Shown here one piece after another: positions 1 through 64,000 of a stretch of DNA of 64,000 nt. The stretch spans positions 1 to 64,000 of IMG/VR virus record IMGVR_UViG_3300033463_000051; one strand, written 5' to 3'. Made by a program: the position numbers and the translations under genes. Within the stretch, counting starts at the first letter, position 1; the number at the start of each line of letters is the position of its first letter. The stretch is from a virus. Its lineage: Duplodnaviria; Caudoviricetes. A model generated the notes under the pieces. The model searched no databases, had not been told where the DNA came from, and saw only the letters and a list, made by a program, of their open reading frames with translations.

Positions 1-86
1 ATACGGATAAACCGCAATCATCAGAACAAACCTCTAACCTACCAACAAATGCAAAAAACTGCATAATTGACTCAAACCGCCCAGTC

Positions 87-122
87 TTCGGTTCACTAAC
101 CGAACCGAACCGAACCGAACCG
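87..122. repeat. (AACCG)x5 microsatellite overlapping a small TTCGGTT-cact-AACCGAA hairpin
   Basis: Five tandem AACCG units at 98-122; inverted arm at 87-93. Confidence 0.9.
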
Positions 123-164
123 CTCGAACCGCCTATAATCGCAAAGGGGCAACTAACGCAAAAA

Positions 165-398
165 AAAGTCCCCCCTAAAGGGGGGACTTTGTAGTCCAAA
201 AACTGCGTCTGCGACAAGGCGATTTTCCAATTTTTGCCAGCCGAATTCTTTTTTCTAATGTATATTGATTTTCCACTTTTTGCCAAAAACCTCGCCGTTA
301 AGAGTATCCCCTTTAGGGGATACTCTTAAACAGGAAAACCTTGCCATTTTTTACCAAAAACCTCACCCGAAAGGATACTCACTTAGTGAGTATCCTTT
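165..398. repeat. Three perfect hairpins (165-190, 298-329, 370-398) downstream of the HTH gene; terminator/operator candidates
   Basis: AAAGTCCCCCC-TAAA-GGGGGGACTTT; TTAAGAGTATCCCC-TTTA-GGGGATACTCTTAA; AAAGGATACTCAC-TTA-GTGAGTATCCTTT (its loop is the ORF stop codon on the - strand). Confidence 0.8.
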
Positions 399-1699
399 TT
401 TGCGACGGCTTCCAGTTTTTTCCATCCATCCGTGAACGTTCTAGGTTTATACTCAGACTTACGGACACTAGAGAATTCTTTCGGTACGTTTACAGTAACT
501 TCTGGAAGATAGCCGTTATGTTTTGTATATATTCCAGACTTGTATATAGGCTCGTAGTGTTTTATATCCTGCTGAACATACGGAGCGGGCTTTTCGTATC
601 CTGCTTTTATTGCTTTATCCTGCATAGCTTTTACGGCGTTCTGTATTGCTTGCTTTGATACACCTAGATACGTTCCTATTGCTTTGTATCCTCTACCAGT
701 TAAGACTAACTCCAGTATCTCTACTTGTCTCTTAGTAAGATTAAGTTTGTTAAGCATACTAGACTCTACTTCGAAGTAACATCTATCTGCTGAGTATGTT
801 TCAAGAGAAGTATTAGCATATCCTCCAATATCTGCATATCTTCTTGATCTGTAGTATATGTCTATCTCTTCTCCTGTATCTGGATTAGTTGCTATATCCT
901 GTATGTAACTATATCCGTTCTTAGGGTCTGTACTTAAAGCACTAGTTTTCTTTACGTACTCTCTAAGTTCTCCGTATACTTCTCTGAGAGGATATGTCAT
1001 AACTGTTTCCCATGCCTTAGAGTCTTTGTCCTTGATGTATACTTTACGCTTAATCCTAGTGATTTTATACTCTCTCAGTAAATCTACAGGCTTATTGGGT
1101 TCTCTGTTCTTCTGTAAGTCTACTTGTACCAGTAGAGCGATAATGGCTGTATGCAATAAATCTATGCCGTCAGAGTATGTTTTTTCTTCCAGAATTTTCA
1201 AGTTTTCATCGGCTACTTTGTCAACGATTTTTGTCTTGACATTTCCTGCGTCATCGTAGACTAACTCGCTAACAAGTTCGGACAAATTGCACAAACGCTT
1301 AAACAAGTTTTTGTCTATTTCAACGCCACGCTTTAACTCGCTAAACAGCGGATTCATCGCCGAGCCGACTTTCTGGGAATTTTTGCCAATTTTGCCAGTT
1401 TTTGCCTGCGGGTCATACATCTTATTGCAAAAACTATGTACCCAAGGTGATACTACATCATAGAGTACTTCTCCTGTCTCTCTACTACGTATCTTGTCTA
1501 GGATTATTTCTTTGCCTATGTAGCATTCTGAGAGATACTTGTTTGCTCTTTCTAGTGCTTCTGTAAATGATTTAGTGCTTTCCATTTCTTTCCATTCCTT
1601 TCCAGTTTTTACCATTGTCTTTTCTCCTTTCCAGTTTTTGCCATTTTTGCCTGTTTTTGCCCGTGTGTTGTCAATTTTCTTCTTTCCAGTTTTTGCCAT
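383..1699 (-). CDS. Large phage protein with C-terminal sigma70-region-4/LuxR-type helix-turn-helix
   Basis: LTKRQVEILELVLTGRGYKAIGTYLGVSKQAIQNAVKAM motif; start moved to ATG 1699 behind GAAAGGAG; alternative start at 1615. Confidence 0.7.
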   Translation of the reverse strand: MAKTGKKKIDNTRAKTGKNGKNWKGEKTMVKTGKEWKEMESTKSFTEALERANKYLSECYIGKEIILDKIRSRETGEVLYDVVSPWVHSFCNKMYDPQAKTGKIGKNSQKVGSAMNPLFSELKRGVEIDKNLFKRLCNLSELVSELVYDDAGNVKTKIVDKVADENLKILEEKTYSDGIDLLHTAIIALLVQVDLQKNREPNKPVDLLREYKITRIKRKVYIKDKDSKAWETVMTYPLREVYGELREYVKKTSALSTDPKNGYSYIQDIATNPDTGEEIDIYYRSRRYADIGGYANTSLETYSADRCYFEVESSMLNKLNLTKRQVEILELVLTGRGYKAIGTYLGVSKQAIQNAVKAMQDKAIKAGYEKPAPYVQQDIKHYEPIYKSGIYTKHNGYLPEVTVNVPKEFSSVRKSEYKPRTFTDGWKKLEAVAKKDTH

Positions 1700-1760
1700 T
1701 TCAATTTCTCCTTTCGGCACAATAGAAAATATTTGTGTTAGAATTAATCTAACTAAAGTC

Positions 1761-1789
1761 AATATAAGTTTTTTTAATTGTATTGTCAA
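1761..1789 (-). promoter_or_regulatory. Sigma-A-type promoter for the HTH gene
   Basis: TTGACA-17 bp-TATATT on the - strand. Confidence 0.65.
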
Positions 1790-2187
1790 GTTGACAAATT
1801 TTTTGTCAATCGTTTTTCGCTTGTCAATTTTATGGTATTGTCAATTTTTTCCAATAGGTTTATACAATATAATGTTCAAAGTGCTTTTTTCACACTATAC
1901 CACATAGGGGCTTATTTTTGGTATTTTTTGGCAGAAATTGACGACGTTTTCCGGAGTTGCTCCATCTCCCACCTTCAACTCCCAAAAATCTCGCCATCCC
2001 CCAAAGTGTCAATTCTACCAATGGTTTTCGCCACGGCATCCTCCATAATTATCATTAAAATATTTTAATTATGATCGGGCTGCAGCTACAGAACGATCCG
2101 AAATGTCCAGAAAACAGCACTTTAACCCAGGCCTCCATTTTGGTTGAATTTTGCCGAATATTTTTATTAATTATCTGGATAATAATA

Positions 2188-2216
2188 TTGACAATATATA
2201 GCGGGTGTGCTACAAT
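2188..2216 (+). promoter_or_regulatory. Strong sigma-A promoter with extended -10 for the rightward early operon
   Basis: TTGACA-17 bp-(TG-c)TACAAT with AT-rich upstream element. Confidence 0.8.
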
Positions 2217-2453
2217 AAAATCAGATTAAAAGTATTGATTTTTTGGTTCTAAATTTCGTCCCACCTACCGTCGTATCCGACCCAACTCCAGGTTTAGCTC
2301 TAGAGATGTTCCGTCTTTAAAGGACGTGTCCCAAACCCCTTGATATACTTACGTCTTTTCTCAACTTTACAACCCTAAACGTTGTAAAACGTCGTAAAAC
2401 CCATTTTTCACCCTTGTTTTTGCTCCGAATTTCACATACAGAAAGGAACAGTC

Positions 2454-3287
2454 ATGAATACAGTTTTGAGATCAAATATCATCACCATGGACACCTACCT
2501 CCCGCGTGAGGACACCATAGACATAGCCTCTGTGAGAAGAGACGCCGGGAGGAAGCTGGCTGCGGGTCTCATAGCCCCGGCTATAGAGGATACACGCTGC
2601 GAACTGGCACCGGAACACGCAGCCGAACCCATCAAGAGTTTGGATGATATAGAGCGCGTGTCCCGCTACCTTATAGATAACGGACGGTACAGGGATAATA
2701 TGCTCTTTATAGTCGGTATCAACTTTGGACTTCGGGCCAGCGACCTCCGGATGCTCCGGTTTTCTAACCTTATAAATGAGAACTGTACGTTTAAAGACAC
2801 GTTTCCCATATTTGAGAAGAAGACGCGCAATACCCGCAAGAAAAAAAAGAACCGCTATATCACGATCAATACAGCGGTAGTCGAGGCGGTGACCCTCTAT
2901 CTTGAAAATACTCCGGGGGTCAGCCTGAGCGATTATATGTTCCGGTCTTTATCCAACCATGGCGGCAATGTCAACCAGCCTATTGCCGTATGGTCTATAG
3001 ACAGGATATTAAAAGGTGTGGCCAGGGATCTGGATCTTAACGTGAAGATGTCCACGCACACGCTGCGCAAGACCTTCTGCTATCACCAGATGCTCATGAG
3101 CCATAACGACAGTCGGAAGCTCCTGTTGCTCCAGAAGATGCTCAACCACTCCTCCCCCGCCCAGACCCTGGACTATATAGGTATCACATGCGAGGAGATA
3201 GAGGAGGCGTACCGTAAACTGAATCTCGGCAGCGCGAGCCACAACTATCTCGTAGACAGTTCTATACAGGAGAGTGAAGCGGTATGA
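2454..3287 (+). CDS. Small tyrosine recombinase (catalytic domain, Xer/resolvase-like)
   Basis: GLRASDL, HTLRKTF, LNHSSPAQTLDYIG (R-H-R-H-Y catalytic residues); RBS GAAAGGA. Confidence 0.9.
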   Translation: MNTVLRSNIITMDTYLPREDTIDIASVRRDAGRKLAAGLIAPAIEDTRCELAPEHAAEPIKSLDDIERVSRYLIDNGRYRDNMLFIVGINFGLRASDLRMLRFSNLINENCTFKDTFPIFEKKTRNTRKKKKNRYITINTAVVEAVTLYLENTPGVSLSDYMFRSLSNHGGNVNQPIAVWSIDRILKGVARDLDLNVKMSTHTLRKTFCYHQMLMSHNDSRKLLLLQKMLNHSSPAQTLDYIGITCEEIEEAYRKLNLGSASHNYLVDSSIQESEAV

Positions 3288-3472
3288 CGGCCATGGACTG
3301 GAAGACGCGTATGAATTTTGAGATATACGTCCAGGAGCTCGCTGAGTCTCTGGAGATACATGACGCCGATGATCTTGAATGGCTGTCGAACGTCCTGCAC
3401 CAACATCTGGAGATAGGGCTTTCGGACTACGCCATGGATGAGGATATCAGCGACTACGAGCCGCAGTATTAA
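3284..3472 (+). CDS. Small acidic hypothetical protein
   Basis: ATGA overlap with the recombinase stop. Confidence 0.6.
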   Translation: MTAMDWKTRMNFEIYVQELAESLEIHDADDLEWLSNVLHQHLEIGLSDYAMDEDISDYEPQY

Positions 3473-3484
3473 AGGAGGAATGCG

Positions 3485-3718
3485 ATGAGACTGATTGATG
3501 CGGATGCACTTAAACCAACTGATTTTGAAATAGTAATGTGCGATAACTACAAAGACTTGGCAAAAACACTAATAGATAAAATTGAGAACGCTCCGACCAT
3601 AGACGCCGTGCCTGTGGTTCGGTGCAGAGAATGCCAATGGCGTGATAATACTTACTGGTGTGCAAAGGCGGCAGGATATGTTGGTAGCGACTGTTTTTGT
3701 TCATGGGGGAAGAAATAA
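3485..3718 (+). CDS. Small Cys-rich phage protein (MRLIDAD..APT..VRCxxC family)
   Basis: RBS AAAGGAGG; modules shared with neighbours. Confidence 0.75.
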   Translation: MRLIDADALKPTDFEIVMCDNYKDLAKTLIDKIENAPTIDAVPVVRCRECQWRDNTYWCAKAAGYVGSDCFCSWGKK

Positions 3719-3722
3719 AACT

Positions 3723-4016
3723 ATGAGACTAATTGATGCGGATACGCTGCCAAAGTATACAGGATATGCGTTAAGTGCGGATGCGGTGGCAAAAGCGGTT
3801 GACAACGCTCCGACCATAGATGTTGTACCTATTGTGCGGTGTAAGGATTGCAACTTCTATCGTCCCGTTACCAACGCCGACCGCTTGCGCACGATGACGG
3901 ACGAGGAATTGGCAGAGTGGATTAACAAACACGATTGTCATACAAACCTTTACGGATATGACCCCAAAGAAGCTGTGCTTGACTGGCTAAAACAGGAGGA
4001 AAGACGATGGCACTAA
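3723..4016 (+). CDS. Small phage protein; MRLIDAD..APT..VRCKDC fused to a TNADR..MTDEELAEW module
   Basis: Start at MRLIDAD by paralogy with 3485. Confidence 0.7.
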   Translation: MRLIDADTLPKYTGYALSADAVAKAVDNAPTIDVVPIVRCKDCNFYRPVTNADRLRTMTDEELAEWINKHDCHTNLYGYDPKEAVLDWLKQEERRWH

Positions 4017-4276
4017 TGACTAATGCTGAAGCGTTCCGTTATGACTTTGGATTTTCAGCAATTGACCTTTGGCAGATGAAACATGAGCAGTTCCTCAAAT
4101 GGTTGAACGCAAAGTGTGACCGAGAAAGACCTACGGATATGATAGTGCGGTGCAAGGACTGCAAATGGCATGAAGACGAGCAACCGGGTATGGTTTACTG
4201 TCCGGCAACAGTCGGGGGCTGGGTGGAAGAGGACTGGTATTGTAAAGGCGGAGAAAGGAAAGACGATGCTGTGTAA
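4007..4276 (+). CDS. Small Zn-finger-like protein (VRCKDC..C..C..GER)
   Basis: RBS AGGAGG; four-Cys C-terminal module. Confidence 0.75.
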   Translation: MALMTNAEAFRYDFGFSAIDLWQMKHEQFLKWLNAKCDRERPTDMIVRCKDCKWHEDEQPGMVYCPATVGGWVEEDWYCKGGERKDDAV

Positions 4277-4532
4277 CTGTATTATGGCAGGAACATCTGC
4301 TTGTCAAAACTGTCCGACAAAACAGTGGGCCGATGAGGGAAGATTCCCGAGCCGAGTGTTCTTTGCATACGGCGTAGACGCTGTCGAGGTCGTGCGGTGC
4401 GTTGACTGTAAATACGCCTCGTTTGACAGGTACGTGGACGGGAACGTTCCGGTCTGGGATTGCACATATTGGGATAGCCAGACTGAGTCCAATGCATACT
4501 GTTCATACGGAGAAAGGATAACCGATGCCTGA
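4266..4532 (+). CDS. Small Zn-finger-like protein (VRCVDC..GER)
   Basis: ATG after GGAGAAAGGA; C-terminal module nearly identical to that of 5781..6050. Confidence 0.75.
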   Translation: MLCNCIMAGTSACQNCPTKQWADEGRFPSRVFFAYGVDAVEVVRCVDCKYASFDRYVDGNVPVWDCTYWDSQTESNAYCSYGERITDA

Positions 4533-4734
4533 ATATTCGTTTTTTAAGAAAAAGACAGAGGTTGTATTTAATGAACCATATGTCGATGATGTTGGCATTT
4601 ATGCTCCTGTGAACGAGTATACAATAAAAGGTTACCCGGCAACCTACAAACTAGTAATGACGAAAGATATGTTTGTAGAAGCATATGACAAATACATTGC
4701 ACACAGAGAAAGGAGAAGCGGTGCTGAAGACTGA
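4525..4734 (+). CDS. Small hypothetical protein
   Basis: Coupled to upstream ORF via GAAAGGA RBS. Confidence 0.65.
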   Translation: MPEYSFFKKKTEVVFNEPYVDDVGIYAPVNEYTIKGYPATYKLVMTKDMFVEAYDKYIAHRERRSGAED

Positions 4735-4927
4735 AGACGGCTATACGCTGGAATATTACAGAAACAGGAACCAAATCGTCATTGGTCTGCCACAGACAGA
4801 CGCAACGCCGACCAACACGCTTGAGATGCCATCAAAGCGCAGGGTTGATGTGTACAAATCAGAACTGCTGCTTCTACTTTTGCTGGCGAAGGATATATTT
4901 AAGGAGGAAGACGATGCGGCTGATTGA
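4721..4927 (+). CDS. Small hypothetical protein (GTG start)
   Basis: GTG after GAAAGGAG; fills the gap in the coupled array. Confidence 0.55.
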   Translation: MLKTEDGYTLEYYRNRNQIVIGLPQTDATPTNTLEMPSKRRVDVYKSELLLLLLLAKDIFKEEDDAAD

Positions 4928-5261
4928 TGCAGATGCGCTGAAACTGACCTTCTGCAAAGAATGCACATTATACCCGGATAACTGTTTGGAGAGGTTTGGT
5001 AAGGATTGCGATTGGCACTCAATACGACACATTGAAGACCTAGCGCCGACCGTGGATGCAGTACCGAAAGACGAGTACAGGAAGTTGCTCAAGGCGGCGA
5101 GGAAAATGCATCTGTGGATATTCCTCAACACGGCAGACGAAGAAAAGGCTTATGAAGAGTGCGAACTCACGGATGAGATGAATGCGCTCTTGGGATACAG
5201 CGGAAAATTCGTTATAGAAGAAGATTATTACCCAAATGGAGAAAGGAAAAACAATGACTGA
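4914..5261 (+). CDS. Small phage protein (MRLIDAD..APT..GER)
   Basis: RBS AAGGAGG; paralogous N-terminus. Confidence 0.75.
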   Translation: MRLIDADALKLTFCKECTLYPDNCLERFGKDCDWHSIRHIEDLAPTVDAVPKDEYRKLLKAARKMHLWIFLNTADEEKAYEECELTDEMNALLGYSGKFVIEEDYYPNGERKNND

Positions 5262-5529
5262 ATACATCATCAGAGAAACAGCTTTCTTGGCGGCCTTGTT
5301 CATGTTTGCCTCGGCCTCTTTCGTGAAATCCCTCACGGCCTACCCCGGAGCGGTGAAGCAGGAAATCGTGCAAGAACTGGTGCGGTGCAAGGACTGTAAA
5401 TGGTGGAAAGAACTGGAAGATGTGGAAGGAATGAAATTTTGTACATATGTCCTTGGTGGAAGTGTTGTGCGAAACAGTTTTGACTACTGTTCAAGGGGAG
5501 AAAGGAGAGACAATGAGGACTTGCGGTAA
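5254..5529 (+). CDS. Small Zn-finger-like protein with hydrophobic N-terminus (VRCKDC..GER)
   Basis: ATG after GGAGAAAGGA. Confidence 0.7.
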   Translation: MTEYIIRETAFLAALFMFASASFVKSLTAYPGAVKQEIVQELVRCKDCKWWKELEDVEGMKFCTYVLGGSVVRNSFDYCSRGERRDNEDLR

Positions 5530-5794
5530 CTGTGAGTTCAATGACGGAATTGTTTATACATCATGTCCGGTACAGTACAAATGTACCATTACTAATGAGT
5601 ATCACTGGGCAAGAGATATTTGTCGTATTGACTTTGCCCCTATCGTGAGGTGCAAAGACTGTATAAATTGGGTAGCCGATGAGGTCAGCGAGAAACTAAA
5701 AGACGACGTTCGCTATTGTGTGATCCTTGACACATACCCAGACCCCGGTTGGTTTTGTGCTGAGGGTGAAAGGAGAAGGAATGCTGATAACTAA
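5513..5794 (+). CDS. Small double Cys-cluster protein (CxxC..VRCKDC..GER)
   Basis: ATG after GAAAGGAG. Confidence 0.75.
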   Translation: MRTCGNCEFNDGIVYTSCPVQYKCTITNEYHWARDICRIDFAPIVRCKDCINWVADEVSEKLKDDVRYCVILDTYPDPGWFCAEGERRRNADN

Positions 5795-6050
5795 AAACGG
5801 AGCGGACGCTTCCGCTGCTGTTGAATGGCTTAGGAATACTGATTATCCCGTTCCGCCGGTAGTATGGGAGTGCGTGCTATACGCGGCCGATACTGTGAGA
5901 GTAGTGCGATGCATTGACTGTAAATATGCCTCATTTGATAGGTATGTGGACGGAAACGTCCCTGTATGGGATTGCACATATTGGGACAGCCAGACTGAGT
6001 CCGACGCGTACTGTTCATATGGAGAAAGGATAGACGATGGAAATAATTGA
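5781..6050 (+). CDS. Small Zn-finger-like protein (VRCIDC..GER)
   Basis: ATG after GAAAGGAGAAGGA; duplicate C-terminal module of 4266..4532. Confidence 0.75.
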   Translation: MLITKNGADASAAVEWLRNTDYPVPPVVWECVLYAADTVRVVRCIDCKYASFDRYVDGNVPVWDCTYWDSQTESDAYCSYGERIDDGNN

Positions 6051-6225
6051 AAAACGGCCTGTCCCTATCTACGAAACGATCTGTCACGAATGCAAGAGCC
6101 GTTATCGTTATAAGGCAGTAGAGGTAGCGTGGATGCATATAAACTGTCCTGTTTGTGGGAGTAGTAATTGGGCATCACTGAATCCAGTGGCTTATGAGGT
6201 AGACGGAGAAAGGAAGGATATATAG
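6037..6225 (+). CDS. Zinc-ribbon protein (CHEC..CPVC)
   Basis: Two CxxC motifs; coupled start. Confidence 0.7.
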   Translation: MEIIEKRPVPIYETICHECKSRYRYKAVEVAWMHINCPVCGSSNWASLNPVAYEVDGERKDI

Positions 6226-6395
6226 TGTATGAGTGTTTTCACTGCGGCGAACGTGCCGTGATCTGGGACAACGACTTTACATATGAAGACTATTGTCTGG
6301 AGGGCGACGGGATCGTCCATGCGTGCCACTGCGCAAGTTGCGGTGCCGATATTACATATTATGTTCCGATAGAGATGCCTGAGGATATGGGGTGA
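6225..6395 (+). CDS. 56-aa zinc-ribbon protein missed by the ORF track (MYECFHCGERAVIWDNDF..CASC..)
   Basis: Translated by hand: GTG 6225 after GAAAGGAAGGA, TGA 6393-6395; two CxxC motifs. Confidence 0.7.
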   Translation: MYECFHCGERAVIWDNDFTYEDYCLEGDGIVHACHCASCGADITYYVPIEMPEDMG

Positions 6396-6399
6396 TGAT

Positions 6400-6690
6400 A
6401 TGGCTGCTGTAGTAGAAGGATATTACGCAACAGAATTCGACCATTTAGCCGGAGATGAACAGGCTGCGATCAGTACCGGAGAACGTAAGATCAAGACGAT
6501 ACTGTCCCGGCTGGCAAAGAAGCATCCGGAGGAATGTGTGTTGATAGCCGAGAATGAAGACGGGAGCGTTTATTACCACGTACCGTGGAGCTGGCTTTCG
6601 ATCCGTCCTCCAAAAAAGATGAATCTTACAGACGAGCAAAGACAAGCCTTGCGCGATCGGCTTGAAGAAGCAAAGAGGAACAGGAAGTGA
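6400..6690 (+). CDS. Hypothetical phage protein
   Basis: RBS GGGGTGA; 96-aa ORF with basic tail. Confidence 0.7.
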   Translation: MAAVVEGYYATEFDHLAGDEQAAISTGERKIKTILSRLAKKHPEECVLIAENEDGSVYYHVPWSWLSIRPPKKMNLTDEQRQALRDRLEEAKRNRK

Positions 6691-6746
6691 TGTTTATTGA
6701 ATATGTATAAGCGACAACACCCCCCCGCTCTGCGAGGCGGTGTGTT

Positions 6747-7985
6747 ATGGTAAGGGTTTGCGACGCTATAATGGGCACCGGCAAGACATCGGCTGCCATT
6801 GAATATATGAACACCCATCCCGAAGATAAATTTATCTATATCACTCCGTATCTTGCGGAAGCCACCAGGGTCAGACGCGGATGTCCGTTAAAGGATTTTG
6901 TGGAGCCAAGAAACGACCTAAAGCAGTATAGTTTTAAAAAATCTGAACATACGCTTGCTCTTATTAAGGAAGGTCGGAATATAACGACTACCCATCAGGC
7001 CTTTAAGGGATATACCGACGAAATGTTAGAATATATTAAAAAATATCAATACACGCTTATCGTGGATGAAAACGTGGATGTTTTGGAGTCGTGCGAGATC
7101 CACCCAGACGACCTTCATCTTCTTGTGGAGTCCGGATACGTAGAAAAAAAAGATGGCGTCTACTCCCTTGCTAATGATACGTACAATGGAGACGCCTTTA
7201 CGTGGATATTCTCATTATTAAAATCAAGGGAATTGTTTTACACAACAGACGGGAGCGGAGACGAGACAAACGAACTCTACTACTGGATTCTCCCACCGGA
7301 GTTGTTTACCTCATTTAAAGATGTGTATATTTTAACGTATCTTTTTCAAGGGCAGAGCCTATACTATTTTACTAAAATATATAACATCCCCTTCGAATAT
7401 ATCGGTATTCAGCGTACCGACGACGGATATATATTCGGAAATCATCCCGGATATGTTCCGGAATATATAACGCATCTAAGAGACGTTCTTCATGTTTTAG
7501 ATAATAGCCGGTTAAACGATATTGGTGACGAGCATTACGCACTGTCTATGAACTGGTTTAAACAAGGCGGGGAGAATTTATCTAAACTTAAGAATAATGT
7601 CAGTAATTACTATACAAACATCTGGAGAGATGTTCCTGCCGACAGACGGTTATGGGGTAGTTATAACGGAGCTTATGGTAAGGTGAAGGGCAAGGGCTAT
7701 GCCAAGGCGTTTTTAACCTTCAATGCTAAAGCCACAAATGCCTATAAAAACAGAGACTGTCTTGTTTATATCGCCAACGTATTTATGAGTGTAAGCCAAA
7801 AGAATTTCTACCAACTCCACGGGATAGAAGTCGATGAAGATGCATATGCACTATCAGTCATGATACAGTGGCTGTGGAGATCGGCTGTTCGCGAGGGAAA
7901 CGATGTATATGTCTACATCCCCAGCAGGCGCATGAGGAATCTCCTGAATCACTGGATGGACTCCCTGGAGGTGCACCATGACTAA
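6747..7985 (+). CDS. P-loop NTPase, SF2 helicase-like (SPbeta YonV-like)
   Basis: N-terminal DAIMGTGKT Walker A, LIVDE Walker B, QWLWRSAVR motif VI-like. Confidence 0.75.
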   Translation: MVRVCDAIMGTGKTSAAIEYMNTHPEDKFIYITPYLAEATRVRRGCPLKDFVEPRNDLKQYSFKKSEHTLALIKEGRNITTTHQAFKGYTDEMLEYIKKYQYTLIVDENVDVLESCEIHPDDLHLLVESGYVEKKDGVYSLANDTYNGDAFTWIFSLLKSRELFYTTDGSGDETNELYYWILPPELFTSFKDVYILTYLFQGQSLYYFTKIYNIPFEYIGIQRTDDGYIFGNHPGYVPEYITHLRDVLHVLDNSRLNDIGDEHYALSMNWFKQGGENLSKLKNNVSNYYTNIWRDVPADRRLWGSYNGAYGKVKGKGYAKAFLTFNAKATNAYKNRDCLVYIANVFMSVSQKNFYQLHGIEVDEDAYALSVMIQWLWRSAVREGNDVYVYIPSRRMRNLLNHWMDSLEVHHD

Positions 7986-8166
7986 GAAATGTTCCCTGTG
8001 CCTATGGAACGATCAGTGTTATATTACAAGTTCTATATGCGCCCACTTTACTCCCATTAATGACGAACCGATAGAGTCAGATTTAGAGGATTTAATCGAA
8101 CGTGAGCGGTTTCGGTTTTATGAGGATTGGTTCGAGTATATCGCCGGGTGGGCTGATTATTTATGA
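7978..8166 (+). CDS. Small Cys-containing acidic protein
   Basis: RBS GGAGGTG; overlaps the upstream stop. Confidence 0.65.
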   Translation: MTKKCSLCLWNDQCYITSSICAHFTPINDEPIESDLEDLIERERFRFYEDWFEYIAGWADYL

Positions 8167-8206
8167 TATATCAGTTTAATAGTATTGTTTCCTAAGGGGT
8201 GATACT

Positions 8207-10933
8207 ATAGGAAAGCAACTTGTATGCCAGAAATACATATATAAAATACATAGCAGTCGACTCAGAGAAGAACGCTGGAAACTGAAGCTCCCGATTGCCG
8301 AGGCAAGGCGTAATGATGAGATAATATCGATTGCCGACAGCCAACTGCTTAGGTGGATAGATGAACTTAACGGGATAACCGACGCGGACGCCGAAGCTCG
8401 CAAGATTAAGGCTGAAATTAAAAAAATACGCAGCGAATCAAATTCCGCTAAAAGCAGTAGGGCTATCCGTCGTCTGTATGAAGAACTCGATCGTATCCAG
8501 TTTAAACCCGACTATATGTGTCTGATTATAGACAAGAAGAAAGACTACTATCGTGCGTGTAAGGGGTTTTATATCAACGGCATTAAGTATCGTCGATTAC
8601 TGGGGACGAACGGGGGTATAAAAAATTCAACGATAGTATTTGTTAGCGAGCGGCTCGTTGCCGAACTTAGAAGGCGCATCGAAAACGGGCGCGACCCATC
8701 CGTTGAACTGGTCACTGCTAAATTGGAGGCCTATAAGGCGTTAACGTGCAGCGCATCGAACCCCGTATCTATGCCACAGGGCATACTGGTAGTAAACGAC
8801 GCCGAAACAGAGTTTTATTCAGATATCATTTCCTTGACGGACGAAGACGGCGGCGAACCGATAATGGAATATCGTCACAATGAACTGATTAGCATGAACG
8901 CATCAGACGGATTTGGACTCATGCTTCCCTCTCTCGCCAAACGGTGGAGCGAGGAACTGGATCTCGGATATGATATGTCCGGAGCAAATACCAGGTTTAG
9001 TTGGGAAAAGGGTATGGTCTTTACGTTTGATTATATAGAGTTCGCGGAAAGGGTTGCCGGTACATATTTTGTTAAGGATGCGTGGGGAAATACCGTAGAC
9101 GTTCGGGATACAGAGATCGTCCTTACAACATCTATGGTAAAACTTTGGGATAGTTATCCGGACTGCGAGGACTATGTCAGTAGATCTATCGAAAATGGAT
9201 ATACTTTCGGAATCTCTAAGACTTGCCCAGAGGAACTTGAGAGCGAGCGCAATTTGAACTATCAGTTTATTCAGAGTCTACCTCTTTCGGATGAAGATAT
9301 TAAAGAGTTGGTCTCCCCTACGATGAACGAGATAAGGGCAGTTCTTGGCGGCGACTGGAGAAAAACAGTGCTGTTCCTAAAAGGCTCTGGAATGAACGAG
9401 CGGAATGTACATCGACTTGAGGATAATTTTATTAAGGCGGTTATGATAGACGAGAGAGTACTTAATGATCCGTTTGTCCTCAATAATATTTATCAGCTTA
9501 TTTGCAACCGTATTAACGAGGCTAAAGTCGGAGTGCTTAAGGTTCATGGCAACTATTCGGTAATTGGAGGAGACCCCTATCTTTTATGCCAGAGCTTTTT
9601 CGGACTCCCCAAGACTGGGTTGCTTAAAGCCGGAGAAATATATAACGAGTATTGGGCGAATATAGGATCGGAAAAGTTAGCGTGTTTCCGTGCTCCTATG
9701 ACCTGTCGGGAAAATATCAGAGCGGTTCGTCCTGCAGATAACGATGAGGTGAGGTATTGGTATAGGCATATTCATACCGCCACTGTGTTCAACGGTTGGG
9801 ATACTGCTCCGGCTGCATTAAACGGGTGCGATTTTGATGGGGATATTGTAATGCTTACAGACAATCCGGTTTTAGTCCGACATCTTATCCCTCTTCCCGC
9901 TCTTATGTGTGCCCAAAGGAAAGCTAAGAAAACAATATCCGACGAGGATGATTTTATTCAGTCTAACATAGCAAGTTTCGGAAATGAGATTGGACAAACT
10001 ACAAATAAAGTCACGAGTATGTTTGAGGTCAGGTCGAGATACTCGGAGAATTCTGAAGAATACAAGGTATTGTCGTATCGCATCAGGTGCGGGCAACTAT
10101 ACCAACAGAACGCTATAGACAAGGCAAAGGGTATTATATGTATGCCTATGCCAAAGACCTGGTATGACAGACATGCGGTCGCAAAAATAGAAGATAACGA
10201 TAAGCGGGATCTATACCGCAGGATATCTGCAGAAAAGAAGCCGTACTTCATGCGATATATATATCCTTCCCTTATGAAAAAATATAATCAGTACATAAAA
10301 AATACAAACCGTAACTGTATGAGAGAGTTTCAGATGTCTGTTAGCGAGTTAAAAGAGATTCCATACAGCGACCTTACCGAAAGGCAAAAGGAGTTCCTTC
10401 ATTATTACGACTATTACATGCCTGTGGGAACCGGCGACTGTATTATGAACAAGATATGCCGAATGTTTGAAGAGGCTTTTGATGGGTATGTATCAAAACA
10501 AAGCGCAACACATCCCTTTGATTATAAAATAATGAAAAGTGCGGCCGAGTACAGTTCTTCCCAGATGAGTCGCATTAAGGGGTTGTATGAGGACTACAAC
10601 CGGAGATTGAGCAATTACTCTGTCTTTATGGAATACGAGAGAGTCGACGAATATGACTCCTATAATGAATATATGACAATGAACGACGACTTTAGGAGGG
10701 CTTGTTCTGAGGTCTGTCAGGACAGGTTTGCCCTATGCAATATGCTACTGGACATGTGTTATACGCGTAGTTCGGCGAAGAGATTTGTGTGGAGTATGTG
10801 CGGCGAGGAAATAATTAAAACGCTCTTGGTAAAGAACGGGAATAAGTTATCCTTTCCGATTAAGGATGAAGATGGGGATATAGAGTATTGCGGGGTAAAG
10901 TTTATGATTAAAACAATAGAGGTGACCGAATGA
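8207..10933 (+). CDS. YonO-like phage RNA polymerase (double-psi beta-barrel, cellular RdRP-like family); probable ATA start
   Basis: LNGCDFDGD catalytic loop, FRAP, GGDP, NAIDKAKG; frame open from 8183; RBS AAGGGGTGA before ATA 8207 (ORF track starts at 8516). Confidence 0.85.
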   Translation: MGKQLVCQKYIYKIHSSRLREERWKLKLPIAEARRNDEIISIADSQLLRWIDELNGITDADAEARKIKAEIKKIRSESNSAKSSRAIRRLYEELDRIQFKPDYMCLIIDKKKDYYRACKGFYINGIKYRRLLGTNGGIKNSTIVFVSERLVAELRRRIENGRDPSVELVTAKLEAYKALTCSASNPVSMPQGILVVNDAETEFYSDIISLTDEDGGEPIMEYRHNELISMNASDGFGLMLPSLAKRWSEELDLGYDMSGANTRFSWEKGMVFTFDYIEFAERVAGTYFVKDAWGNTVDVRDTEIVLTTSMVKLWDSYPDCEDYVSRSIENGYTFGISKTCPEELESERNLNYQFIQSLPLSDEDIKELVSPTMNEIRAVLGGDWRKTVLFLKGSGMNERNVHRLEDNFIKAVMIDERVLNDPFVLNNIYQLICNRINEAKVGVLKVHGNYSVIGGDPYLLCQSFFGLPKTGLLKAGEIYNEYWANIGSEKLACFRAPMTCRENIRAVRPADNDEVRYWYRHIHTATVFNGWDTAPAALNGCDFDGDIVMLTDNPVLVRHLIPLPALMCAQRKAKKTISDEDDFIQSNIASFGNEIGQTTNKVTSMFEVRSRYSENSEEYKVLSYRIRCGQLYQQNAIDKAKGIICMPMPKTWYDRHAVAKIEDNDKRDLYRRISAEKKPYFMRYIYPSLMKKYNQYIKNTNRNCMREFQMSVSELKEIPYSDLTERQKEFLHYYDYYMPVGTGDCIMNKICRMFEEAFDGYVSKQSATHPFDYKIMKSAAEYSSSQMSRIKGLYEDYNRRLSNYSVFMEYERVDEYDSYNEYMTMNDDFRRACSEVCQDRFALCNMLLDMCYTRSSAKRFVWSMCGEEIIKTLLVKNGNKLSFPIKDEDGDIEYCGVKFMIKTIEVTE

Positions 10934-11694
10934 CGATAACGCTAAACGAGAACGAATGGGCTAGAAGCATGATAGCTTCAAAATCACTTGGCAAGCAGCC
11001 TGCAGAAACTTTAACTAGGGTCGCCAGGTATTACATAGACAATAATTATCCAAAGCGTGAGGTTCGTAAGATGTTAGGCAATTTTTTATTACAGTGTGAC
11101 CCGACCGCCTCTTTGCCTAAGTGGTCTGATCTGTTAGATAGAGCGGTAGATCGCGCTATGAATAATGAGGCCGTAAACATACAACATATCATTATTACTG
11201 ATTCAGAAATGCGAAGGATAGATGCGTTAGGCAGAGTTCAAATAAAACGGCTGGCATTTACACTCTTATGTCTTGCTAAATACTGGGATATCGCCAGAAA
11301 CTCCACATCTCATTGGGTAAATAGTAAAGATAATGAGATAATGCGCATGGCAAACATCACTACATCCGTAAAGCGTCAAAGCGAAATGTATCATACCCTT
11401 AATCTGTTAGGTATGATCCAGTTTTCCAAAAGGGTCGATAATACGAATGTACGGGTATGTTTTATAGAGGACGGGGCTCCCGCCATGTATATAACAGACT
11501 TCCGAAATCTAGGATATCAATATTTAAAGGCGCATGGCGGGCCATATTTTGAATGTCAGAATTGCGGTATTACAACCAAGTACAAAGACCCCGTAAGGGG
11601 CTTAAAACAAAAATACTGCCGTGATTGTGCTGCCGAGATAGCTATCCGGCAACGTGTCAATTCTGTTATGCGTAAGAGAGCATCTAGTACTTGA
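10930..11694 (+). CDS. Hypothetical protein with C-terminal zinc finger, coupled to the RNAP gene (possible late-transcription factor)
   Basis: ATGA overlap; CQNC..CRDC. Confidence 0.7.
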   Translation: MTITLNENEWARSMIASKSLGKQPAETLTRVARYYIDNNYPKREVRKMLGNFLLQCDPTASLPKWSDLLDRAVDRAMNNEAVNIQHIIITDSEMRRIDALGRVQIKRLAFTLLCLAKYWDIARNSTSHWVNSKDNEIMRMANITTSVKRQSEMYHTLNLLGMIQFSKRVDNTNVRVCFIEDGAPAMYITDFRNLGYQYLKAHGGPYFECQNCGITTKYKDPVRGLKQKYCRDCAAEIAIRQRVNSVMRKRASST

Positions 11695-11833
11695 ATTTAG
11701 CATTTGTTGAAATTTGATTAGTGCTCAAACCCCTTGATATACAATGGGTTTTGGGATATTTGATAAAACGCTGAAGTGGTGGTAAATATTAGGAGATTTA
11801 CTTAAACTGATAATAAAGGAATGATATTAATAA

Positions 11834-12070
11834 ATGATACTCATCAGCAAAGACGAACGCGACGCTGTTGTCGAGGCCTTCCCGCATGTACGCATGGTCA
11901 GAACGGTAAAACAGAAGTCCAAAAGGCATCGCTATTACTGCGAGGAGGATCGTCGTGTTATGAAATTTATCAACGGGCTGCGCAACGGCAATAGCACCGA
12001 GAAATCAAAGGAGAGTGGTTCAAATTCGCCTAGATCGTATGGAAAACGAGACTCCGTTAAATTATCATAA
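11834..12070 (+). CDS. Small basic hypothetical protein
   Basis: RBS-like AAAGGA; first gene after the intergenic gap. Confidence 0.6.
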   Translation: MILISKDERDAVVEAFPHVRMVRTVKQKSKRHRYYCEEDRRVMKFINGLRNGNSTEKSKESGSNSPRSYGKRDSVKLS

Positions 12071-13247
12071 GCGTTTGATTTACGGCAAGCTCGTAGATAA
12101 GACGCTATCAGATATGGATTATACGGAACTCTCTCAGTATGTTTATGGTCGTCCATACTCAAGCGATGTCGCAAGACGGCTTATGTATGGCAGCAAATAC
12201 ACCCTCGAACTTATGGACAGAGAGTGTTCGGATAAAATCAGCGACAAGAGTCTTTTATCCGAGATCGAACTTAAGACAGCCGAGTTGAAAAAGGAGCGGC
12301 AAAGGCTAAGCGACCAACGCCGCGAATATAATAAACTGATCTCGTCTGAAGGGCGAAGGGAGCATCTGTACGATTCGCTGAAGGAGGCTGCCGAGAACCT
12401 AAGTACCACGGTTGGAGAATTATATACTCCGTGGGAGCGCGATGATTCGGTAGCTTCTGATTACTCCGACAAAGAAGCCGTACTTGTTTTTGGCGACTGG
12501 CATTATGGTATGAAGACAGATAATGTTTTTAATACATATGATACTAGTATATGTAGGGAGCGAGTCAGGCGTGTGGTTGATAATGCTATACACAGGCTTA
12601 AATTACACAGGTGCGGCAAGTTACACATAATAATATTAGGGGACTTATTTCACGGGGCTATACATACCAGCGCCAGGGTCGCGTCAGAGGAGCTTGTGTG
12701 CGACCAGATAATGCAGGTATCGGAAATACTCGCACAATCCATTTGCGAACTCGCCGCCTATGTTGATGAGGCAACCGTATATATGACGTACGGTAATCAT
12801 GGACGTACTGTCCAAAATAAAATGGACAATATACATAGAGATAACATGGAGCGTCTGATTCCGTGGTGGTTAAAGCAGCGTTTATCCGGGTGTACCAACA
12901 TAACTATTTCAGATGAGCCGGATAATGAGTTCGTCGTAATAAATGTGGCGGGTCACGATATCGCGGCCTCCCATGGTGATCTTGACTCTGTAAGAAATGC
13001 TCCCAGACTGTTTTCAGGGATATTTGATAAATACTATCAGACAGACATTGAATATATTATTTTGGGAGATAAGCATCACACTGAAAGTTTCAACGAACTC
13101 GGCATAACCGCAGAAATATGTGGCTCTCTTTGTGGCACGGATGACTACGCAAATAATAAGCGTCTGTTTTCACGTCCAAGCCAGCTAATGCTGATAGTAG
13201 ATCGGGATTACGGTATAGATGCGGAATATAGATTAAAATGTGATTAA
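12015..13247 (+). CDS. Calcineurin-like metallophosphoesterase with N-terminal coiled coil (YonJ-like)
   Basis: GDWHYG, LGDLFHG, GNHGR, HGD and GDKHH motifs. Confidence 0.85.
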   Translation: MVQIRLDRMENETPLNYHKRLIYGKLVDKTLSDMDYTELSQYVYGRPYSSDVARRLMYGSKYTLELMDRECSDKISDKSLLSEIELKTAELKKERQRLSDQRREYNKLISSEGRREHLYDSLKEAAENLSTTVGELYTPWERDDSVASDYSDKEAVLVFGDWHYGMKTDNVFNTYDTSICRERVRRVVDNAIHRLKLHRCGKLHIIILGDLFHGAIHTSARVASEELVCDQIMQVSEILAQSICELAAYVDEATVYMTYGNHGRTVQNKMDNIHRDNMERLIPWWLKQRLSGCTNITISDEPDNEFVVINVAGHDIAASHGDLDSVRNAPRLFSGIFDKYYQTDIEYIILGDKHHTESFNELGITAEICGSLCGTDDYANNKRLFSRPSQLMLIVDRDYGIDAEYRLKCD

Positions 13248-13253
13248 TGATTC

Positions 13254-13282
13254 GATACCGCCGCGGTAAATGCGGCGGTATC
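13254..13282 (+). terminator. GC-rich hairpin (weak U-tract)
   Basis: GATACCGCCGC-ggtaaat-GCGGCGGTATC. Confidence 0.5.
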
Positions 13283-13331
13283 TTCATATCTGAATAAAGG
13301 GATTTAATGATATTTAAAGAGAGGTGTTAAT

Positions 13332-13559
13332 ATGAAGCCCATCACAAGAATAGAAAACTTCCTCGCCAAAATTGCTGGCAGCCAGGAGGCTAAGAATATT
13401 GCCCCAAAGACGAGGTTTGAATACTTCCTTGCTAAAATTGCGGGTGATGAACTTGAAAAGGAGATCGCTCCCAGAACGAGAATAGAGCACTTCCTTAATG
13501 ATATAGCAGAAGCCAAAGCCGAGGAAGAGGATAAAGACGACGGCCAGAATAGCGAATAA
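13332..13559 (+). CDS. 75-aa protein made of three PxTRxExFLxxIA repeats
   Basis: RBS GAGAGGTG; same module starts the ORFs at 52377 and 54401. Confidence 0.75.
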   Translation: MKPITRIENFLAKIAGSQEAKNIAPKTRFEYFLAKIAGDELEKEIAPRTRIEHFLNDIAEAKAEEEDKDDGQNSE

Positions 13560-13617
13560 GACCACGAACAAGATGTCTGATGATCCAATATGACATCATA
13601 GAAGTAAAGGAGTTTGT

Positions 13618-14070
13618 ATGAACAAAAAGGAACTAGTAAGTCGTACCGCTAGTATTATGCGGGAACGCGGTTTGCGTAAACTTGTCAAGTCTCCAAAACA
13701 AGTTTTCCATATTTCAGACGACGAGGGAAATGTAAGAGACTTTACGGTACGTAAATCTGAAAAGGAAGTGTTATATACCGTTGAGGATGTTGATGCAGTT
13801 CTAAATGCTTGCATTGATGCTATCAAAGAAGCCCTCGTGGATGGATCTTCTGTAAACATATGGGGATTCGGAACGTTTAGTTTAAAATATCGCAAAGCAG
13901 GGGCAACTAGGGACTTTGATACTGGAGAATGGATCGATATAAAGGCTAGGTATGTTCCTAAATTTAGTTGCGGAACCGATTTGCGGATGTGCGCCAAATT
14001 ATATGAACTATCACTTAACGATACAAATATAGATACTGTGTCGCTTGAGGAAGAAGTAGACGGTGGTTAA
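13618..14070 (+). CDS. HU/IHF-family DNA-binding protein with N-terminal insertion
   Basis: MNKKELV, GFGTFSL, TRDFDTGEWIDIKARYVPKF. Confidence 0.85.
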   Translation: MNKKELVSRTASIMRERGLRKLVKSPKQVFHISDDEGNVRDFTVRKSEKEVLYTVEDVDAVLNACIDAIKEALVDGSSVNIWGFGTFSLKYRKAGATRDFDTGEWIDIKARYVPKFSCGTDLRMCAKLYELSLNDTNIDTVSLEEEVDGG

Positions 14071-14072
14071 TA

Positions 14073-15107
14073 GTGCCAATTGAAGTAAGTTCTGATAAGG
14101 TTATTTGTTTTAGGTGTGGCAAGGCGTTTAGCCGCCGCCGGAGCTTTTTTCCGGTCAGTTACGCTATTCTGTATAAAGGCGTGGGCTATTTACCGTTTTG
14201 TAGAGATTGCATAGAGACTATGTATAATACATATTTATCTCAGTGTAATAATGCAAAGGACGCGGTGCACCAAATGTGTCGTAAACTGGATGTGTTTTGG
14301 AGCGAAAGTTTATTTGATAGCGTATTTCGCCAAAACACCACACGTACTGTAATGTCACAGTATTTAGCAAAACTTAGCACCGTGTCTTATGCGGGAAAGT
14401 CGTACGATGACACACTTGCTTCGGAGGGGACTTTATGGCTTTTTAGTTCATCCGCGCCAACATTAACACCAGAATCACAGCCGCTCGTTTTAGAAACGGA
14501 TGAAGATGCCGACACGGATTCCGACGAACCCGTTTCAGAAGAAGTGGTTGCGTTTTGGGGCCCGGGATATACACCAAACATGTATAGGGGACTCGAACAA
14601 CGAAGATCCTACTGGATGTCTCGTTTCCCACAGGGTGCCGATATGGACATAGGAACGGAGGCTCTTATACGCCAGATATGCTCACTGGAGCTTGATATTA
14701 ACAGGGATAGGGCTGCGGGTAAGGCCGTAGATAAAAGTGTAACCGCGCTTAACACTCTGTTAGGAAGCGCGAATCTTAAGCCCAAACAAAAAGACGACGC
14801 GGCGGCCGGATTGGTTGAGATTCCTCTTGGCGTATGGCTTCATCGTTATGAAAACGAGAGACCGCTACCCGAGATCGACGACGATATGAAAGACGTTAAC
14901 AAAATCCAAAAGTATGTGTTTACATGGCTCGGCCATGTGTGTAAGATGCTCGGCAAAAAGAACGGCTTTTCTCGACTATATGAGCAGGAAGTACAGAGGT
15001 TACGTGTGGAACGCCCCGAGTTTGTAGACGAGGACGACGAAGAAATGATCATGGACGTTCTTGATGGCTCAATAGACGAGCCTGATGACGAGGTCGGTGA
15101 TGTCTAG
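14073..15107 (+). CDS. Zn-binding protein preceding TerL, putative terminase small subunit (YonG-like position)
   Basis: CFRC..CRDC; synteny. Confidence 0.55.
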   Translation: MPIEVSSDKVICFRCGKAFSRRRSFFPVSYAILYKGVGYLPFCRDCIETMYNTYLSQCNNAKDAVHQMCRKLDVFWSESLFDSVFRQNTTRTVMSQYLAKLSTVSYAGKSYDDTLASEGTLWLFSSSAPTLTPESQPLVLETDEDADTDSDEPVSEEVVAFWGPGYTPNMYRGLEQRRSYWMSRFPQGADMDIGTEALIRQICSLELDINRDRAAGKAVDKSVTALNTLLGSANLKPKQKDDAAAGLVEIPLGVWLHRYENERPLPEIDDDMKDVNKIQKYVFTWLGHVCKMLGKKNGFSRLYEQEVQRLRVERPEFVDEDDEEMIMDVLDGSIDEPDDEVGDV

Positions 15108-15109
15108 CA

Positions 15110-16915
15110 ATGGACAGGAAGCAGAGATATCGCAAGATATTAGATGGAGCCGCTTTGTGGGGAGCGTTTTATCGCGCCAACCCGGAAAAGTTTGTTGGAG
15201 ACTATCTGCATATACAACTTAGATTATTTCAAAAAATACTTATCGTGATGATGTTTTGGTCAAACCTTTTTGTATTTATTGCGGCGCGAGGTTTGGGCAA
15301 GACTTTCCTAAGCGCTATTTATTGCGTTACCAGATGTATCTTATATCCGGGCACGCGTATATGTATTGCCTCTGGAACCAGAGGTCAGTCTATACTTGTA
15401 CTAGAAAAGATCATTCAGGAGTTGAAACCGAGATCTCCTGAGTTGTGTTCTGAGATAGATGAAAAGGAAACTAAAGTCAATAATACGATAGGTCAAGTAA
15501 TGTTTAAGAATACCAGCGTCATTAAAGTGGTCACCGCTTCGGATACGAGCCGAGGCAACAGGTGCAACGTTCTATTATTGGACGAGTATAGGTTGTTATC
15601 TCTAAATGTGATACGCGCCGTATTGAGTAAGTTCCTCAATTACAGGCGTATGCCTCTTTACTCGGAGTTATCCGATGAGGAGCGCAAACTCGAGTATGAC
15701 AAGGAAAAGAATCTTACGATGTACCTGTCGAGCGCATACTTTAAAGATAGTTGGGCTTACACCAGATGCGTTGATACGTTTGATGCCATGACCAGCGGGC
15801 ATCGCAAGCAGTTTATCTGTGGTCTCCCCTACCAGATGTCTTTACTGGAAGGGCTGCTCGATCCAGAAACAGTCATGGACGATATGTCCGAGTCGGACTT
15901 TAACGAAGTGACATGGATGATGGAAATGGAAGCTTTGTTTTACGGGTCAGACGAAGACGCGTTTTTCGACTTTTCTTCCATTTCTAAAAACAGAAGAATT
16001 CAGTATCCGATGCTCCCGGACAAAATTTCATCCAAACTTCCGAATTCGCAAGCAATAAGGATTCAGCCGAAACAGAACGGCGAGGTTAGGTTGCTTTCGG
16101 CGGATATTGCGCTTATGTCTAGCAAAAAGAATAACAACGACGCCACTGCCATCTTTATCAACCAACTTCTTCCAACGAGAGGTGGGAGATATATGAGCAA
16201 CATCATATATGCAGACGCTTACGAGGGATTAAGGACAGATGACCAGGCTCTGATTATTCGCAAGATGTACGAAGAATATAACTGCGACTACATCGTACTG
16301 GACTGTTCGGGACTTGGTATTGGCGTGTATGATAGTTTGGCTAGAGATATGACAGACCCCGAGACCGGAGAATTATATCCGGCATTATCTTGTTGTAACA
16401 ATGCCGAAATGGCTGCGAGATGTACGGCTATAAATGCGGATAAGGTGATATGGGCAATTAAAGCCAGTTCGCAGTTTAACTCTGATTGTGCGTTCCAACT
16501 TAGAGAGGGATTTAGGAGCGGGCGAATTCGTCTGCTTGTAAATGAATATGACGCCCAGGAGTTGTTGGGCGAACTCAAAGGGTACGCCTCATTGAATCCG
16601 CCCGAACGAATGCAATTCCAAATGCCGTATGTGCACACTACGTTATTGGTAGACGAACTCGTCAAGTTACAGCACGAGGAGTCAGACGGCAAAGTTAAAA
16701 TATTCGAAAAGTCTGGGATGCGGAAAGACCGGTATTCCAGCTTATCATATAATTACTATGTAGCGATGAAACTTGAGAGTAAATTAAGCAAAAGATATAG
16801 TTCTAATTCCCAGGTTTCAGAAGCATTTATTATTAAGCCACCATCCGGCACAGGAAAGGCGGTGAGTGAGTTTAGTGGCAAAACAGACAAAAACAGATCG
16901 TCGTGGAGGCGATAA
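15110..16915 (+). CDS. terL: Terminase large subunit
   Basis: AARGLGKT Walker A, LLLDE Walker B, LSSA motif, SADIA and KDRYSS nuclease motifs. Confidence 0.9.
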   Translation: MDRKQRYRKILDGAALWGAFYRANPEKFVGDYLHIQLRLFQKILIVMMFWSNLFVFIAARGLGKTFLSAIYCVTRCILYPGTRICIASGTRGQSILVLEKIIQELKPRSPELCSEIDEKETKVNNTIGQVMFKNTSVIKVVTASDTSRGNRCNVLLLDEYRLLSLNVIRAVLSKFLNYRRMPLYSELSDEERKLEYDKEKNLTMYLSSAYFKDSWAYTRCVDTFDAMTSGHRKQFICGLPYQMSLLEGLLDPETVMDDMSESDFNEVTWMMEMEALFYGSDEDAFFDFSSISKNRRIQYPMLPDKISSKLPNSQAIRIQPKQNGEVRLLSADIALMSSKKNNNDATAIFINQLLPTRGGRYMSNIIYADAYEGLRTDDQALIIRKMYEEYNCDYIVLDCSGLGIGVYDSLARDMTDPETGELYPALSCCNNAEMAARCTAINADKVIWAIKASSQFNSDCAFQLREGFRSGRIRLLVNEYDAQELLGELKGYASLNPPERMQFQMPYVHTTLLVDELVKLQHEESDGKVKIFEKSGMRKDRYSSLSYNYYVAMKLESKLSKRYSSNSQVSEAFIIKPPSGTGKAVSEFSGKTDKNRSSWRR

Positions 16916-18404
16916 TGTAAGAGTATCGGAAGGTCAGTCTTCTGACAAAATCGGGTATGTGGGCATATCTGATAAGTTTGCGTTATTGAACAGGCTTATT
17001 ACCCGTAACTTAAACGGAATTAACTACTTGCCTACTTTCGCCCTATACAACAAAAATGATATTATAAAGTTTATTACACACCCAGATAAATACGAAAAGC
17101 AGTTGCGTAAAGCAGTTATTTATCTGTATGGCGCAAGCCCGCACTTTAGGCGGGTTATCCAGTATTTTACCGGGTTGTCCGATCTGTCATACATAGTCGA
17201 ACCGTATAGGATTGACCCGAAGAAGGCCAGCGCGAGAATAACAAATAACAACTACCGCAAAGTATTGAATACGCTATCGCTGATGCATGTCAAAACACAA
17301 TTCCCAAAGATACTTACAGTGTGCCTGCGGGAGGACGTCTTTTACGGAACAATCTGGGAATCTGCAGATGATATAACCATTCAGCGGCTCCCGTCTGATT
17401 TCTGCGCCATATCTTCGATCGAAGGAAATGTATTTAATGTATCCTTTGATTTTTCATACTTTGATATGTACGGAGCTCTGCTGGACAATTATCCCCCGGA
17501 ATTTAGACGTAAGTATGAAATATATCGTAGCCCAAACGGTAAGCGCTGGATCGAACTGGACTCCCCTACCTCATTCGCCATAAAATGTAACAGCGACATT
17601 CCTGATTATGCTATGCCGCCGTTTGCGGGGATTCTCCCATTGGTGTTTGAACTAGAGGATTACAAAGTTCTTAAAAAGACAAAGACGGCCTTGGAAAATT
17701 ATGCCATGTTGGCAATGAAGCTTCCTATGGAAGATGATGGCAGCTGGGGCATTGACCTTGACAAGGCGAGAGATTTCTGGAGAAATCTCGATGCGGTACT
17801 TCCGGAAGAGGTCGGATCAGTCCTTACTCCGATGGATATAGATAAAATCAGTTTTGAGCGGTCAAACACGGGCGACATAGACACTATAGCCGAAGCGGAA
17901 CAAAATCTGTTTACTGCTGCGGGCGTATCTTCCCTGCTCTTTAACAACCCGAAAGCTTCTGCAAATGCTCTTTTGCTTAGTATTAAGGTTGACCAGTCTT
18001 TGACTTTTGGTATCGTTAAGAGTATAGAAGATATGGTTAATAGGTTTATTCAGTCCAAGAGTTACGGCAAAAACTTTATCGTCAACTTCCTCGATGTCTC
18101 TCCGTTTAACAGAAAAGAAATCGGCGACGCATATCTCAAGGCCGCTTCGTATGGTTTGCCTACGATTTCTGCGTACGCTGCATCACAAGGACTTGGACAG
18201 GCAGAACTCGATAGTATGAGTTATCTTGAAACGACGGTGCTTGGCCTACAGGATATGTTTAAGCCGCTCCAGAATTCGGCCCAGATGAGTTCTGATAGCT
18301 TGGAGAGTGAGGCCGCTACCGAAGAAGGCGGAGCTCCGCTCAAAGATATCGGTGATCTGACAGACAGCGGAGAGCAGTCCCGTGAAGACGGCGATGATTG
18401 GTGA
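16866..18404 (+). CDS. Portal protein
   Basis: About 510 aa immediately after TerL; acidic GGAP tail; SPbeta-like synteny. Confidence 0.8.
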   Translation: MSLVAKQTKTDRRGGDNVRVSEGQSSDKIGYVGISDKFALLNRLITRNLNGINYLPTFALYNKNDIIKFITHPDKYEKQLRKAVIYLYGASPHFRRVIQYFTGLSDLSYIVEPYRIDPKKASARITNNNYRKVLNTLSLMHVKTQFPKILTVCLREDVFYGTIWESADDITIQRLPSDFCAISSIEGNVFNVSFDFSYFDMYGALLDNYPPEFRRKYEIYRSPNGKRWIELDSPTSFAIKCNSDIPDYAMPPFAGILPLVFELEDYKVLKKTKTALENYAMLAMKLPMEDDGSWGIDLDKARDFWRNLDAVLPEEVGSVLTPMDIDKISFERSNTGDIDTIAEAEQNLFTAAGVSSLLFNNPKASANALLLSIKVDQSLTFGIVKSIEDMVNRFIQSKSYGKNFIVNFLDVSPFNRKEIGDAYLKAASYGLPTISAYAASQGLGQAELDSMSYLETTVLGLQDMFKPLQNSAQMSSDSLESEAATEEGGAPLKDIGDLTDSGEQSREDGDDW

Positions 18405-18414
18405 GGAAATAATC

Positions 18415-18591
18415 ATGCCTAAATTTATATATGTATTTAACGAGGAAGATAGAGACGTTCTCAAGCAGAACGGATACAATCTTCTGAAGAACGACAACGA
18501 GCAGGACATATATATATTTGAAAACAAGAACGATATTTGTTTCGCATTTGGTAATATGGAATATGTTCTCTCCGACACCCTGACATTTTAA
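18415..18591 (+). CDS. Small hypothetical protein (MPKFIYVF..)
   Basis: RBS GAGGA before ATG 18415. Confidence 0.65.
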   Translation: MPKFIYVFNEEDRDVLKQNGYNLLKNDNEQDIYIFENKNDICFAFGNMEYVLSDTLTF

Positions 18592-18607
18592 TAGCAATAG
18601 GTTTTGA

Positions 18608-18632
18608 CCCCGCAAATTGCGGGGCTTTATTT
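18608..18632 (+). terminator. Intrinsic terminator-like hairpin
   Basis: CCCCGC-aaatt-GCGGGG followed by CTTTATTT. Confidence 0.55.
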
Positions 18633-18650
18633 ATAGGTTAGGAGGTTGAG

Positions 18651-20225
18651 ATGGAAAAAGTCTTAAATATGACTTATGCATCATCTTTAGCCGACTTATG
18701 CGAAATTAACTCTTCCTTTGATAGTGGCGTATTGCGTATAGCGTACCCGGGAGTAAACCGTAATAACAGCTCTATCTCAAAAGAAGTTTTTGAGAAGTGT
18801 ATACAGACCATGTACAACTGTCCCATCGTATGTAATTACGACAGAGAGACAGATACTCTCGGCGGGCACGATATGGAAATGGTCAGAGATGCATCCGGCG
18901 GTTTGCGAATCGTTAATATGACCACGCCGGTTGGGTGTATCCCCGAATCTGCCAAATGGTGGTGGGATACTGTTGAGGAAGAGGACGGAACAGTCCACGA
19001 GTATTTGTTTGCGGACGTACTTCTATGGAAGCGTCAGGAGGCTTACAGAAAAATCAAGAGAGATGGGATTACCGCCCATTCAATGGAGATAACCGTTAAA
19101 GACGGAGAATCTATTGACGGCATTTTTAATATCTATGATTTTGAGTTTACCGCCTTTGCACTCATTGGGTGTGAGCCCTGTTTTGAGGGTTCCGCTCTTG
19201 AAGTATTTTCGCGGCAAGACTTTAAGAGACAGCTTTCCGAGATGATGCAGGATTTAAAGGAAAGCTTTAACTTGGTCGATTCTCTGCCTAAGCGTAGAGA
19301 TGAAGATAATAACAATTATTCTTTGACGAAGGGAGGGCAAGATATATTGGACGACAATATTGAGATAACCGCTACAGAAACACTCGATAATAATACCATT
19401 ACGTCGACCGCTGGGGATGTTACTTTACCTGAGACCTATAGCGTCTCGGCTTCTACCGAGGCCGGTGAGGCTGAAATTCAGGAAGAGTTTGCCAATAATG
19501 AACCAGTTGACGAGGTTGTTTCCGAGACTGAGCCGGAACAGGACAGTTTTGCTTTAACGAGCAATGTTGTGAATGAGATCGTCAGGGTACTTAGTGAAGA
19601 AACGGTTAGCAATGAGTGGGGCGAGTACTCCAGATACTGCTTCGTGGATTGTGATTTTGATCTGCAGGAAGTTTATTGCTGGGATTCTGAAGATTGGCTT
19701 CTGTACGGCTTTGCCTATCAAGTCGACGGTGACAGCGTCACGATCGATTACGACAGTAAGACACGCAAAAAGTATATAATCGCAGATTTCGATGAGGGCG
19801 AACAGGCTTCACCGTTTGCGCCGATGTTTGAGAAAATGACTGAGGCTGTTCATAACGGTGCGCAGTGGGAGGAAAAATTCCAGAACGCTTCCGCTGTGAT
19901 TTCAGCAATGGAATCTGAACTCAACGAACTTCGCGAATATAAGCAGAGAGTTGAGGATGAGGCCGCCAGGTCGGCTAGAGCGGATATACTCTCCCGCTTC
20001 GAAGACCTTGCTGGCATTGAGGCTTATGACAATCTTTGCGATGATTGCATGAATTACAGCGTCGATGAAATCGAGGAAAAATGTTTTGCGATCCGCGGCA
20101 GAAATGTGGCGGTAGCAAAATTTACTTTGGAGTCTAAGGCTCCAAAGATAAAGGTCGAAAAGTCCGATACGTCCGTGGAACCGTACGGTGGACTCTTCGT
20201 AGAGTATGATTCAAAAAACAATTAA
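18651..20225 (+). CDS. Prohead protease/scaffold (YonD-like)
   Basis: NRNNS, HSMEI and EPCFEGS motifs; acidic coiled-coil C-half; position before capsid genes. Confidence 0.75.
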   Translation: MEKVLNMTYASSLADLCEINSSFDSGVLRIAYPGVNRNNSSISKEVFEKCIQTMYNCPIVCNYDRETDTLGGHDMEMVRDASGGLRIVNMTTPVGCIPESAKWWWDTVEEEDGTVHEYLFADVLLWKRQEAYRKIKRDGITAHSMEITVKDGESIDGIFNIYDFEFTAFALIGCEPCFEGSALEVFSRQDFKRQLSEMMQDLKESFNLVDSLPKRRDEDNNNYSLTKGGQDILDDNIEITATETLDNNTITSTAGDVTLPETYSVSASTEAGEAEIQEEFANNEPVDEVVSETEPEQDSFALTSNVVNEIVRVLSEETVSNEWGEYSRYCFVDCDFDLQEVYCWDSEDWLLYGFAYQVDGDSVTIDYDSKTRKKYIIADFDEGEQASPFAPMFEKMTEAVHNGAQWEEKFQNASAVISAMESELNELREYKQRVEDEAARSARADILSRFEDLAGIEAYDNLCDDCMNYSVDEIEEKCFAIRGRNVAVAKFTLESKAPKIKVEKSDTSVEPYGGLFVEYDSKNN

Positions 20226-20244
20226 AAAATAGGAGGTAATTTAC

Positions 20245-20760
20245 ATGAGTTACGGTGTTGTTCGCACGGACAATATGTACGGCGTAGATGTTCGTGCAGG
20301 TCTTGTCTCCATTGAGTACCTTGGTACTGATGGCGAGACTCCTACCGCTATTGAAAACGGTAATGTATTAAAGGTTGGCGCTCTTAAAGAAGGTGAGCGC
20401 GAGATTTTTGTTGGCGCTAAGCCCGCTGTCAACACTCCTCTCAACGAGATCGTTCTTGTTGCTTCTCCTGAGATTATGTATGACGAGCGCAAGCACGGCC
20501 TTGATGAGTTCATCAACGAGGCTGGTATGCCCGCACGCGGCTATCGTCTGCACTCCTGGGATATCTTCTCTGTGACTGCTGACGCTCTGTCCGCTGCCGC
20601 TGATATCGCTGTTGGCGACGTTGTTGAACTTCAGGCTGACACGAAGCTGAAGGTTGTTGCGTCCGCTACTGGTCTGACCGATGGTTCAACGCTTGTTGGC
20701 GAAGTTATCGCTATCGACGTTGTCGGGCCTTACACCTACTACGCTATCCGCGTAGCTTAA
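20245..20760 (+). CDS. Capsid decoration/stabilising protein (YonC-like)
   Basis: IENG motif; highly biased codon usage; directly upstream of the MCP. Confidence 0.7.
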   Translation: MSYGVVRTDNMYGVDVRAGLVSIEYLGTDGETPTAIENGNVLKVGALKEGEREIFVGAKPAVNTPLNEIVLVASPEIMYDERKHGLDEFINEAGMPARGYRLHSWDIFSVTADALSAAADIAVGDVVELQADTKLKVVASATGLTDGSTLVGEVIAIDVVGPYTYYAIRVA

Positions 20761-20786
20761 TTTCAGAAAGAAGGAGGAACATAACA

Positions 20787-21800
20787 ATGGCTGAAATCAA
20801 AGATATAGTCAAGCTTGCCGTAGATGGTTACAAAGGCAATGTTGAGAAGTATTCCGTAGGTCAGTCTCAGGACGTCCTGCGTCAGGCTCTCGTAGATGCC
20901 AACAATGGCAGCACGACTTTAAACTATAAAGACATCCGCGATGGTAAGTGCCAGGGTCTCTTCTCTATCATTGAGGAGATACTGAGCAACACCGTTGTCG
21001 AAGGTCTTCAGAACGACAACTATTTCAACACGATGGTTGACTTCCGCAATGTTGCGGCTGGCGATCAGGCTCAGTTTGTTGTCGAAGACAGCACCCTGTT
21101 TGTGGTTGCTGACATAGCCAATGGCACTCAGGGCATCCGCCGTCAGAGAATCGGCGCTGCCGCTCCCGCCCCCATCCAGACTTCCAGAAAGGCTGTTCGT
21201 ATATACGAGGAGCTCGATCGCGTTCTGTCTGGCCGCGTTGATTTCAACGCTCTTATAAACAAGGTGTCCGAGTCTTTCCGCAGAAAGATCCTCGATGACA
21301 TCTACTCCCTGTGGGTGAACGCTACGGCCGCCGACCTTGGTGGAGTTGCTTACTTCCCCGCTGCTGGCTCCTATGACGAGGACACCCTTCTGGATGTTAT
21401 CTCTCATGTTGAGGCCGCTGCTGGTGGCAGACAGGCTACCATAGTTGGTACTAAGAAGGCTATTCGCAACCTCATTCCGTCCATCATCAGCGATGGCGCT
21501 CGTGAGGATCTCTACAACATGGGTTACTTTGGCAAGTTCTATGGCTCTCCGGTCGTCGTGACCCCGCAGCGTCATCAGATTGGCACGACCAGCTTTGTGC
21601 TTGACGACGACATGATCACGATAGTTGCTGGCGAAGACAAGCCCATCAAGTTCGTCTACGAAGGCGATCCTCTCATGATCATGGGCGATCCGTTCCTGAA
21701 CGCTGACCTTACCCATGAGTACTTCTATTCCGAGAAGTACGGACTCGGTCTGGTTCTTGCCGGTGGCAATTCCGGTATCGGCCGTTACGAGATGCAATAA
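20787..21800 (+). CDS. Major capsid protein
   Basis: 337 aa; strong RBS; strongest codon bias; position; followed by a hairpin. Confidence 0.85.
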   Translation: MAEIKDIVKLAVDGYKGNVEKYSVGQSQDVLRQALVDANNGSTTLNYKDIRDGKCQGLFSIIEEILSNTVVEGLQNDNYFNTMVDFRNVAAGDQAQFVVEDSTLFVVADIANGTQGIRRQRIGAAAPAPIQTSRKAVRIYEELDRVLSGRVDFNALINKVSESFRRKILDDIYSLWVNATAADLGGVAYFPAAGSYDEDTLLDVISHVEAAAGGRQATIVGTKKAIRNLIPSIISDGAREDLYNMGYFGKFYGSPVVVTPQRHQIGTTSFVLDDDMITIVAGEDKPIKFVYEGDPLMIMGDPFLNADLTHEYFYSEKYGLGLVLAGGNSGIGRYEMQ

Positions 21801-21806
21801 CTAATG

Positions 21807-21832
21807 AACGCGGGGCTTAACCGCCCCGCGTT
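21807..21832 (+). terminator. Hairpin after the MCP gene (no U-tract)
   Basis: AACGCGGGGC-ttaacc-GCCCCGCGTT. Confidence 0.55.
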
Positions 21833-21856
21833 ACATGGAACGAAAGGATTATTAAT

Positions 21857-22405
21857 ATGGCAACTAAAGAAGTGAATACCAAGGCCTCTACGGAAGAGGT
21901 TACAGAGGCTCCGATTAAGAAGTCTGCAAAGACTGCGGGGCAAGAGACTCCTATCGTCGCTAAAGATATAGACCCGGGTCAGTATGTCACCGTTCGAAAT
22001 GGATTCCAGGGTACATTAGTATACAAGAGTTCCCGGACGGGCGAGAAATTTGTCTGGAGCAACTTTGGTGATGAACAAGAAATGGAACTAAGAGAGTTAC
22101 GCAACGCGAAGAACTCCAGCAAAAAGTTCTTTATCAACAATTGGTTCATGTTTGATGAGGGCTGGATAGTAGACTATCTTGGCCTAAAACAGTATTACAA
22201 GAACGCAATAAAAGTAGAGGATTTTGATGAGTTATTCAAGAAGAGTGCGTCAGAACTAAAGAAGGCTCTCGAGGGAATGTCTAAAGGTCAGAAAAAGTCT
22301 GTGGCATATAGGGCTGCGGAATTGATTAAGTCCGGAGAGATTGATTCCAGAAAGACGATATCTATTCTGGAGGAAGGTCTTGGTGTTGAACTTATCGAAA
22401 AATAA
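21857..22405 (+). CDS. Conserved head-module protein (YonA-like position)
   Basis: ORF with RBS; synteny. Confidence 0.65.
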   Translation: MATKEVNTKASTEEVTEAPIKKSAKTAGQETPIVAKDIDPGQYVTVRNGFQGTLVYKSSRTGEKFVWSNFGDEQEMELRELRNAKNSSKKFFINNWFMFDEGWIVDYLGLKQYYKNAIKVEDFDELFKKSASELKKALEGMSKGQKKSVAYRAAELIKSGEIDSRKTISILEEGLGVELIEK

Positions 22406-22420
22406 GGGGGCCGGTCTACT

Positions 22421-22870
22421 ATGAGCGTTCCTTATGACAAGTTCACGGAAGCGTTTCTGGCTAAAATTTGTGAGTTCGAATTTATTGAACTCGATGACGA
22501 TGAAAGAACTGAAATCGTGGACGGGTACATGAAAAGAGCGGTCAGTGCTTTCAAAAAGAACTGCAAGTACGACCTGACATCCGCTGCTGACGACGAAGAG
22601 CGCGAGTTCGATATCGACGTCAGTGACGAAGACCTGGAAGAGCTTGTCGATATTATATCTGAGGGAATGCTCGTTCAATGGTTAAAGCCGTATCTTTACA
22701 GGCAGGAACAACTGGAGAACGCGCTGAGTACCAGAGATTTTTCGACATACTCCCCCGCCGAATTGCTGATGCGTATCGGGAACGCTTATGCAAAGGTGCA
22801 GAAAGACTATACTCAAATGATTAGGGAGTATAGCTATAATCATGGAGATTTAACATCCCTACACCTATGA
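22421..22870 (+). CDS. Head-tail adaptor
   Basis: About 150 aa, helical, after the capsid genes; DFSTYSPAELL. Confidence 0.6.
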   Translation: MSVPYDKFTEAFLAKICEFEFIELDDDERTEIVDGYMKRAVSAFKKNCKYDLTSAADDEEREFDIDVSDEDLEELVDIISEGMLVQWLKPYLYRQEQLENALSTRDFSTYSPAELLMRIGNAYAKVQKDYTQMIREYSYNHGDLTSLHL

Positions 22871-23211
22871 CGGTAGATACGGATGTCGGGAGCCCGATTG
22901 AGATGGCGCTCGTACACAATTATTTCTCAACTCTCGTAAATCATTTCTTTAAGATTCTCCCGATACGAGAAAGCGAAGAGGCATCATTGCCTATTTATAT
23001 GCGGAGCCTGCAGGTGGAATTACTTGGATGTCAGGAATTCATACCCTCGCTCCGTACCGATGCGGCGTATCTGACACTTTTGTCGATATTGCAGTATCTG
23101 ATTAACAATCCAGCGTGCGAAGTTAAAGAAGTCAAGCGAGAGGTTTTTCGTGCTATTAAAATATGTAACCGGCTAAAGGATACCTACAAGGACAAGGAGG
23201 TGTCTGAATGA
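22867..23211 (+). CDS. Neck-region hypothetical protein
   Basis: ATGA-coupled on both sides. Confidence 0.65.
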   Translation: MTVDTDVGSPIEMALVHNYFSTLVNHFFKILPIRESEEASLPIYMRSLQVELLGCQEFIPSLRTDAAYLTLLSILQYLINNPACEVKEVKREVFRAIKICNRLKDTYKDKEVSE

Positions 23212-24086
23212 GCGCATGGGATACATATGCAAACAGGATAGAGGTTCATGGAACTACGAAACGCGGCGCTACACTCAAACGAGAGGTACGCCTTCTGCAA
23301 AATAGAGTTCCGGACAGCCTATCCTATCAGACAGTAACTGTTTATAGTGCCGAATACGGGTATAATGTTTTATCACCGGAAATGGGGGCAAAATCATTTA
23401 CTCAAAAGGTTTCTATTGCCAATTCCGACAACCTGAATGAAAAATATTTATTCACGATTCCCGGGGAAGATATGGAACTCGGTTCGCTTATCTACTGGAT
23501 GGATAACTACTGGTTGGTTCATGAGCGTGACGCTAACACTACCGTATATACAAGGACAAAATTGATACAGTGTAATTATCTGCTAAAGTGGGTATCTTAT
23601 GATAATACGATATGCGAGCAGTGGTGTGTGGTAGAAGACGGAACGAAGTATCTTACAGGTGAATTGGAGGATAGATATTTCGCCACTACGCGTGGTGATT
23701 CACGTATATCTGTTGAGATTGCTAAAAACAGCAGAACGGTTAAACTCGGAAGGACTAATCGTTTTCTGATCGACAACCCGGAATCCCCAGTGGTACTTGC
23801 GTATGCACTTACGAAGCCACTGAAGTTTACCGGAGTATATAACAATCAGGGTGTATTTAAATTTGTTCTTCAGGAAGTTAATACGACCGATGACGATAAT
23901 CAGGAACTTTGCATTGCTGATTACTATAAGTATTTCCCTCTGGTGCCGGACGACCCCGACGGTTCTGTCGGCGACGATACCGGAAGTGATTCTGGCGATA
24001 ATTCTGGTAGCGACTCCGGGAACGACTCTGGTAGCGACTCTGGCAGTGAGTCTGGTAGCGGCACGGGAAGGACGGTGTGGCTGTAA
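23208..24086 (+). CDS. Head closure/stopper protein with C-terminal G/S/D-repeat tail
   Basis: GSLIYW..YWLV..CNYLLKW beta-rich motifs; synteny. Confidence 0.6.
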   Translation: MSAWDTYANRIEVHGTTKRGATLKREVRLLQNRVPDSLSYQTVTVYSAEYGYNVLSPEMGAKSFTQKVSIANSDNLNEKYLFTIPGEDMELGSLIYWMDNYWLVHERDANTTVYTRTKLIQCNYLLKWVSYDNTICEQWCVVEDGTKYLTGELEDRYFATTRGDSRISVEIAKNSRTVKLGRTNRFLIDNPESPVVLAYALTKPLKFTGVYNNQGVFKFVLQEVNTTDDDNQELCIADYYKYFPLVPDDPDGSVGDDTGSDSGDNSGSDSGNDSGSDSGSESGSGTGRTVWL

Positions 24087-24583
24087 TGCAACTTCAGGAC
24101 TTTTTTGATTATAAGAATCAACTTATGAAGGATCTGCTGACTAGCGAAGCGGTGGTTCATCTTCTTGACGAAGATCTCCCCGTCGAAGATGGTATTGCGT
24201 TAGCCTACACCCAAGTCTTCCCTTTTGAATATCTACCCGAAACGGTGCAAGAGGGGAAGACGTTTATATGTTTTGACGTTGACGTACAGAAAAGTCTATC
24301 TAAACCATTTCTTGAGCCAACGATTTACATATGGGTTTTTTCACACAAGAGCAAGCTTCGTCTGCCGGAAGGTGGTGTACGGACAGATAAGCTTTGCCAT
24401 GAAATCTGTAAACTGATTAATGGGAGCAGAATGTATGGGCTGGGCGAGCTGGATCTTTATTCGGTTAAAAGATTCGCCCCACAAACTGATTATCAGGGAA
24501 AATGCATGACATTCGACGCAAAGGAGTTTAGTAGGGTTTATGACCCGAATAGGCCCGTACCCACTAATCGCAAAATGGGTTAA
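24077..24583 (+). CDS. Putative tail terminator
   Basis: FPFEYLP..TFICFDV..RTDKL pattern; position. Confidence 0.55.
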   Translation: MAVMQLQDFFDYKNQLMKDLLTSEAVVHLLDEDLPVEDGIALAYTQVFPFEYLPETVQEGKTFICFDVDVQKSLSKPFLEPTIYIWVFSHKSKLRLPEGGVRTDKLCHEICKLINGSRMYGLGELDLYSVKRFAPQTDYQGKCMTFDAKEFSRVYDPNRPVPTNRKMG

Positions 24584-25299
24584 TGTCTACAATAAATCTG
24601 CTTTATAAGAAGCAGTACGAAATAAACGATTCTATCAGTATTGTGATACCGACGGTCGGACAGATCATAGACGATGAAGATTCCTACTATGATACAGTTA
24701 CCGCATTGACAGCCATGCCTATAGACTGCATGGTTCAACTCGATGACGCCGGGATAGATTACACGGCTATAAACGAGTACGACCTATTTCTTCTTATGTT
24801 TGGAGAAATAAGACGACGAGACACCCGCCTTATTTTTGGAGATTTGGACTTAACAAAGTTCAAGTTTGCGCAAAATGAAGATAACGGTGCTATGGTTTTG
24901 GTAAATACTGAGGATGATATCGTTATAGACCGTGCTATTCACGGTAAGATAGCTACAGTCCTGCGTAAGATTCACCACCTTGAGCAAAATAAGCGCAAGC
25001 CCGCTAACGCAGAGGCGAAACAGTATATGCTGGAAAGAGCGCGAGCTAAGTTAAAGCGCAATAAAAGGCGCGCTCGCGATTCCCAGCTTGAAACATTACT
25101 AATTGCTATGGTAAACACCGAGCAGTTTAAATATGATTTCGAGGGCGCTAGAGCGCTCACGATTTATCAGTTTAACGAAAGTGTTAGACAGATAATTAAA
25201 AAAGTCGACTACGATAATCGGATGTATGGGGTCTATTCCGGATCCCTTGACCCGAAAAATTTGAGTCAGGATGATTTGAATTGGCTGACTCACAAATAA
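24583..25299 (+). CDS. Tail-associated protein, possible tail assembly chaperone
   Basis: LTIYQF..GVYSG motif; TAATG-coupled. Confidence 0.5.
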   Translation: MSTINLLYKKQYEINDSISIVIPTVGQIIDDEDSYYDTVTALTAMPIDCMVQLDDAGIDYTAINEYDLFLLMFGEIRRRDTRLIFGDLDLTKFKFAQNEDNGAMVLVNTEDDIVIDRAIHGKIATVLRKIHHLEQNKRKPANAEAKQYMLERARAKLKRNKRRARDSQLETLLIAMVNTEQFKYDFEGARALTIYQFNESVRQIIKKVDYDNRMYGVYSGSLDPKNLSQDDLNWLTHK

Positions 25300-25320
25300 A
25301 TAATAGGAGGAAAAAGTGTT

Positions 25321-26364
25321 ATGAATGTCAATATTCAAGATGTAACCATAACCAGTCTTGAGACTATATCCGCTTTTGACATTTCGACCGGTGCGTTCAT
25401 GTTCACGCTCGACGAGCTCCAGAGCACCTCTCTGGCTCAGTCCGAGGAGACCACTGATATCACCGGTAAGGGCGGCCGTAAACTTGCCACACTGAAGAGG
25501 AATAAGTCCGTCACTATTTCCGGCGACAACGGCCTTGTTTCCGGCGGACTGTTTGAGCTGCAGACCGGCTCCAAGTTTGCCCAGAAGGCAACGGAAGTCC
25601 TCTGGACTGATTATCTGACGGTTACCAACAACTCTGCGACCACTTCTTATACCGCTGTTGGCGAAGTAGGCGAAGAGATTCCTGACCTCTATATCAGGAA
25701 CACCGATGGTACGCTTGGCACGAAACTTGAGCAGGCTTCTGCTGCTGCTGCTGGCAAATTTGCATACGCCCCCTCTCAGAAGACTCTGACCTTTGTTGGT
25801 CTTGATAACAACACCGAGGTCGTTGCTTTCTATAAGAGAAGGATCTCTGCCAGCGTTCTCGAGAACTATAGTGACATCTATTCCGGAAAGTGCTCTCTGT
25901 ACATTGACGCGCTGGCCGAGGATGTTTGCGCGAATGTGTATCGCATTCAGTTCTATATCCCGAAGGCTGACTTTAATGGCGAGTTCACTTTTGATATGGG
26001 CGACAACCAGACCGTGCACTCCTTCGAGGCTTCCGCTCTCGCTGGCTCCTGCGGCACCGCCGGTGTTCTGTGGACTTATACCATCTTTGGTGCTAACACT
26101 CCGGATACACCCGCTCCTGAGCTTAGCAGCATCAGCATAGCTGTTGCTCCTGATAAAGTAGCGTATACCGAGGGCGAACTGTTCAATCCCGCCGGAATGA
26201 TGGTTAGAGCTAACTATGTTGGCGGCGGATATGAGTATGTCAACGGATATACCTGGACTCCCGCTGTGGCTCTCCAGACATCCGATGAAACCGTCATCAT
26301 TAGTTATACATTGGGTGGCGTAACTAAGACGGCCGAACAGACTATTACTGTCACTGCCAGCTAA
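25321..26364 (+). CDS. Major tail tube protein with C-terminal Ig-like domain
   Basis: High-expression codon bias; DITGKGG; terminal PDKVAYTEGELFNPAGMMVRANY..TITV Ig-like domain. Confidence 0.8.
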   Translation: MNVNIQDVTITSLETISAFDISTGAFMFTLDELQSTSLAQSEETTDITGKGGRKLATLKRNKSVTISGDNGLVSGGLFELQTGSKFAQKATEVLWTDYLTVTNNSATTSYTAVGEVGEEIPDLYIRNTDGTLGTKLEQASAAAAGKFAYAPSQKTLTFVGLDNNTEVVAFYKRRISASVLENYSDIYSGKCSLYIDALAEDVCANVYRIQFYIPKADFNGEFTFDMGDNQTVHSFEASALAGSCGTAGVLWTYTIFGANTPDTPAPELSSISIAVAPDKVAYTEGELFNPAGMMVRANYVGGGYEYVNGYTWTPAVALQTSDETVIISYTLGGVTKTAEQTITVTAS

Positions 26365-26373
26365 CTAATACTA

Positions 26374-26417
26374 GATTATACCGGAGTACCGATTATACTA
26401 ACGGTACTCCGGTAATC
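26374..26417 (+). terminator. Long hairpin after the tail tube gene (no U-tract)
   Basis: TACCGGAGTACCG-10 nt-CGGTACTCCGGTA. Confidence 0.55.
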
Positions 26418-26442
26418 GGAATCTGAATTAAAGGAGATTGTT

Positions 26443-26853
26443 ATGGCAAAAGGAACACGTAAGTGCAAAATTTGCGGTAAGGAATATGAGTACTGCAAAA
26501 CAAATAGGCCTGCGGAAATGTTCCGTTGGCAAAATGTAGCGTGCTGCCCCGAACACGGAGCAGAGTACTTTAGGCAAATCGCTATTTCCAGAGGACAGCC
26601 GGTACCGCCTGAGGTAACCGCTATGATTAAAAAGGACACCAAGGCTGAGAGCGTTCCGGCAAAAAAGGAGAAGGTTGTGACCATCTCTGAAGAAGTTTTT
26701 GCCGATACTCAAAATGAGGATACCTGCGCATCCTGCGTTGTCTCCCCTCCTGCTGAACCTGAAATAACAGAGATGCCGGAGTCTGCGATCGTTGAGGAGC
26801 CGAAACCAACTCCGAAGAAGACGACCAGAAAGAAGACGACTAAAACAGAATAA
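26443..26853 (+). CDS. Zn-finger protein with disordered C-terminus
   Basis: CKICGKEYEYC..CCPEH. Confidence 0.7.
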   Translation: MAKGTRKCKICGKEYEYCKTNRPAEMFRWQNVACCPEHGAEYFRQIAISRGQPVPPEVTAMIKKDTKAESVPAKKEKVVTISEEVFADTQNEDTCASCVVSPPAEPEITEMPESAIVEEPKPTPKKTTRKKTTKTE

Positions 26854-26859
26854 ACAGTA

Positions 26860-26888
26860 GGCTGCATCGTGAGATGCAGCCATTTTTC
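26860..26888 (+). terminator. Intrinsic terminator
   Basis: GGCTGCATC-gtga-GATGCAGCC-ATTTTTC. Confidence 0.6.
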
Positions 26889-26902
26889 GTGGAAGTGGTG
26901 AT

Positions 26903-27346
26903 ATGGAGCGAACAAAATTTAACGTTAACAAAAACACGGAGAAGCGTACCTTCGGTGATATTGTGTTCGATTCCGTATTAGAGATGAGGTATTACGCAGA
27001 AGTGGTCATCCCTGGTATTGAAAGCGGAGAGATTACCAAATGCGAACGCCAGAAAAAATATATTTTACAGGACGGATTTGAACATAATGGAGAAAAGATT
27101 CGCCCAATCATTTACGCGGCGGATTTTTATTTGGAGTATGCCGACGGTCATTCTACCGTTATAGATATAAAAGGCTGCCCGGATGCAACTGCGATTCTTA
27201 AAAGGAAAATGTTTTGGTTTAGATATCCAGATACGGACTACCAATGGATATCATATATAAAGAAGTTTGGCGGCTGGGGCAGTTATGACGAGTATCAAAA
27301 AATGAGAAAGGCCGCGAAGAGGGCTGCGAAGAAAGATGAGGGTTGA
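26903..27346 (+). CDS. DUF1064-like PD-(D/E)XK nuclease
   Basis: FDSVLEMRYY, YAADF, IDIKG, LKRKMF. Confidence 0.8.
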   Translation: MERTKFNVNKNTEKRTFGDIVFDSVLEMRYYAEVVIPGIESGEITKCERQKKYILQDGFEHNGEKIRPIIYAADFYLEYADGHSTVIDIKGCPDATAILKRKMFWFRYPDTDYQWISYIKKFGGWGSYDEYQKMRKAAKRAAKKDEG

Positions 27347-27417
27347 ATATAGCCCACGCAGACTGTCGCGGGTTATATTCAGTTTTTATTACAACGGAAT
27401 TTAAGGGAGGATTTATT

Positions 27418-28017
27418 ATGGCTAAGAAAGAGAAGAAGGTTTCTGTAACGGTTTTCGAAAAGACAGTTAATGACAATTATAGCGAAAACACTACTACGAT
27501 AGACTGGAACGGCGTTGAAGTTGATATCAAGCCAACGCTATCTTTACAGGAAATGCTGTTGTTTGTTAATGAGGTAGCGGACAGTTGTTTTATAGAATCT
27601 GAATCCGGAACGGAGATGTATATGCCTGAGCTGTTTGATTTTGCACTCAAATGTGCCGTTGTGGAAATATATTCAAACATTACTCTGCCGTCAAATACCG
27701 AAAAGAGATATGAGCTGCTATATAAGTGCAAAGTTTACGAAGACATCTTAGATAGGGTTGATATTGGCCAATTTGAGCGTATGGTACATGCCATCCATAA
27801 AAAAATTGATTATAAAATAAAGGTTACGGCGTCTGGTGTTGAGGCGCGTATAAATAGTTTCATAAACGAATTAAATAATATCGGAAACGGCATTAATGAG
27901 ATTTTTAGCGGCGTATCAAAAGAAGATGTTTCCGCTCTTATGAACTCAATGACGAACATGGGGATTGATGAGGATAAACTTATAAAGGCAATTTATAAAA
28001 CTAAGCTAGGTGATTAG
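27418..28017 (+). CDS. Tail-module hypothetical protein (chaperone candidate)
   Basis: RBS AAGGGAGG before ATG 27418. Confidence 0.6.
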   Translation: MAKKEKKVSVTVFEKTVNDNYSENTTTIDWNGVEVDIKPTLSLQEMLLFVNEVADSCFIESESGTEMYMPELFDFALKCAVVEIYSNITLPSNTEKRYELLYKCKVYEDILDRVDIGQFERMVHAIHKKIDYKIKVTASGVEARINSFINELNNIGNGINEIFSGVSKEDVSALMNSMTNMGIDEDKLIKAIYKTKLGD

Positions 28018-28651
28018 TATGATCTATTGGGATAGCATTAAGGGCAAGGTTGCCGAAGCAATTAACACTCCGAGCAAAAGGCAGGAAATAACGAGAAAGG
28101 TCGATGGTTATATGCTCGGAACAGAGTCTATATCGGCAGATGGTGCGACTCAGTTTAATATTAAACCATTAAATGAAACTGCGGAAATGTTTATTTCAAC
28201 AATGAAAGATGAAATATCCAGGCTCGAGATATCCAGGCTGGCCGCAAAGGCTATAAGCAATATTAAAAGTCAGAAGCCGTATGTTTTAAGCACCAGTAAC
28301 TCGAGTCCCAGAAAGTATGTTATAACTATCTATTTTGACGGGAAATTAGAGAGGGATTCTTTGTTCTCTGAATATACAAATAAGGATGGTATCACAAAAG
28401 AAGGGTATCCTGACGGTGTCGACAATATTGTTGCGTTATTAAACGCCGGCTATTCCGCAAGGCGGTCTGTATATGGAGTCTGGAATAAAAACGGCAGAGG
28501 GGGCTCTAAAGGTGAACGTATCCCAAGCTTGAAAGAGCGTCCGGGTACATTTTTCATTCAATCATCTGTAAAGAGTTTTGAAGAAGGCCATAAAGGCGAA
28601 TGCGGTATTCTTGAGATTAGGATTAACCCGAAATACGAAGGAAAAGGATGA
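28010..28651 (+). CDS. Tail-module protein upstream of the TMP (tail completion candidate)
   Basis: ORF and position only. Confidence 0.55.
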   Translation: MISMIYWDSIKGKVAEAINTPSKRQEITRKVDGYMLGTESISADGATQFNIKPLNETAEMFISTMKDEISRLEISRLAAKAISNIKSQKPYVLSTSNSSPRKYVITIYFDGKLERDSLFSEYTNKDGITKEGYPDGVDNIVALLNAGYSARRSVYGVWNKNGRGGSKGERIPSLKERPGTFFIQSSVKSFEEGHKGECGILEIRINPKYEGKG

Positions 28652-28739
28652 TGGAGCAGTAATTCTGTTGTTCCAAAAGTATTACATAATAAAAAGATTG
28701 GCTTAATGCCAATCTTTTTTTAAGAGGTGGTGAGATTGA

Positions 28740-31700
28740 GTGACATCTAAAGGCGGCGGTAAAGCCGATGTTTTACTAATTGTTGGGGCTGACGTTTCTC
28801 TAAGTGTCAACAAAATGAAAGAGGACGTCAAAACAATAATAAGCCAGTTTGATGATAATCCGCCAAAGATTAAGGTCGGCGTTGATTTTGTAGGTAAATC
28901 TGTTGATGACTTTAGGAAGGAAGTTAGACAGGCATTTGGCAATATAAATAAATCTGCGTATCCTGTGATTCTATCCCTCGAAAGAATCGACGAACTCCTT
29001 AAGACGATCAGTAAGACATCACTAAAAATAAACTTAAAATACGAAAGCCCAGAAAAGAACCTTACTAGATTAAATGAATATAGGGCTATTATTTTACAGT
29101 ACCTTGCAGAAGCGAAAAACGAGTCAGTAGATAGCGCCAGCGAGGCGGGCGCATCGGTAGAAGAAGTCGTTCGCAAGGTATTTTCCATTTTAATCCCGGG
29201 CCTGGAAGATGTGGTTCCAAAAGTAACCAGCGTATCTAAAGCGGTCGAACAAACAACCTCAGATGTTAAGGGAGCATCTCAGGCTATGGACGAGATGCAG
29301 GGTTCTATACAAAGAACGTCCGCTGCTTTGCAAGAAGCCGATTCAACCGTCGTAAGTTCCGGGGATAAGATAGAAAACTTTAAAGAAAAAGTAATCGGCA
29401 TTGGAGATCTTGGCGTTGACGGTGTATCCAGGATATCTGACGCGTTATCGAAATTTGGTGTTGATCAAGGAGCTGCGGATGCAACTGCAAATAAGTTTAA
29501 AGACTTAGAAGGCCAAATAACCAACGCCGCAATTCGCGTAAGAGACTTTGGAAAAGAAGGCAAACAGGTTGCAACGGTAACTGTTCGCGCCATGAATGAA
29601 ACCGGAGCCTCTTTTGATAGGGTTATTAAATACGTTAAAGAAGTAGATAAAGAAACTGGCAACCTAATGACCCGTATATACGAAGAGAAGAGCGCTAATG
29701 TCCCGTTTGGCAATATAGTTACACAGGCGGAACTTGCGAAACAGAACCTTAAATCGTTTGGAGACGTTGTTAAGAACTATTATAATTCTCTCTCTTCGAT
29801 AATGAATCTTAATAATAAAGGTGCCGACATAACCCGCGGAAGCGACGGGTTGTTCTACTCCCCTAGTGGTGGTTTTTCTAGTGCAATAGATGCGGCAAAT
29901 GAAAACTATCAAAAATTAATTAACTCGCTTACCGTTTTAGAGGATCTTAAAAATCGGGGGATTCTTACCGATGAGCAATTAACAGACGCCTATGAGTCGC
30001 TGCGTGTGGCGATAAGAGAAACGAATACTGCCGCCGAGAATAAATCCGGACTGGCAAGCATTGCTGATAAGGCTATGACTGCCAAGAGTGCAATTAAGGG
30101 GCTCATAGACGCAAACGCAACATATTATAAGGCATTACAGGATATTTACACACTTAACCAGAGCGGGGCCAACATAGCCAAGGGAGAGAACGGACTGTTC
30201 TATTCGATGAGCGGTGGTCATGACGATGTAATCAACAGAGCGAATCAAGCCTATCTTGACACTATAAAATATCTCGACACGCTAAAAACGATGCGCGAGC
30301 AAGGGATAATAACAGAAGAGCAAGAAAGGGCCGCGGTCGAATCGTTAACCGCAGCTCGTGAAGCCTATAATATTTCGATTGATAAAAAGAATACGGCAGC
30401 TGCCGCTAAAGCTCAGGCAAGCGCAGAAAAAGAAGCGGCCAAAGAAAGCTCGGATGCATTTAAGGCCGCGAAAGAGGCCGTAGATAACTATTATAACTCC
30501 ATAATCAAGCTTGCAAATGCAAACAAAAGAGGAGAGGTCTCCATCAATCCCGTCACACATGAAGTATCTGTATCAGACGGGGCAACCCAATACTACGCCG
30601 AAAAGACCGCTGCGATTCAAGATAACCGCGTCGCAATGGACGATCTGTTATCTACGGAGAACCTTCTCAAACTATCAGAAGAGCAACTTTATGAATTATT
30701 TGACCATATTATAGCCAAGCGCAAGCAATTAAAAGAGGCGGTCGAAAGTAACGCCAACGCCAATAGACTAGATAACGACTTAATAAATAATTACTACACA
30801 ACTTTAAACAATGCCAAGATGGCATTAGATAGATATTCTCAGGCGCAGAATAGCGGCAGTCAGGCAACTAGAATGGCGTATGACAATCTTTCCCGAGCGA
30901 TAACCGAACTAGAAGCATTTGATAGTTCGGTTGAAAATGGAACGGCTGACACTAATTTACTCCGAAACGCTCTTACAAATGCGCTCAGAGCTACGAAGGA
31001 ATTGGGGCTTGAAGCACAACGTAGTGGCGACGGTTTTAAAAAGTTTGGGTCAGGCTTAGCAGGCGTACAGAATCATTTAGCCTATATGTTTAGTTCCGTA
31101 AGGATCTTTATGGCCATAATCAGACAGATGCGGCAGATGATCACCACGGCAATCGAATTAAATGACGCTATGACACAGCTCCAGGTCGTTACTGGTGAGA
31201 GCGATAGGGTCATGGAAAGATTTGGCGATACTGCCGCTGATGTTGCCAAAAAGGTTGGCGTAAGCATTTCTGACTTTGTAGATAGCGCGACGACATTTGC
31301 AAGACTTGGATATACGTTAGAAGAGTCTGCTAAACTGTCAGAGTATACGACGATGTTGCAGAACATCGGCGATATTGATGTTAAGGACGCACAAGACGCT
31401 GTTACCGCTATTGTCAAGGCTTACGACGTAGGAGTAGACGAGGTAGAGTCCGTAATGGACAGACTTGTGAAGGTTGGTAACAACTTCCCGATTTCTGTCA
31501 GCCAAATAGCCACGGGCATGAATAACGCTGCTTCGTCCCTCGCTGCTACAGGAAACACCCTAGAGGAATCTATAGCACTTTTAACTGCTGCAAATACAAT
31601 TGTTCAGAATGCGGCAAAAGCATCTACGGGTTTAAGGACGATCTCCGCAAGGCTGCGTAATACTACAACTGACCTAAAAGAACTTGGCGAGGACATGACT

Positions 31701-34700
31701 GAAGCGAAGTACCAGAAGGTCGTTAGCGCTCTTACGGACATGGGCGTTTCACTTACCGATGTAAACGGACAGTATTATAGTACGTATAAAATAATGTCCG
31801 ATATTGCGGCCAAGTGGGGCGACTTAACAAGTATGCAAAAGTCTGCTCTTGCTACCCAGATTGCGGGCACAAGACAGCAGGCTATATTCTATTCTATTAT
31901 TGAACAATTCCAGGAAGCGTCGGGCGCGATGGATGCGATGAATGATAGTGCGGGCGCGCTATCATCGGCCTACGACATCTATATGGAAAGTATGACCGCT
32001 CATATTAACCAATTCAAAGCGGCGTTCCAAGAGATGGCATCAAAGGTGGTTCAATCCGGACTGGTAAACGATGTTGTTGATACCGGCACATGGCTGCTTG
32101 GAATAATATCTAAAATACTTTCAGCCGTTAGGGATTTAATAAATCTCTTAGGCGGGATGAAACCGGCAATAATCATCTTCCTTACCCTATTTGCTACAAG
32201 CAAAATCATTGCCTGGACTGCAGCCATTAAGAATGCAGGAGGTCTTGCTGCATGGTTCGGTAACATATTGGATAAAGATGTCGCCGAAGGAGCTACTGCT
32301 AGTGCGAGTGGCATGGCCAAACTAGCAGACGCCATTGGAATAACAAAAGTCGAGCTAATGGGTATTATGGCGGCTATCGCTGCAGTTATTATTGTACTCA
32401 ATTATTTGTCTCACGCCTATGATCGCCAGAAGCAGAAGTTAGAGGAGTCTAGGCGTGAATATGAGGATACGAAACACGAATTGGAAGATGCCGAGGCTGA
32501 GTTAAAAAGTATAGGCGAACGAATCGATGAAATCAATAGCAAAGATAATCTAACATTTACAGACAAAGAGGAGCTTGCTAATCTTCAGGCGCAGAATAAT
32601 GAACTTGAAAGAAGCATAGCACTACTCCAAGCCGAATCAGCATTACAGAGAGAGAAAGCCAGCAAAGAGTACACGAAGACTACAGATGCTTATTTATCTC
32701 AGGTTTCCGACGGTTATTACGACGAAGAGGGGAATTATATAATACCTACACGCGAGGAATCAATTCCCAAATTGATGCAGGACTATAAAAATAACCTTCG
32801 AGAGATAGCACAGCTTGACGCACAGTATGCTAATGACTTGCAAAATAAGACTTATATATCCAGCAGGAAGCTCTTGACGGATGAAAACGAGAAATTTATA
32901 AATAGTCTTTATAAGATGCAGCATGAATTGAGTGATTTAGCCGAGGGGGAGCAATACTATTTAAATCCAACTACCGATTGGCAAAAGGCTACAAACGAAA
33001 GGCTCGATTTTTATAATGATCTCGAAGATAAAATAGCGATTCTTGTTGGTGGGGACGGTGCGAAATTTAACGCGTTCAAGCGTCTCCTAGACAACTGGAA
33101 GTTTGATGACGCAACCAAGAGTTTGGAGATGCTCGGTAAGCAGGGCGGCGTAACCGCCGAAATGTTGGACGAGATGCTTGACTCTGATGAGGAGTTCAGT
33201 GAATTTGTAGACCATCTGGTTGAACTAGGAGTTATATCCCATAGAGATACGTTTGGGTTAGAAGAACTTGCCCTTGCATTTAACAGCCTACACGAAGAAT
33301 CCGAGAGTGCTAGTGGTGGCATTAAAGATACGATTACTGAAGCCGGCGACCTTTCTGTTATGCTTACAAAACTTCAGACGGCTTATGACTTAGTCAAAAC
33401 TGCTCAAGATGAAGTGTTTAAGGGCGACGGTATTTCAGCCGGAACGATAAAGTCGGTTAAGGAAGCATTGGCCGATACCGAAGAGGACTACCTTGATTAT
33501 CTTTACGAAGAAAATGGCGTTATTAAACTTAATACTGAGGCGTGGCTTGAATACTGGAGTGCTCAGGCTAATAACGACATTACTTGGCTTGAGCAGCAAA
33601 TAGACCTTCTGGAGAGGCAACGAGACGCAATACTCGCAGCCGCCGAGGCCGGACTTCCAGTAGATGGCGATACGCTCACCTATATTAACTCTCAACTCGA
33701 TGAGCTTAATAGTAGGCTAAATATTACGAGAACCGCTTTCGAAGATGTGTTTGATCCCCTTCAAAACTGGAAGGAATTTGCCGATATGTTCTCGGATGTG
33801 GCCGACAAATTAAAGCCACTTGCTGACATTCAAGAACTTGTTAAGGACGGTTTTATTGTCGCAGCAGACAAGGCAATGGAGCTTGCCAAAACATATCCGC
33901 AAATACTTGAATCTGCTAAATTAACAGCAGATGGTCAGATTGAGTTAAATGAGAGCGTAGTTAACGATTTTATTGCTGGCGAAGAAGCCAGAGCAAAGGC
34001 CGATGTTGACGCAAAAATTATTCAAACCGAGGCTGAGCGAAATCTCCTTCTCGCCAAAAGAGATTATCTCGAGGCCCAACTGTTGATGGCACAGGCCGTT
34101 GCTTCCGGAGAGGGAGAAATATCACTAGCGGAAGCAAGATATAAAATCGAACTTGGAGCAGAAGTATTAAGACTAGCCCAAGAGCGCATGAACAGCGAAG
34201 AAGAGGCATATGCTTTAGCGACACAAGCAATGAGTCTAGATGCAGCAGGCCTGAGTTCAGACATAGCCACTGCGGCAAATGATATATTAGATAACTACAT
34301 AGAATCCTTTGCCGGAAGCGCAGACTCATCACAGAAAAACGTCACTATAATGAAGAGCAACATTAAGGCGTTATATGAGGCTTCGAAATCTACTGCGCGA
34401 CAAATTAAAGCAATGGCCAATGGAGAGATCGTTCAGTTTACCGATACGGGAACCGGAGGCGGAAACAGATCTAAGACCAGCAACATCTGGGCAGACACGT
34501 CGTGGATCTATCCCGGGAACTCGGGAGGCGGAACTGGGAACTCGGGAGGCGGAACTGGACATATTGATCCGAATCTATGGAAGGACGATTCCTGGATTTA
34601 CGGTGGTTCTGCAGGAGAAGGTGCCGATAAAGCGCTTGAGTATTTAGATGAGTTACAGAATTCAGCTATAGAGAAATATTTTAACGAATATATTGCCGAA

Positions 34701-36716
34701 CTAGAATCTAAAATTGCTGATATTAATACTGAGCTTGATGAAAAGAATAAATACTTAGACGCCCTTAATACCCTAAAGAATGTTGGTCTTGATGCCTTTA
34801 AATCTAAAACAAAGGGGTCTGGAGGCGGCGGCGGTTCGAGCGGAAAGGGAACTACGTGGTTCGAAGTACAGTACAAGATTCACAAACATCTTCTGGAAAT
34901 GGATCAGGAGGAAACCGCCGACTATCTCGAATGGCTAGACGAAGCGTATCAAAAGGCATACGCCGAGGGAATAATCGAACTTGATGATTATTATAAGTAT
35001 CAGGCCGAAGTCTACAAAGGGCTGCAAGATCTCTTTAAAGAATATCTTAGTGATGTAGAGAACGAGATATCCTTACGCGAGCATTTTGATGGCGAAAGCA
35101 AAACCATAATCTCAAAATATCAAGAACTAATCAGAAAAGTAGAAGATGAGCTTAAAGCTGCCCGCAAGCGAGGCCTCGACGACGATGACGATTATATTCA
35201 GGAACTCAAAAAGAATCTAATAGAGTATGCAGACGCAATTAAAGAGATTCAGGACGACATTAAGGATAACGCAAAGGATACCGTAGAAGACTTGGTCGAC
35301 CTTCGCGTCAAAATGCTTAAGGACGAAATAAATCGTCAGAAGGAAGCCCTAAAGAGCGAAAAAGATGCCCTTAGCGAAAGGCTCAATTTCTGGAAGGACT
35401 TCTACGATAAGCAGAAGAATCTTCTGAAGGAACAGCAGGACGACGAAAAATACTACGAAGAGCAGGCCGAGAAACGCAAATCCGTTACAGATCTACAGGC
35501 TCAACTCAATCAACTTGAGTATGATAACTCTGCGTGGGCTCAAAAGCGTAAACTCGAACTTGCCGAAGAACTTGCAGATGCACAAAAGGAACTCGATGAT
35601 TTCGAGAGAGACCACTCGTACGAGGTTCTGGAGAAAGAACTCGATGACCAATACGCTCAAAAAGAAGAGAAAATCAAACTTCGTCAGGATGAAATCGACG
35701 AAGAGATTGAACTGCTTGAACAGCGTGCAGATGCCGAAAAGTCTCTACGTGTGCAGGCGCTTGAAGATATTCGCAATGGGTCGCAGGATCTCTACGATGA
35801 ACTCCTGCTTTGGAATCAGGAGTACGGCGATGGCATAAACGATACCGTAACTAAAGCATGGGAAGAAGCGTACAAGGCTCTTAAAGAATATAGAGATTTG
35901 TACGACGAGCCGTATGAAAACATAACGCTTGCGAATGCAACGGGATATGTTTCTCAAACTGGGTCGTATGACACATCTAATGTTAAGAACGAAGCAAGCA
36001 GTGGGAAGCCGCAGGCTCCGGCTCGACAGACTACGACATCAGCAGCCAAAACAGAGGAAAAGAAAGAGGAAAAGAAAGAGGAAAAGAAAGAGTCCTTCCC
36101 TTACGGGAAAGCCTCTGATACGACCGGATATATACAGCAAGGCAGTAGCGGTAAAGCCGTTAAAGCAATCCAGTACGCCCTCAACCAACTTGGCTACGGT
36201 AACTCCGGCACCAAAGACGTTGACGGCATCTTCGGATCCGGCACTAGGAGTGCGGTCATCTCTTTCCAAAAGGCTATGGGTATCCTTGCCGATGGTATCG
36301 TCGGCCCCGACACCCGCAAAAAGTTTAAGTCAAAAGGCTATGCTTCTGGTACGAGTCATGCTACAGCGGGTCTTCACGCAATTGATGAACTCGGCACCGA
36401 GACTATCTTCCAGTCGGCAGATGGTACAAAATACAAATTGTTCACCGGTGGCGAAAAGGTTCTTAATGCGAAGTCGAGTGATTTCTTGTACAAGTTCGCA
36501 ACGAACGGAGCGGCGATTCTTGGCAATCTTCTTACCGGAGGATCTGGCAAGAGTGCTCTCGCTGGCTTAATGCCTTCTATCAACCAGAATCAGATAGATA
36601 TGGGAGATATTATAATTCAAGGCAATGCGGACAAGGCAACCGTATCCGAGATACGCAGAATCAAGCGCGACACTTTGGATACGATGCTAAAGGAGCTCAA
36701 CAGATTAAACAAATGA
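28740..36716 (+). CDS. Tail tape measure protein (TP901-type core) with C-terminal peptidoglycan-binding domain
   Basis: 2658 aa, helical; ELNDAMTQL..FARLGY..VGNNFPIS..TGLRTISARL core; AVKAIQYAL..DGIFGSGT..FQ..DGIVGPDT; GYASGT. Confidence 0.92.
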   Translation: MTSKGGGKADVLLIVGADVSLSVNKMKEDVKTIISQFDDNPPKIKVGVDFVGKSVDDFRKEVRQAFGNINKSAYPVILSLERIDELLKTISKTSLKINLKYESPEKNLTRLNEYRAIILQYLAEAKNESVDSASEAGASVEEVVRKVFSILIPGLEDVVPKVTSVSKAVEQTTSDVKGASQAMDEMQGSIQRTSAALQEADSTVVSSGDKIENFKEKVIGIGDLGVDGVSRISDALSKFGVDQGAADATANKFKDLEGQITNAAIRVRDFGKEGKQVATVTVRAMNETGASFDRVIKYVKEVDKETGNLMTRIYEEKSANVPFGNIVTQAELAKQNLKSFGDVVKNYYNSLSSIMNLNNKGADITRGSDGLFYSPSGGFSSAIDAANENYQKLINSLTVLEDLKNRGILTDEQLTDAYESLRVAIRETNTAAENKSGLASIADKAMTAKSAIKGLIDANATYYKALQDIYTLNQSGANIAKGENGLFYSMSGGHDDVINRANQAYLDTIKYLDTLKTMREQGIITEEQERAAVESLTAAREAYNISIDKKNTAAAAKAQASAEKEAAKESSDAFKAAKEAVDNYYNSIIKLANANKRGEVSINPVTHEVSVSDGATQYYAEKTAAIQDNRVAMDDLLSTENLLKLSEEQLYELFDHIIAKRKQLKEAVESNANANRLDNDLINNYYTTLNNAKMALDRYSQAQNSGSQATRMAYDNLSRAITELEAFDSSVENGTADTNLLRNALTNALRATKELGLEAQRSGDGFKKFGSGLAGVQNHLAYMFSSVRIFMAIIRQMRQMITTAIELNDAMTQLQVVTGESDRVMERFGDTAADVAKKVGVSISDFVDSATTFARLGYTLEESAKLSEYTTMLQNIGDIDVKDAQDAVTAIVKAYDVGVDEVESVMDRLVKVGNNFPISVSQIATGMNNAASSLAATGNTLEESIALLTAANTIVQNAAKASTGLRTISARLRNTTTDLKELGEDMTEAKYQKVVSALTDMGVSLTDVNGQYYSTYKIMSDIAAKWGDLTSMQKSALATQIAGTRQQAIFYSIIEQFQEASGAMDAMNDSAGALSSAYDIYMESMTAHINQFKAAFQEMASKVVQSGLVNDVVDTGTWLLGIISKILSAVRDLINLLGGMKPAIIIFLTLFATSKIIAWTAAIKNAGGLAAWFGNILDKDVAEGATASASGMAKLADAIGITKVELMGIMAAIAAVIIVLNYLSHAYDRQKQKLEESRREYEDTKHELEDAEAELKSIGERIDEINSKDNLTFTDKEELANLQAQNNELERSIALLQAESALQREKASKEYTKTTDAYLSQVSDGYYDEEGNYIIPTREESIPKLMQDYKNNLREIAQLDAQYANDLQNKTYISSRKLLTDENEKFINSLYKMQHELSDLAEGEQYYLNPTTDWQKATNERLDFYNDLEDKIAILVGGDGAKFNAFKRLLDNWKFDDATKSLEMLGKQGGVTAEMLDEMLDSDEEFSEFVDHLVELGVISHRDTFGLEELALAFNSLHEESESASGGIKDTITEAGDLSVMLTKLQTAYDLVKTAQDEVFKGDGISAGTIKSVKEALADTEEDYLDYLYEENGVIKLNTEAWLEYWSAQANNDITWLEQQIDLLERQRDAILAAAEAGLPVDGDTLTYINSQLDELNSRLNITRTAFEDVFDPLQNWKEFADMFSDVADKLKPLADIQELVKDGFIVAADKAMELAKTYPQILESAKLTADGQIELNESVVNDFIAGEEARAKADVDAKIIQTEAERNLLLAKRDYLEAQLLMAQAVASGEGEISLAEARYKIELGAEVLRLAQERMNSEEEAYALATQAMSLDAAGLSSDIATAANDILDNYIESFAGSADSSQKNVTIMKSNIKALYEASKSTARQIKAMANGEIVQFTDTGTGGGNRSKTSNIWADTSWIYPGNSGGGTGNSGGGTGHIDPNLWKDDSWIYGGSAGEGADKALEYLDELQNSAIEKYFNEYIAELESKIADINTELDEKNKYLDALNTLKNVGLDAFKSKTKGSGGGGGSSGKGTTWFEVQYKIHKHLLEMDQEETADYLEWLDEAYQKAYAEGIIELDDYYKYQAEVYKGLQDLFKEYLSDVENEISLREHFDGESKTIISKYQELIRKVEDELKAARKRGLDDDDDYIQELKKNLIEYADAIKEIQDDIKDNAKDTVEDLVDLRVKMLKDEINRQKEALKSEKDALSERLNFWKDFYDKQKNLLKEQQDDEKYYEEQAEKRKSVTDLQAQLNQLEYDNSAWAQKRKLELAEELADAQKELDDFERDHSYEVLEKELDDQYAQKEEKIKLRQDEIDEEIELLEQRADAEKSLRVQALEDIRNGSQDLYDELLLWNQEYGDGINDTVTKAWEEAYKALKEYRDLYDEPYENITLANATGYVSQTGSYDTSNVKNEASSGKPQAPARQTTTSAAKTEEKKEEKKEEKKESFPYGKASDTTGYIQQGSSGKAVKAIQYALNQLGYGNSGTKDVDGIFGSGTRSAVISFQKAMGILADGIVGPDTRKKFKSKGYASGTSHATAGLHAIDELGTETIFQSADGTKYKLFTGGEKVLNAKSSDFLYKFATNGAAILGNLLTGGSGKSALAGLMPSINQNQIDMGDIIIQGNADKATVSEIRRIKRDTLDTMLKELNRLNK

Positions 36717-36732
36717 ATACACTATGCAAAAA

Positions 36733-36756
36733 GGGCTCCCTGCAATATGGGAGCCC
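36733..36756 (+). terminator. Hairpin after the TMP gene
   Basis: GGGCTCCC-tgcaatat-GGGAGCCC. Confidence 0.45.
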
Positions 36757-36801
36757 GTTGATATATAAAGTACTTTTATTCAGGAAGGAGCGTGATAAAG
36801 T

Positions 36802-38418
36802 ATGGCCGATATATATGGCTCGTATTTCGAATACGGCGGCGTGAGGTCAACGGATTATAACCTTATTATTTCAAATGTAGATACAGACCGTGTTACTCAA
36901 CTTGCGGGCGATATTGAGGGTTCAACCATTTTTAATCGCGCCGAGATAAAAAGGTATTTGATAGACGACGACTATTCGGGGTCTCCCCTTTCCTTTGATG
37001 TTGAGATAACTACACCGGACGGCAGTACTATTCCCTTTCAAGAACGTAGACAGATAGAACAGTGGCTGTTTAACAGGCACAATTACAGAAAGTTCTATGT
37101 TGATTTAGTGGAGAATCCCCCTGACGAGGTCTATGAGACGGAAGAATCGGTATTCACTGTGGTACCTACCACAACGCTTAATTCGACTCACGGGTATGGC
37201 ACCGGATACTATCTGCCCGGAGCTACCTTTGATTGGGACACCAGTACCGTGGAACATACTTCCAGATATCGTCTCTACGTTGACGGCAAACGTCAGGCTG
37301 ACCTGATTCCTTACGAGACAACTTATGATGAAACTCAAAAAGTTTGGCTGTCGGAGAAAGCGTTGATAGACGACCCAAATAATGCTAAGGCTTCCGATGC
37401 GTGGCTTGTTACACATATTACAAGCCCGTCATCCGCTACGGTTATTTATCCTCCGGATGGAGCCGGTCTTGTAAGTAAGACGATTCAGATAAACCGGGTC
37501 AGCGATGAGTATGGAGAAATGTTCAACGTAGATACAAGTAAGGCATATACTACATGGCTGAAATCGAGGGCTAATAGTACACATTACCCGGGAAGGTATT
37601 ATTATCAAGATTATAGTTTACCTCCGACATTTGCGTTTGACATGAACGAGAGATATATGCTCGTTGTAGGAGATAACAAGCCAATATTTTTCCGTCCGTT
37701 CCAGATAACGTATTTAGAGCCGTATTTCAATTCACCCACTGAGGTCACATATGTTTGGATCGCAAGTGATTCAAGATGCGGGGATGGCGATTGGATCGTG
37801 ACGAGGCAGTATTCCTATGAAGATTCGAGGTACTACATTTATTTCTATCCCCCAATGATTGGGCCGCAATCAACCGCAACCAGAAACGCTATGGATGCGA
37901 TGTATTTAAACAAACCGGTAAGGTTGTATAAGATTAATAAATTCTATTTAAACTGCCGCCTTATTAATGCGGAACGACTTGAATACTATAATGGAATTGT
38001 AGGGTACAGGGGTACGCTTGAGTCCGACAGCAATATGTGGTGGCAGGATGAGAACACTCAGACATTTAACATTAACAATGCGTCATCGTCTACTATCACG
38101 CCCATTACAGTATCCGTGGACAGCGACCTGGACGACTATATCTATCCACAAATTACTATCACCACGGGCGACAGTACATCGGACGTTTCTTTATGGAATA
38201 CATCCGATGACAGTTCTCGGTTAACTACTTTTAATAATATAAGCGCGGGTACTACGATAGTAATCAAGGGCGGCGTTAACTACCTCTCCCCTGCTTCGGC
38301 GTATAATTCGTTTTATAATAAAAACTTCCCGCGTCTTATTAACGGAAATAATATCATTAATGTGGAGGGGCTTGTTAATTCTGTAAGTGTAACCTTTAAC
38401 AACAGGAGGAATTTGTAA
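36802..38418 (+). CDS. Distal tail protein (Dit) with large internal insertion
   Basis: FEYGGVRSTDYNL start, IEQWLF, FPRLINGNN end; first gene after the TMP. Confidence 0.75.
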   Translation: MADIYGSYFEYGGVRSTDYNLIISNVDTDRVTQLAGDIEGSTIFNRAEIKRYLIDDDYSGSPLSFDVEITTPDGSTIPFQERRQIEQWLFNRHNYRKFYVDLVENPPDEVYETEESVFTVVPTTTLNSTHGYGTGYYLPGATFDWDTSTVEHTSRYRLYVDGKRQADLIPYETTYDETQKVWLSEKALIDDPNNAKASDAWLVTHITSPSSATVIYPPDGAGLVSKTIQINRVSDEYGEMFNVDTSKAYTTWLKSRANSTHYPGRYYYQDYSLPPTFAFDMNERYMLVVGDNKPIFFRPFQITYLEPYFNSPTEVTYVWIASDSRCGDGDWIVTRQYSYEDSRYYIYFYPPMIGPQSTATRNAMDAMYLNKPVRLYKINKFYLNCRLINAERLEYYNGIVGYRGTLESDSNMWWQDENTQTFNINNASSSTITPITVSVDSDLDDYIYPQITITTGDSTSDVSLWNTSDDSSRLTTFNNISAGTTIVIKGGVNYLSPASAYNSFYNKNFPRLINGNNIINVEGLVNSVSVTFNNRRNL

Positions 38419-40961
38419 TGATAGTTCAATACAACTCCCTCAACAGAATGGAAAAGCCACAGTTAATACTCTGCAATCCCGGGAGCGTTTACAGTGCTAA
38501 CAGACTGCTGGACGGCGTTGTTGGCATACTTGCCGACCATGAGGCCGAGGAACTTGTATTCAACTTTAACGCCACGTCAGAACTAAACTTCAGGCTCAAT
38601 AAAGTACAGCGTAGCGACCCGGCAGAAAATGCTTATACTGCAAACTTATTCAGGGCTGCACAGAACAGGCGTCTGATATTTGTGGCAGAAAGTGGTGCGG
38701 GTGCGGATTACGAGGTTGGACAGGCTGCAGAAGATGCAATCGGATATTTTATGATCACCAATGTCGAAGACGGATTCGAGAACGGTGTTCAATATAAAGA
38801 CATTAAAGCGCAGTCAATCGATATCGAATTACAACAAAAAATGATTCCGTATATCGAGGACGGTACATATGAATTCACTACCCTTCTGGAAACAATCGTT
38901 CAGTCTCTTCCCCTGTGGAGCATTGGTAGTATAGACCCTAATGTTGCATCAAAATATAGAACGTTTTCCGATGTTGATACATCGCTCAACTGCCTGACAT
39001 TTCTAATGGATAACATGCAGGACGCTTACGAATGCATCATCGTATTTGATATCGTGTTCCGGACAATAAATGTCTACGACCAAAACAACTATGTTGTGCA
39101 GACAAATGTACACATTACGAAAGAGGACTTTATTAATTCACTAAACATTACCGAAGACGCAGAGGATATTTATACCGCCATTAGCGTACTTGGTGATGAC
39201 AATATAGTCATATCGCCAATCAACCCTCTCGGGACAAACACAATATATAATTTTGACTACTATCTGGATTGGATGAGTCCCGATTTAAAAACGGCAATGA
39301 TTACTTGGAAGACTGCGGTAGCAAATGCGGAAGATAATTATAAGGCGTTGAATCTTGCATATTATCAGGCACTTGATGTGGCGTCTGGGTATATAGCCGA
39401 TATTAATCAACTTACTACACTGGTTAATATGTACGAAAGATGCAAGAATAATATGGGCATTGATAAGGACTCCGCTAACTCAGAAGCTGCTATCCGGGCT
39501 GTTGATGCAGCCGCAGAAAGTGCCGGAGTTGAGGGGTGGGATATAGATACCACCCAAGAAATTGCCAATATTATAAGCGCTATTGACACTAAAATCAGTA
39601 CATATAACGGGCAAATCGATACTATAGAAGGTGAGTTGGAGGAAGAAAACGCGACTATCGAGTCATATCGGGAAGATATCAACGAAATAATATCTGATCT
39701 ATCCCTCACCGAGTACTTAACGGATGCTCAATATGGCGAATTGTCAAATTACATATTTCAGGGAGATTACAAAGATGAGTATGTAATCATCACTGACAGT
39801 ATGAGTTATCAAGAACAATTCGAGCAGATGCAGACTTTATACGATAGGGCTATGTTGCAACTTGAACGTGTGTCCAAGCCTACGCAGGAATTCAATATCG
39901 ATGTTGAGAACTTCATATTTAGTAAGGACTTTGAGACGTGGAGCGACCAGTTGGAAACAGGATGCCTCATCAATGTGGAATTAGATGAAGATGATGTCGC
40001 GGCACTATTTCTCTCTAACATAACAATTAACTTTGATGACCATAAGTTAACAATGACGTTTGGGAATCGTTTTAATAAATTTGATTCTAAGTCGTTGTTT
40101 GACGATATGCTGGGCAACATCAATCGCTCAGCCAACACAATAGATTATATAAAAGAAATACTCTATCCGGTGAAGAATGGTCAAATCAACCGTATGCAGG
40201 AAACATTATCCAATTCCAGGCGGTTGACGGCGTCTAATGCATTAGCCTCAACAAATCAGGAAGTGGTCATAGACGAGTCCGGATATCTTGGCAGGAAGGC
40301 AGACGCTATTAATGGCGGATATGACCCCCAGCAAGTAAAGATTACAAACAATTCTATAGTTTTTACGAATAATGATTGGGTGGATACACAAACCGCGATT
40401 GGTGAAATCAATATGCCTGACGGAGCGGTAGCGTATGGCGTTAACGCGGCTGCCATATTCGGAGATATAATAGTGGGAACCCAACTGCATATAACTGATG
40501 GCAACGGAAACGATGTACTGCGAGTTATGGAAGATAGTTTTACGACCCAGATATCCGATCTTGAAAATGGAAGGATATCAGCTCTCGAAAATAGCGCTAA
40601 CGGACTATCCGTAACCGTAGGAGAGCTCAGTCGTGACCTAACAGACATCTCAGATAATCTGGATAATTTGTCGGCTACATCAGTTACGACCGGGATGGGA
40701 TACTCTTTTACAGACGAAGGGTTGCTTATCAACAGTGTTGGCGAGGGCAAGATCTCCAATAGGCTGGACAATACGGGAATGTATGTTACAGACTCTGACG
40801 ATAACGCAGTTCTTACAGCTAATAACAATGGTGTTGTCGCCGTGAACTTAACAGCCAACAATTATCTTACTATTGGTTTATATAGTCGTTTTCAGGATTA
40901 TTCTACGGCTAGTGACACAATGAGAACGGGGTGCTTCTTTGTTGTTCCCGATACAGATTAA
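38418..40961 (+). CDS. Tail tip/baseplate hub (Tal-like) protein
   Basis: FNATSELNF, INPLGTNTIYNFDYY, coiled coil, FT..W..TAIG; follows Dit. Confidence 0.75.
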   Translation: MIVQYNSLNRMEKPQLILCNPGSVYSANRLLDGVVGILADHEAEELVFNFNATSELNFRLNKVQRSDPAENAYTANLFRAAQNRRLIFVAESGAGADYEVGQAAEDAIGYFMITNVEDGFENGVQYKDIKAQSIDIELQQKMIPYIEDGTYEFTTLLETIVQSLPLWSIGSIDPNVASKYRTFSDVDTSLNCLTFLMDNMQDAYECIIVFDIVFRTINVYDQNNYVVQTNVHITKEDFINSLNITEDAEDIYTAISVLGDDNIVISPINPLGTNTIYNFDYYLDWMSPDLKTAMITWKTAVANAEDNYKALNLAYYQALDVASGYIADINQLTTLVNMYERCKNNMGIDKDSANSEAAIRAVDAAAESAGVEGWDIDTTQEIANIISAIDTKISTYNGQIDTIEGELEEENATIESYREDINEIISDLSLTEYLTDAQYGELSNYIFQGDYKDEYVIITDSMSYQEQFEQMQTLYDRAMLQLERVSKPTQEFNIDVENFIFSKDFETWSDQLETGCLINVELDEDDVAALFLSNITINFDDHKLTMTFGNRFNKFDSKSLFDDMLGNINRSANTIDYIKEILYPVKNGQINRMQETLSNSRRLTASNALASTNQEVVIDESGYLGRKADAINGGYDPQQVKITNNSIVFTNNDWVDTQTAIGEINMPDGAVAYGVNAAAIFGDIIVGTQLHITDGNGNDVLRVMEDSFTTQISDLENGRISALENSANGLSVTVGELSRDLTDISDNLDNLSATSVTTGMGYSFTDEGLLINSVGEGKISNRLDNTGMYVTDSDDNAVLTANNNGVVAVNLTANNYLTIGLYSRFQDYSTASDTMRTGCFFVVPDTD

Positions 40962-40986
40962 TAATGGAATCAAAGGGGGTGAGTAA

Positions 40987-43900
40987 ATGGCTTCTGGTAG
41001 TTTTACAGGAACCACTAACAATTCCAGTATACAGTCAAAAATATCTTGGTCTGAAAGCAATACCAATGTTTCCGCAAATACATCCCAGGTGACAGTTACA
41101 CTAACATATAGCCGTACGAATACGGGATATGAAACGTACGGAACATGGGCGGGGTATTTGGTAATCCAGGCGGATAATAGTAGCGGAACTACACTTGCCA
41201 GATATCCCGCCGAAGGAACTACTTCAAAACAGATAAGTATCACGTATAATTCCAATACGGTTGCGATATCACAGACATTTACGATAACGCACAAATCAGA
41301 CGGAAGCAGAAAACTATATATAACGGCCGAAGGTGGTATTTCAGGAACTTCTTTTACAAGTACATATATAAGTGGAACCGCAACCCTCGATACGATACAA
41401 ACAGCGTATAGGTTAACTCTGACGCACGACAGTTACTCCAGCATTACCGTGCAGAGGGGTGGTGTGGATATCACAAACGGCGTTATCTATAAGGGTGAAA
41501 CGCTGACGGTAACCTTTTCTGCCAATAGCGGTTACGCTCTAGCAACACACACGGTTAATGGCACCACTAAAGCATCCGGTAGCACATTCACTGTGTCTGG
41601 CGATACAACCGTCGAAAGCACCGCCGTTAAAGAATATAAACTATCGATCTCAACGACAAACTGTAATGTTACGGTTACCAGAACATCATCCCCTATCTCT
41701 GGTGCTTCTACCGTATTGGTCAACAACTCAACCCTATATAAGGGGGATGTTATCAGGGTGACATTTTCGCCGACGGACTCCTCCGAATATGCGCTATCAA
41801 CGCATACTGTTAACGGAGTAACTAAAAGTTCCGGAAGTAGCGTTACAGTATCTGGAAACGTTGCGGTGGTCGGCTCTGCGGTACGTACCTCTACCCTTTC
41901 CATAAATGCGTCCGGGTGTACTATAACAGTCAAGAGAACATCCTCTCCTGTAGGTTCGACCGGAACTATCAGCAACGGCGCTACTATGTATTATGGAGAT
42001 GTGTTTACTGTAACGTGTACAGCAAACAGTGGATATACGCCCAGTTCCCCAACTCCCACTGTTACCGGAGCGAGTCTTCCGGAGGGGGCTACGTCTCCAT
42101 ATACAGTAAATGCTTCGTCGGTAACAGTTACTGCATCTGCCACTCCGGGTGTGTCAACGGTAAGGGCGACAAATGCAAACATAGGTTCGGTATCTACCAT
42201 TACTGTCACAAGACAGAAGAATACTTACTATCATAGTCTGCATGTATACCTTGCGGGCGATGGTCTTCACGATCACAGTACGGGGTATATAACATCTTCT
42301 GGCGGATATCAATTAAATGAAACCTGCTTCCAAGCAACGACCATCTCGTGGACTGTACCTGACGCGTTCTACAAAAGAATGTCCACGATCACTTCTGCCA
42401 TATGTACAATCACGTGTAAAACATATACCGGTAACGGCACTGGTGAGATAGGAACGTCTACGTGTACCATGACGGTAACTGCGACCGGTGCTCCGATAGT
42501 AAATGTAACCTTGGCGGATCAGAATTCTAGTATAGTTTCCAATCTAACCGGAGACGCAACTCGAATAATCAAGGGTGTGTCCAATGCGCAGGTAACGGTC
42601 AGCGCAAAGCCTGCTCACTATGTAAGTGCAGATGACGACTACTCTACCATTAAAAGAATATATATAAACGGTGTAAATCAGGCTCTTCCTACTCCCGAGA
42701 GCGGGGTGTATACCAAGAGCAAGACCTTTACAAAGTCCAACGAGTCGAGTTTTTACGCAACCGCCATGGATTCGCGAGGATATTCTTCTGCCAAAACATA
42801 TCCGAGTTCATATAAAGTTATCCCATATATAGCGCCTACATGCAGTATAACGCTTTCGTGGGACTCTATTGGAGAGTATGATGCCAGCATTAAACTTGTA
42901 CTCAAAGGCAGTATATATAGAGGTACGGGCTCGAACCGTTTTGATGGAAATACATCCGCGTCCGGATCTGATAATAGTTTCCGGTATTTGCAATATAGGT
43001 ACAGGGAGTCAGGCTCCAGTACATGGACGATAAGTTATACGACCCCAAGCAGTATTTCTTATAATAATACGTCGAACTCATATTCAGCCACAGTAATAAT
43101 ACCGGGACTAAGTTATGAGTCATCTTATTCTTTCCAGGTCAGGTATCAGGATCAGGTAATGCGTTATGACGATGGTAGCATATTAACTGTTTCTAAAACT
43201 TTGTCCAGGGCGAAGCCAATATTTGATTGGGGGAAGAACGACTTTAACTTTAACGTGCCTGTGAATGCCGGAAACGGAATCACAACAACGAATCTTACAG
43301 CAACCGGCACATTCAATCAACTCTCTGTTGTTGAGGGGCTGAAGTCCGTATCGTACCACGGATCGGGTGACTCAGGGTCATATTGTTCTGACGTAAATAC
43401 AACCTTGCTTCGTGTGACTCCGTACCTTGCTATTTGTCGCGTCGGTTTGCGTGTAATCAATTCAATTCCCCACAGGCAAAACACCATAGAGATTTGCAGA
43501 TGGGCTGGGTGTACATCAAACTATGCGGGGTATCAGGATGTTTCACTGGAAGACGATAGCGGCACTTTACAGGTAAGATTTAACAGGGATTCAAGCACAA
43601 GTTCACTTGTAATGACGATCTCTAACTATAGCGGTACGGCTATTGGTGGCGGTACTTATTCGTATGTACGAGCCATGATACCACTTGTGACGACCATAAA
43701 AGATATAGCCGACATTACCAGTCCTGCTATTACACTTCAACCGGTAAGTACAGCAGCGAATTCGGATACAGTATATTTTGAGGTTGGAGCAACGGCTCCA
43801 TCGGGTTCGACTCTTACGTATCAGTGGTGGTATAGTTCGAACGGCAGCACGTGGAATCCAGTTGGAACCGCAACCGGTAGAGATACATATCGCCTACAGT

Positions 43901-44295
43901 TCGGCGCCTCGTCTGGGGCAAACGGACGGTTATATCGCTGCGAAATATCTGATGGCACTACGACCGTAACATCCAATGTTGCGGGATACTATTACGCGGA
44001 TGGCGTAAAGATAATCACACAACCCGCATCACAGTCGGTAAGTTCCGGTACACCCGTATCATTCTCTGTGGTAGCCGCTGGAGATAACCAGTTGTCCGGA
44101 GGCGGACTGTCGTATCAGTGGCAGCGTAGCGACGACGGAACAACTTGGACTAACGCAAGTTCTACCGGATACAATACCGCTACAATGTCCTTTACTGCCG
44201 CTTCTGCATATGACGGAAGAAAGTATCGGTGCATCGTGACCGCGGCTTCCGGTACGCAGGAAACATCAAGCGCCGCTACTCTTACCGTGACTTAA
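40987..44295 (+). CDS. Central tail fibre/receptor-binding protein (DUF859-like) with multiple Ig-like domains
   Basis: ANTSQVTV N-terminus, ATAMDSRG, PIFDWGKNDFNFNVPV, two ITxQP..YQW..YRC Ig domains. Confidence 0.75.
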   Translation: MASGSFTGTTNNSSIQSKISWSESNTNVSANTSQVTVTLTYSRTNTGYETYGTWAGYLVIQADNSSGTTLARYPAEGTTSKQISITYNSNTVAISQTFTITHKSDGSRKLYITAEGGISGTSFTSTYISGTATLDTIQTAYRLTLTHDSYSSITVQRGGVDITNGVIYKGETLTVTFSANSGYALATHTVNGTTKASGSTFTVSGDTTVESTAVKEYKLSISTTNCNVTVTRTSSPISGASTVLVNNSTLYKGDVIRVTFSPTDSSEYALSTHTVNGVTKSSGSSVTVSGNVAVVGSAVRTSTLSINASGCTITVKRTSSPVGSTGTISNGATMYYGDVFTVTCTANSGYTPSSPTPTVTGASLPEGATSPYTVNASSVTVTASATPGVSTVRATNANIGSVSTITVTRQKNTYYHSLHVYLAGDGLHDHSTGYITSSGGYQLNETCFQATTISWTVPDAFYKRMSTITSAICTITCKTYTGNGTGEIGTSTCTMTVTATGAPIVNVTLADQNSSIVSNLTGDATRIIKGVSNAQVTVSAKPAHYVSADDDYSTIKRIYINGVNQALPTPESGVYTKSKTFTKSNESSFYATAMDSRGYSSAKTYPSSYKVIPYIAPTCSITLSWDSIGEYDASIKLVLKGSIYRGTGSNRFDGNTSASGSDNSFRYLQYRYRESGSSTWTISYTTPSSISYNNTSNSYSATVIIPGLSYESSYSFQVRYQDQVMRYDDGSILTVSKTLSRAKPIFDWGKNDFNFNVPVNAGNGITTTNLTATGTFNQLSVVEGLKSVSYHGSGDSGSYCSDVNTTLLRVTPYLAICRVGLRVINSIPHRQNTIEICRWAGCTSNYAGYQDVSLEDDSGTLQVRFNRDSSTSSLVMTISNYSGTAIGGGTYSYVRAMIPLVTTIKDIADITSPAITLQPVSTAANSDTVYFEVGATAPSGSTLTYQWWYSSNGSTWNPVGTATGRDTYRLQFGASSGANGRLYRCEISDGTTTVTSNVAGYYYADGVKIITQPASQSVSSGTPVSFSVVAAGDNQLSGGGLSYQWQRSDDGTTWTNASSTGYNTATMSFTAASAYDGRKYRCIVTAASGTQETSSAATLTVT

Positions 44296-44414
44296 TCCAT
44301 TTTATGTTTTTGATATATTTGATTTTATGTTTTTGACATATTTAATATAAATGCGTATTCCGCACATACGTTCAGTATGTGCTTTATTATTATTCAGAAT
44401 TAGGAGGTGGTGAT

Positions 44415-44783
44415 ATGTCTGTAAAAGTAGAGAACAATATCGTACACATGACACGCGGAGACACACTTAAAGTCCGCGTTGACCCGATACTTGTTTCTGA
44501 CGAGGGCGTGGAGACTCCTTACGTCCCCGTGCCGGGTGATGTAATAAGATTCGCATTGAAGACGCCAAGAATGACGTATGGCGACAAACAATTCAAAGAC
44601 CCCGAGCCTTTGATAATCAAGAACATTCCTATAGATACTCTTATTCTCAGGCTCGATCCTTTAGACACTAAGGGCTTCGATTTTGGGCAGTATGTATATG
44701 ATATTCAACTGACAGACTCCAATGGAGAAGTAGATACTTTTATCACAGAGACCGCGTTCTATATTGAGCCGGAGGTCGATTAA
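44415..44783 (+). CDS. BppU-like baseplate/fibre adaptor
   Basis: MTRGDT..DT..FG.YVYDIQL..GEVDTFI; RBS AGGAGGTG. Confidence 0.7.
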   Translation: MSVKVENNIVHMTRGDTLKVRVDPILVSDEGVETPYVPVPGDVIRFALKTPRMTYGDKQFKDPEPLIIKNIPIDTLILRLDPLDTKGFDFGQYVYDIQLTDSNGEVDTFITETAFYIEPEVD

Positions 44784-44786
44784 TCT

Positions 44787-45089
44787 ATGGAGAATGTACA
44801 AGACACCTTAAGGGGTCGCTTATCTCCCGTGGATACGATGACGGGACGGGTCTCCGGCGAAACAAGCACCGTCTCGGGCAGGCTGACCATCCCATCCGGT
44901 TCTGGCGCGGGTGGTCTCCCACCCGGCGGTCTTACGGGAGACTTATTAGCAAAGCGTTCCGACTCCGACTATGCAGTAGAATGGATCACCCCCGCTACAT
45001 CAGCGGAGGAAGATAATACGCGTCCGATTACGGCAGCAGCAGTCTATACCGAAATCGGCAATATAAACGCTTTGTTAGCAATAATATAA
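44787..45089 (+). CDS. Small fibre-associated protein
   Basis: LPPGGLTGDLLAKRSDSDYAVEW fibre motif. Confidence 0.65.
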   Translation: MENVQDTLRGRLSPVDTMTGRVSGETSTVSGRLTIPSGSGAGGLPPGGLTGDLLAKRSDSDYAVEWITPATSAEEDNTRPITAAAVYTEIGNINALLAII

Positions 45090-45105
45090 AGGGGGGATTT
45101 AACCT

Positions 45106-46596
45106 ATGAGTACTGCAACTGAAATAGCAAGAATAGTAGACGCAAGAAATACTATTCGCGATCAACTCATTGCATTCGGTCTGGCAAGCAGCACAGACCA
45201 AATAGATGACCTTGCGACTATTGTAGAAGGCATCGATTATCAGGGTGCTATATCCGCAACGGTTCAGGAAGGCGACACATATACCATCCCCGCCGGATAT
45301 CATAACGGTTCGGGAACGGTCTCTGGCGTACAGGGCGGCGGTAACTATACGCTGCAGTCCAAGACGCGCACACCAACGAAGCAACAGCAATCCGTAACTC
45401 CGGACAACGGATACTACGGTCTGTCAGATGTTACCATCGAGCCCATACCCGATGCATATCAGAATGTTTCCGGCGTTACACTGACAGCCGGAGAAGCTCT
45501 CTCCGGAAAGGTCTTCGTTGATTCTACGGGCTCAACCGTAGCCGGTACGATGACCAATGTCGGAGCAGTATCGAAAACACTGGACGCTACTACAAGTAAC
45601 CAATCGTATACTGTACCGCAGGGATATCATAACGGATCCGGCACAGTCTCTATTACTCTGGAGACAAAGTCCGCCACGCCGACGACCTCTTCGCAGGATA
45701 TTACACCTACGACCGGAAAGGTGCTGTCCAAGGTTACGGTAGGGGCTATCCCGTCACAGTATAAGGATACGACTAATGTTGACGCTACGTCCGGCGATGT
45801 GCTGTACGGGAAAACGATAGTTACGTCAAGCGGCGAAGTTACGGGTTCTATGACCAATAATGGTGCGGTCACCGAAACTCTTGATGCGACCACTGGTAAT
45901 CAATCCTACACTGTTCCCGAAGGCTACCATGATGGAACCGGAACGGTCAGCATTACTCTTGAGACGAAGAGCGCTACTCCGACCACATCGCAACAAACCA
46001 TTACTCCAACAAGTGGCAAAGTTCTGTCTTCAGTAACGGTTGCGGCTATTCCCTCACAGTATAAGGATACAACTAACGCCGATGCCGTAGCGTCCAACGT
46101 GCTTGCTGGTAAGATATTTGTAAATGGTACTGGTGAAGTTGAGGGTACAATGACCAACAATGGCGCAGTATCCAGGACGCTCGATGCGACCACTAATAAC
46201 CAGTCTTACACTGTACCGGGCGGATATCATAACGGCAGCGGTACTGTGAGCATTGTGCTTGAGACAAAGTCTACAACGCCGACCACATCTTCACAGACCA
46301 TTACTCCAACAAACGGCAAGGTACTTTCTTCTGTCACTGTCGGCGCTATTCCGTCACAATATGGCGATACAACTGGCGACGATGCGGTGGCTGCAAACCT
46401 GCTCGCTGGTGTTAAAGCGCACACGATAGTCAATGGCGTTGCGACTCAGATAACGGGTCAAATGGTAAATAATGGCGCTATCTCCGCAACTATTGACGGA
46501 CTTACGACTACATCATACAGCGTTGCTGCTGGATATACTTCGGGGGGTACAGTTTCTCTTACGGATGATATAGAAAATGCGCTTGCCGCTATATAA
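45106..46596 (+). CDS. Tail fibre protein with 100-aa tandem repeats
   Basis: GTMTNNGA..YTVPxGYHNGSG..TKSATPT..GKVLSSVTV repeats at exact 300-bp spacing. Confidence 0.75.
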   Translation: MSTATEIARIVDARNTIRDQLIAFGLASSTDQIDDLATIVEGIDYQGAISATVQEGDTYTIPAGYHNGSGTVSGVQGGGNYTLQSKTRTPTKQQQSVTPDNGYYGLSDVTIEPIPDAYQNVSGVTLTAGEALSGKVFVDSTGSTVAGTMTNVGAVSKTLDATTSNQSYTVPQGYHNGSGTVSITLETKSATPTTSSQDITPTTGKVLSKVTVGAIPSQYKDTTNVDATSGDVLYGKTIVTSSGEVTGSMTNNGAVTETLDATTGNQSYTVPEGYHDGTGTVSITLETKSATPTTSQQTITPTSGKVLSSVTVAAIPSQYKDTTNADAVASNVLAGKIFVNGTGEVEGTMTNNGAVSRTLDATTNNQSYTVPGGYHNGSGTVSIVLETKSTTPTTSSQTITPTNGKVLSSVTVGAIPSQYGDTTGDDAVAANLLAGVKAHTIVNGVATQITGQMVNNGAISATIDGLTTTSYSVAAGYTSGGTVSLTDDIENALAAI

Positions 46597-46611
46597 CTAG
46601 GAGGTGATCTT

Positions 46612-48195
46612 ATGAGCATCGCCTCGGAAATTACAAGGATTAGTGGGAATGTTTCCGATTCGCTGTCTGCGGTCGCCGCGAAAGGCGTGACTGTTCCCTC
46701 CGGGTCGAATAGTGACGACTTAGCTGGACTTATTGCGCTTATAAATTCAGGCGGGTTGGATATTCCTATATTTACTCAAACCTGGGATGATAACTGGGAG
46801 ACAGTGGTCTCTTTGACGTGCAACAAAACATACTCTCAATGTGTCAGCATTAACAATGCAGGATACTATAGTGGTGTTCTGCTGATTACCGACCAGTCTC
46901 ATACAGAAGAGAACTATTTCGGAATGGGTGTACGGGAATATGCGGATATGCTGGTATATACAGGAGTTACAAATAACATCCCGGGGTTTGAGGTTCAATA
47001 CAACAGCAATAATACTATGGTATACTCCGATAATCCAAGAGGTATTGATTCGCTGAACGCTACTTCTAACGGGACATATAACGCTCCGACCGGAAAACTC
47101 TATAAAACGGTCACTGTTAATGTGTCCGGTGGAAGTGGCGTTGTGGTAACAGAAGAGCCGGATTCCGGTGGAGGCGTTATCAAAAACATCACCGCCGTGG
47201 ATCTTTCAAACGATACCGTAGATGCGGCACACCTATTATATGGATATACGGCACACGACAGTACGGGTACGGCCATAACGGGTTCATATACACCATCATC
47301 GCCTTCGACGCAAACAAAAACGGCTACTCCGACAGAAAGCGAACAACTCATAGAACCCGATAGCGGATATCTGCTCTCGTCGGTAACTGTTGAAGCTATA
47401 AGCAGTACATATATAGGGTCGGATATACCAACAAGAACTTCGTCGGATATGTCAGTTGTAGGTCGCACCGTGGTAGCCCCGGCTGGGTTCTACGCATCTC
47501 CGTCATCTGCACAGGTAGCACAGGGAACCGCCGGAACCCCTACCGCAACAAAAGGAACGGTAAGTAACCATAGCATATCCGTAACGCCCTCAGTTACAAA
47601 TACTGCTGGATATATATCCGGTAGCACAATTAATGGTACTGCGGTTACCGTAGATGCCTCTGAACTTGTTAGCGGAACATATAACGTAACTTCATCCGGC
47701 ACTAAAGATGTTACCAATTATGCGTCCGCATCTGTGCCTGCTGGAACAGCAACAGCGCCATCCACAATAACCGGGACGAGCGCGACAGTATCCACAGGTA
47801 CAAACACTCTCACTTTGACCAAGACTGTATCAGTCACTCCGTCTGTGACTACCGCAGGATATGTGAGCAGCGGAACGGCAGGAAACAGTTCTGTCAGCCT
47901 TACTGCGTCTGTAACCACACAGGCCGCGCAAACAATACACCCATCAACGAGCGACCAGACAATTGCGAGTGGGCGTTATCTCACCGGTGCCCAAACCATA
48001 AAGGCGGTTACTACCTCAAATCTTTCCGCAAGTAATATTTTATCGGGGGTCACAATCAAAGTGGGCGATTCGTCCGACGATGATTGCGTTGCGAGCGTAA
48101 CTGGTAATGTAACGTTTCAGACATACTACACGGGGTCAAGTGCGCCCTCCTCTTCTCTTGGGGTGAATGGCGACATTTACCTACAAACATCGTAA
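46612..48195 (+). CDS. Tail fibre protein (Ser/Thr-rich)
   Basis: MSIASEITRI..AKGVTVP..DDLA anchor; terminal APSSSLGVNGDIYLQ. Confidence 0.7.
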   Translation: MSIASEITRISGNVSDSLSAVAAKGVTVPSGSNSDDLAGLIALINSGGLDIPIFTQTWDDNWETVVSLTCNKTYSQCVSINNAGYYSGVLLITDQSHTEENYFGMGVREYADMLVYTGVTNNIPGFEVQYNSNNTMVYSDNPRGIDSLNATSNGTYNAPTGKLYKTVTVNVSGGSGVVVTEEPDSGGGVIKNITAVDLSNDTVDAAHLLYGYTAHDSTGTAITGSYTPSSPSTQTKTATPTESEQLIEPDSGYLLSSVTVEAISSTYIGSDIPTRTSSDMSVVGRTVVAPAGFYASPSSAQVAQGTAGTPTATKGTVSNHSISVTPSVTNTAGYISGSTINGTAVTVDASELVSGTYNVTSSGTKDVTNYASASVPAGTATAPSTITGTSATVSTGTNTLTLTKTVSVTPSVTTAGYVSSGTAGNSSVSLTASVTTQAAQTIHPSTSDQTIASGRYLTGAQTIKAVTTSNLSASNILSGVTIKVGDSSDDDCVASVTGNVTFQTYYTGSSAPSSSLGVNGDIYLQTS

Positions 48196-48207
48196 GGAGG
48201 CAGATGT

Positions 48208-49590
48208 ATGGCAACAATAACTCTTGTACCATCACAACTTAACAACGCTGCCTCCCAGTATGTCACAGTCGCAGACGAGTCAAATATGTATACAAACGCA
48301 TCGTCTACTACATATGCGACACTAACAAACACCAATGCCTCAACATCTAATAGATATGTCTATCTCAAGGGATTCAACTTTGGTTCTGTGCCGACTGGTG
48401 CAACGGTATCTTCATTCACTGTCAAATTAAAGGGATACTACACCGGCGGTTCACAGCAGACGCTATACCTCTGTAACGGCACGACCACGCAGTCAGGTGC
48501 AACGGCAACAGGGTTGACGACTTCAACGCAGACAAGGACGTTCAGTAACGGCTCGCTGACGTGGGCTCAGATCAGCGGCTGGGGCGACGCTTTCGGTATC
48601 CGTATCAACTGCCGAAGGGGCAACCGAAACACTACTGGATACTACTATATATACGGTGCGGAAATTGATGTAACCTATACCGAACCATCTGTTGTTCATG
48701 TTACAGGCGTAGATGTAAGTCCGGCAACAGCGACTATAGAAGCCGGAAGCACAACTACTCTGACCGCGACAGTCTCGCCGTCAAACGCAACGGACAAGAG
48801 TGTTTCATGGTCAACAAGTAATTCATCAATAGCAACAGTGTCCAATGGTGTTGTGACGGGCGTCGCAGCAGGAACAGCGCGAATTACGGCAACGACTACA
48901 GATGGAAGTTATACCGATTACTGCGACGTAACAGTCACTCCTGCCGTGACCTATGAGTACACTTTGGCGACCTCTATGCAAGTCGGCAAGGAATATCTTA
49001 TTGCTGATGGAAATAGCGGGACGGTACATTTGCTAACGGGAACATCTGCCGGATCTAGAACGCTTCAGGGCGTGACGGCAACAGTATCTAACAACAAGAT
49101 AACGATAACCGGTTCCGTCAAGAATCAAGCGCTTTTCTCATGCGTTAGATATACGAGCGGAAATGATAACACGATAACGGTTCAACAAGGAAGTAGTTAT
49201 CTGTATTGTGATAATTCAAACGGACTGAGAATGAACGCCCCGTCTACACTGGATAGATTCTGGCACTATCGGGATAATAAGTTCTGGCAATTTAAAAGCA
49301 CATCGTCAGATGGATATTCCGATACATCGTCGGAGTATAAATACTATCTGCAAGTCAGTAACGGAAACTTTACTGACAACCATGTTACAACTACAAGCAT
49401 CGAAGCCTCTACCCTTCCGGCGATTTATATCTACACCGAATCGTCAGGTGCGACAGATTCCCTGTATTTTAAGAATAACGGATCATGGGTACAGGCAACG
49501 AAGGCTTATAAGAAAATAAACGGTTCATGGGTAGAACAATCAGATTTAACATCTGTGTTTGACAGCAACACAAACTATATAAAGGGGTGA
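48208..49590 (+). CDS. Virion adhesin with bacterial Ig-like (Big_2) domain
   Basis: LTATVSPSNATDKSVSWSTSNSSIATVSNGVVTGV. Confidence 0.8.
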   Translation: MATITLVPSQLNNAASQYVTVADESNMYTNASSTTYATLTNTNASTSNRYVYLKGFNFGSVPTGATVSSFTVKLKGYYTGGSQQTLYLCNGTTTQSGATATGLTTSTQTRTFSNGSLTWAQISGWGDAFGIRINCRRGNRNTTGYYYIYGAEIDVTYTEPSVVHVTGVDVSPATATIEAGSTTTLTATVSPSNATDKSVSWSTSNSSIATVSNGVVTGVAAGTARITATTTDGSYTDYCDVTVTPAVTYEYTLATSMQVGKEYLIADGNSGTVHLLTGTSAGSRTLQGVTATVSNNKITITGSVKNQALFSCVRYTSGNDNTITVQQGSSYLYCDNSNGLRMNAPSTLDRFWHYRDNKFWQFKSTSSDGYSDTSSEYKYYLQVSNGNFTDNHVTTTSIEASTLPAIYIYTESSGATDSLYFKNNGSWVQATKAYKKINGSWVEQSDLTSVFDSNTNYIKG

Positions 49591-49594
49591 CGAA

Positions 49595-51733
49595 ATGGCA
49601 ACATCTACAGTAAAACTTAACGGGACAACGCTGATGACGGTCAACGATACGACGGCTGTTGCCGCAGACGTTGCCCAGAACAAATATTTTTACGGAGCCG
49701 ATGGGGTTAAAACTGCGGGTACTGCAACTGGCGGCGGAGGTGGAAGTAGTAGCGGAGACGATGTTCGTTTTTATGATTACGACGGCACTTTGCTCTACAG
49801 TTATAGCGCTGCGGAATTTGCGAACCTTTCCGCAATGCCGGCCAATCCATCGCACACGGGGTTAACGGCACAGGGATGGAACTGGACGTTGGCGGACGCA
49901 AAGGCATATGTTTTGAAATATGGGATGCTGGATATTGGTCAAATGTATATCACATCTAGCGGGGATACCGAAATAGATGTAAGCATAGACTCAGAAACTC
50001 TATCTTCGAAAATCACTCTTGTGCTAATGGGGGAGGTCTCAGTTGATTGGGGGGACAATACTACTCCGGATACAGAAAGTGGAACGAATGCGACTGTTAC
50101 TTATGAGCACGATTATCAAGCGGCGGGGAATTATACGATTAAAATTAAGGCAAATAGTGGCGCATATAGACCCTCTACGGCAAATGGTTATTCAAAATTT
50201 TTCTGGGGTGGGTTTACCGGAACAAGTAACCTTAATAGTAACAATATGAATTATATGTATTATCTTTGCGTTAACGAGGTTCGTTTCGGATCTGGGGTAA
50301 GTCAAATTCCAGTATATACTTTTTATAATTGTGTTAATCTAAAAAGGATCACCATCCCAAACGGAGTGTCAGTAGATTTCAGTAATACCTTTGCGTATTG
50401 CGAAAATCTTTTAGCGGTTATTATACCCGCAGGCACATCAATTCCAAGCGGCATGTTAAATGCATTTATAAATGCATATTCAATTAAAATCATATCATTT
50501 CCGAAATATCCGTCGGGTACTGGGATTGCGAGCGGTAATTACCCTTTTAGTAGTTGCCGATCCTTGCGCTCTTTGACGCTGCCGGAGTTTCTAACAGGCC
50601 TTGGGACAAGTTTTGCAGATGGCTGTCGCCATCTAGACCACATTGTAATACCTGATAGTGTTACAAGTATTTCAAATTATCTATTGCAGAATTGTCATAA
50701 TTTAAAAAAAGTATATCTATCAGCATATGTAACAAGTATCGGATATCAGGCGTTTCAATATTGCTATTCTCTGCAAACTATAACACTCCCCAATACACTG
50801 ACGAGTATCGGATATAGTATGTTCTCATATTGTTACAATTTACCAACTATAAACATTCCAAGTAGTATTACCGCAATACCATACTGTATGTTCCAATATT
50901 GTGGCAGCCTATCATCAATAAGTATACCGAATACAGTAACAACTATTGGATACCAGGCGTTTTCTGAATGCTCCGCCCTAAAACAGATACAAGTTCCAGA
51001 AAATGTATCATATACCAGCAGTAGTTCATATGCAAATCATTATTATGGCTGCAGTACACTAGAAAGCATTAGTTTGCCAAGTAACATGACGGTTATACCG
51101 AAAAACTTTTTGTATAGCTGTAATAGCATTAAAGAGGTAGAAATTCCGTCGAGTGTAACAACTATTGAGAGTAATGCTTTTTATAATATGTATAACATTA
51201 AATCCATAACATTACCGTCCACCATAGCATCGTTGGGCGGTTCTTGCTTCTACAATAACTGGTCACTTGTCAGTGTTACGATACCAAGCACAGCTCCAAT
51301 AACCTCAATTCCTACGTCAGCATTTACGCAATGCTATTCATTGAAATCATTTCAAGTTCCTAATAATGTGACCGAAATTGGCAATTCAGCCTTTTCTAAT
51401 TGTCCTAGCATGGAAACAATATCTTTACCCGAAGGACTCCTTAGTATTGGATCTTCCGCTTTTAGTTCTTGTTATGCATTATCATCAATTACAATACCGA
51501 GTACAGTTACGTCTATAGGAAATAGCGCATTCTCTAATGCCAAACAAATAATGGAGTATCATTTATTGCCGACCGCTCCACCTACGCTTGGAGGGTCTTC
51601 CGTATTTACTGGAATTTCCGCAAACGCCGTTATATACGTCCCATACTCATCAGACCACAGCATACTTGCTGCATACAAATCTGCAAATAACTGGAGTGCG
51701 CAAGCTAGTAAAATACAGGAGGAGCCGCAATGA
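49595..51733 (+). CDS. BspA-type leucine-rich-repeat (LRR_5) protein
   Basis: More than a dozen CxxLxxIxIPxxVTxIGxxAF repeats; VRFYDYDGT N-terminal module. Confidence 0.88.
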   Translation: MATSTVKLNGTTLMTVNDTTAVAADVAQNKYFYGADGVKTAGTATGGGGGSSSGDDVRFYDYDGTLLYSYSAAEFANLSAMPANPSHTGLTAQGWNWTLADAKAYVLKYGMLDIGQMYITSSGDTEIDVSIDSETLSSKITLVLMGEVSVDWGDNTTPDTESGTNATVTYEHDYQAAGNYTIKIKANSGAYRPSTANGYSKFFWGGFTGTSNLNSNNMNYMYYLCVNEVRFGSGVSQIPVYTFYNCVNLKRITIPNGVSVDFSNTFAYCENLLAVIIPAGTSIPSGMLNAFINAYSIKIISFPKYPSGTGIASGNYPFSSCRSLRSLTLPEFLTGLGTSFADGCRHLDHIVIPDSVTSISNYLLQNCHNLKKVYLSAYVTSIGYQAFQYCYSLQTITLPNTLTSIGYSMFSYCYNLPTINIPSSITAIPYCMFQYCGSLSSISIPNTVTTIGYQAFSECSALKQIQVPENVSYTSSSSYANHYYGCSTLESISLPSNMTVIPKNFLYSCNSIKEVEIPSSVTTIESNAFYNMYNIKSITLPSTIASLGGSCFYNNWSLVSVTIPSTAPITSIPTSAFTQCYSLKSFQVPNNVTEIGNSAFSNCPSMETISLPEGLLSIGSSAFSSCYALSSITIPSTVTSIGNSAFSNAKQIMEYHLLPTAPPTLGGSSVFTGISANAVIYVPYSSDHSILAAYKSANNWSAQASKIQEEPQ

Positions 51734-51978
51734 TAAGAACAGAGTTTTACATTACACGCGAGGATGGCGTTGAATTGGTGCGCGCTTATAGTGATGCCGG
51801 TTACAAAATTCGGCAGGTAGAAACTGGAGCAATTTATGACGATGCGGTGTATCCTTCTATAATTGTCCAGACTTTCGTTGAAACGGATGAGCCGATAGAA
51901 GACGAGGAGATAACCGACGCCGAAGCGCTAAACATATTGTTAGGGAGGGTTGCAGATGTACCGATCGGAAACGAATAG
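51730..51978 (+). CDS. Small acidic protein coupled to the LRR gene (fibre chaperone candidate)
   Basis: ATGA overlap; YSDAGYKIRQVETG..YDDAV. Confidence 0.65.
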   Translation: MIRTEFYITREDGVELVRAYSDAGYKIRQVETGAIYDDAVYPSIIVQTFVETDEPIEDEEITDAEALNILLGRVADVPIGNE

Positions 51979-52348
51979 ACTCAGAGCGGCCATTCTTGAA
52001 GCAAGCAAAAGCCTCTCTGATGAAGTAGCAAGCCACGTTCCGTACCTCTTCCCCGTATGGGGTTCCGATACCGAGTACTCAGCAGGAGATCGTGTGCGTC
52101 ATGGCACAACATTGTATAAGTGCGTACAGTCACACACGAGTCAGAGCAACTGGACGCCGGACAATACTCCTGCGCTGTGGGCAAGGGCTTACGACCCGGC
52201 GGTAGAGTGGCCTGAATGGGTGCAACCGATGGGAGCGCAGGATGCGTACATGATTGGCGATAAGGTAAGTTACGATGGCAGACACTGGACAAGCACAGTG
52301 GATTATAATACATGGACTCCCGGCATTTATGGCTGGGATGAAGTATAG
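51956..52348 (+). CDS. Carbohydrate-binding (CBM5/12, chitin-binding type 3) repeat protein
   Basis: W...YSAGDRV..YKC..HTS..W.P and AYMIGDKVSYDG.W. Confidence 0.8.
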   Translation: MYRSETNRLRAAILEASKSLSDEVASHVPYLFPVWGSDTEYSAGDRVRHGTTLYKCVQSHTSQSNWTPDNTPALWARAYDPAVEWPEWVQPMGAQDAYMIGDKVSYDGRHWTSTVDYNTWTPGIYGWDEV

Positions 52349-52376
52349 ATATTTTTAAAGAAGGAGGATGATGCGC

Positions 52377-52967
52377 ATGAAACCTTTAACGAGAATTGAG
52401 CAGTTTCTGGCAAAGATAGCCGGGAACAAGGATGCAAAGGATATCGCTCCGAAAACAAGGATTGAGCATTTTCTGAATGACATAGCAGAAGCGGACGTTG
52501 GCAAAGAACTTCCGGACGCGAGTTCTCTCGATGACGGAATGCTTCTCGGCGTAGCAAGTGGCGAGTGGTCGGCGGTATATCCCGAACTTCCGGACGCAAC
52601 AGACCTTTCCGACGGCAAGGTTCTGACGGTTGCGGACGGTTCGTGGGTAGCGGCGGATCCGAAAGAGAAATTTATCGTACATATTGAAGGCAATAACGAT
52701 AATTATTCAATCGATAAGGAATTCGAGGACATCGTAGACCAGTTTGAAAACGGCAAAGATATTATTTTCATGCATCAGTTTACAGTAAATAGCGGACTGT
52801 CCATTGTTGTTGATGACGACGAAATAGTTGGATTTGACGTTCCGTTTATAGAGGTCAATCCGCAGGTGCCCGACCTGGTTTATGGACTGTTTACTATCAA
52901 TCCTAATTCGATTGCACTGGTTACTACACACTACACGCTTACTGCGGAGAACGTACCTTCGTCGTGA
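52377..52967 (+). CDS. Acidic fibre-like protein with PxTRxExFL N-terminal module
   Basis: Paralogue of 54401..54925; two ELPD..DG..L.V..G.W repeats. Confidence 0.7.
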   Translation: MKPLTRIEQFLAKIAGNKDAKDIAPKTRIEHFLNDIAEADVGKELPDASSLDDGMLLGVASGEWSAVYPELPDATDLSDGKVLTVADGSWVAADPKEKFIVHIEGNNDNYSIDKEFEDIVDQFENGKDIIFMHQFTVNSGLSIVVDDDEIVGFDVPFIEVNPQVPDLVYGLFTINPNSIALVTTHYTLTAENVPSS

Positions 52968-53053
52968 TGTCAGCATAAAACGTTAATACGGATTAAAAGA
53001 GGCAGTTGGTTTAATGATGACCGACTGCCTCGTGGACTATAAGGAGGAATGTT

Positions 53054-53275
53054 GTGAAAAACACTGCATTTTGGAAAGCAGCACTCATCCGTGCGCTCCG
53101 CACATTTGCCCAGACGGCGATTGCGACCATCGGCACGACCGCTCTGATGGAGCAGGTCAATTGGATTGCCGTGGCAAGCGCATCGGTTCTTGCTGGAATT
53201 TTAAGCATACTGAACAGTATTGCAACGGGACTGCCGGAGGTGACCGATAGTGGCGACAGCGAAGAAGATAATTGA
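53054..53275 (+). CDS. Holin (r1t-like)
   Basis: FWKAALIRALRTFAQT..GLPEV; two hydrophobic segments; GTG after AAGGAGG. Confidence 0.88.
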   Translation: MKNTAFWKAALIRALRTFAQTAIATIGTTALMEQVNWIAVASASVLAGILSILNSIATGLPEVTDSGDSEEDN

Positions 53276-54008
53276 GGTTGCGGCAAAGGAGCTCGGCACG
53301 AAAGAATCGCCCGCTAATAGCAATAACGTAAAGTACAATACCGAATATTACGGGAGAAACGTTTATGGAGACGCGACCTACCCGTGGTGTATGGTATTTG
53401 TCTGGTGGGTGTTCAAACACGCTGATGCGTCCAGCCTGTTCTACGACGGCAAGAAGACGGCAAGTTGCCCGACATTCTCATATTGGGCAATGAATAAAAA
53501 TAAGTGGGTCACGTCCGGTTTCAAACCGGGCGATGTTATTATCTTCCGGTTCTCTTCGGGCGGATATGACCACACGGGAATTCTGGAGAGGGTTAATAGC
53601 GACGGATCATATACGACTATCGAAGGCAATACGTCGCTTACCAGCAATGATAACGGAGGATGCGTCATGCGCCGGACGCGTTACAAATCACAAATCATTG
53701 GCGCTTACAGGCCGCCTTATGATGCCGAATCTTCAACTGGCACTATAGGCAATGTCGTAAATAATAATACGGAGGGATTTGATGTGGCTACACTTAAAAC
53801 ATTATCCCAGGGTTCTTCATACAAAGCACAAGTAAAGGCAATGCAACTTCTGCTCGCAGGTAACGGATACAGCCTCGGCAGTTACGGTGCCGACGGTATA
53901 TTCGGGTCACTTACCGTATCAGCTTTGAAAAAATATCAGAAGGCCAAGGGTATAACCGTCGATGGCATCTGCGGCCCCCAGACGTGGGGCAAACTTCTTG
54001 GCGTTTAA
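53250..54008 (+). CDS. Endolysin: CHAP domain plus peptidoglycan-binding domain
   Basis: PWCMVFV, HTGI, IEGNT; C-terminal DGIFG..DGICGPQTW. Confidence 0.92.
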   Translation: MATAKKIIEVAAKELGTKESPANSNNVKYNTEYYGRNVYGDATYPWCMVFVWWVFKHADASSLFYDGKKTASCPTFSYWAMNKNKWVTSGFKPGDVIIFRFSSGGYDHTGILERVNSDGSYTTIEGNTSLTSNDNGGCVMRRTRYKSQIIGAYRPPYDAESSTGTIGNVVNNNTEGFDVATLKTLSQGSSYKAQVKAMQLLLAGNGYSLGSYGADGIFGSLTVSALKKYQKAKGITVDGICGPQTWGKLLGV

Positions 54009-54068
54009 AGCCATCTGGTCACTCCCTCGGAAAAAGGGGTTTTATAAACTTCGAGGAGGCGTTTAGAA

Positions 54069-54389
54069 ATGAGTGGTGGCGAGATTGCCATGATGATTTG
54101 TTCAATAATTGCTGCTTTGGGTGGCATCTCAGTCGCAATTATTGAGACACGTAATACTAAAGAGAGAAAACGGACTGAGGCTCGTGCATTAAGGAGAGCC
54201 GAAGAGAGCAGACTCAGCATGGAACTTATGAGCGCGACGTGCACTCTGGCATGTGTTACGGCTACGGCTTTGCGTGACGGTCATACAAACGGCACACTTG
54301 AGCCCGCGCTTGAAGAAGCGCATAGGGCTCAAAATGAGTACCATGCTTGGGTCATGAATGAAGCCGCTAGATCAGCGGTGAAAGTTTGA
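54069..54389 (+). CDS. Membrane protein, holin-like/lysis accessory
   Basis: N-terminal TM helix followed by a charged helix, ..GHTNG.. Confidence 0.6.
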   Translation: MSGGEIAMMICSIIAALGGISVAIIETRNTKERKRTEARALRRAEESRLSMELMSATCTLACVTATALRDGHTNGTLEPALEEAHRAQNEYHAWVMNEAARSAVKV

Positions 54390-54400
54390 GAGGTGACATA

Positions 54401-54925
54401 ATGAAACCTTTAACTAGAATCGAGCAGTTTCTGGCGAAGATAGCCGGAAATAAGGATGCAAAAGATATAGCGCCCAAGACAAGGCTTGAGCATTTTCTGG
54501 ATGATATAGCGGAGGCTCAGGTCGGCAAGGAACTGCCCGACATCGAGGCAGGAGACGAGGGCAGACTCGTTGGTGTAACGGATGGTGAATACGGTCTTGT
54601 AGACGCTCCGAGTGGCGATATGTTTGTCGTTACATTTGAGGACGGCTCAGACCCCGGGACGTTTACGGTCGACAAGACATACGCTGAAATCGTCGAGCAG
54701 ATGGACGACGCGCCCGGGAACATCCTGTTTAAATACGGCCCGAGTCCGGCGATAGGAGTCTCACAGAGTGATGACTCTGTAACCGCCATTTTCTTCATCA
54801 TCGATGCAGGGGCGGCAGAACTGTATGCTTTGCAGATTACCGTGGGTAGCGATGACGGAATAACATCGTATATAGATGGATATACTCTTACGCCGATTGA
54901 CAACGGTGGCGGCGGCACGGAGTAA
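54401..54925 (+). CDS. Acidic fibre-like protein with PxTRxExFL N-terminal module
   Basis: Paralogue of 52377..52967; RBS GAGAGGTG. Confidence 0.7.
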   Translation: MKPLTRIEQFLAKIAGNKDAKDIAPKTRLEHFLDDIAEAQVGKELPDIEAGDEGRLVGVTDGEYGLVDAPSGDMFVVTFEDGSDPGTFTVDKTYAEIVEQMDDAPGNILFKYGPSPAIGVSQSDDSVTAIFFIIDAGAAELYALQITVGSDDGITSYIDGYTLTPIDNGGGGTE

Positions 54926-54973
54926 CCACAAAATACGTTTTCAACAAACAGATGGGTTATAATTAATAATGGT

Positions 54974-55039
54974 AAAAAAAAGACCAGTAGTCTAGCTATC
55001 ATCACAGTGATATAGCCGGTTCTACTGGTCTTTTTTTTT
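54974..55039. terminator. Bidirectional terminator between the late operon and int
   Basis: A8-GACCAGTAG...CTACTGGTC-T9 with inner GCTAT..ATCAC-A-GTGAT..ATAGC stem. Confidence 0.85.
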
Positions 55040-55067
55040 GTTGTATGCATATCGTATAGTACTCTTG

Positions 55068-55311
55068 AAAATGGGTAAATCGTGGGTAAAATTTCGATTT
55101 GATCTCTCGTAACACTAACGTTACCAATGGGTTTGGGGATTTGCGCCTAACAACCTTTGTTATTATACATAAATCCTACATAACTTCTTATAAGTTCTTA
55201 TATCTTTTTAAAGGCTAGTTTTTTCAACGGTTTTGGGACTTGGGCTTTCACGTAACTTCTTATAACTTCTTATATCGTCACTGTCAAAATGGGTAAAATT
55301 TTGGGTAAAAA
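55068..55311. mobile_element. Putative attP region (arm-type and Xis-type repeats)
   Basis: TGGGTAAA pairs at 55072/55083 and 55290/55302 in direct orientation; 24-bp TAACTTCTTATAA(G/C)TTCTTATATC at 55181 and 55253; immediately downstream of int. Crossover core not identifiable without the host sequence. Confidence 0.75.
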
Positions 55312-56559
55312 TTATAGAATTACTATCTTACCTTCAAGTGCGGATGACCTACTCTCCCAGCGGTCGGATGTGACCTCATTGTAAATCTCCATGGTAGTGC
55401 TTATTTTCGAGTGCCCCATAATCTCCTGTATGTATTTAAGGTCTGTCTCTGTCTCACACAATCGTGTACAGAACGTATGACGAAGGCAGTGGACAGAGAA
55501 GTGCGGGAGCATCGGGTTATCCAATTGTTTTTGCGAATTATATTCTTTGATTATCTTCTTTATCATCCTATCGACATACGACGCTTCAAATGGCTTTTTA
55601 CTATCCAGCACAAACACGAATCCACTATAACGGTCTACCGTTATATTATTTGTACCCCGTATCTCGCACCGTTGTTTCTCGCGAATGAGCGCCTCGCGTA
55701 CATCCCGTAGCATTGGGATCGTTCGCCGCCCCGCGGCGCTCTTTGGAGTTGTGATATATCGGCGTCTAGTACCATCCGGGAACGTATCGGTCTGCAAGTT
55801 TGCCTTGATGTATATCCTATTATTTTCAAAATCACAATTGTCCCATGTAAGTCCGGCCGCCTCTCCGGCACGGCATCCCGTACCAAGAAGAAATATAAAA
55901 TAGTCCGCAAATTTGGAGTACTTTCTGCTGTTCTGACAGAACTTAATAAATGCTTTTTGCTCTGGTATGGTAAGGGCTTTTCGTCTTTGCTCCCTGTCAT
56001 CAGCGTAGTCCTGTACAACAGCCATTGCGCCCTTGCATGGGTTTATCCTTATGATGTTGTCCTGTACGGCCGACTCGAACACTGGATATATACTTGCGCT
56101 TATTGTTTTGATAGTAGTTGGTTTTAGTCCCCGGTTCGTTAACAAATCAATATATAGGCGTTTTACATCTGTGTGCTTGATGTTTTTGATTTTTTGTAGC
56201 CCGAACTCCTTTCTGATATATCTGTCGTACATACTTCTGTATCGACTAAGTGTGGACGGCTTTAGGCTGGCCTTAGTCTGGATATATGTATCAAAATAGT
56301 TATTCATGGTTATTTGCAGTGCGGCGTTAATATCTATTCCTTCATCCAGATTCTTTTTTATGACGGATTCCATTTCTCGTAACGACTCTTTGCATTTTTT
56401 ACTACTGGGTACTTTGTCTGTTGGCGTTAACTTCCAACTATAGACACTATGGGTCTTGCCGTCGCATCCTTTGTACCTGTATTCATACTTGCCATCGCTG
56501 CGTTGCCGTTCTCCGTTTGCCAGAACACGTCCTTTGCTGTCGCGTCTCTTTTCAGACAT
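55312..56559 (-). CDS. int: Tyrosine integrase, Tn916 Int-like (N-terminal arm-binding domain)
   Basis: MSEKRRDSKGRVL..GERQRSDG.YEYRY; TGCRAGE, HCLRHTF, MGHSKISTTMEIY; RBS AGAAGGAG before ATG 56559. Confidence 0.93.
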   Translation of the reverse strand: MSEKRRDSKGRVLANGERQRSDGKYEYRYKGCDGKTHSVYSWKLTPTDKVPSSKKCKESLREMESVIKKNLDEGIDINAALQITMNNYFDTYIQTKASLKPSTLSRYRSMYDRYIRKEFGLQKIKNIKHTDVKRLYIDLLTNRGLKPTTIKTISASIYPVFESAVQDNIIRINPCKGAMAVVQDYADDREQRRKALTIPEQKAFIKFCQNSRKYSKFADYFIFLLGTGCRAGEAAGLTWDNCDFENNRIYIKANLQTDTFPDGTRRRYITTPKSAAGRRTIPMLRDVREALIREKQRCEIRGTNNITVDRYSGFVFVLDSKKPFEASYVDRMIKKIIKEYNSQKQLDNPMLPHFSVHCLRHTFCTRLCETETDLKYIQEIMGHSKISTTMEIYNEVTSDRWESRSSALEGKIVIL

Positions 56560-56604
56560 AACATTCTCCTTCTGATCCGAGTACGCTACGATATGCATAC
56601 ATAT

Positions 56605-56632
56605 ATAATAACATACCACCTTTCAAATGCAA
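56605..56632 (-). promoter_or_regulatory. Candidate int-specific promoter between xis and int
   Basis: TTGCAT-16 bp-(TG-t)TATTAT on the - strand. Confidence 0.5.
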
Positions 56633-56637
56633 GTCCG

Positions 56638-56832
56638 TCAAATGGCATGAGTCCTGTTTATAAACTCTTCAAATTTGACACGTTTTATTTGCGGGCGGCT
56701 GCCGTTCCATAATATGTAATCAGCGTTATTATCATCTTCTATGATTCGTCTGAGTTTGTTTTCTCCTATTCTGAAATAGGCAGCGGCCTCGTCGACAGAT
56801 AATGTGTATTTTTCCCAAATGGGTATCTCCAT
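56638..56832 (-). CDS. xis: Excisionase, Tn916 Xis-like
   Basis: IPIWEKYTLSVDEAAAYFRIGENKLR..IKRVKFEEFI. Confidence 0.93.
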   Translation of the reverse strand: MEIPIWEKYTLSVDEAAAYFRIGENKLRRIIEDDNNADYILWNGSRPQIKRVKFEEFINRTHAI

Positions 56833-56862
56833 AAACTCACCTCGCTGGATTTATGTGTGTCT

Positions 56863-56890
56863 GTCCCTAATAATATATATTATTCGGAAC
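56863..56890. other. dif-like 11-6-11 tyrosine-recombinase site
   Basis: GTCCCTAATAA-TATATA-TTATTCGGAAC; arms 9/11 inverted. Confidence 0.55.
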
Positions 56891-56905
56891 GAATAGTTGG
56901 AATTC

Positions 56906-56936
56906 GGAGCCCCGCATAAAGCGGGGCTCCTCTTTT
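56906..56936 (+). terminator. Hairpin between dut and xis; U-tract on the + strand
   Basis: GGAGCCCCGC-ataaa-GCGGGGCTCC-TCTTTT. Confidence 0.6.
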
Positions 56937-56952
56937 GCGGAAAGCAAAATGT

Positions 56953-57453
56953 TTAATCAAACATACTTAATTGTCCGTCTATCTCACTATCGTTGACAAT
57001 TACGTTTTTGCCTGTACTGCCAAAACCTCCCGCCCCGCGCTCGGTTTCGCCAAGATGTTTGGCCTCAACGAAATCAAATGGCAAATACGGTATAACAATG
57101 AGTTGAGCGATTCTTTCGTGGTGCTCTATCTTTTGCGGCATGTCCGTATCGTTGTGGAGGGCTACCATTATTTCGCCTCTGTAATCACTGTCGATCACAC
57201 CTACGCAATTGGCGGGTCTCAGCCCTTGTCTAGAGGCTAACCCGCTTCGGGCAAAGATGCCGCCGAAGCACCCTTCGGGTATCGCTATAGCGATACCGGT
57301 TTGAACCATGTAGGTTGTATGGGGCTGAATATATATGTAATCTTCTTCGAGGCAGGCGTATAAGTCGTGTCCGGCAGCATCTGCGGATGCCTTTTGAGGT
57401 ATTATCCCATCACGATATGGGATTCTAGCAACTTCAATCCTCGTTCTGTACAT
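56953..57453 (-). CDS. dut: Trimeric dUTPase
   Basis: AGHDL, ARSGL, GVIDSDYRGEI, RIAQL, RGAGGFGSTG. Confidence 0.95.
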   Translation of the reverse strand: MYRTRIEVARIPYRDGIIPQKASADAAGHDLYACLEEDYIYIQPHTTYMVQTGIAIAIPEGCFGGIFARSGLASRQGLRPANCVGVIDSDYRGEIMVALHNDTDMPQKIEHHERIAQLIVIPYLPFDFVEAKHLGETERGAGGFGSTGKNVIVNDSEIDGQLSMFD

Positions 57454-57721
57454 TATCTTTCTCCTTTTTCTTATCTCTGTATTCATCAAGACAATCTCCC
57501 AAATACTCCATCTCATCTTGGGTGACCGACTCCATGAACACCATGCCGCCGTTTCTTGCATATCCTATTTGTCTTAGGAAAGCATCGAGTTGTTCTCCTA
57601 TTGTGGCAAGTTCGTCTATACCCAAATCCGGATATGCTTCGAGTGTTGACTTTGCCTCGAACGTATGGCCAAATTCGTTGGTGAATGTAAATCCGATTGT
57701 AATCATACTATTTGCTTCCAT
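57434..57721 (-). CDS. Acidic hypothetical protein
   Basis: ORF with GGGAGAG RBS. Confidence 0.65.
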   Translation of the reverse strand: MEANSMITIGFTFTNEFGHTFEAKSTLEAYPDLGIDELATIGEQLDAFLRQIGYARNGGMVFMESVTQDEMEYLGDCLDEYRDKKKEKDNVQNED

Positions 57722-57747
57722 TTATTCTCTCCCATTTTAGGTCTTCT

Positions 57748-57781
57748 GCGGAGCGTCCCGAAAGACGCTCCGCTTTTTTTT
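57748..57781 (+). terminator. Intrinsic terminator oriented against the local genes
   Basis: GCGGAGCGTC-ccgaaa-GACGCTCCGC-T8 on the + strand. Confidence 0.65.
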
Positions 57782-57933
57782 CTTAACTCTCCGGGAACGT
57801 ACTGAGTTTTTGCCCATATTTGAAGATATGTCCTTGCCTATATTACATGACACAACTTCAATAAAAGTCGCCTTATGGGTGTATTTTGCTCAGCAGTACA
57901 GGGAAATATGTCGCGATTCTACTCTAGTTCTCC

Positions 57934-58416
57934 TTAACAAATCTTTTCTGCGTACTGATTAGGAGATGCCAGGTATACGCCGAGCAGGTCGTCGTAATGC
58001 TCTTCAGATCCCGGGATGAATCTTCCGAATTTGACAATGATATTTTTGAAACGTGTTTTAATCTCAGAAAGTGTGCCGATTATTTCACTTTTGTTGTATC
58101 CCGTGTATATGACCACAGGGTCGGAGCACATATACTCATCGCGAAGTTTGGACAGAAACGCTATGAGCTCTTCTTTTTGGTCAAAGGGTTCGAGTCCTCC
58201 GAAGACGATGGCTCGGGTAATCGGATTCTGTATATATTTACGTATTAGGCTGTCGTCCGTGACCGTTAGATGGAGCGCCTTTTGGAGTCCCCTATTCTGA
58301 CAGCACATAGTCCCGAAATCTTTCTCACATTTAAAATCACAGAAGGCTGTCGTTATGAACATTGAAGGAAGTTTATAATTTACGAAATCCTCAACTACTA
58401 CACCCTTAATTCTCAT
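57934..58416 (-). CDS. nrdG: Anaerobic RNR activating enzyme (radical SAM)
   Basis: CDFKC..CCQN, GGLEP, YTGY, KFGRF, ASPNQ; coupled to nrdD. Confidence 0.88.
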   Translation of the reverse strand: MRIKGVVVEDFVNYKLPSMFITTAFCDFKCEKDFGTMCCQNRGLQKALHLTVTDDSLIRKYIQNPITRAIVFGGLEPFDQKEELIAFLSKLRDEYMCSDPVVIYTGYNKSEIIGTLSEIKTRFKNIIVKFGRFIPGSEEHYDDLLGVYLASPNQYAEKIC

Positions 58417-60380
58417 TTCATTACCCCGTCGTTAGCAAGAACATTCATCCACTTACGTTTGTCGAATTCGGTTTTGCGTATCTTCTGATAACTGCTTGTT
58501 GGAGTGTAGAAACCCACCACTCTGGCGTATGTATCGGCTATCGGCTCGCCACACACAGGACAGTGTTGTTCGCTTATGAAGGCGTGCTTGTTTTTGCAGA
58601 CGCTGATTTTTGTCGTAAAGGCAAAGTATATAACACCCTGTGACGCAACGTAATTCAGCATATCCCAGGCCGTCTCTTCATTCGGAAATCTGTTCTCTAT
58701 ATTAATGTGAGCGATACAGCCACCGCCGCACTTCTTGTCAAATAGAGAGCCCAGGCGGCACTTCTCCTGTATGGTGCATTTTTCCATAAGGGGTATCCAC
58801 TGGTTTGAGTAGATAAAGTATCTGTTCTGTTCAAAAAGGAGATTGTCGGCTTGACATATGACGCCCGCACAGTTTTCAGCAGGAATCATCTCTATATTGA
58901 ACGAGAAGTCACATTCAAAATTGTCTTTGACTTCGTTCATGGCATCGAGGATCTCGGTCGTAAACTCAATGGCTTCGTCAGAATAACTCTTACATCCGAG
59001 TTCATCGGTGTTTATATATCCGAACAAGTCCATGACTTCGTACATCCCGATTCCGCCGATCGTACAGAACTGTTTGCTCAGCTCTACGGCTCCATCCTGA
59101 TAGTTTGGTAACAGCCCCTTCTCAATATTCCGCTGTATGATATGTCTCATCGAAGAGAGGGCTTTGCAGTTAAGCAGGACTCTTTCCTTCAAAATTTTTA
59201 TGTATCTAGTCCTGTTGAATTTGCTTTCGTATGCGATTCGCACAAGGTTTATCGTGCTGACTCTACATGAACCTACCGAAAGGGCCGTGCCGCCTATCGA
59301 GTTGATAAAGGCATCCAGTTTCTGCGTGTCGCTCAGGAGGCGGCAGCAGTTGGAGAGAACACCCACGTTATCACTTACGAAGAAATTACTATCGCTCCAT
59401 TTCATATTGTGGGTCGAACACCATCTGGCGAATGGTTCATCTACAAACTTGCCGTCTTGATATAAGAGCGAATAGGTCAGTACCGGATACGTGAACATAT
59501 TGGTCTCTCTAATTTCGCTCACGACTTCCATGAATACTTTCTGACACTCTATGAGGTCTTCTATGTGGTCGATGGCAAATGTCCCATCCGGGAACTCCAT
59601 ACCGCCAAACAGAGACTCCATGTATGGGTGATCAAAGATGCTTATATTTGTGAAGGCGCTTTGGTCAATTCGGAGAAACGGTTGATTGAGGCGGTATATA
59701 AACTTCTGGAATTGCTGTCTCAGATAGTACTCCGGAGATTTCATATAGTATCCACTTTCCACATCTTTCTTCCAGAAGTACCATGCCCAGATGATCGCAT
59801 TGGGCATTCCAACCGCCCCGCTCTGTCTATTAGAAAGGAAGCTTACGAACTCGATAACGTCATCAAAGTACGTAGTAAGGTGCTTTGGGGCTTCGTTGTT
59901 ATATCTTTTAAATTCCACTACCTCTCCGTTAGGCATGGTTTTCTTTTCGTTCAAGAAGAAGAGTCCCTCAGTGGCAAGCCTGGTAAAATCATTAGCCCAA
60001 CAGTATGGAAAGTAACTGGCGGTCGTACTGTCGTTCAGATAGAAGCCTCTGCTAAACTCCTGCTCAAACCATTGTTTTGCCGTTCTTAGCCCCCATTGCT
60101 TTTTGATCTCCATAAAGATCTTGTTGAGTCCAAACAGTTTGTCTTCGGACTTACCCTTTTCGGTCATAAAACTGCGGATGTCTTTATGGCTGGCGTTTGC
60201 GTTGGGGTCTATGCTTGTATCCGCAAGCGTGGTTTTATCTACAAAGTTATCTATGAATTCAGAAAAGTCGAGTTGACTTGGGTGGACGCCGTTTATGTAC
60301 TCAAAATCTTCACCGTACTTCTCCTTCATATCCTCCAGACAGCGCTCAAAGTCTTTCTTGAGTTTAAGTTCAATGTTCAA
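58413..60380 (-). CDS. nrdD: Class III (anaerobic) ribonucleotide reductase, no ATP cone
   Basis: FTYPV, SNCCRL finger loop, PAEN, GGGCIAH, C..H..CPVC, RVVGF glycyl-radical motif. Confidence 0.92.
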   Translation of the reverse strand: MNIELKLKKDFERCLEDMKEKYGEDFEYINGVHPSQLDFSEFIDNFVDKTTLADTSIDPNANASHKDIRSFMTEKGKSEDKLFGLNKIFMEIKKQWGLRTAKQWFEQEFSRGFYLNDSTTASYFPYCWANDFTRLATEGLFFLNEKKTMPNGEVVEFKRYNNEAPKHLTTYFDDVIEFVSFLSNRQSGAVGMPNAIIWAWYFWKKDVESGYYMKSPEYYLRQQFQKFIYRLNQPFLRIDQSAFTNISIFDHPYMESLFGGMEFPDGTFAIDHIEDLIECQKVFMEVVSEIRETNMFTYPVLTYSLLYQDGKFVDEPFARWCSTHNMKWSDSNFFVSDNVGVLSNCCRLLSDTQKLDAFINSIGGTALSVGSCRVSTINLVRIAYESKFNRTRYIKILKERVLLNCKALSSMRHIIQRNIEKGLLPNYQDGAVELSKQFCTIGGIGMYEVMDLFGYINTDELGCKSYSDEAIEFTTEILDAMNEVKDNFECDFSFNIEMIPAENCAGVICQADNLLFEQNRYFIYSNQWIPLMEKCTIQEKCRLGSLFDKKCGGGCIAHINIENRFPNEETAWDMLNYVASQGVIYFAFTTKISVCKNKHAFISEQHCPVCGEPIADTYARVVGFYTPTSSYQKIRKTEFDKRKWMNVLANDGVMK

Positions 60381-60389
60381 CGGCGCACC

Positions 60390-60596
60390 TCACTGTTCGT
60401 TGACCCACCGTACGGCAGCGACATAGTCCATTATCTCGTCTCCGACTTTCAGACGCGGCACCTCTCTAAACCCCATAGCGATAATCTCATCTATTGAAGT
60501 TACCTCGGTATACTCTATGGATTTCTCCTCAAGTTTCTTTTTGAGAACATTACATCTTGGACATCCTGTGGAATATAGCGTAATAATATTAATCAC
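60390..60596 (-). CDS. Glutaredoxin/NrdH-like redoxin
   Basis: LYSTGCPRCNVLK..VP; directly upstream of nrdD. Confidence 0.85.
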   Translation of the reverse strand: MINIITLYSTGCPRCNVLKKKLEEKSIEYTEVTSIDEIIAMGFREVPRLKVGDEIMDYVAAVRWVNEQ

Positions 60597-60613
60597 ATCC
60601 TTTTTGTTTCTTC

Positions 60614-61159
60614 CTATAGCATATGTACCACGCTATAGATTTCTTTCCAGTTTCGTACGCGTATCATACCGAATGTTTGTGCGCTTATTTTTCTATTGTG
60701 TGGAGCGTCCATCAAAATCTTCTGGTATCTGCCGCCTATTAGATTATGCGGAGCGTCATCTATGAGGACATCTCCTTCGAGCATCTGCTTATTATCTGCT
60801 ATGATGACGTGCTCCCAGTCTATTACGGGGAAGAGCTCGAATAACCTTTCCGCTTTTCGCTTTATTGACCGGTAATCAGATGCGGTTACAACGTAGATGT
60901 TATATCCTTCGCACCACAGTTTGTTTATCACATCCTGTGAGTCGGGCAACGGTCTTATTTTTTCCCATATCTCGCCACATAATAGCGGCCGATATACACT
61001 CCTAGCCGACAATGTCGGAAACGCGGTTTTTATATCCCAATCGCGTATGTCCTCTTTTCTGACTGTCAGCTTGTAGTCGCGGTTTAGTATAGACACCCAT
61101 GCATCAAGCGTTGTAACTAGCGTGTCATCCATGTCTATAAGCAGCGTCATTCTGTTCAT
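60614..61159 (-). CDS. HAD-family 5'(3')-deoxyribonucleotidase
   Basis: IDMDDTL, VVTA, LIDDAPHN, PHN..RV.NW. Confidence 0.88.
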   Translation of the reverse strand: MNRMTLLIDMDDTLVTTLDAWVSILNRDYKLTVRKEDIRDWDIKTAFPTLSARSVYRPLLCGEIWEKIRPLPDSQDVINKLWCEGYNIYVVTASDYRSIKRKAERLFELFPVIDWEHVIIADNKQMLEGDVLIDDAPHNLIGGRYQKILMDAPHNRKISAQTFGMIRVRNWKEIYSVVHML

Positions 61160-61875
61160 GATGCTGCCTCCGTGTAGTCGTCCGCATGCTGGCTTATCCA
61201 CCCCCTGTGGTTATGTGTCAGTTCACAGAAAGCGGCCCGTTCGCATGAGCGAAAGTGCTCTATGTATTTAACGAATCCACTGGCGGTAGCATCGTCAAGG
61301 TCACATTGGAATTCGTGGCCAATAACAACGACTTTTGAGTCATCTCCTATGCGTGTCAGCACTTTCTTGAGTTGCTGTACGGAATAGTTTTGACTTTCAT
61401 CAACGATCACAACGGCGTTGTTCAAATTAGTACCTCTCAGGAATGTATCGGTTATACAGGTGATGTATCCCGTGCCGTTCTTTTGATTTGCCATTGACTC
61501 CGTATTTATAGAAGTGTGGATATTTACATTACAGTTTGTCAGAGCCTGATAAAAAGCCTCAAAATATACGGATGACTTTTCCGTGATGGTACCAGGGAGC
61601 CAGCCCTGTTTTCTCTCGCCATAGGGCGACATTATATAAACGATGCTGTCGTATAGTCCGTACTGGACGAGAAGGTTGGCGACTCCCGTGGCGACCGTGG
61701 TCTTCCCTGTTCCGGCTTTTGAGTTGCAGAAGATAATGTCGTAATCTTTGCTCCATATAGCATTTGCGAATTCTAATTGTTCTTCATCGAGGGTCATCCC
61801 GTAGAACATATCGGGATATATCTTTGAAGGGATTTCGGCAGACTGCTCAGATGCTGGTTTTTTCTTGGTAGCCAT
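61156..61875 (-). CDS. phoH: PhoH-family ATPase
   Basis: AGTGKT, GWLPG, FLRGT, VDESQN, LTRIG, QCD. Confidence 0.88.
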   Translation of the reverse strand: MATKKKPASEQSAEIPSKIYPDMFYGMTLDEEQLEFANAIWSKDYDIIFCNSKAGTGKTTVATGVANLLVQYGLYDSIVYIMSPYGERKQGWLPGTITEKSSVYFEAFYQALTNCNVNIHTSINTESMANQKNGTGYITCITDTFLRGTNLNNAVVIVDESQNYSVQQLKKVLTRIGDDSKVVVIGHEFQCDLDDATASGFVKYIEHFRSCERAAFCELTHNHRGWISQHADDYTEAAS

Positions 61876-61886
61876 AGCCGCCCTCC

Positions 61887-62528
61887 TTATATCACCTCGT
61901 CAAGTTCGCAGTCTTTACCGACTATATAATCTACAAATCCCTTTTCTTTCGCTTCATCGGCAAACATATACCATTCAACACGACGTTTGCCATCATATTC
62001 TTTACTGGTAAGTTTGCTTCTCGAGAGGACGTATTGCTTTATTCTGTCCTCAATCTTCTTCTGGAATTCCATTTGATCCTGGGCTTTAGCGCCGGAGTTG
62101 TACACGAAATTACTACCATCGTGCATAAGGAATTTAGCATTTTCAGTAGCATATCTCTTATGGCCGGCAAGTCCTATAAGGAATCCCATGCTGTACTGAT
62201 ACCCGAGATTTACTGTGTACACGGGCGTCTTACTTTGAAGAATAACGTCGATAAGTTCGAATCCGACATCGACATCTCCGCCGTTGGATGTGATATATAA
62301 AAGGATGGGTTGCCGCTCTTCGCTTTTTATGCCGTCATCTTCGGTGTTGTACTGAAGAATGTGCTTAACGACATCCCCGATGCTATACAGGTCGATATCG
62401 GCATTGATGAATAATTTTCTTTGTTTAAGGTCTTTGAGATAGAAAAGTTCCTCTACGAGTCCAGACTCTGCAAGTGCTTTTTCTACATCGATCTCTATAT
62501 CATAGTAATCTGTCTTTTTCGTTCTCAT
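61887..62528 (-). CDS. ClpP-like protease subunit
   Basis: LYITSNGGDV, YSMG, FLMHD, YMFADEA..GFVD. Confidence 0.82.
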   Translation of the reverse strand: MRTKKTDYYDIEIDVEKALAESGLVEELFYLKDLKQRKLFINADIDLYSIGDVVKHILQYNTEDDGIKSEERQPILLYITSNGGDVDVGFELIDVILQSKTPVYTVNLGYQYSMGFLIGLAGHKRYATENAKFLMHDGSNFVYNSGAKAQDQMEFQKKIEDRIKQYVLSRSKLTSKEYDGKRRVEWYMFADEAKEKGFVDYIVGKDCELDEVI

Positions 62529-63054
62529 ACACGTACTCCTCAATCCAGTCTTTTATTAACGCACCAAGCGTGGGAAGGTCGTCAGAATTATAAATTGTAT
62601 AATTGGCAGGATAATCATCCAGTGCTGTTTCCGATGCGTGTGCTTGCTGTTCGGATGTCAGCGGGGTATTGAACGCGGGGCGTATCACCCTAAAATGTGT
62701 AACGTCAAAACCCGCAGATATCAGGTTATCTATTTCGTTCGGGAATCTTGCGTCGGGGATGATGACATAGTCCCATGAATCACCAAACAGTTTCAGAATA
62801 GCAATTATAAAGTTGACCCAGAAATTGGGTATCAGACTTCTGACCACATCTGTGCCAACATATTGCAGAAGGTGTCTGCCGTTTTCGTCCTTTTCCCCAT
62901 CCCAGTTGAAATAAGCCTTACATATATATTTAAGAAGGTCTGCGTAATGTGTAATGATTACGCTGTCTCCGTGTTCCCTCATATTATCTGCCATCATTCT
63001 GGCTACCGTGTCCTTACCGTGTTGGGCGCGTCCAGAAATTACGAATACTTTCAA
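62500..63054 (-). CDS. Deoxynucleoside monophosphate kinase-like P-loop protein
   Basis: ISGRAQHGKDT, RHLLQYVGT, DARFPNE, HASET. Confidence 0.8.
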   Translation of the reverse strand: MKVFVISGRAQHGKDTVARMMADNMREHGDSVIITHYADLLKYICKAYFNWDGEKDENGRHLLQYVGTDVVRSLIPNFWVNFIIAILKLFGDSWDYVIIPDARFPNEIDNLISAGFDVTHFRVIRPAFNTPLTSEQQAHASETALDDYPANYTIYNSDDLPTLGALIKDWIEEYVYENEKDRLL

Positions 63055-63482
63055 CTATATATCCTTTCTGCGTTTACAGTGGACGGGCTCAGATATTCCT
63101 GAAAACTGATTACCGCCTGTTGCAAACTAATGTCTTGTGTGGTGGTTCTCCATCCGAGTCTCCGACCGTAATATATCTCTCTGACTTTGCATCGTGCGGC
63201 CACTACGGGATCTTCTGAGCTGTCCACAAAATGGTCACATACGAACGCTACCGCCTCCTTGCCCGCTCTGGCAAAATCATCCACCATTCTCTGAAGCGCA
63301 AGTCTTTGCCCCAAAGGAAATTCGGCTGTGTGGTATTTGATCTCAAAGATTATGTACTCGGAGTCTTTGTATTCTATAATGCCGTCTATGTCTGTCGGGT
63401 AGATTCCGTCTCCGAGCTCAAGCCCCTTGAAATCCACTAGTTGTTTCATGCCTCGTGGATTGTTAATCCGGCTCTCTGTCAT
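63051..63482 (-). CDS. PD-(D/E)XK-fold hypothetical protein
   Basis: PTDIDG..IFEIK..GQRLAL. Confidence 0.55.
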   Translation of the reverse strand: MTESRINNPRGMKQLVDFKGLELGDGIYPTDIDGIIEYKDSEYIIFEIKYHTAEFPLGQRLALQRMVDDFARAGKEAVAFVCDHFVDSSEDPVVAARCKVREIYYGRRLGWRTTTQDISLQQAVISFQEYLSPSTVNAERIYS

Positions 63483-63687
63483 AGAACACCTCATCGTTCA
63501 GAAAGGTTTCAAATACGGGGTTTATCTTGCACGACTCTATAAACTTGTCCATACACCCACAGCACAGGTCTATGGATATGTAGTCGCCATCATATTTGCT
63601 GCCAAAGTTTACGTATCTTTTAAAGCCATACTCGCCGATATAGTCGCACATATCGAATTCTTTCCCGCACATATTGCAGATTTTCAT
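63463..63687 (-). CDS. Small Zn-binding protein
   Basis: CNMCGK..GSKYDG..DLCCGC. Confidence 0.7.
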   Translation of the reverse strand: MKICNMCGKEFDMCDYIGEYGFKRYVNFGSKYDGDYISIDLCCGCMDKFIESCKINPVFETFLNDEVFYDREPD

Positions 63688-63709
63688 TATTGTTGGTTTG
63701 CCTCCAAAC

Positions 63710-63988
63710 TCATGTATTTTCCCACCATCCGACCGACTCTTCTCCCGTAACGCTATTTCTTAGTATCTGCACGGTGCAGTTCGGATGTATTTCCTCTTCG
63801 TCATAAATACTGATGCTGTTAACCGTTACTATTTGATATGGAAGTCCGTCGGACTTGTCTGCTGTTTTATAACGCACATCATGACGGTACCCAGGGCATG
63901 TTTCGGCAATCGGGCACCCGCCGGATGTTTGTTCCGGCGCAAATGGGCATCCTCCGACGGCTCCGCATATTTTACTCATGTTCACCAC
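63710..63988 (-). CDS. Hypothetical protein, Cys-rich N-terminus
   Basis: ORF with GAGGTGG RBS. Confidence 0.6.
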   Translation of the reverse strand: MVNMSKICGAVGGCPFAPEQTSGGCPIAETCPGYRHDVRYKTADKSDGLPYQIVTVNSISIYDEEEIHPNCTVQILRNSVTGEESVGWWENT

Positions 63989-64000
63989 CTCTAAATTGAT

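Follow-up and report, generated by a model that had tools for sequence, protein, structure and literature searches.

We found that the leader of a Tn916-type phage integrase gene (int) and a segment lying across the attachment site (attP) from it form a long inverted repeat, that related modules keep this arrangement as complementarity at equivalent places, and that integration carries the two copies apart in a relative. Since integration splits it, the pair probably couples the making of integrase to the free or integrated state of the phage DNA. That leader/key pairs of this kind are a conserved part of Tn916-type phage integration modules, the source phage's version being two 23-mers that act as RNA, is a proposition to which we give an even chance. 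We found no published description of this 5'-3' pairing design for an integrase.

The inverted repeat and its setting

Sequence comparison verified the two 23-mers described in the earlier note (L, the leader copy, and L', the partner; Table 1). They match in inverted orientation at 21 of 23 positions, as a perfect 15-mer, two mismatches and a perfect 6-mer, and they bracket int together with a repeat-rich attP. A search of the whole window (the entire 64,000-nt stretch that was analysed) gave no third match with up to 3 mismatches, and two 23-mer matches arose in 0 of 100 dinucleotide shuffles. Across the whole 101,082-bp genome the pair is the sole inverted repeat scoring at least 15 with arms 200-3000 bp apart, and no repeat scoring at least 17 appeared in any of 20 shuffled genomes. 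Two independent ENA assemblies (100,994 bp and 3.6 kb) carry the 2-kb region base for base and in unchanged orientation; the exact 23-mer had no match in other viral contigs.

Table 1. Features of the integration module, by position in the window (a dot marks a feature given without strand)
Feature	Position	Strand	Description
Bidirectional intrinsic terminator	54974-55038	.	17-bp perfect stem with A-run and T-run flanks; I2, 100% complementary
L', partner	55042-55064	+ (as listed)	3'UTR beyond attP; int-sense RNA (-) carries the reverse complement of L
Distal arm, second copy of the tandem arm-type units	55061-55094	.	Direct-repeat family D1; abuts L'
Candidate core/crossover region	55121-55143	-	Layout homology with relatives
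Tandem TAAGAAG-type repeat, two copies	55178-55204, 55250-55276	.	Direct-repeat family D2, 93% identical
Proximal arm, tandem arm-type units (GGGTAAA type)	55280-55313	.	Direct-repeat family D1; overlaps the int stop
int, Tn916-type tyrosine integrase	55312-56559	-	415 aa; N-terminal arm-binding domain; Pfam matches
Candidate RBS-enclosing hairpin	56539-56589	-	Leader arm pairs with codons 2-7; SD and AUG in loop
L, leader copy of the 23-mer	56579-56601	-	Reaches from the approximate start of int transcription to 7 nt upstream of the SD
Candidate Pint promoter	56605-56632	-	TTGCAT (56632-56627), 16-nt spacer, TG (56613-56612), TATTAT (56610-56605)
xis, Tn916-type excisionase	56638-56832	-	64 aa; PF09035, 1.8e-20; upstream of int on the same strand

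The source phage is uncultured and temperate, with a genome of 101 kb. Its module has a tyrosine recombinase catalytic domain, a Tn916-type N-terminal arm-binding domain and an adjacent Tn916-type excisionase, the int product matching PF02920 (7.2e-28), PF14659 and PF00589 (3.9e-28) in Pfam. The closest Int homologue in a set of 5.8 billion proteins is 51% identical, with none above that level in this set or in reference genomes, and Xis shares 60-71% identity with the Xis of related lineages; phage GenBank records gave weak matches only, all inside int. An integrated copy of the source phage was found neither in the protein set nor in reference genomes or metagenome contigs, a 29-nt attP-proximal pattern had no match in metagenome contigs, and the window holds no tRNA gene or tRNA fragment. 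Rfam 15 returned six matches at E <= 1 in 54800-57000, all far below gathering scores.

Within attP, the layout of proximal and distal arm units is identical in all relatives examined. The TAAGAAG-type motif is conserved among related modules, and its repeats are probably the sites of an attP accessory protein, for example Xis. By layout, the candidate core is the putative counterpart of the relatives' conserved core, exactly at which their free and integrated copies part, and an in-frame stop after it (55123-55121) would complete a host gene. The terminator, 3 nt from L', is predicted to end both the lysis operon (+) and the int transcript (-), and it forms the terminal hairpin in the fold of the full-length RNA.

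The order of promoter, leader copy, int, attP, partner and terminator can be read from the sequence as the earlier note had claimed; int and the partner are on opposite sides of the inferred crossover, and the partner would be transcribed only past attP and just before the terminator. At the promoter that it proposed the sequence reads TTGCAT, 16 nt, TG-n-TATTAT, and relatives have TTGAAA-17-TAnAAT at the equivalent place; a simple consensus scan left the Pint candidate unflagged. The right copy had been placed at the start of the int transcript, and transcription is indeed predicted to begin about there, near 56598, but this point is some 3 nt inside the 23-mer, leaving about 18-20 of the 23 positions of L within the RNA and about 3 nt upstream of it. 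The SD of int is AAGGAG (56571-56566). A promoter-like site on the plus strand at 55065-55092 was considered as a source of antisense RNA and set aside because it is built of arm-site sequence and is unconserved in relatives.

The L/L' duplex has an energy of -32.7 kcal/mol, compared with -15.3 +/- 2.5 for shuffled leaders. In the thermodynamic fold of the whole 1.63-kb message the two ends pair with P ~1, as in the end-to-end panhandle that had been suggested. L', which lies upstream of the terminator, is complementary to the 5' leader and to no stretch nearby. The local hairpin said to cage the SD and AUG, the arm of which overlaps the 3' half of L, does exist among several near-equal folds, but it is statistically ordinary here (-14.4 kcal/mol, z -1.6; alternative folds z -1.2). 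The further idea that the panhandle opens this hairpin found no backing in models of the source phage, where the local hairpin is weak and the predicted accessibility of SD and AUG is nearly equal with and without L'.

Related modules and the effect of integration

Among relatives with 43-49% identical Int, the leader/partner design was found in about 15-20 lineages. Each lineage has a leader complement of its own, placed 240-370 nt after the int stop and past the distal arm sites. An inverted repeat scoring at least 17 is present in about 15 of 48 viral loci, and none scoring at least 13 was found in loci on bacterial contigs. When duplex energies were ranked across loci, the leader paired with its own 3'UTR within the top 3 of 83 comparisons for 15 of 29 non-redundant viral loci (about 1 expected by chance) and for 2 of 54 bacterial-contig loci; these bacterial contigs are mostly integrated prophages and have no nearby partner. 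In almost all lineages the leader element starts 7-14 nt after the -10 box, and it never covers the -10 or -35. No terminator is predicted between int and the partner in 20 of 21 lineages, and one is predicted 2-77 nt after the partner in 14 of 21.

The sequences of L and L' are unrelated between lineages, and complementarity persists. Loss of sequence with retention of complementarity between the 5'UTR and the region past attP was the outcome that the earlier note had named as favouring RNA, and it is what the comparison of related modules gave. The expectation of covariation held in that pairing potential is kept, but across lineages the mismatches of the long-range pair are not biased towards wobble (G.U 10, A.C 7, other 28). 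Differences between sense and antisense duplex energies are no larger than for non-cognate pairs, and the pairing in many relatives amounts to 11-13 bp only. For relative L018 the model predicts that pairing lifts SD accessibility from 0.09 to 0.91, and for about half of the relatives that it displaces the outer stem only. Some lineages with an equivalent hairpin have no partner: a whole-genome search gave none for L013/L095, for example, nor was one present elsewhere in the integrated L095 and L122 genomes, a lineage that simply lacks the element.

In this family the int leaders are clearly regulatory elements at the RNA level. A leader fold that occludes the RBS occurs in 86% of 111 family leaders, and the leader arm covaries with differing N-terminal codons across the family. 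A hairpin with the Pint -10 box in its loop is also enriched (21 windows scoring at least 9, compared with 0-1 in controls); its mismatches are 37 G.U to 4 A.C on the int-sense strand, and its 5' arm agrees with L' in sequence sense. The RBS-occluding leaders and the promoter-in-loop hairpin with its G.U signature are both solid, and apparently undescribed. A second key in the xis transcript of the source phage was sought in the window, with background-level matches only. The source phage has no upstream key that would supply Int for excision, an observation that speaks against Int being off in the lysogen.

Separation of the partner by integration, as had been supposed, was seen directly in a related lineage: free L024 is collinear with integrated L016 as far as the core, beyond which the two diverge. 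Divergence between L020 and L022 sets in at +150. In a 119-kb integrated related record the copies lie at opposite ends (117314-117326 and 87-99), 117 kb apart, and in two free genomes they are 1.56 kb apart. The partner in G004, at 13 nt, was missed by a 20-nt pattern and found with a shorter one. The logic of the original wording, that the ends are complementary only when attP is intact, is blurred by lysogens, where L' probably continues to be transcribed in trans on the new 3' end, or tail, of the interrupted host gene.

Proposed mechanism and rival explanations

In the mechanism that we propose, int would be transcribed from its own promoter in the xis-int gap, and the transcript would start within a few nucleotides of L, cross int and the whole of attP, and end at the terminator after L'. 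With attP intact, the 5' end of the message and L' would form an end-to-end panhandle. Because L shares positions with the leader arm that folds back over the ribosome-binding region, this pairing would alter how translation is initiated, how far the 5' end is exposed to decay, or both. On integration, crossover in the core would move L' to the other prophage end, and Pint transcripts would then be without the key in cis. We infer the transcript ends, the pairing in vivo and its effect, and our preferred reading is that Int would be made from Pint mainly while the genome is free, which favours integration, and would be throttled in the lysogen. As to whether L and L' are a cis 5'-3' RNA pairing that senses intact attP, we see the chances as equally balanced.

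A fuller version is more tentative, and we regard it as possible at something short of an even chance. The pair would here sense the integration state as RNA without any protein and would be widespread in Tn916-type modules of Clostridia phages, with a leader lock over the RBS and a key across attP, and Pint transcripts would be productive only in the unintegrated state. Many relatives would carry a second key upstream of the loop-buried promoter, and xis read-through transcripts would therefore always be productive. If this is true, integration and excision would receive separate translational licences from one gene.

The main rival to RNA pairing, which we consider unlikely, holds that L and L' are DNA sites for one protein, an operator at Pint +1 to +20 and an auxiliary site at the far edge of attP, perhaps looping while attP is intact, with variable sequences that track a fast-evolving regulator. 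The two copies co-vary as whole segments, which is also expected of a co-evolving protein, and both the lack of G.U bias in their mismatches and the reach of the identity to about 3 nt upstream of the predicted start are consistent with such sites. In the L038/L073/L077 group the distal arm-type sites recur as an inverted copy just upstream of the Pint -35, a DNA-level coupling of Pint to attP-binding proteins, and int genes autoregulated by att-site proteins are known (KplE1 IntS/TorI, P4 Int/Vis; PMC2951348). However, the 23-mer is unlike both the arm-type units (D1) and the TAAGAAG repeats (D2), and the known DNA-binding proteins of the module are unlikely binders of L because Int-N and Xis, like their presumed sites, are well conserved whereas L is variable. 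Nor is the 23-mer the operator set of a general phage repressor, since neither of its halves has another copy in the 101-kb genome, and Pfam revealed no candidate regulator gene inside the integration module. An element that never overlaps the -10 or -35 and begins at the transcript start in most lineages also argues against protein sites, and the distal copy of the L020 group, which joins two upstream segments 75 nt apart, suits RNA helices better.

Pairing in cis might instead work with its sign reversed, following lambda-sib logic with a different structure: the helix would be processed by an RNase III-type enzyme, or the SD would lie buried in the panhandle, and Int would be down while attP is intact and released after integration. 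The 23-bp helix is about two turns long with a central 2x2 internal loop, and the SD pairs partly with bases adjoining L' in the global fold. A reversed sign also removes the question of how the lysogen obtains Int for excision, which arises because the window has no upstream key, and PMC2951348 cites the lambda precedent. We nevertheless think it quite unlikely, because all Pint transcripts of the free genome would carry both arms and there would therefore be no evident source of Int for integration; moreover, the short pairing in many relatives is short for RNase III, and in L018 it is predicted clearly to free the SD. That L' has no int function, being a drifting remnant of a leader-region duplication or being of use solely to the host gene or the terminator context where the prophage ends, strikes us as very improbable. 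The terminator after L' is needed also for the lysis operon and, in lysogens, for the interrupted host gene, and some lineages have no L', but neutral remnants would decay, yet complementarity persists in many fully diverged lineages at constant place and orientation. Least credible of all is an inverton, in which the repeats would serve as recombination sites for flipping int and attP relative to the promoter. An inverted repeat does flank a tyrosine recombinase gene, with a promoter just outside the right arm, but three independent assemblies and all related loci show a single orientation, the enzyme belongs to the classical arm-binding integrases and comes with Xis and a full attP, the repeats of relatives are 11-13 bp only and unrelated in sequence, and the copies are 117 kb apart in the integrated relative.

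Significance and comparison with known systems

The timing of phage integrase production has been detailed for few models only, most of them autoregulated int genes or retroregulation of the lambda type. Pairing at the RNA level, if real, would let a mobile element sense by simple means which recombination state it is in, because recombination itself rewires the 3' end of the mRNA, and the design appears common in gut Clostridia phages. RNA pairing in cis, if true, would also explain the near-consensus promoters before int genes in lysogens, offer a compact natural design for recombination-coupled RNA switches, and provide a practical rule to locate attP cores and tell free from integrated copies in metagenomes.

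The sib element of phage lambda forms a local hairpin that is completed only by antiterminated read-through and is cut by RNase III, which lowers Int. Like sib, L' is an element past the att site, across from int, and integration separates sib from int as it does the partner in the L024/L016 lineage. The hairpin of sib is local, whereas L' is complementary to a 5' leader 1.5 kb away. Furthermore, L' would be on every Pint transcript because it precedes the terminator, L overlaps the arm of the RBS hairpin, and the action of L' may be positive; the two systems have no sequence or structural homology. PMC2951348 summarises sib as a cis element beyond attP that affects the int message and is removed from the transcript by integration, which ties Int synthesis to the state of att. 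In KplE1 (IntS/TorI) and P4 (Int/Vis), where int is under negative autoregulation at a promoter overlapping att, the promoter lies inside attL and is bound on the DNA by Int and the directionality factor (PMC2951348). There, as here, int expression is wired to the attachment-site region, and the L038-group relatives have arm-type sites beside Pint; in contrast, int is here transcribed towards attP from a promoter 1.3 kb away from it, and the repeated element is unlike the sites of Int or the presumed sites of Xis.

Dependence of expression on joined or unjoined element ends has further parallels. In Tn916, transcription across the joint depends on circularisation, with promoter read-through into the transfer genes, and mycobacteriophages have an integration-dependent immunity that works by truncation of a protein-coding gene at attP; unlike the pair described here, neither of these systems is known to use 5'-3' RNA pairing. 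Complementary segments that open or close an RBS-occluding leader hairpin are familiar from anti-antisense or toehold activation of the DsrA-rpoS type and from fold-back inhibition in IS10. The resemblance lies in a translatability of the transcript that depends on the promoter used, as with the promoter-in-loop hairpin of the relatives; the difference is that here the activator would be the message's own 3'UTR, its presence set by DNA recombination.

The inverted 23-mer pair and its setting

The record whose first 64 kb form the window is a linear IMG/VR phage of 101,082 bp (estimated completeness 85%), and the observation from which the earlier note started, namely a 23-mer upstream of int (L) and an inverted copy beyond attP (L'), is confirmed, with coordinates and a match of 21/23 as the note had them. 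No third copy with three or fewer mismatches lies within the window, neither half of the 23-mer recurs anywhere in the genome, and no shuffle reproduced the pair. Genome-wide it is the sole inverted repeat scoring at least 15 with arms 0.2-3 kb apart, shuffled genomes yielded none scoring at least 17, and two further assemblies of this phage agree exactly over the region.

The minus-strand order is NrdD/NrdG and dUTPase genes, xis, a gap with a promoter-like site (Pint), L, AAGGAG and int. Transcription is predicted to start at about 56598, some 3 nt within L, and the terminator past L' also closes the convergent holin/endolysin operon. A near-perfect AT-rich palindrome, operator-like in appearance, overlaps the likely xis promoter, and just upstream of it lies a 10-bp GC-rich hairpin with a T-run on the plus strand only (the two at 56863-56890 and 56906-56930). 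Directly adjoining L' is a promoter-like TTGAAA / 16 nt / TAAAAT (10/12; 55065-55092, plus strand), which faces into attP, antisense to int, is composed of arm-site sequence and shows no conservation in relatives. Beside its integration module this 101-kb phage carries a DNA polymerase III alpha-like gene, PhoH, ClpP and a nucleotidase in addition to NrdD/NrdG and dUTPase.

Features of the int-attP module in the window and of comparable elements in related int loci (handles of L plus three digits)
Feature	Position	Strand	Remarks
xis, Tn916-type	56638-56832	-	
Promoter-like site	56632-56605	-	TTGCAT / 16 nt / TG-n-TATTAT; inside 78-nt xis-int gap
Leader 23-mer (L)	56579-56601	-	
AAGGAG	56571-56566	-	
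int, Tn916-type	55312-56559	-	with arm-binding domain
Tandem arm-type units	55280-55313		overlap int stop
Two TAAGAAG-type repeat pairs	55178-55276		
Candidate core	55121-55143		
Second (distal) arm-type unit set	55061-94		
Partner 23-mer (L')	55042-55064	+	adjoins distal arm-type units
Terminator	54974-55038		17-bp stem, A- and T-runs both sides; 3 nt past L'
Promoter-in-loop hairpin	L027:2934-2968; also L020, L038, L040, L046, L077, L010, L012/L013/L095, others		30-70 nt upstream of int ATG
Arm-site inverted copy (L038, L073, L077, L074)	~-125 to -99 from int ATG; +262 to +288 past int stop		
Host-gene core	L095:4372-4884; L016 downstream of int; cores of L115, L122, L087, L038, L077, L007		

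Separation of the pair by integration in a relative

Relatives were drawn from 80 viral loci, 80 loci from bacterial genomes (Clostridia: Oscillospiraceae, Acutalibacteraceae and Lachnospiraceae) and 80 further viral loci. Within its family the window's Int stands apart, its closest homologue among 5.8 billion proteins being 51% identical, while the homologues are 62-83% identical among themselves. All relatives examined share one attP layout: proximal arm units, TAAGAAG repeats, core and distal arm units. At L013 the distal arm repeats (+200 to +300 past the int stop) differ in sequence type from the proximal ones and there is no leader partner; this attP-like locus may be a recombinant module. 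L087, on a Clostridia MAG contig, carries about 130 bp duplicated in tandem right after the core (+160 to +420).

Within a lineage, collinearity between free and integrated members extends from the int stop as far as a conserved core some 140-170 nt on, and past it the two forms diverge (L024 vs L016, L020 vs L022, L013 vs L095): the free form continues into distal arm, partner and terminator, the integrated form into host DNA. In the integrated record with L016 (119 kb, 99% complete) the leader element occupies 117314-117326, while its inverted partner, at 87-99, has the distal arm before it and the terminator after it; two free genomes of this lineage have the copies 1.56 kb apart. Integration thus splits the pair, as seen directly in this relative. 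The proposal that crossover falls between int and L' agrees with the candidate core in the window, a placement that we infer by equivalence with relatives because the collections searched contained no integrated copy of this phage.

The attP of relatives provides the final codons and stop of a host gene. They integrate inside or at the end of this gene, which at the core encodes IPTMKP, attP adding the last 2-4 codons and the stop. At L095 the gene is followed by an ORF with a tRNA-binding domain (PF01588), and host sequence at both L095 and L016 runs on into that domain (probably metG). Since attP supplies the gene's end, host transcripts in lysogens should extend across the core, the distal arm and L' as far as the terminator of the phage, and should thereby supply L' in trans.

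Leader elements among relatives

At the level of the family, the int leader is an RNA element. Among 111 non-redundant leaders, 86% fold with a leader arm either on codons 2-6, leaving SD and AUG in the loop, or on the SD directly, and the arm covaries with differing N-terminal codons. At roughly half of the related loci, whether free or integrated, the int leader forms the 3' arm of a hairpin that carries the Pint -10 box in its loop, a structure possible only in transcripts reading through from xis. Such dyads scoring at least 9 occurred in 21 windows, against 0-1 in int-coding controls, and their mismatches on the int-sense strand were 37 G.U to 4 A.C (controls 3:6), a clear RNA signature; we therefore consider this hairpin to be selected as RNA in xis-int read-through transcripts. 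The 5' arm of this hairpin reads in the same sense as L', and this suggests that one key is present twice, upstream for xis-int transcripts and across attP for those from Pint. Neither the upstream copy nor this hairpin occurs in the window.

Many viral loci show a significant inverted repeat between the 130 nt 5' of int and a site 240-370 nt past the int stop (score at least 17 in about 15 of 48); on bacterial contigs none scored above 12. In a ranking by RNA duplex energy against 82 cross-locus controls for each leader, the cognate 3'UTR came in the top three at 15 of 29 non-redundant viral loci (about 1 expected) and at only 2 of 54 bacterial ones. The paired sequences are unrelated from lineage to lineage, except that L007 has part of the window's leader, with a matching partner of its own. 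Across lineages the leader element begins 7-14 nt past the -10 box, level with or slightly beyond the predicted start, and extends into the arm folding onto the RBS; the partner follows the distal arm units by 5-25 nt. In 14 of 21 lineages an intrinsic terminator is predicted past the partner, and in 20 of 21 none is predicted between int and partner.

At L020, L027, L040, L046, L047 and L050 (-125 to -103; ~+300 to +330) the distal element directly adjoins 23 nt complementary to the xis 3' coding end, and a synonymous CGT/CGC difference in xis is mirrored by the distal copy; some 30 bp are therefore possible between long xis-int transcripts and the 3'UTR. In L038, L073, L077 and L074, the distal tandem arm-type sites recur, inverted and over 24-27 nt, just upstream of the int promoter -35, which suggests that Int binds beside its own promoter in these lineages.

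Readings of the long-range pair and known systems

That the long-range pair itself acts as RNA is unproven. The earlier note's attP-sensing switch is partly supported: it gains from the placement of the elements, their divergent complementarity and their separation in a relative, and loses from the missing G.U bias, the weak hairpin in the window and flat predicted SD accessibility. We give about an even chance to pairing in cis between the message's ends that depends on an intact attP, with either sign and activation preferred. In its favour, the placement rules hold across lineages, Int-N, Xis (60-71% identical) and their presumed sites are conserved against a freely diverging L, and the distal element of the L020 group unites two upstream segments 75 nt apart; in a predicted full-length fold of the 1.63-kb message the ends pair with a probability of about 1. 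That such pairing instead turns Int down while attP is intact appears unlikely.

Against RNA pairing of either sign, mismatches in the long-range pair are G.U 10, A.C 7 and other 28, its strand asymmetry is no different from background, the RBS hairpin of the window itself is weak (z -1.2 to -1.6), and predicted SD accessibility in the window is nearly unchanged by the partner, although at L018 it rises from 0.09 to 0.91. The missing G.U bias sits more easily with two DNA sites for a putative protein, a reading we consider rather doubtful, the 23-mer having no genomic copy beyond the pair. Some lineages are without a partner, which also counts against RNA, and with the placement rules recurring as they do a neutral remnant seems quite improbable; an inverton, for a repeat that encloses int and attP, is hardly credible. 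The expected supply of L' in trans in lysogens complicates the preferred RNA reading.

Full-text literature searches returned no account of leader/post-attP complementarity or of a promoter-in-loop hairpin, and Rfam has no family that matches. The pair is also unlike att-overlapping autoregulated int promoters (PMC2951348). Closest in logic is lambda sib: although the pair lacks sib's defining structural features, both have a 3' element across att that integration removes from the message.
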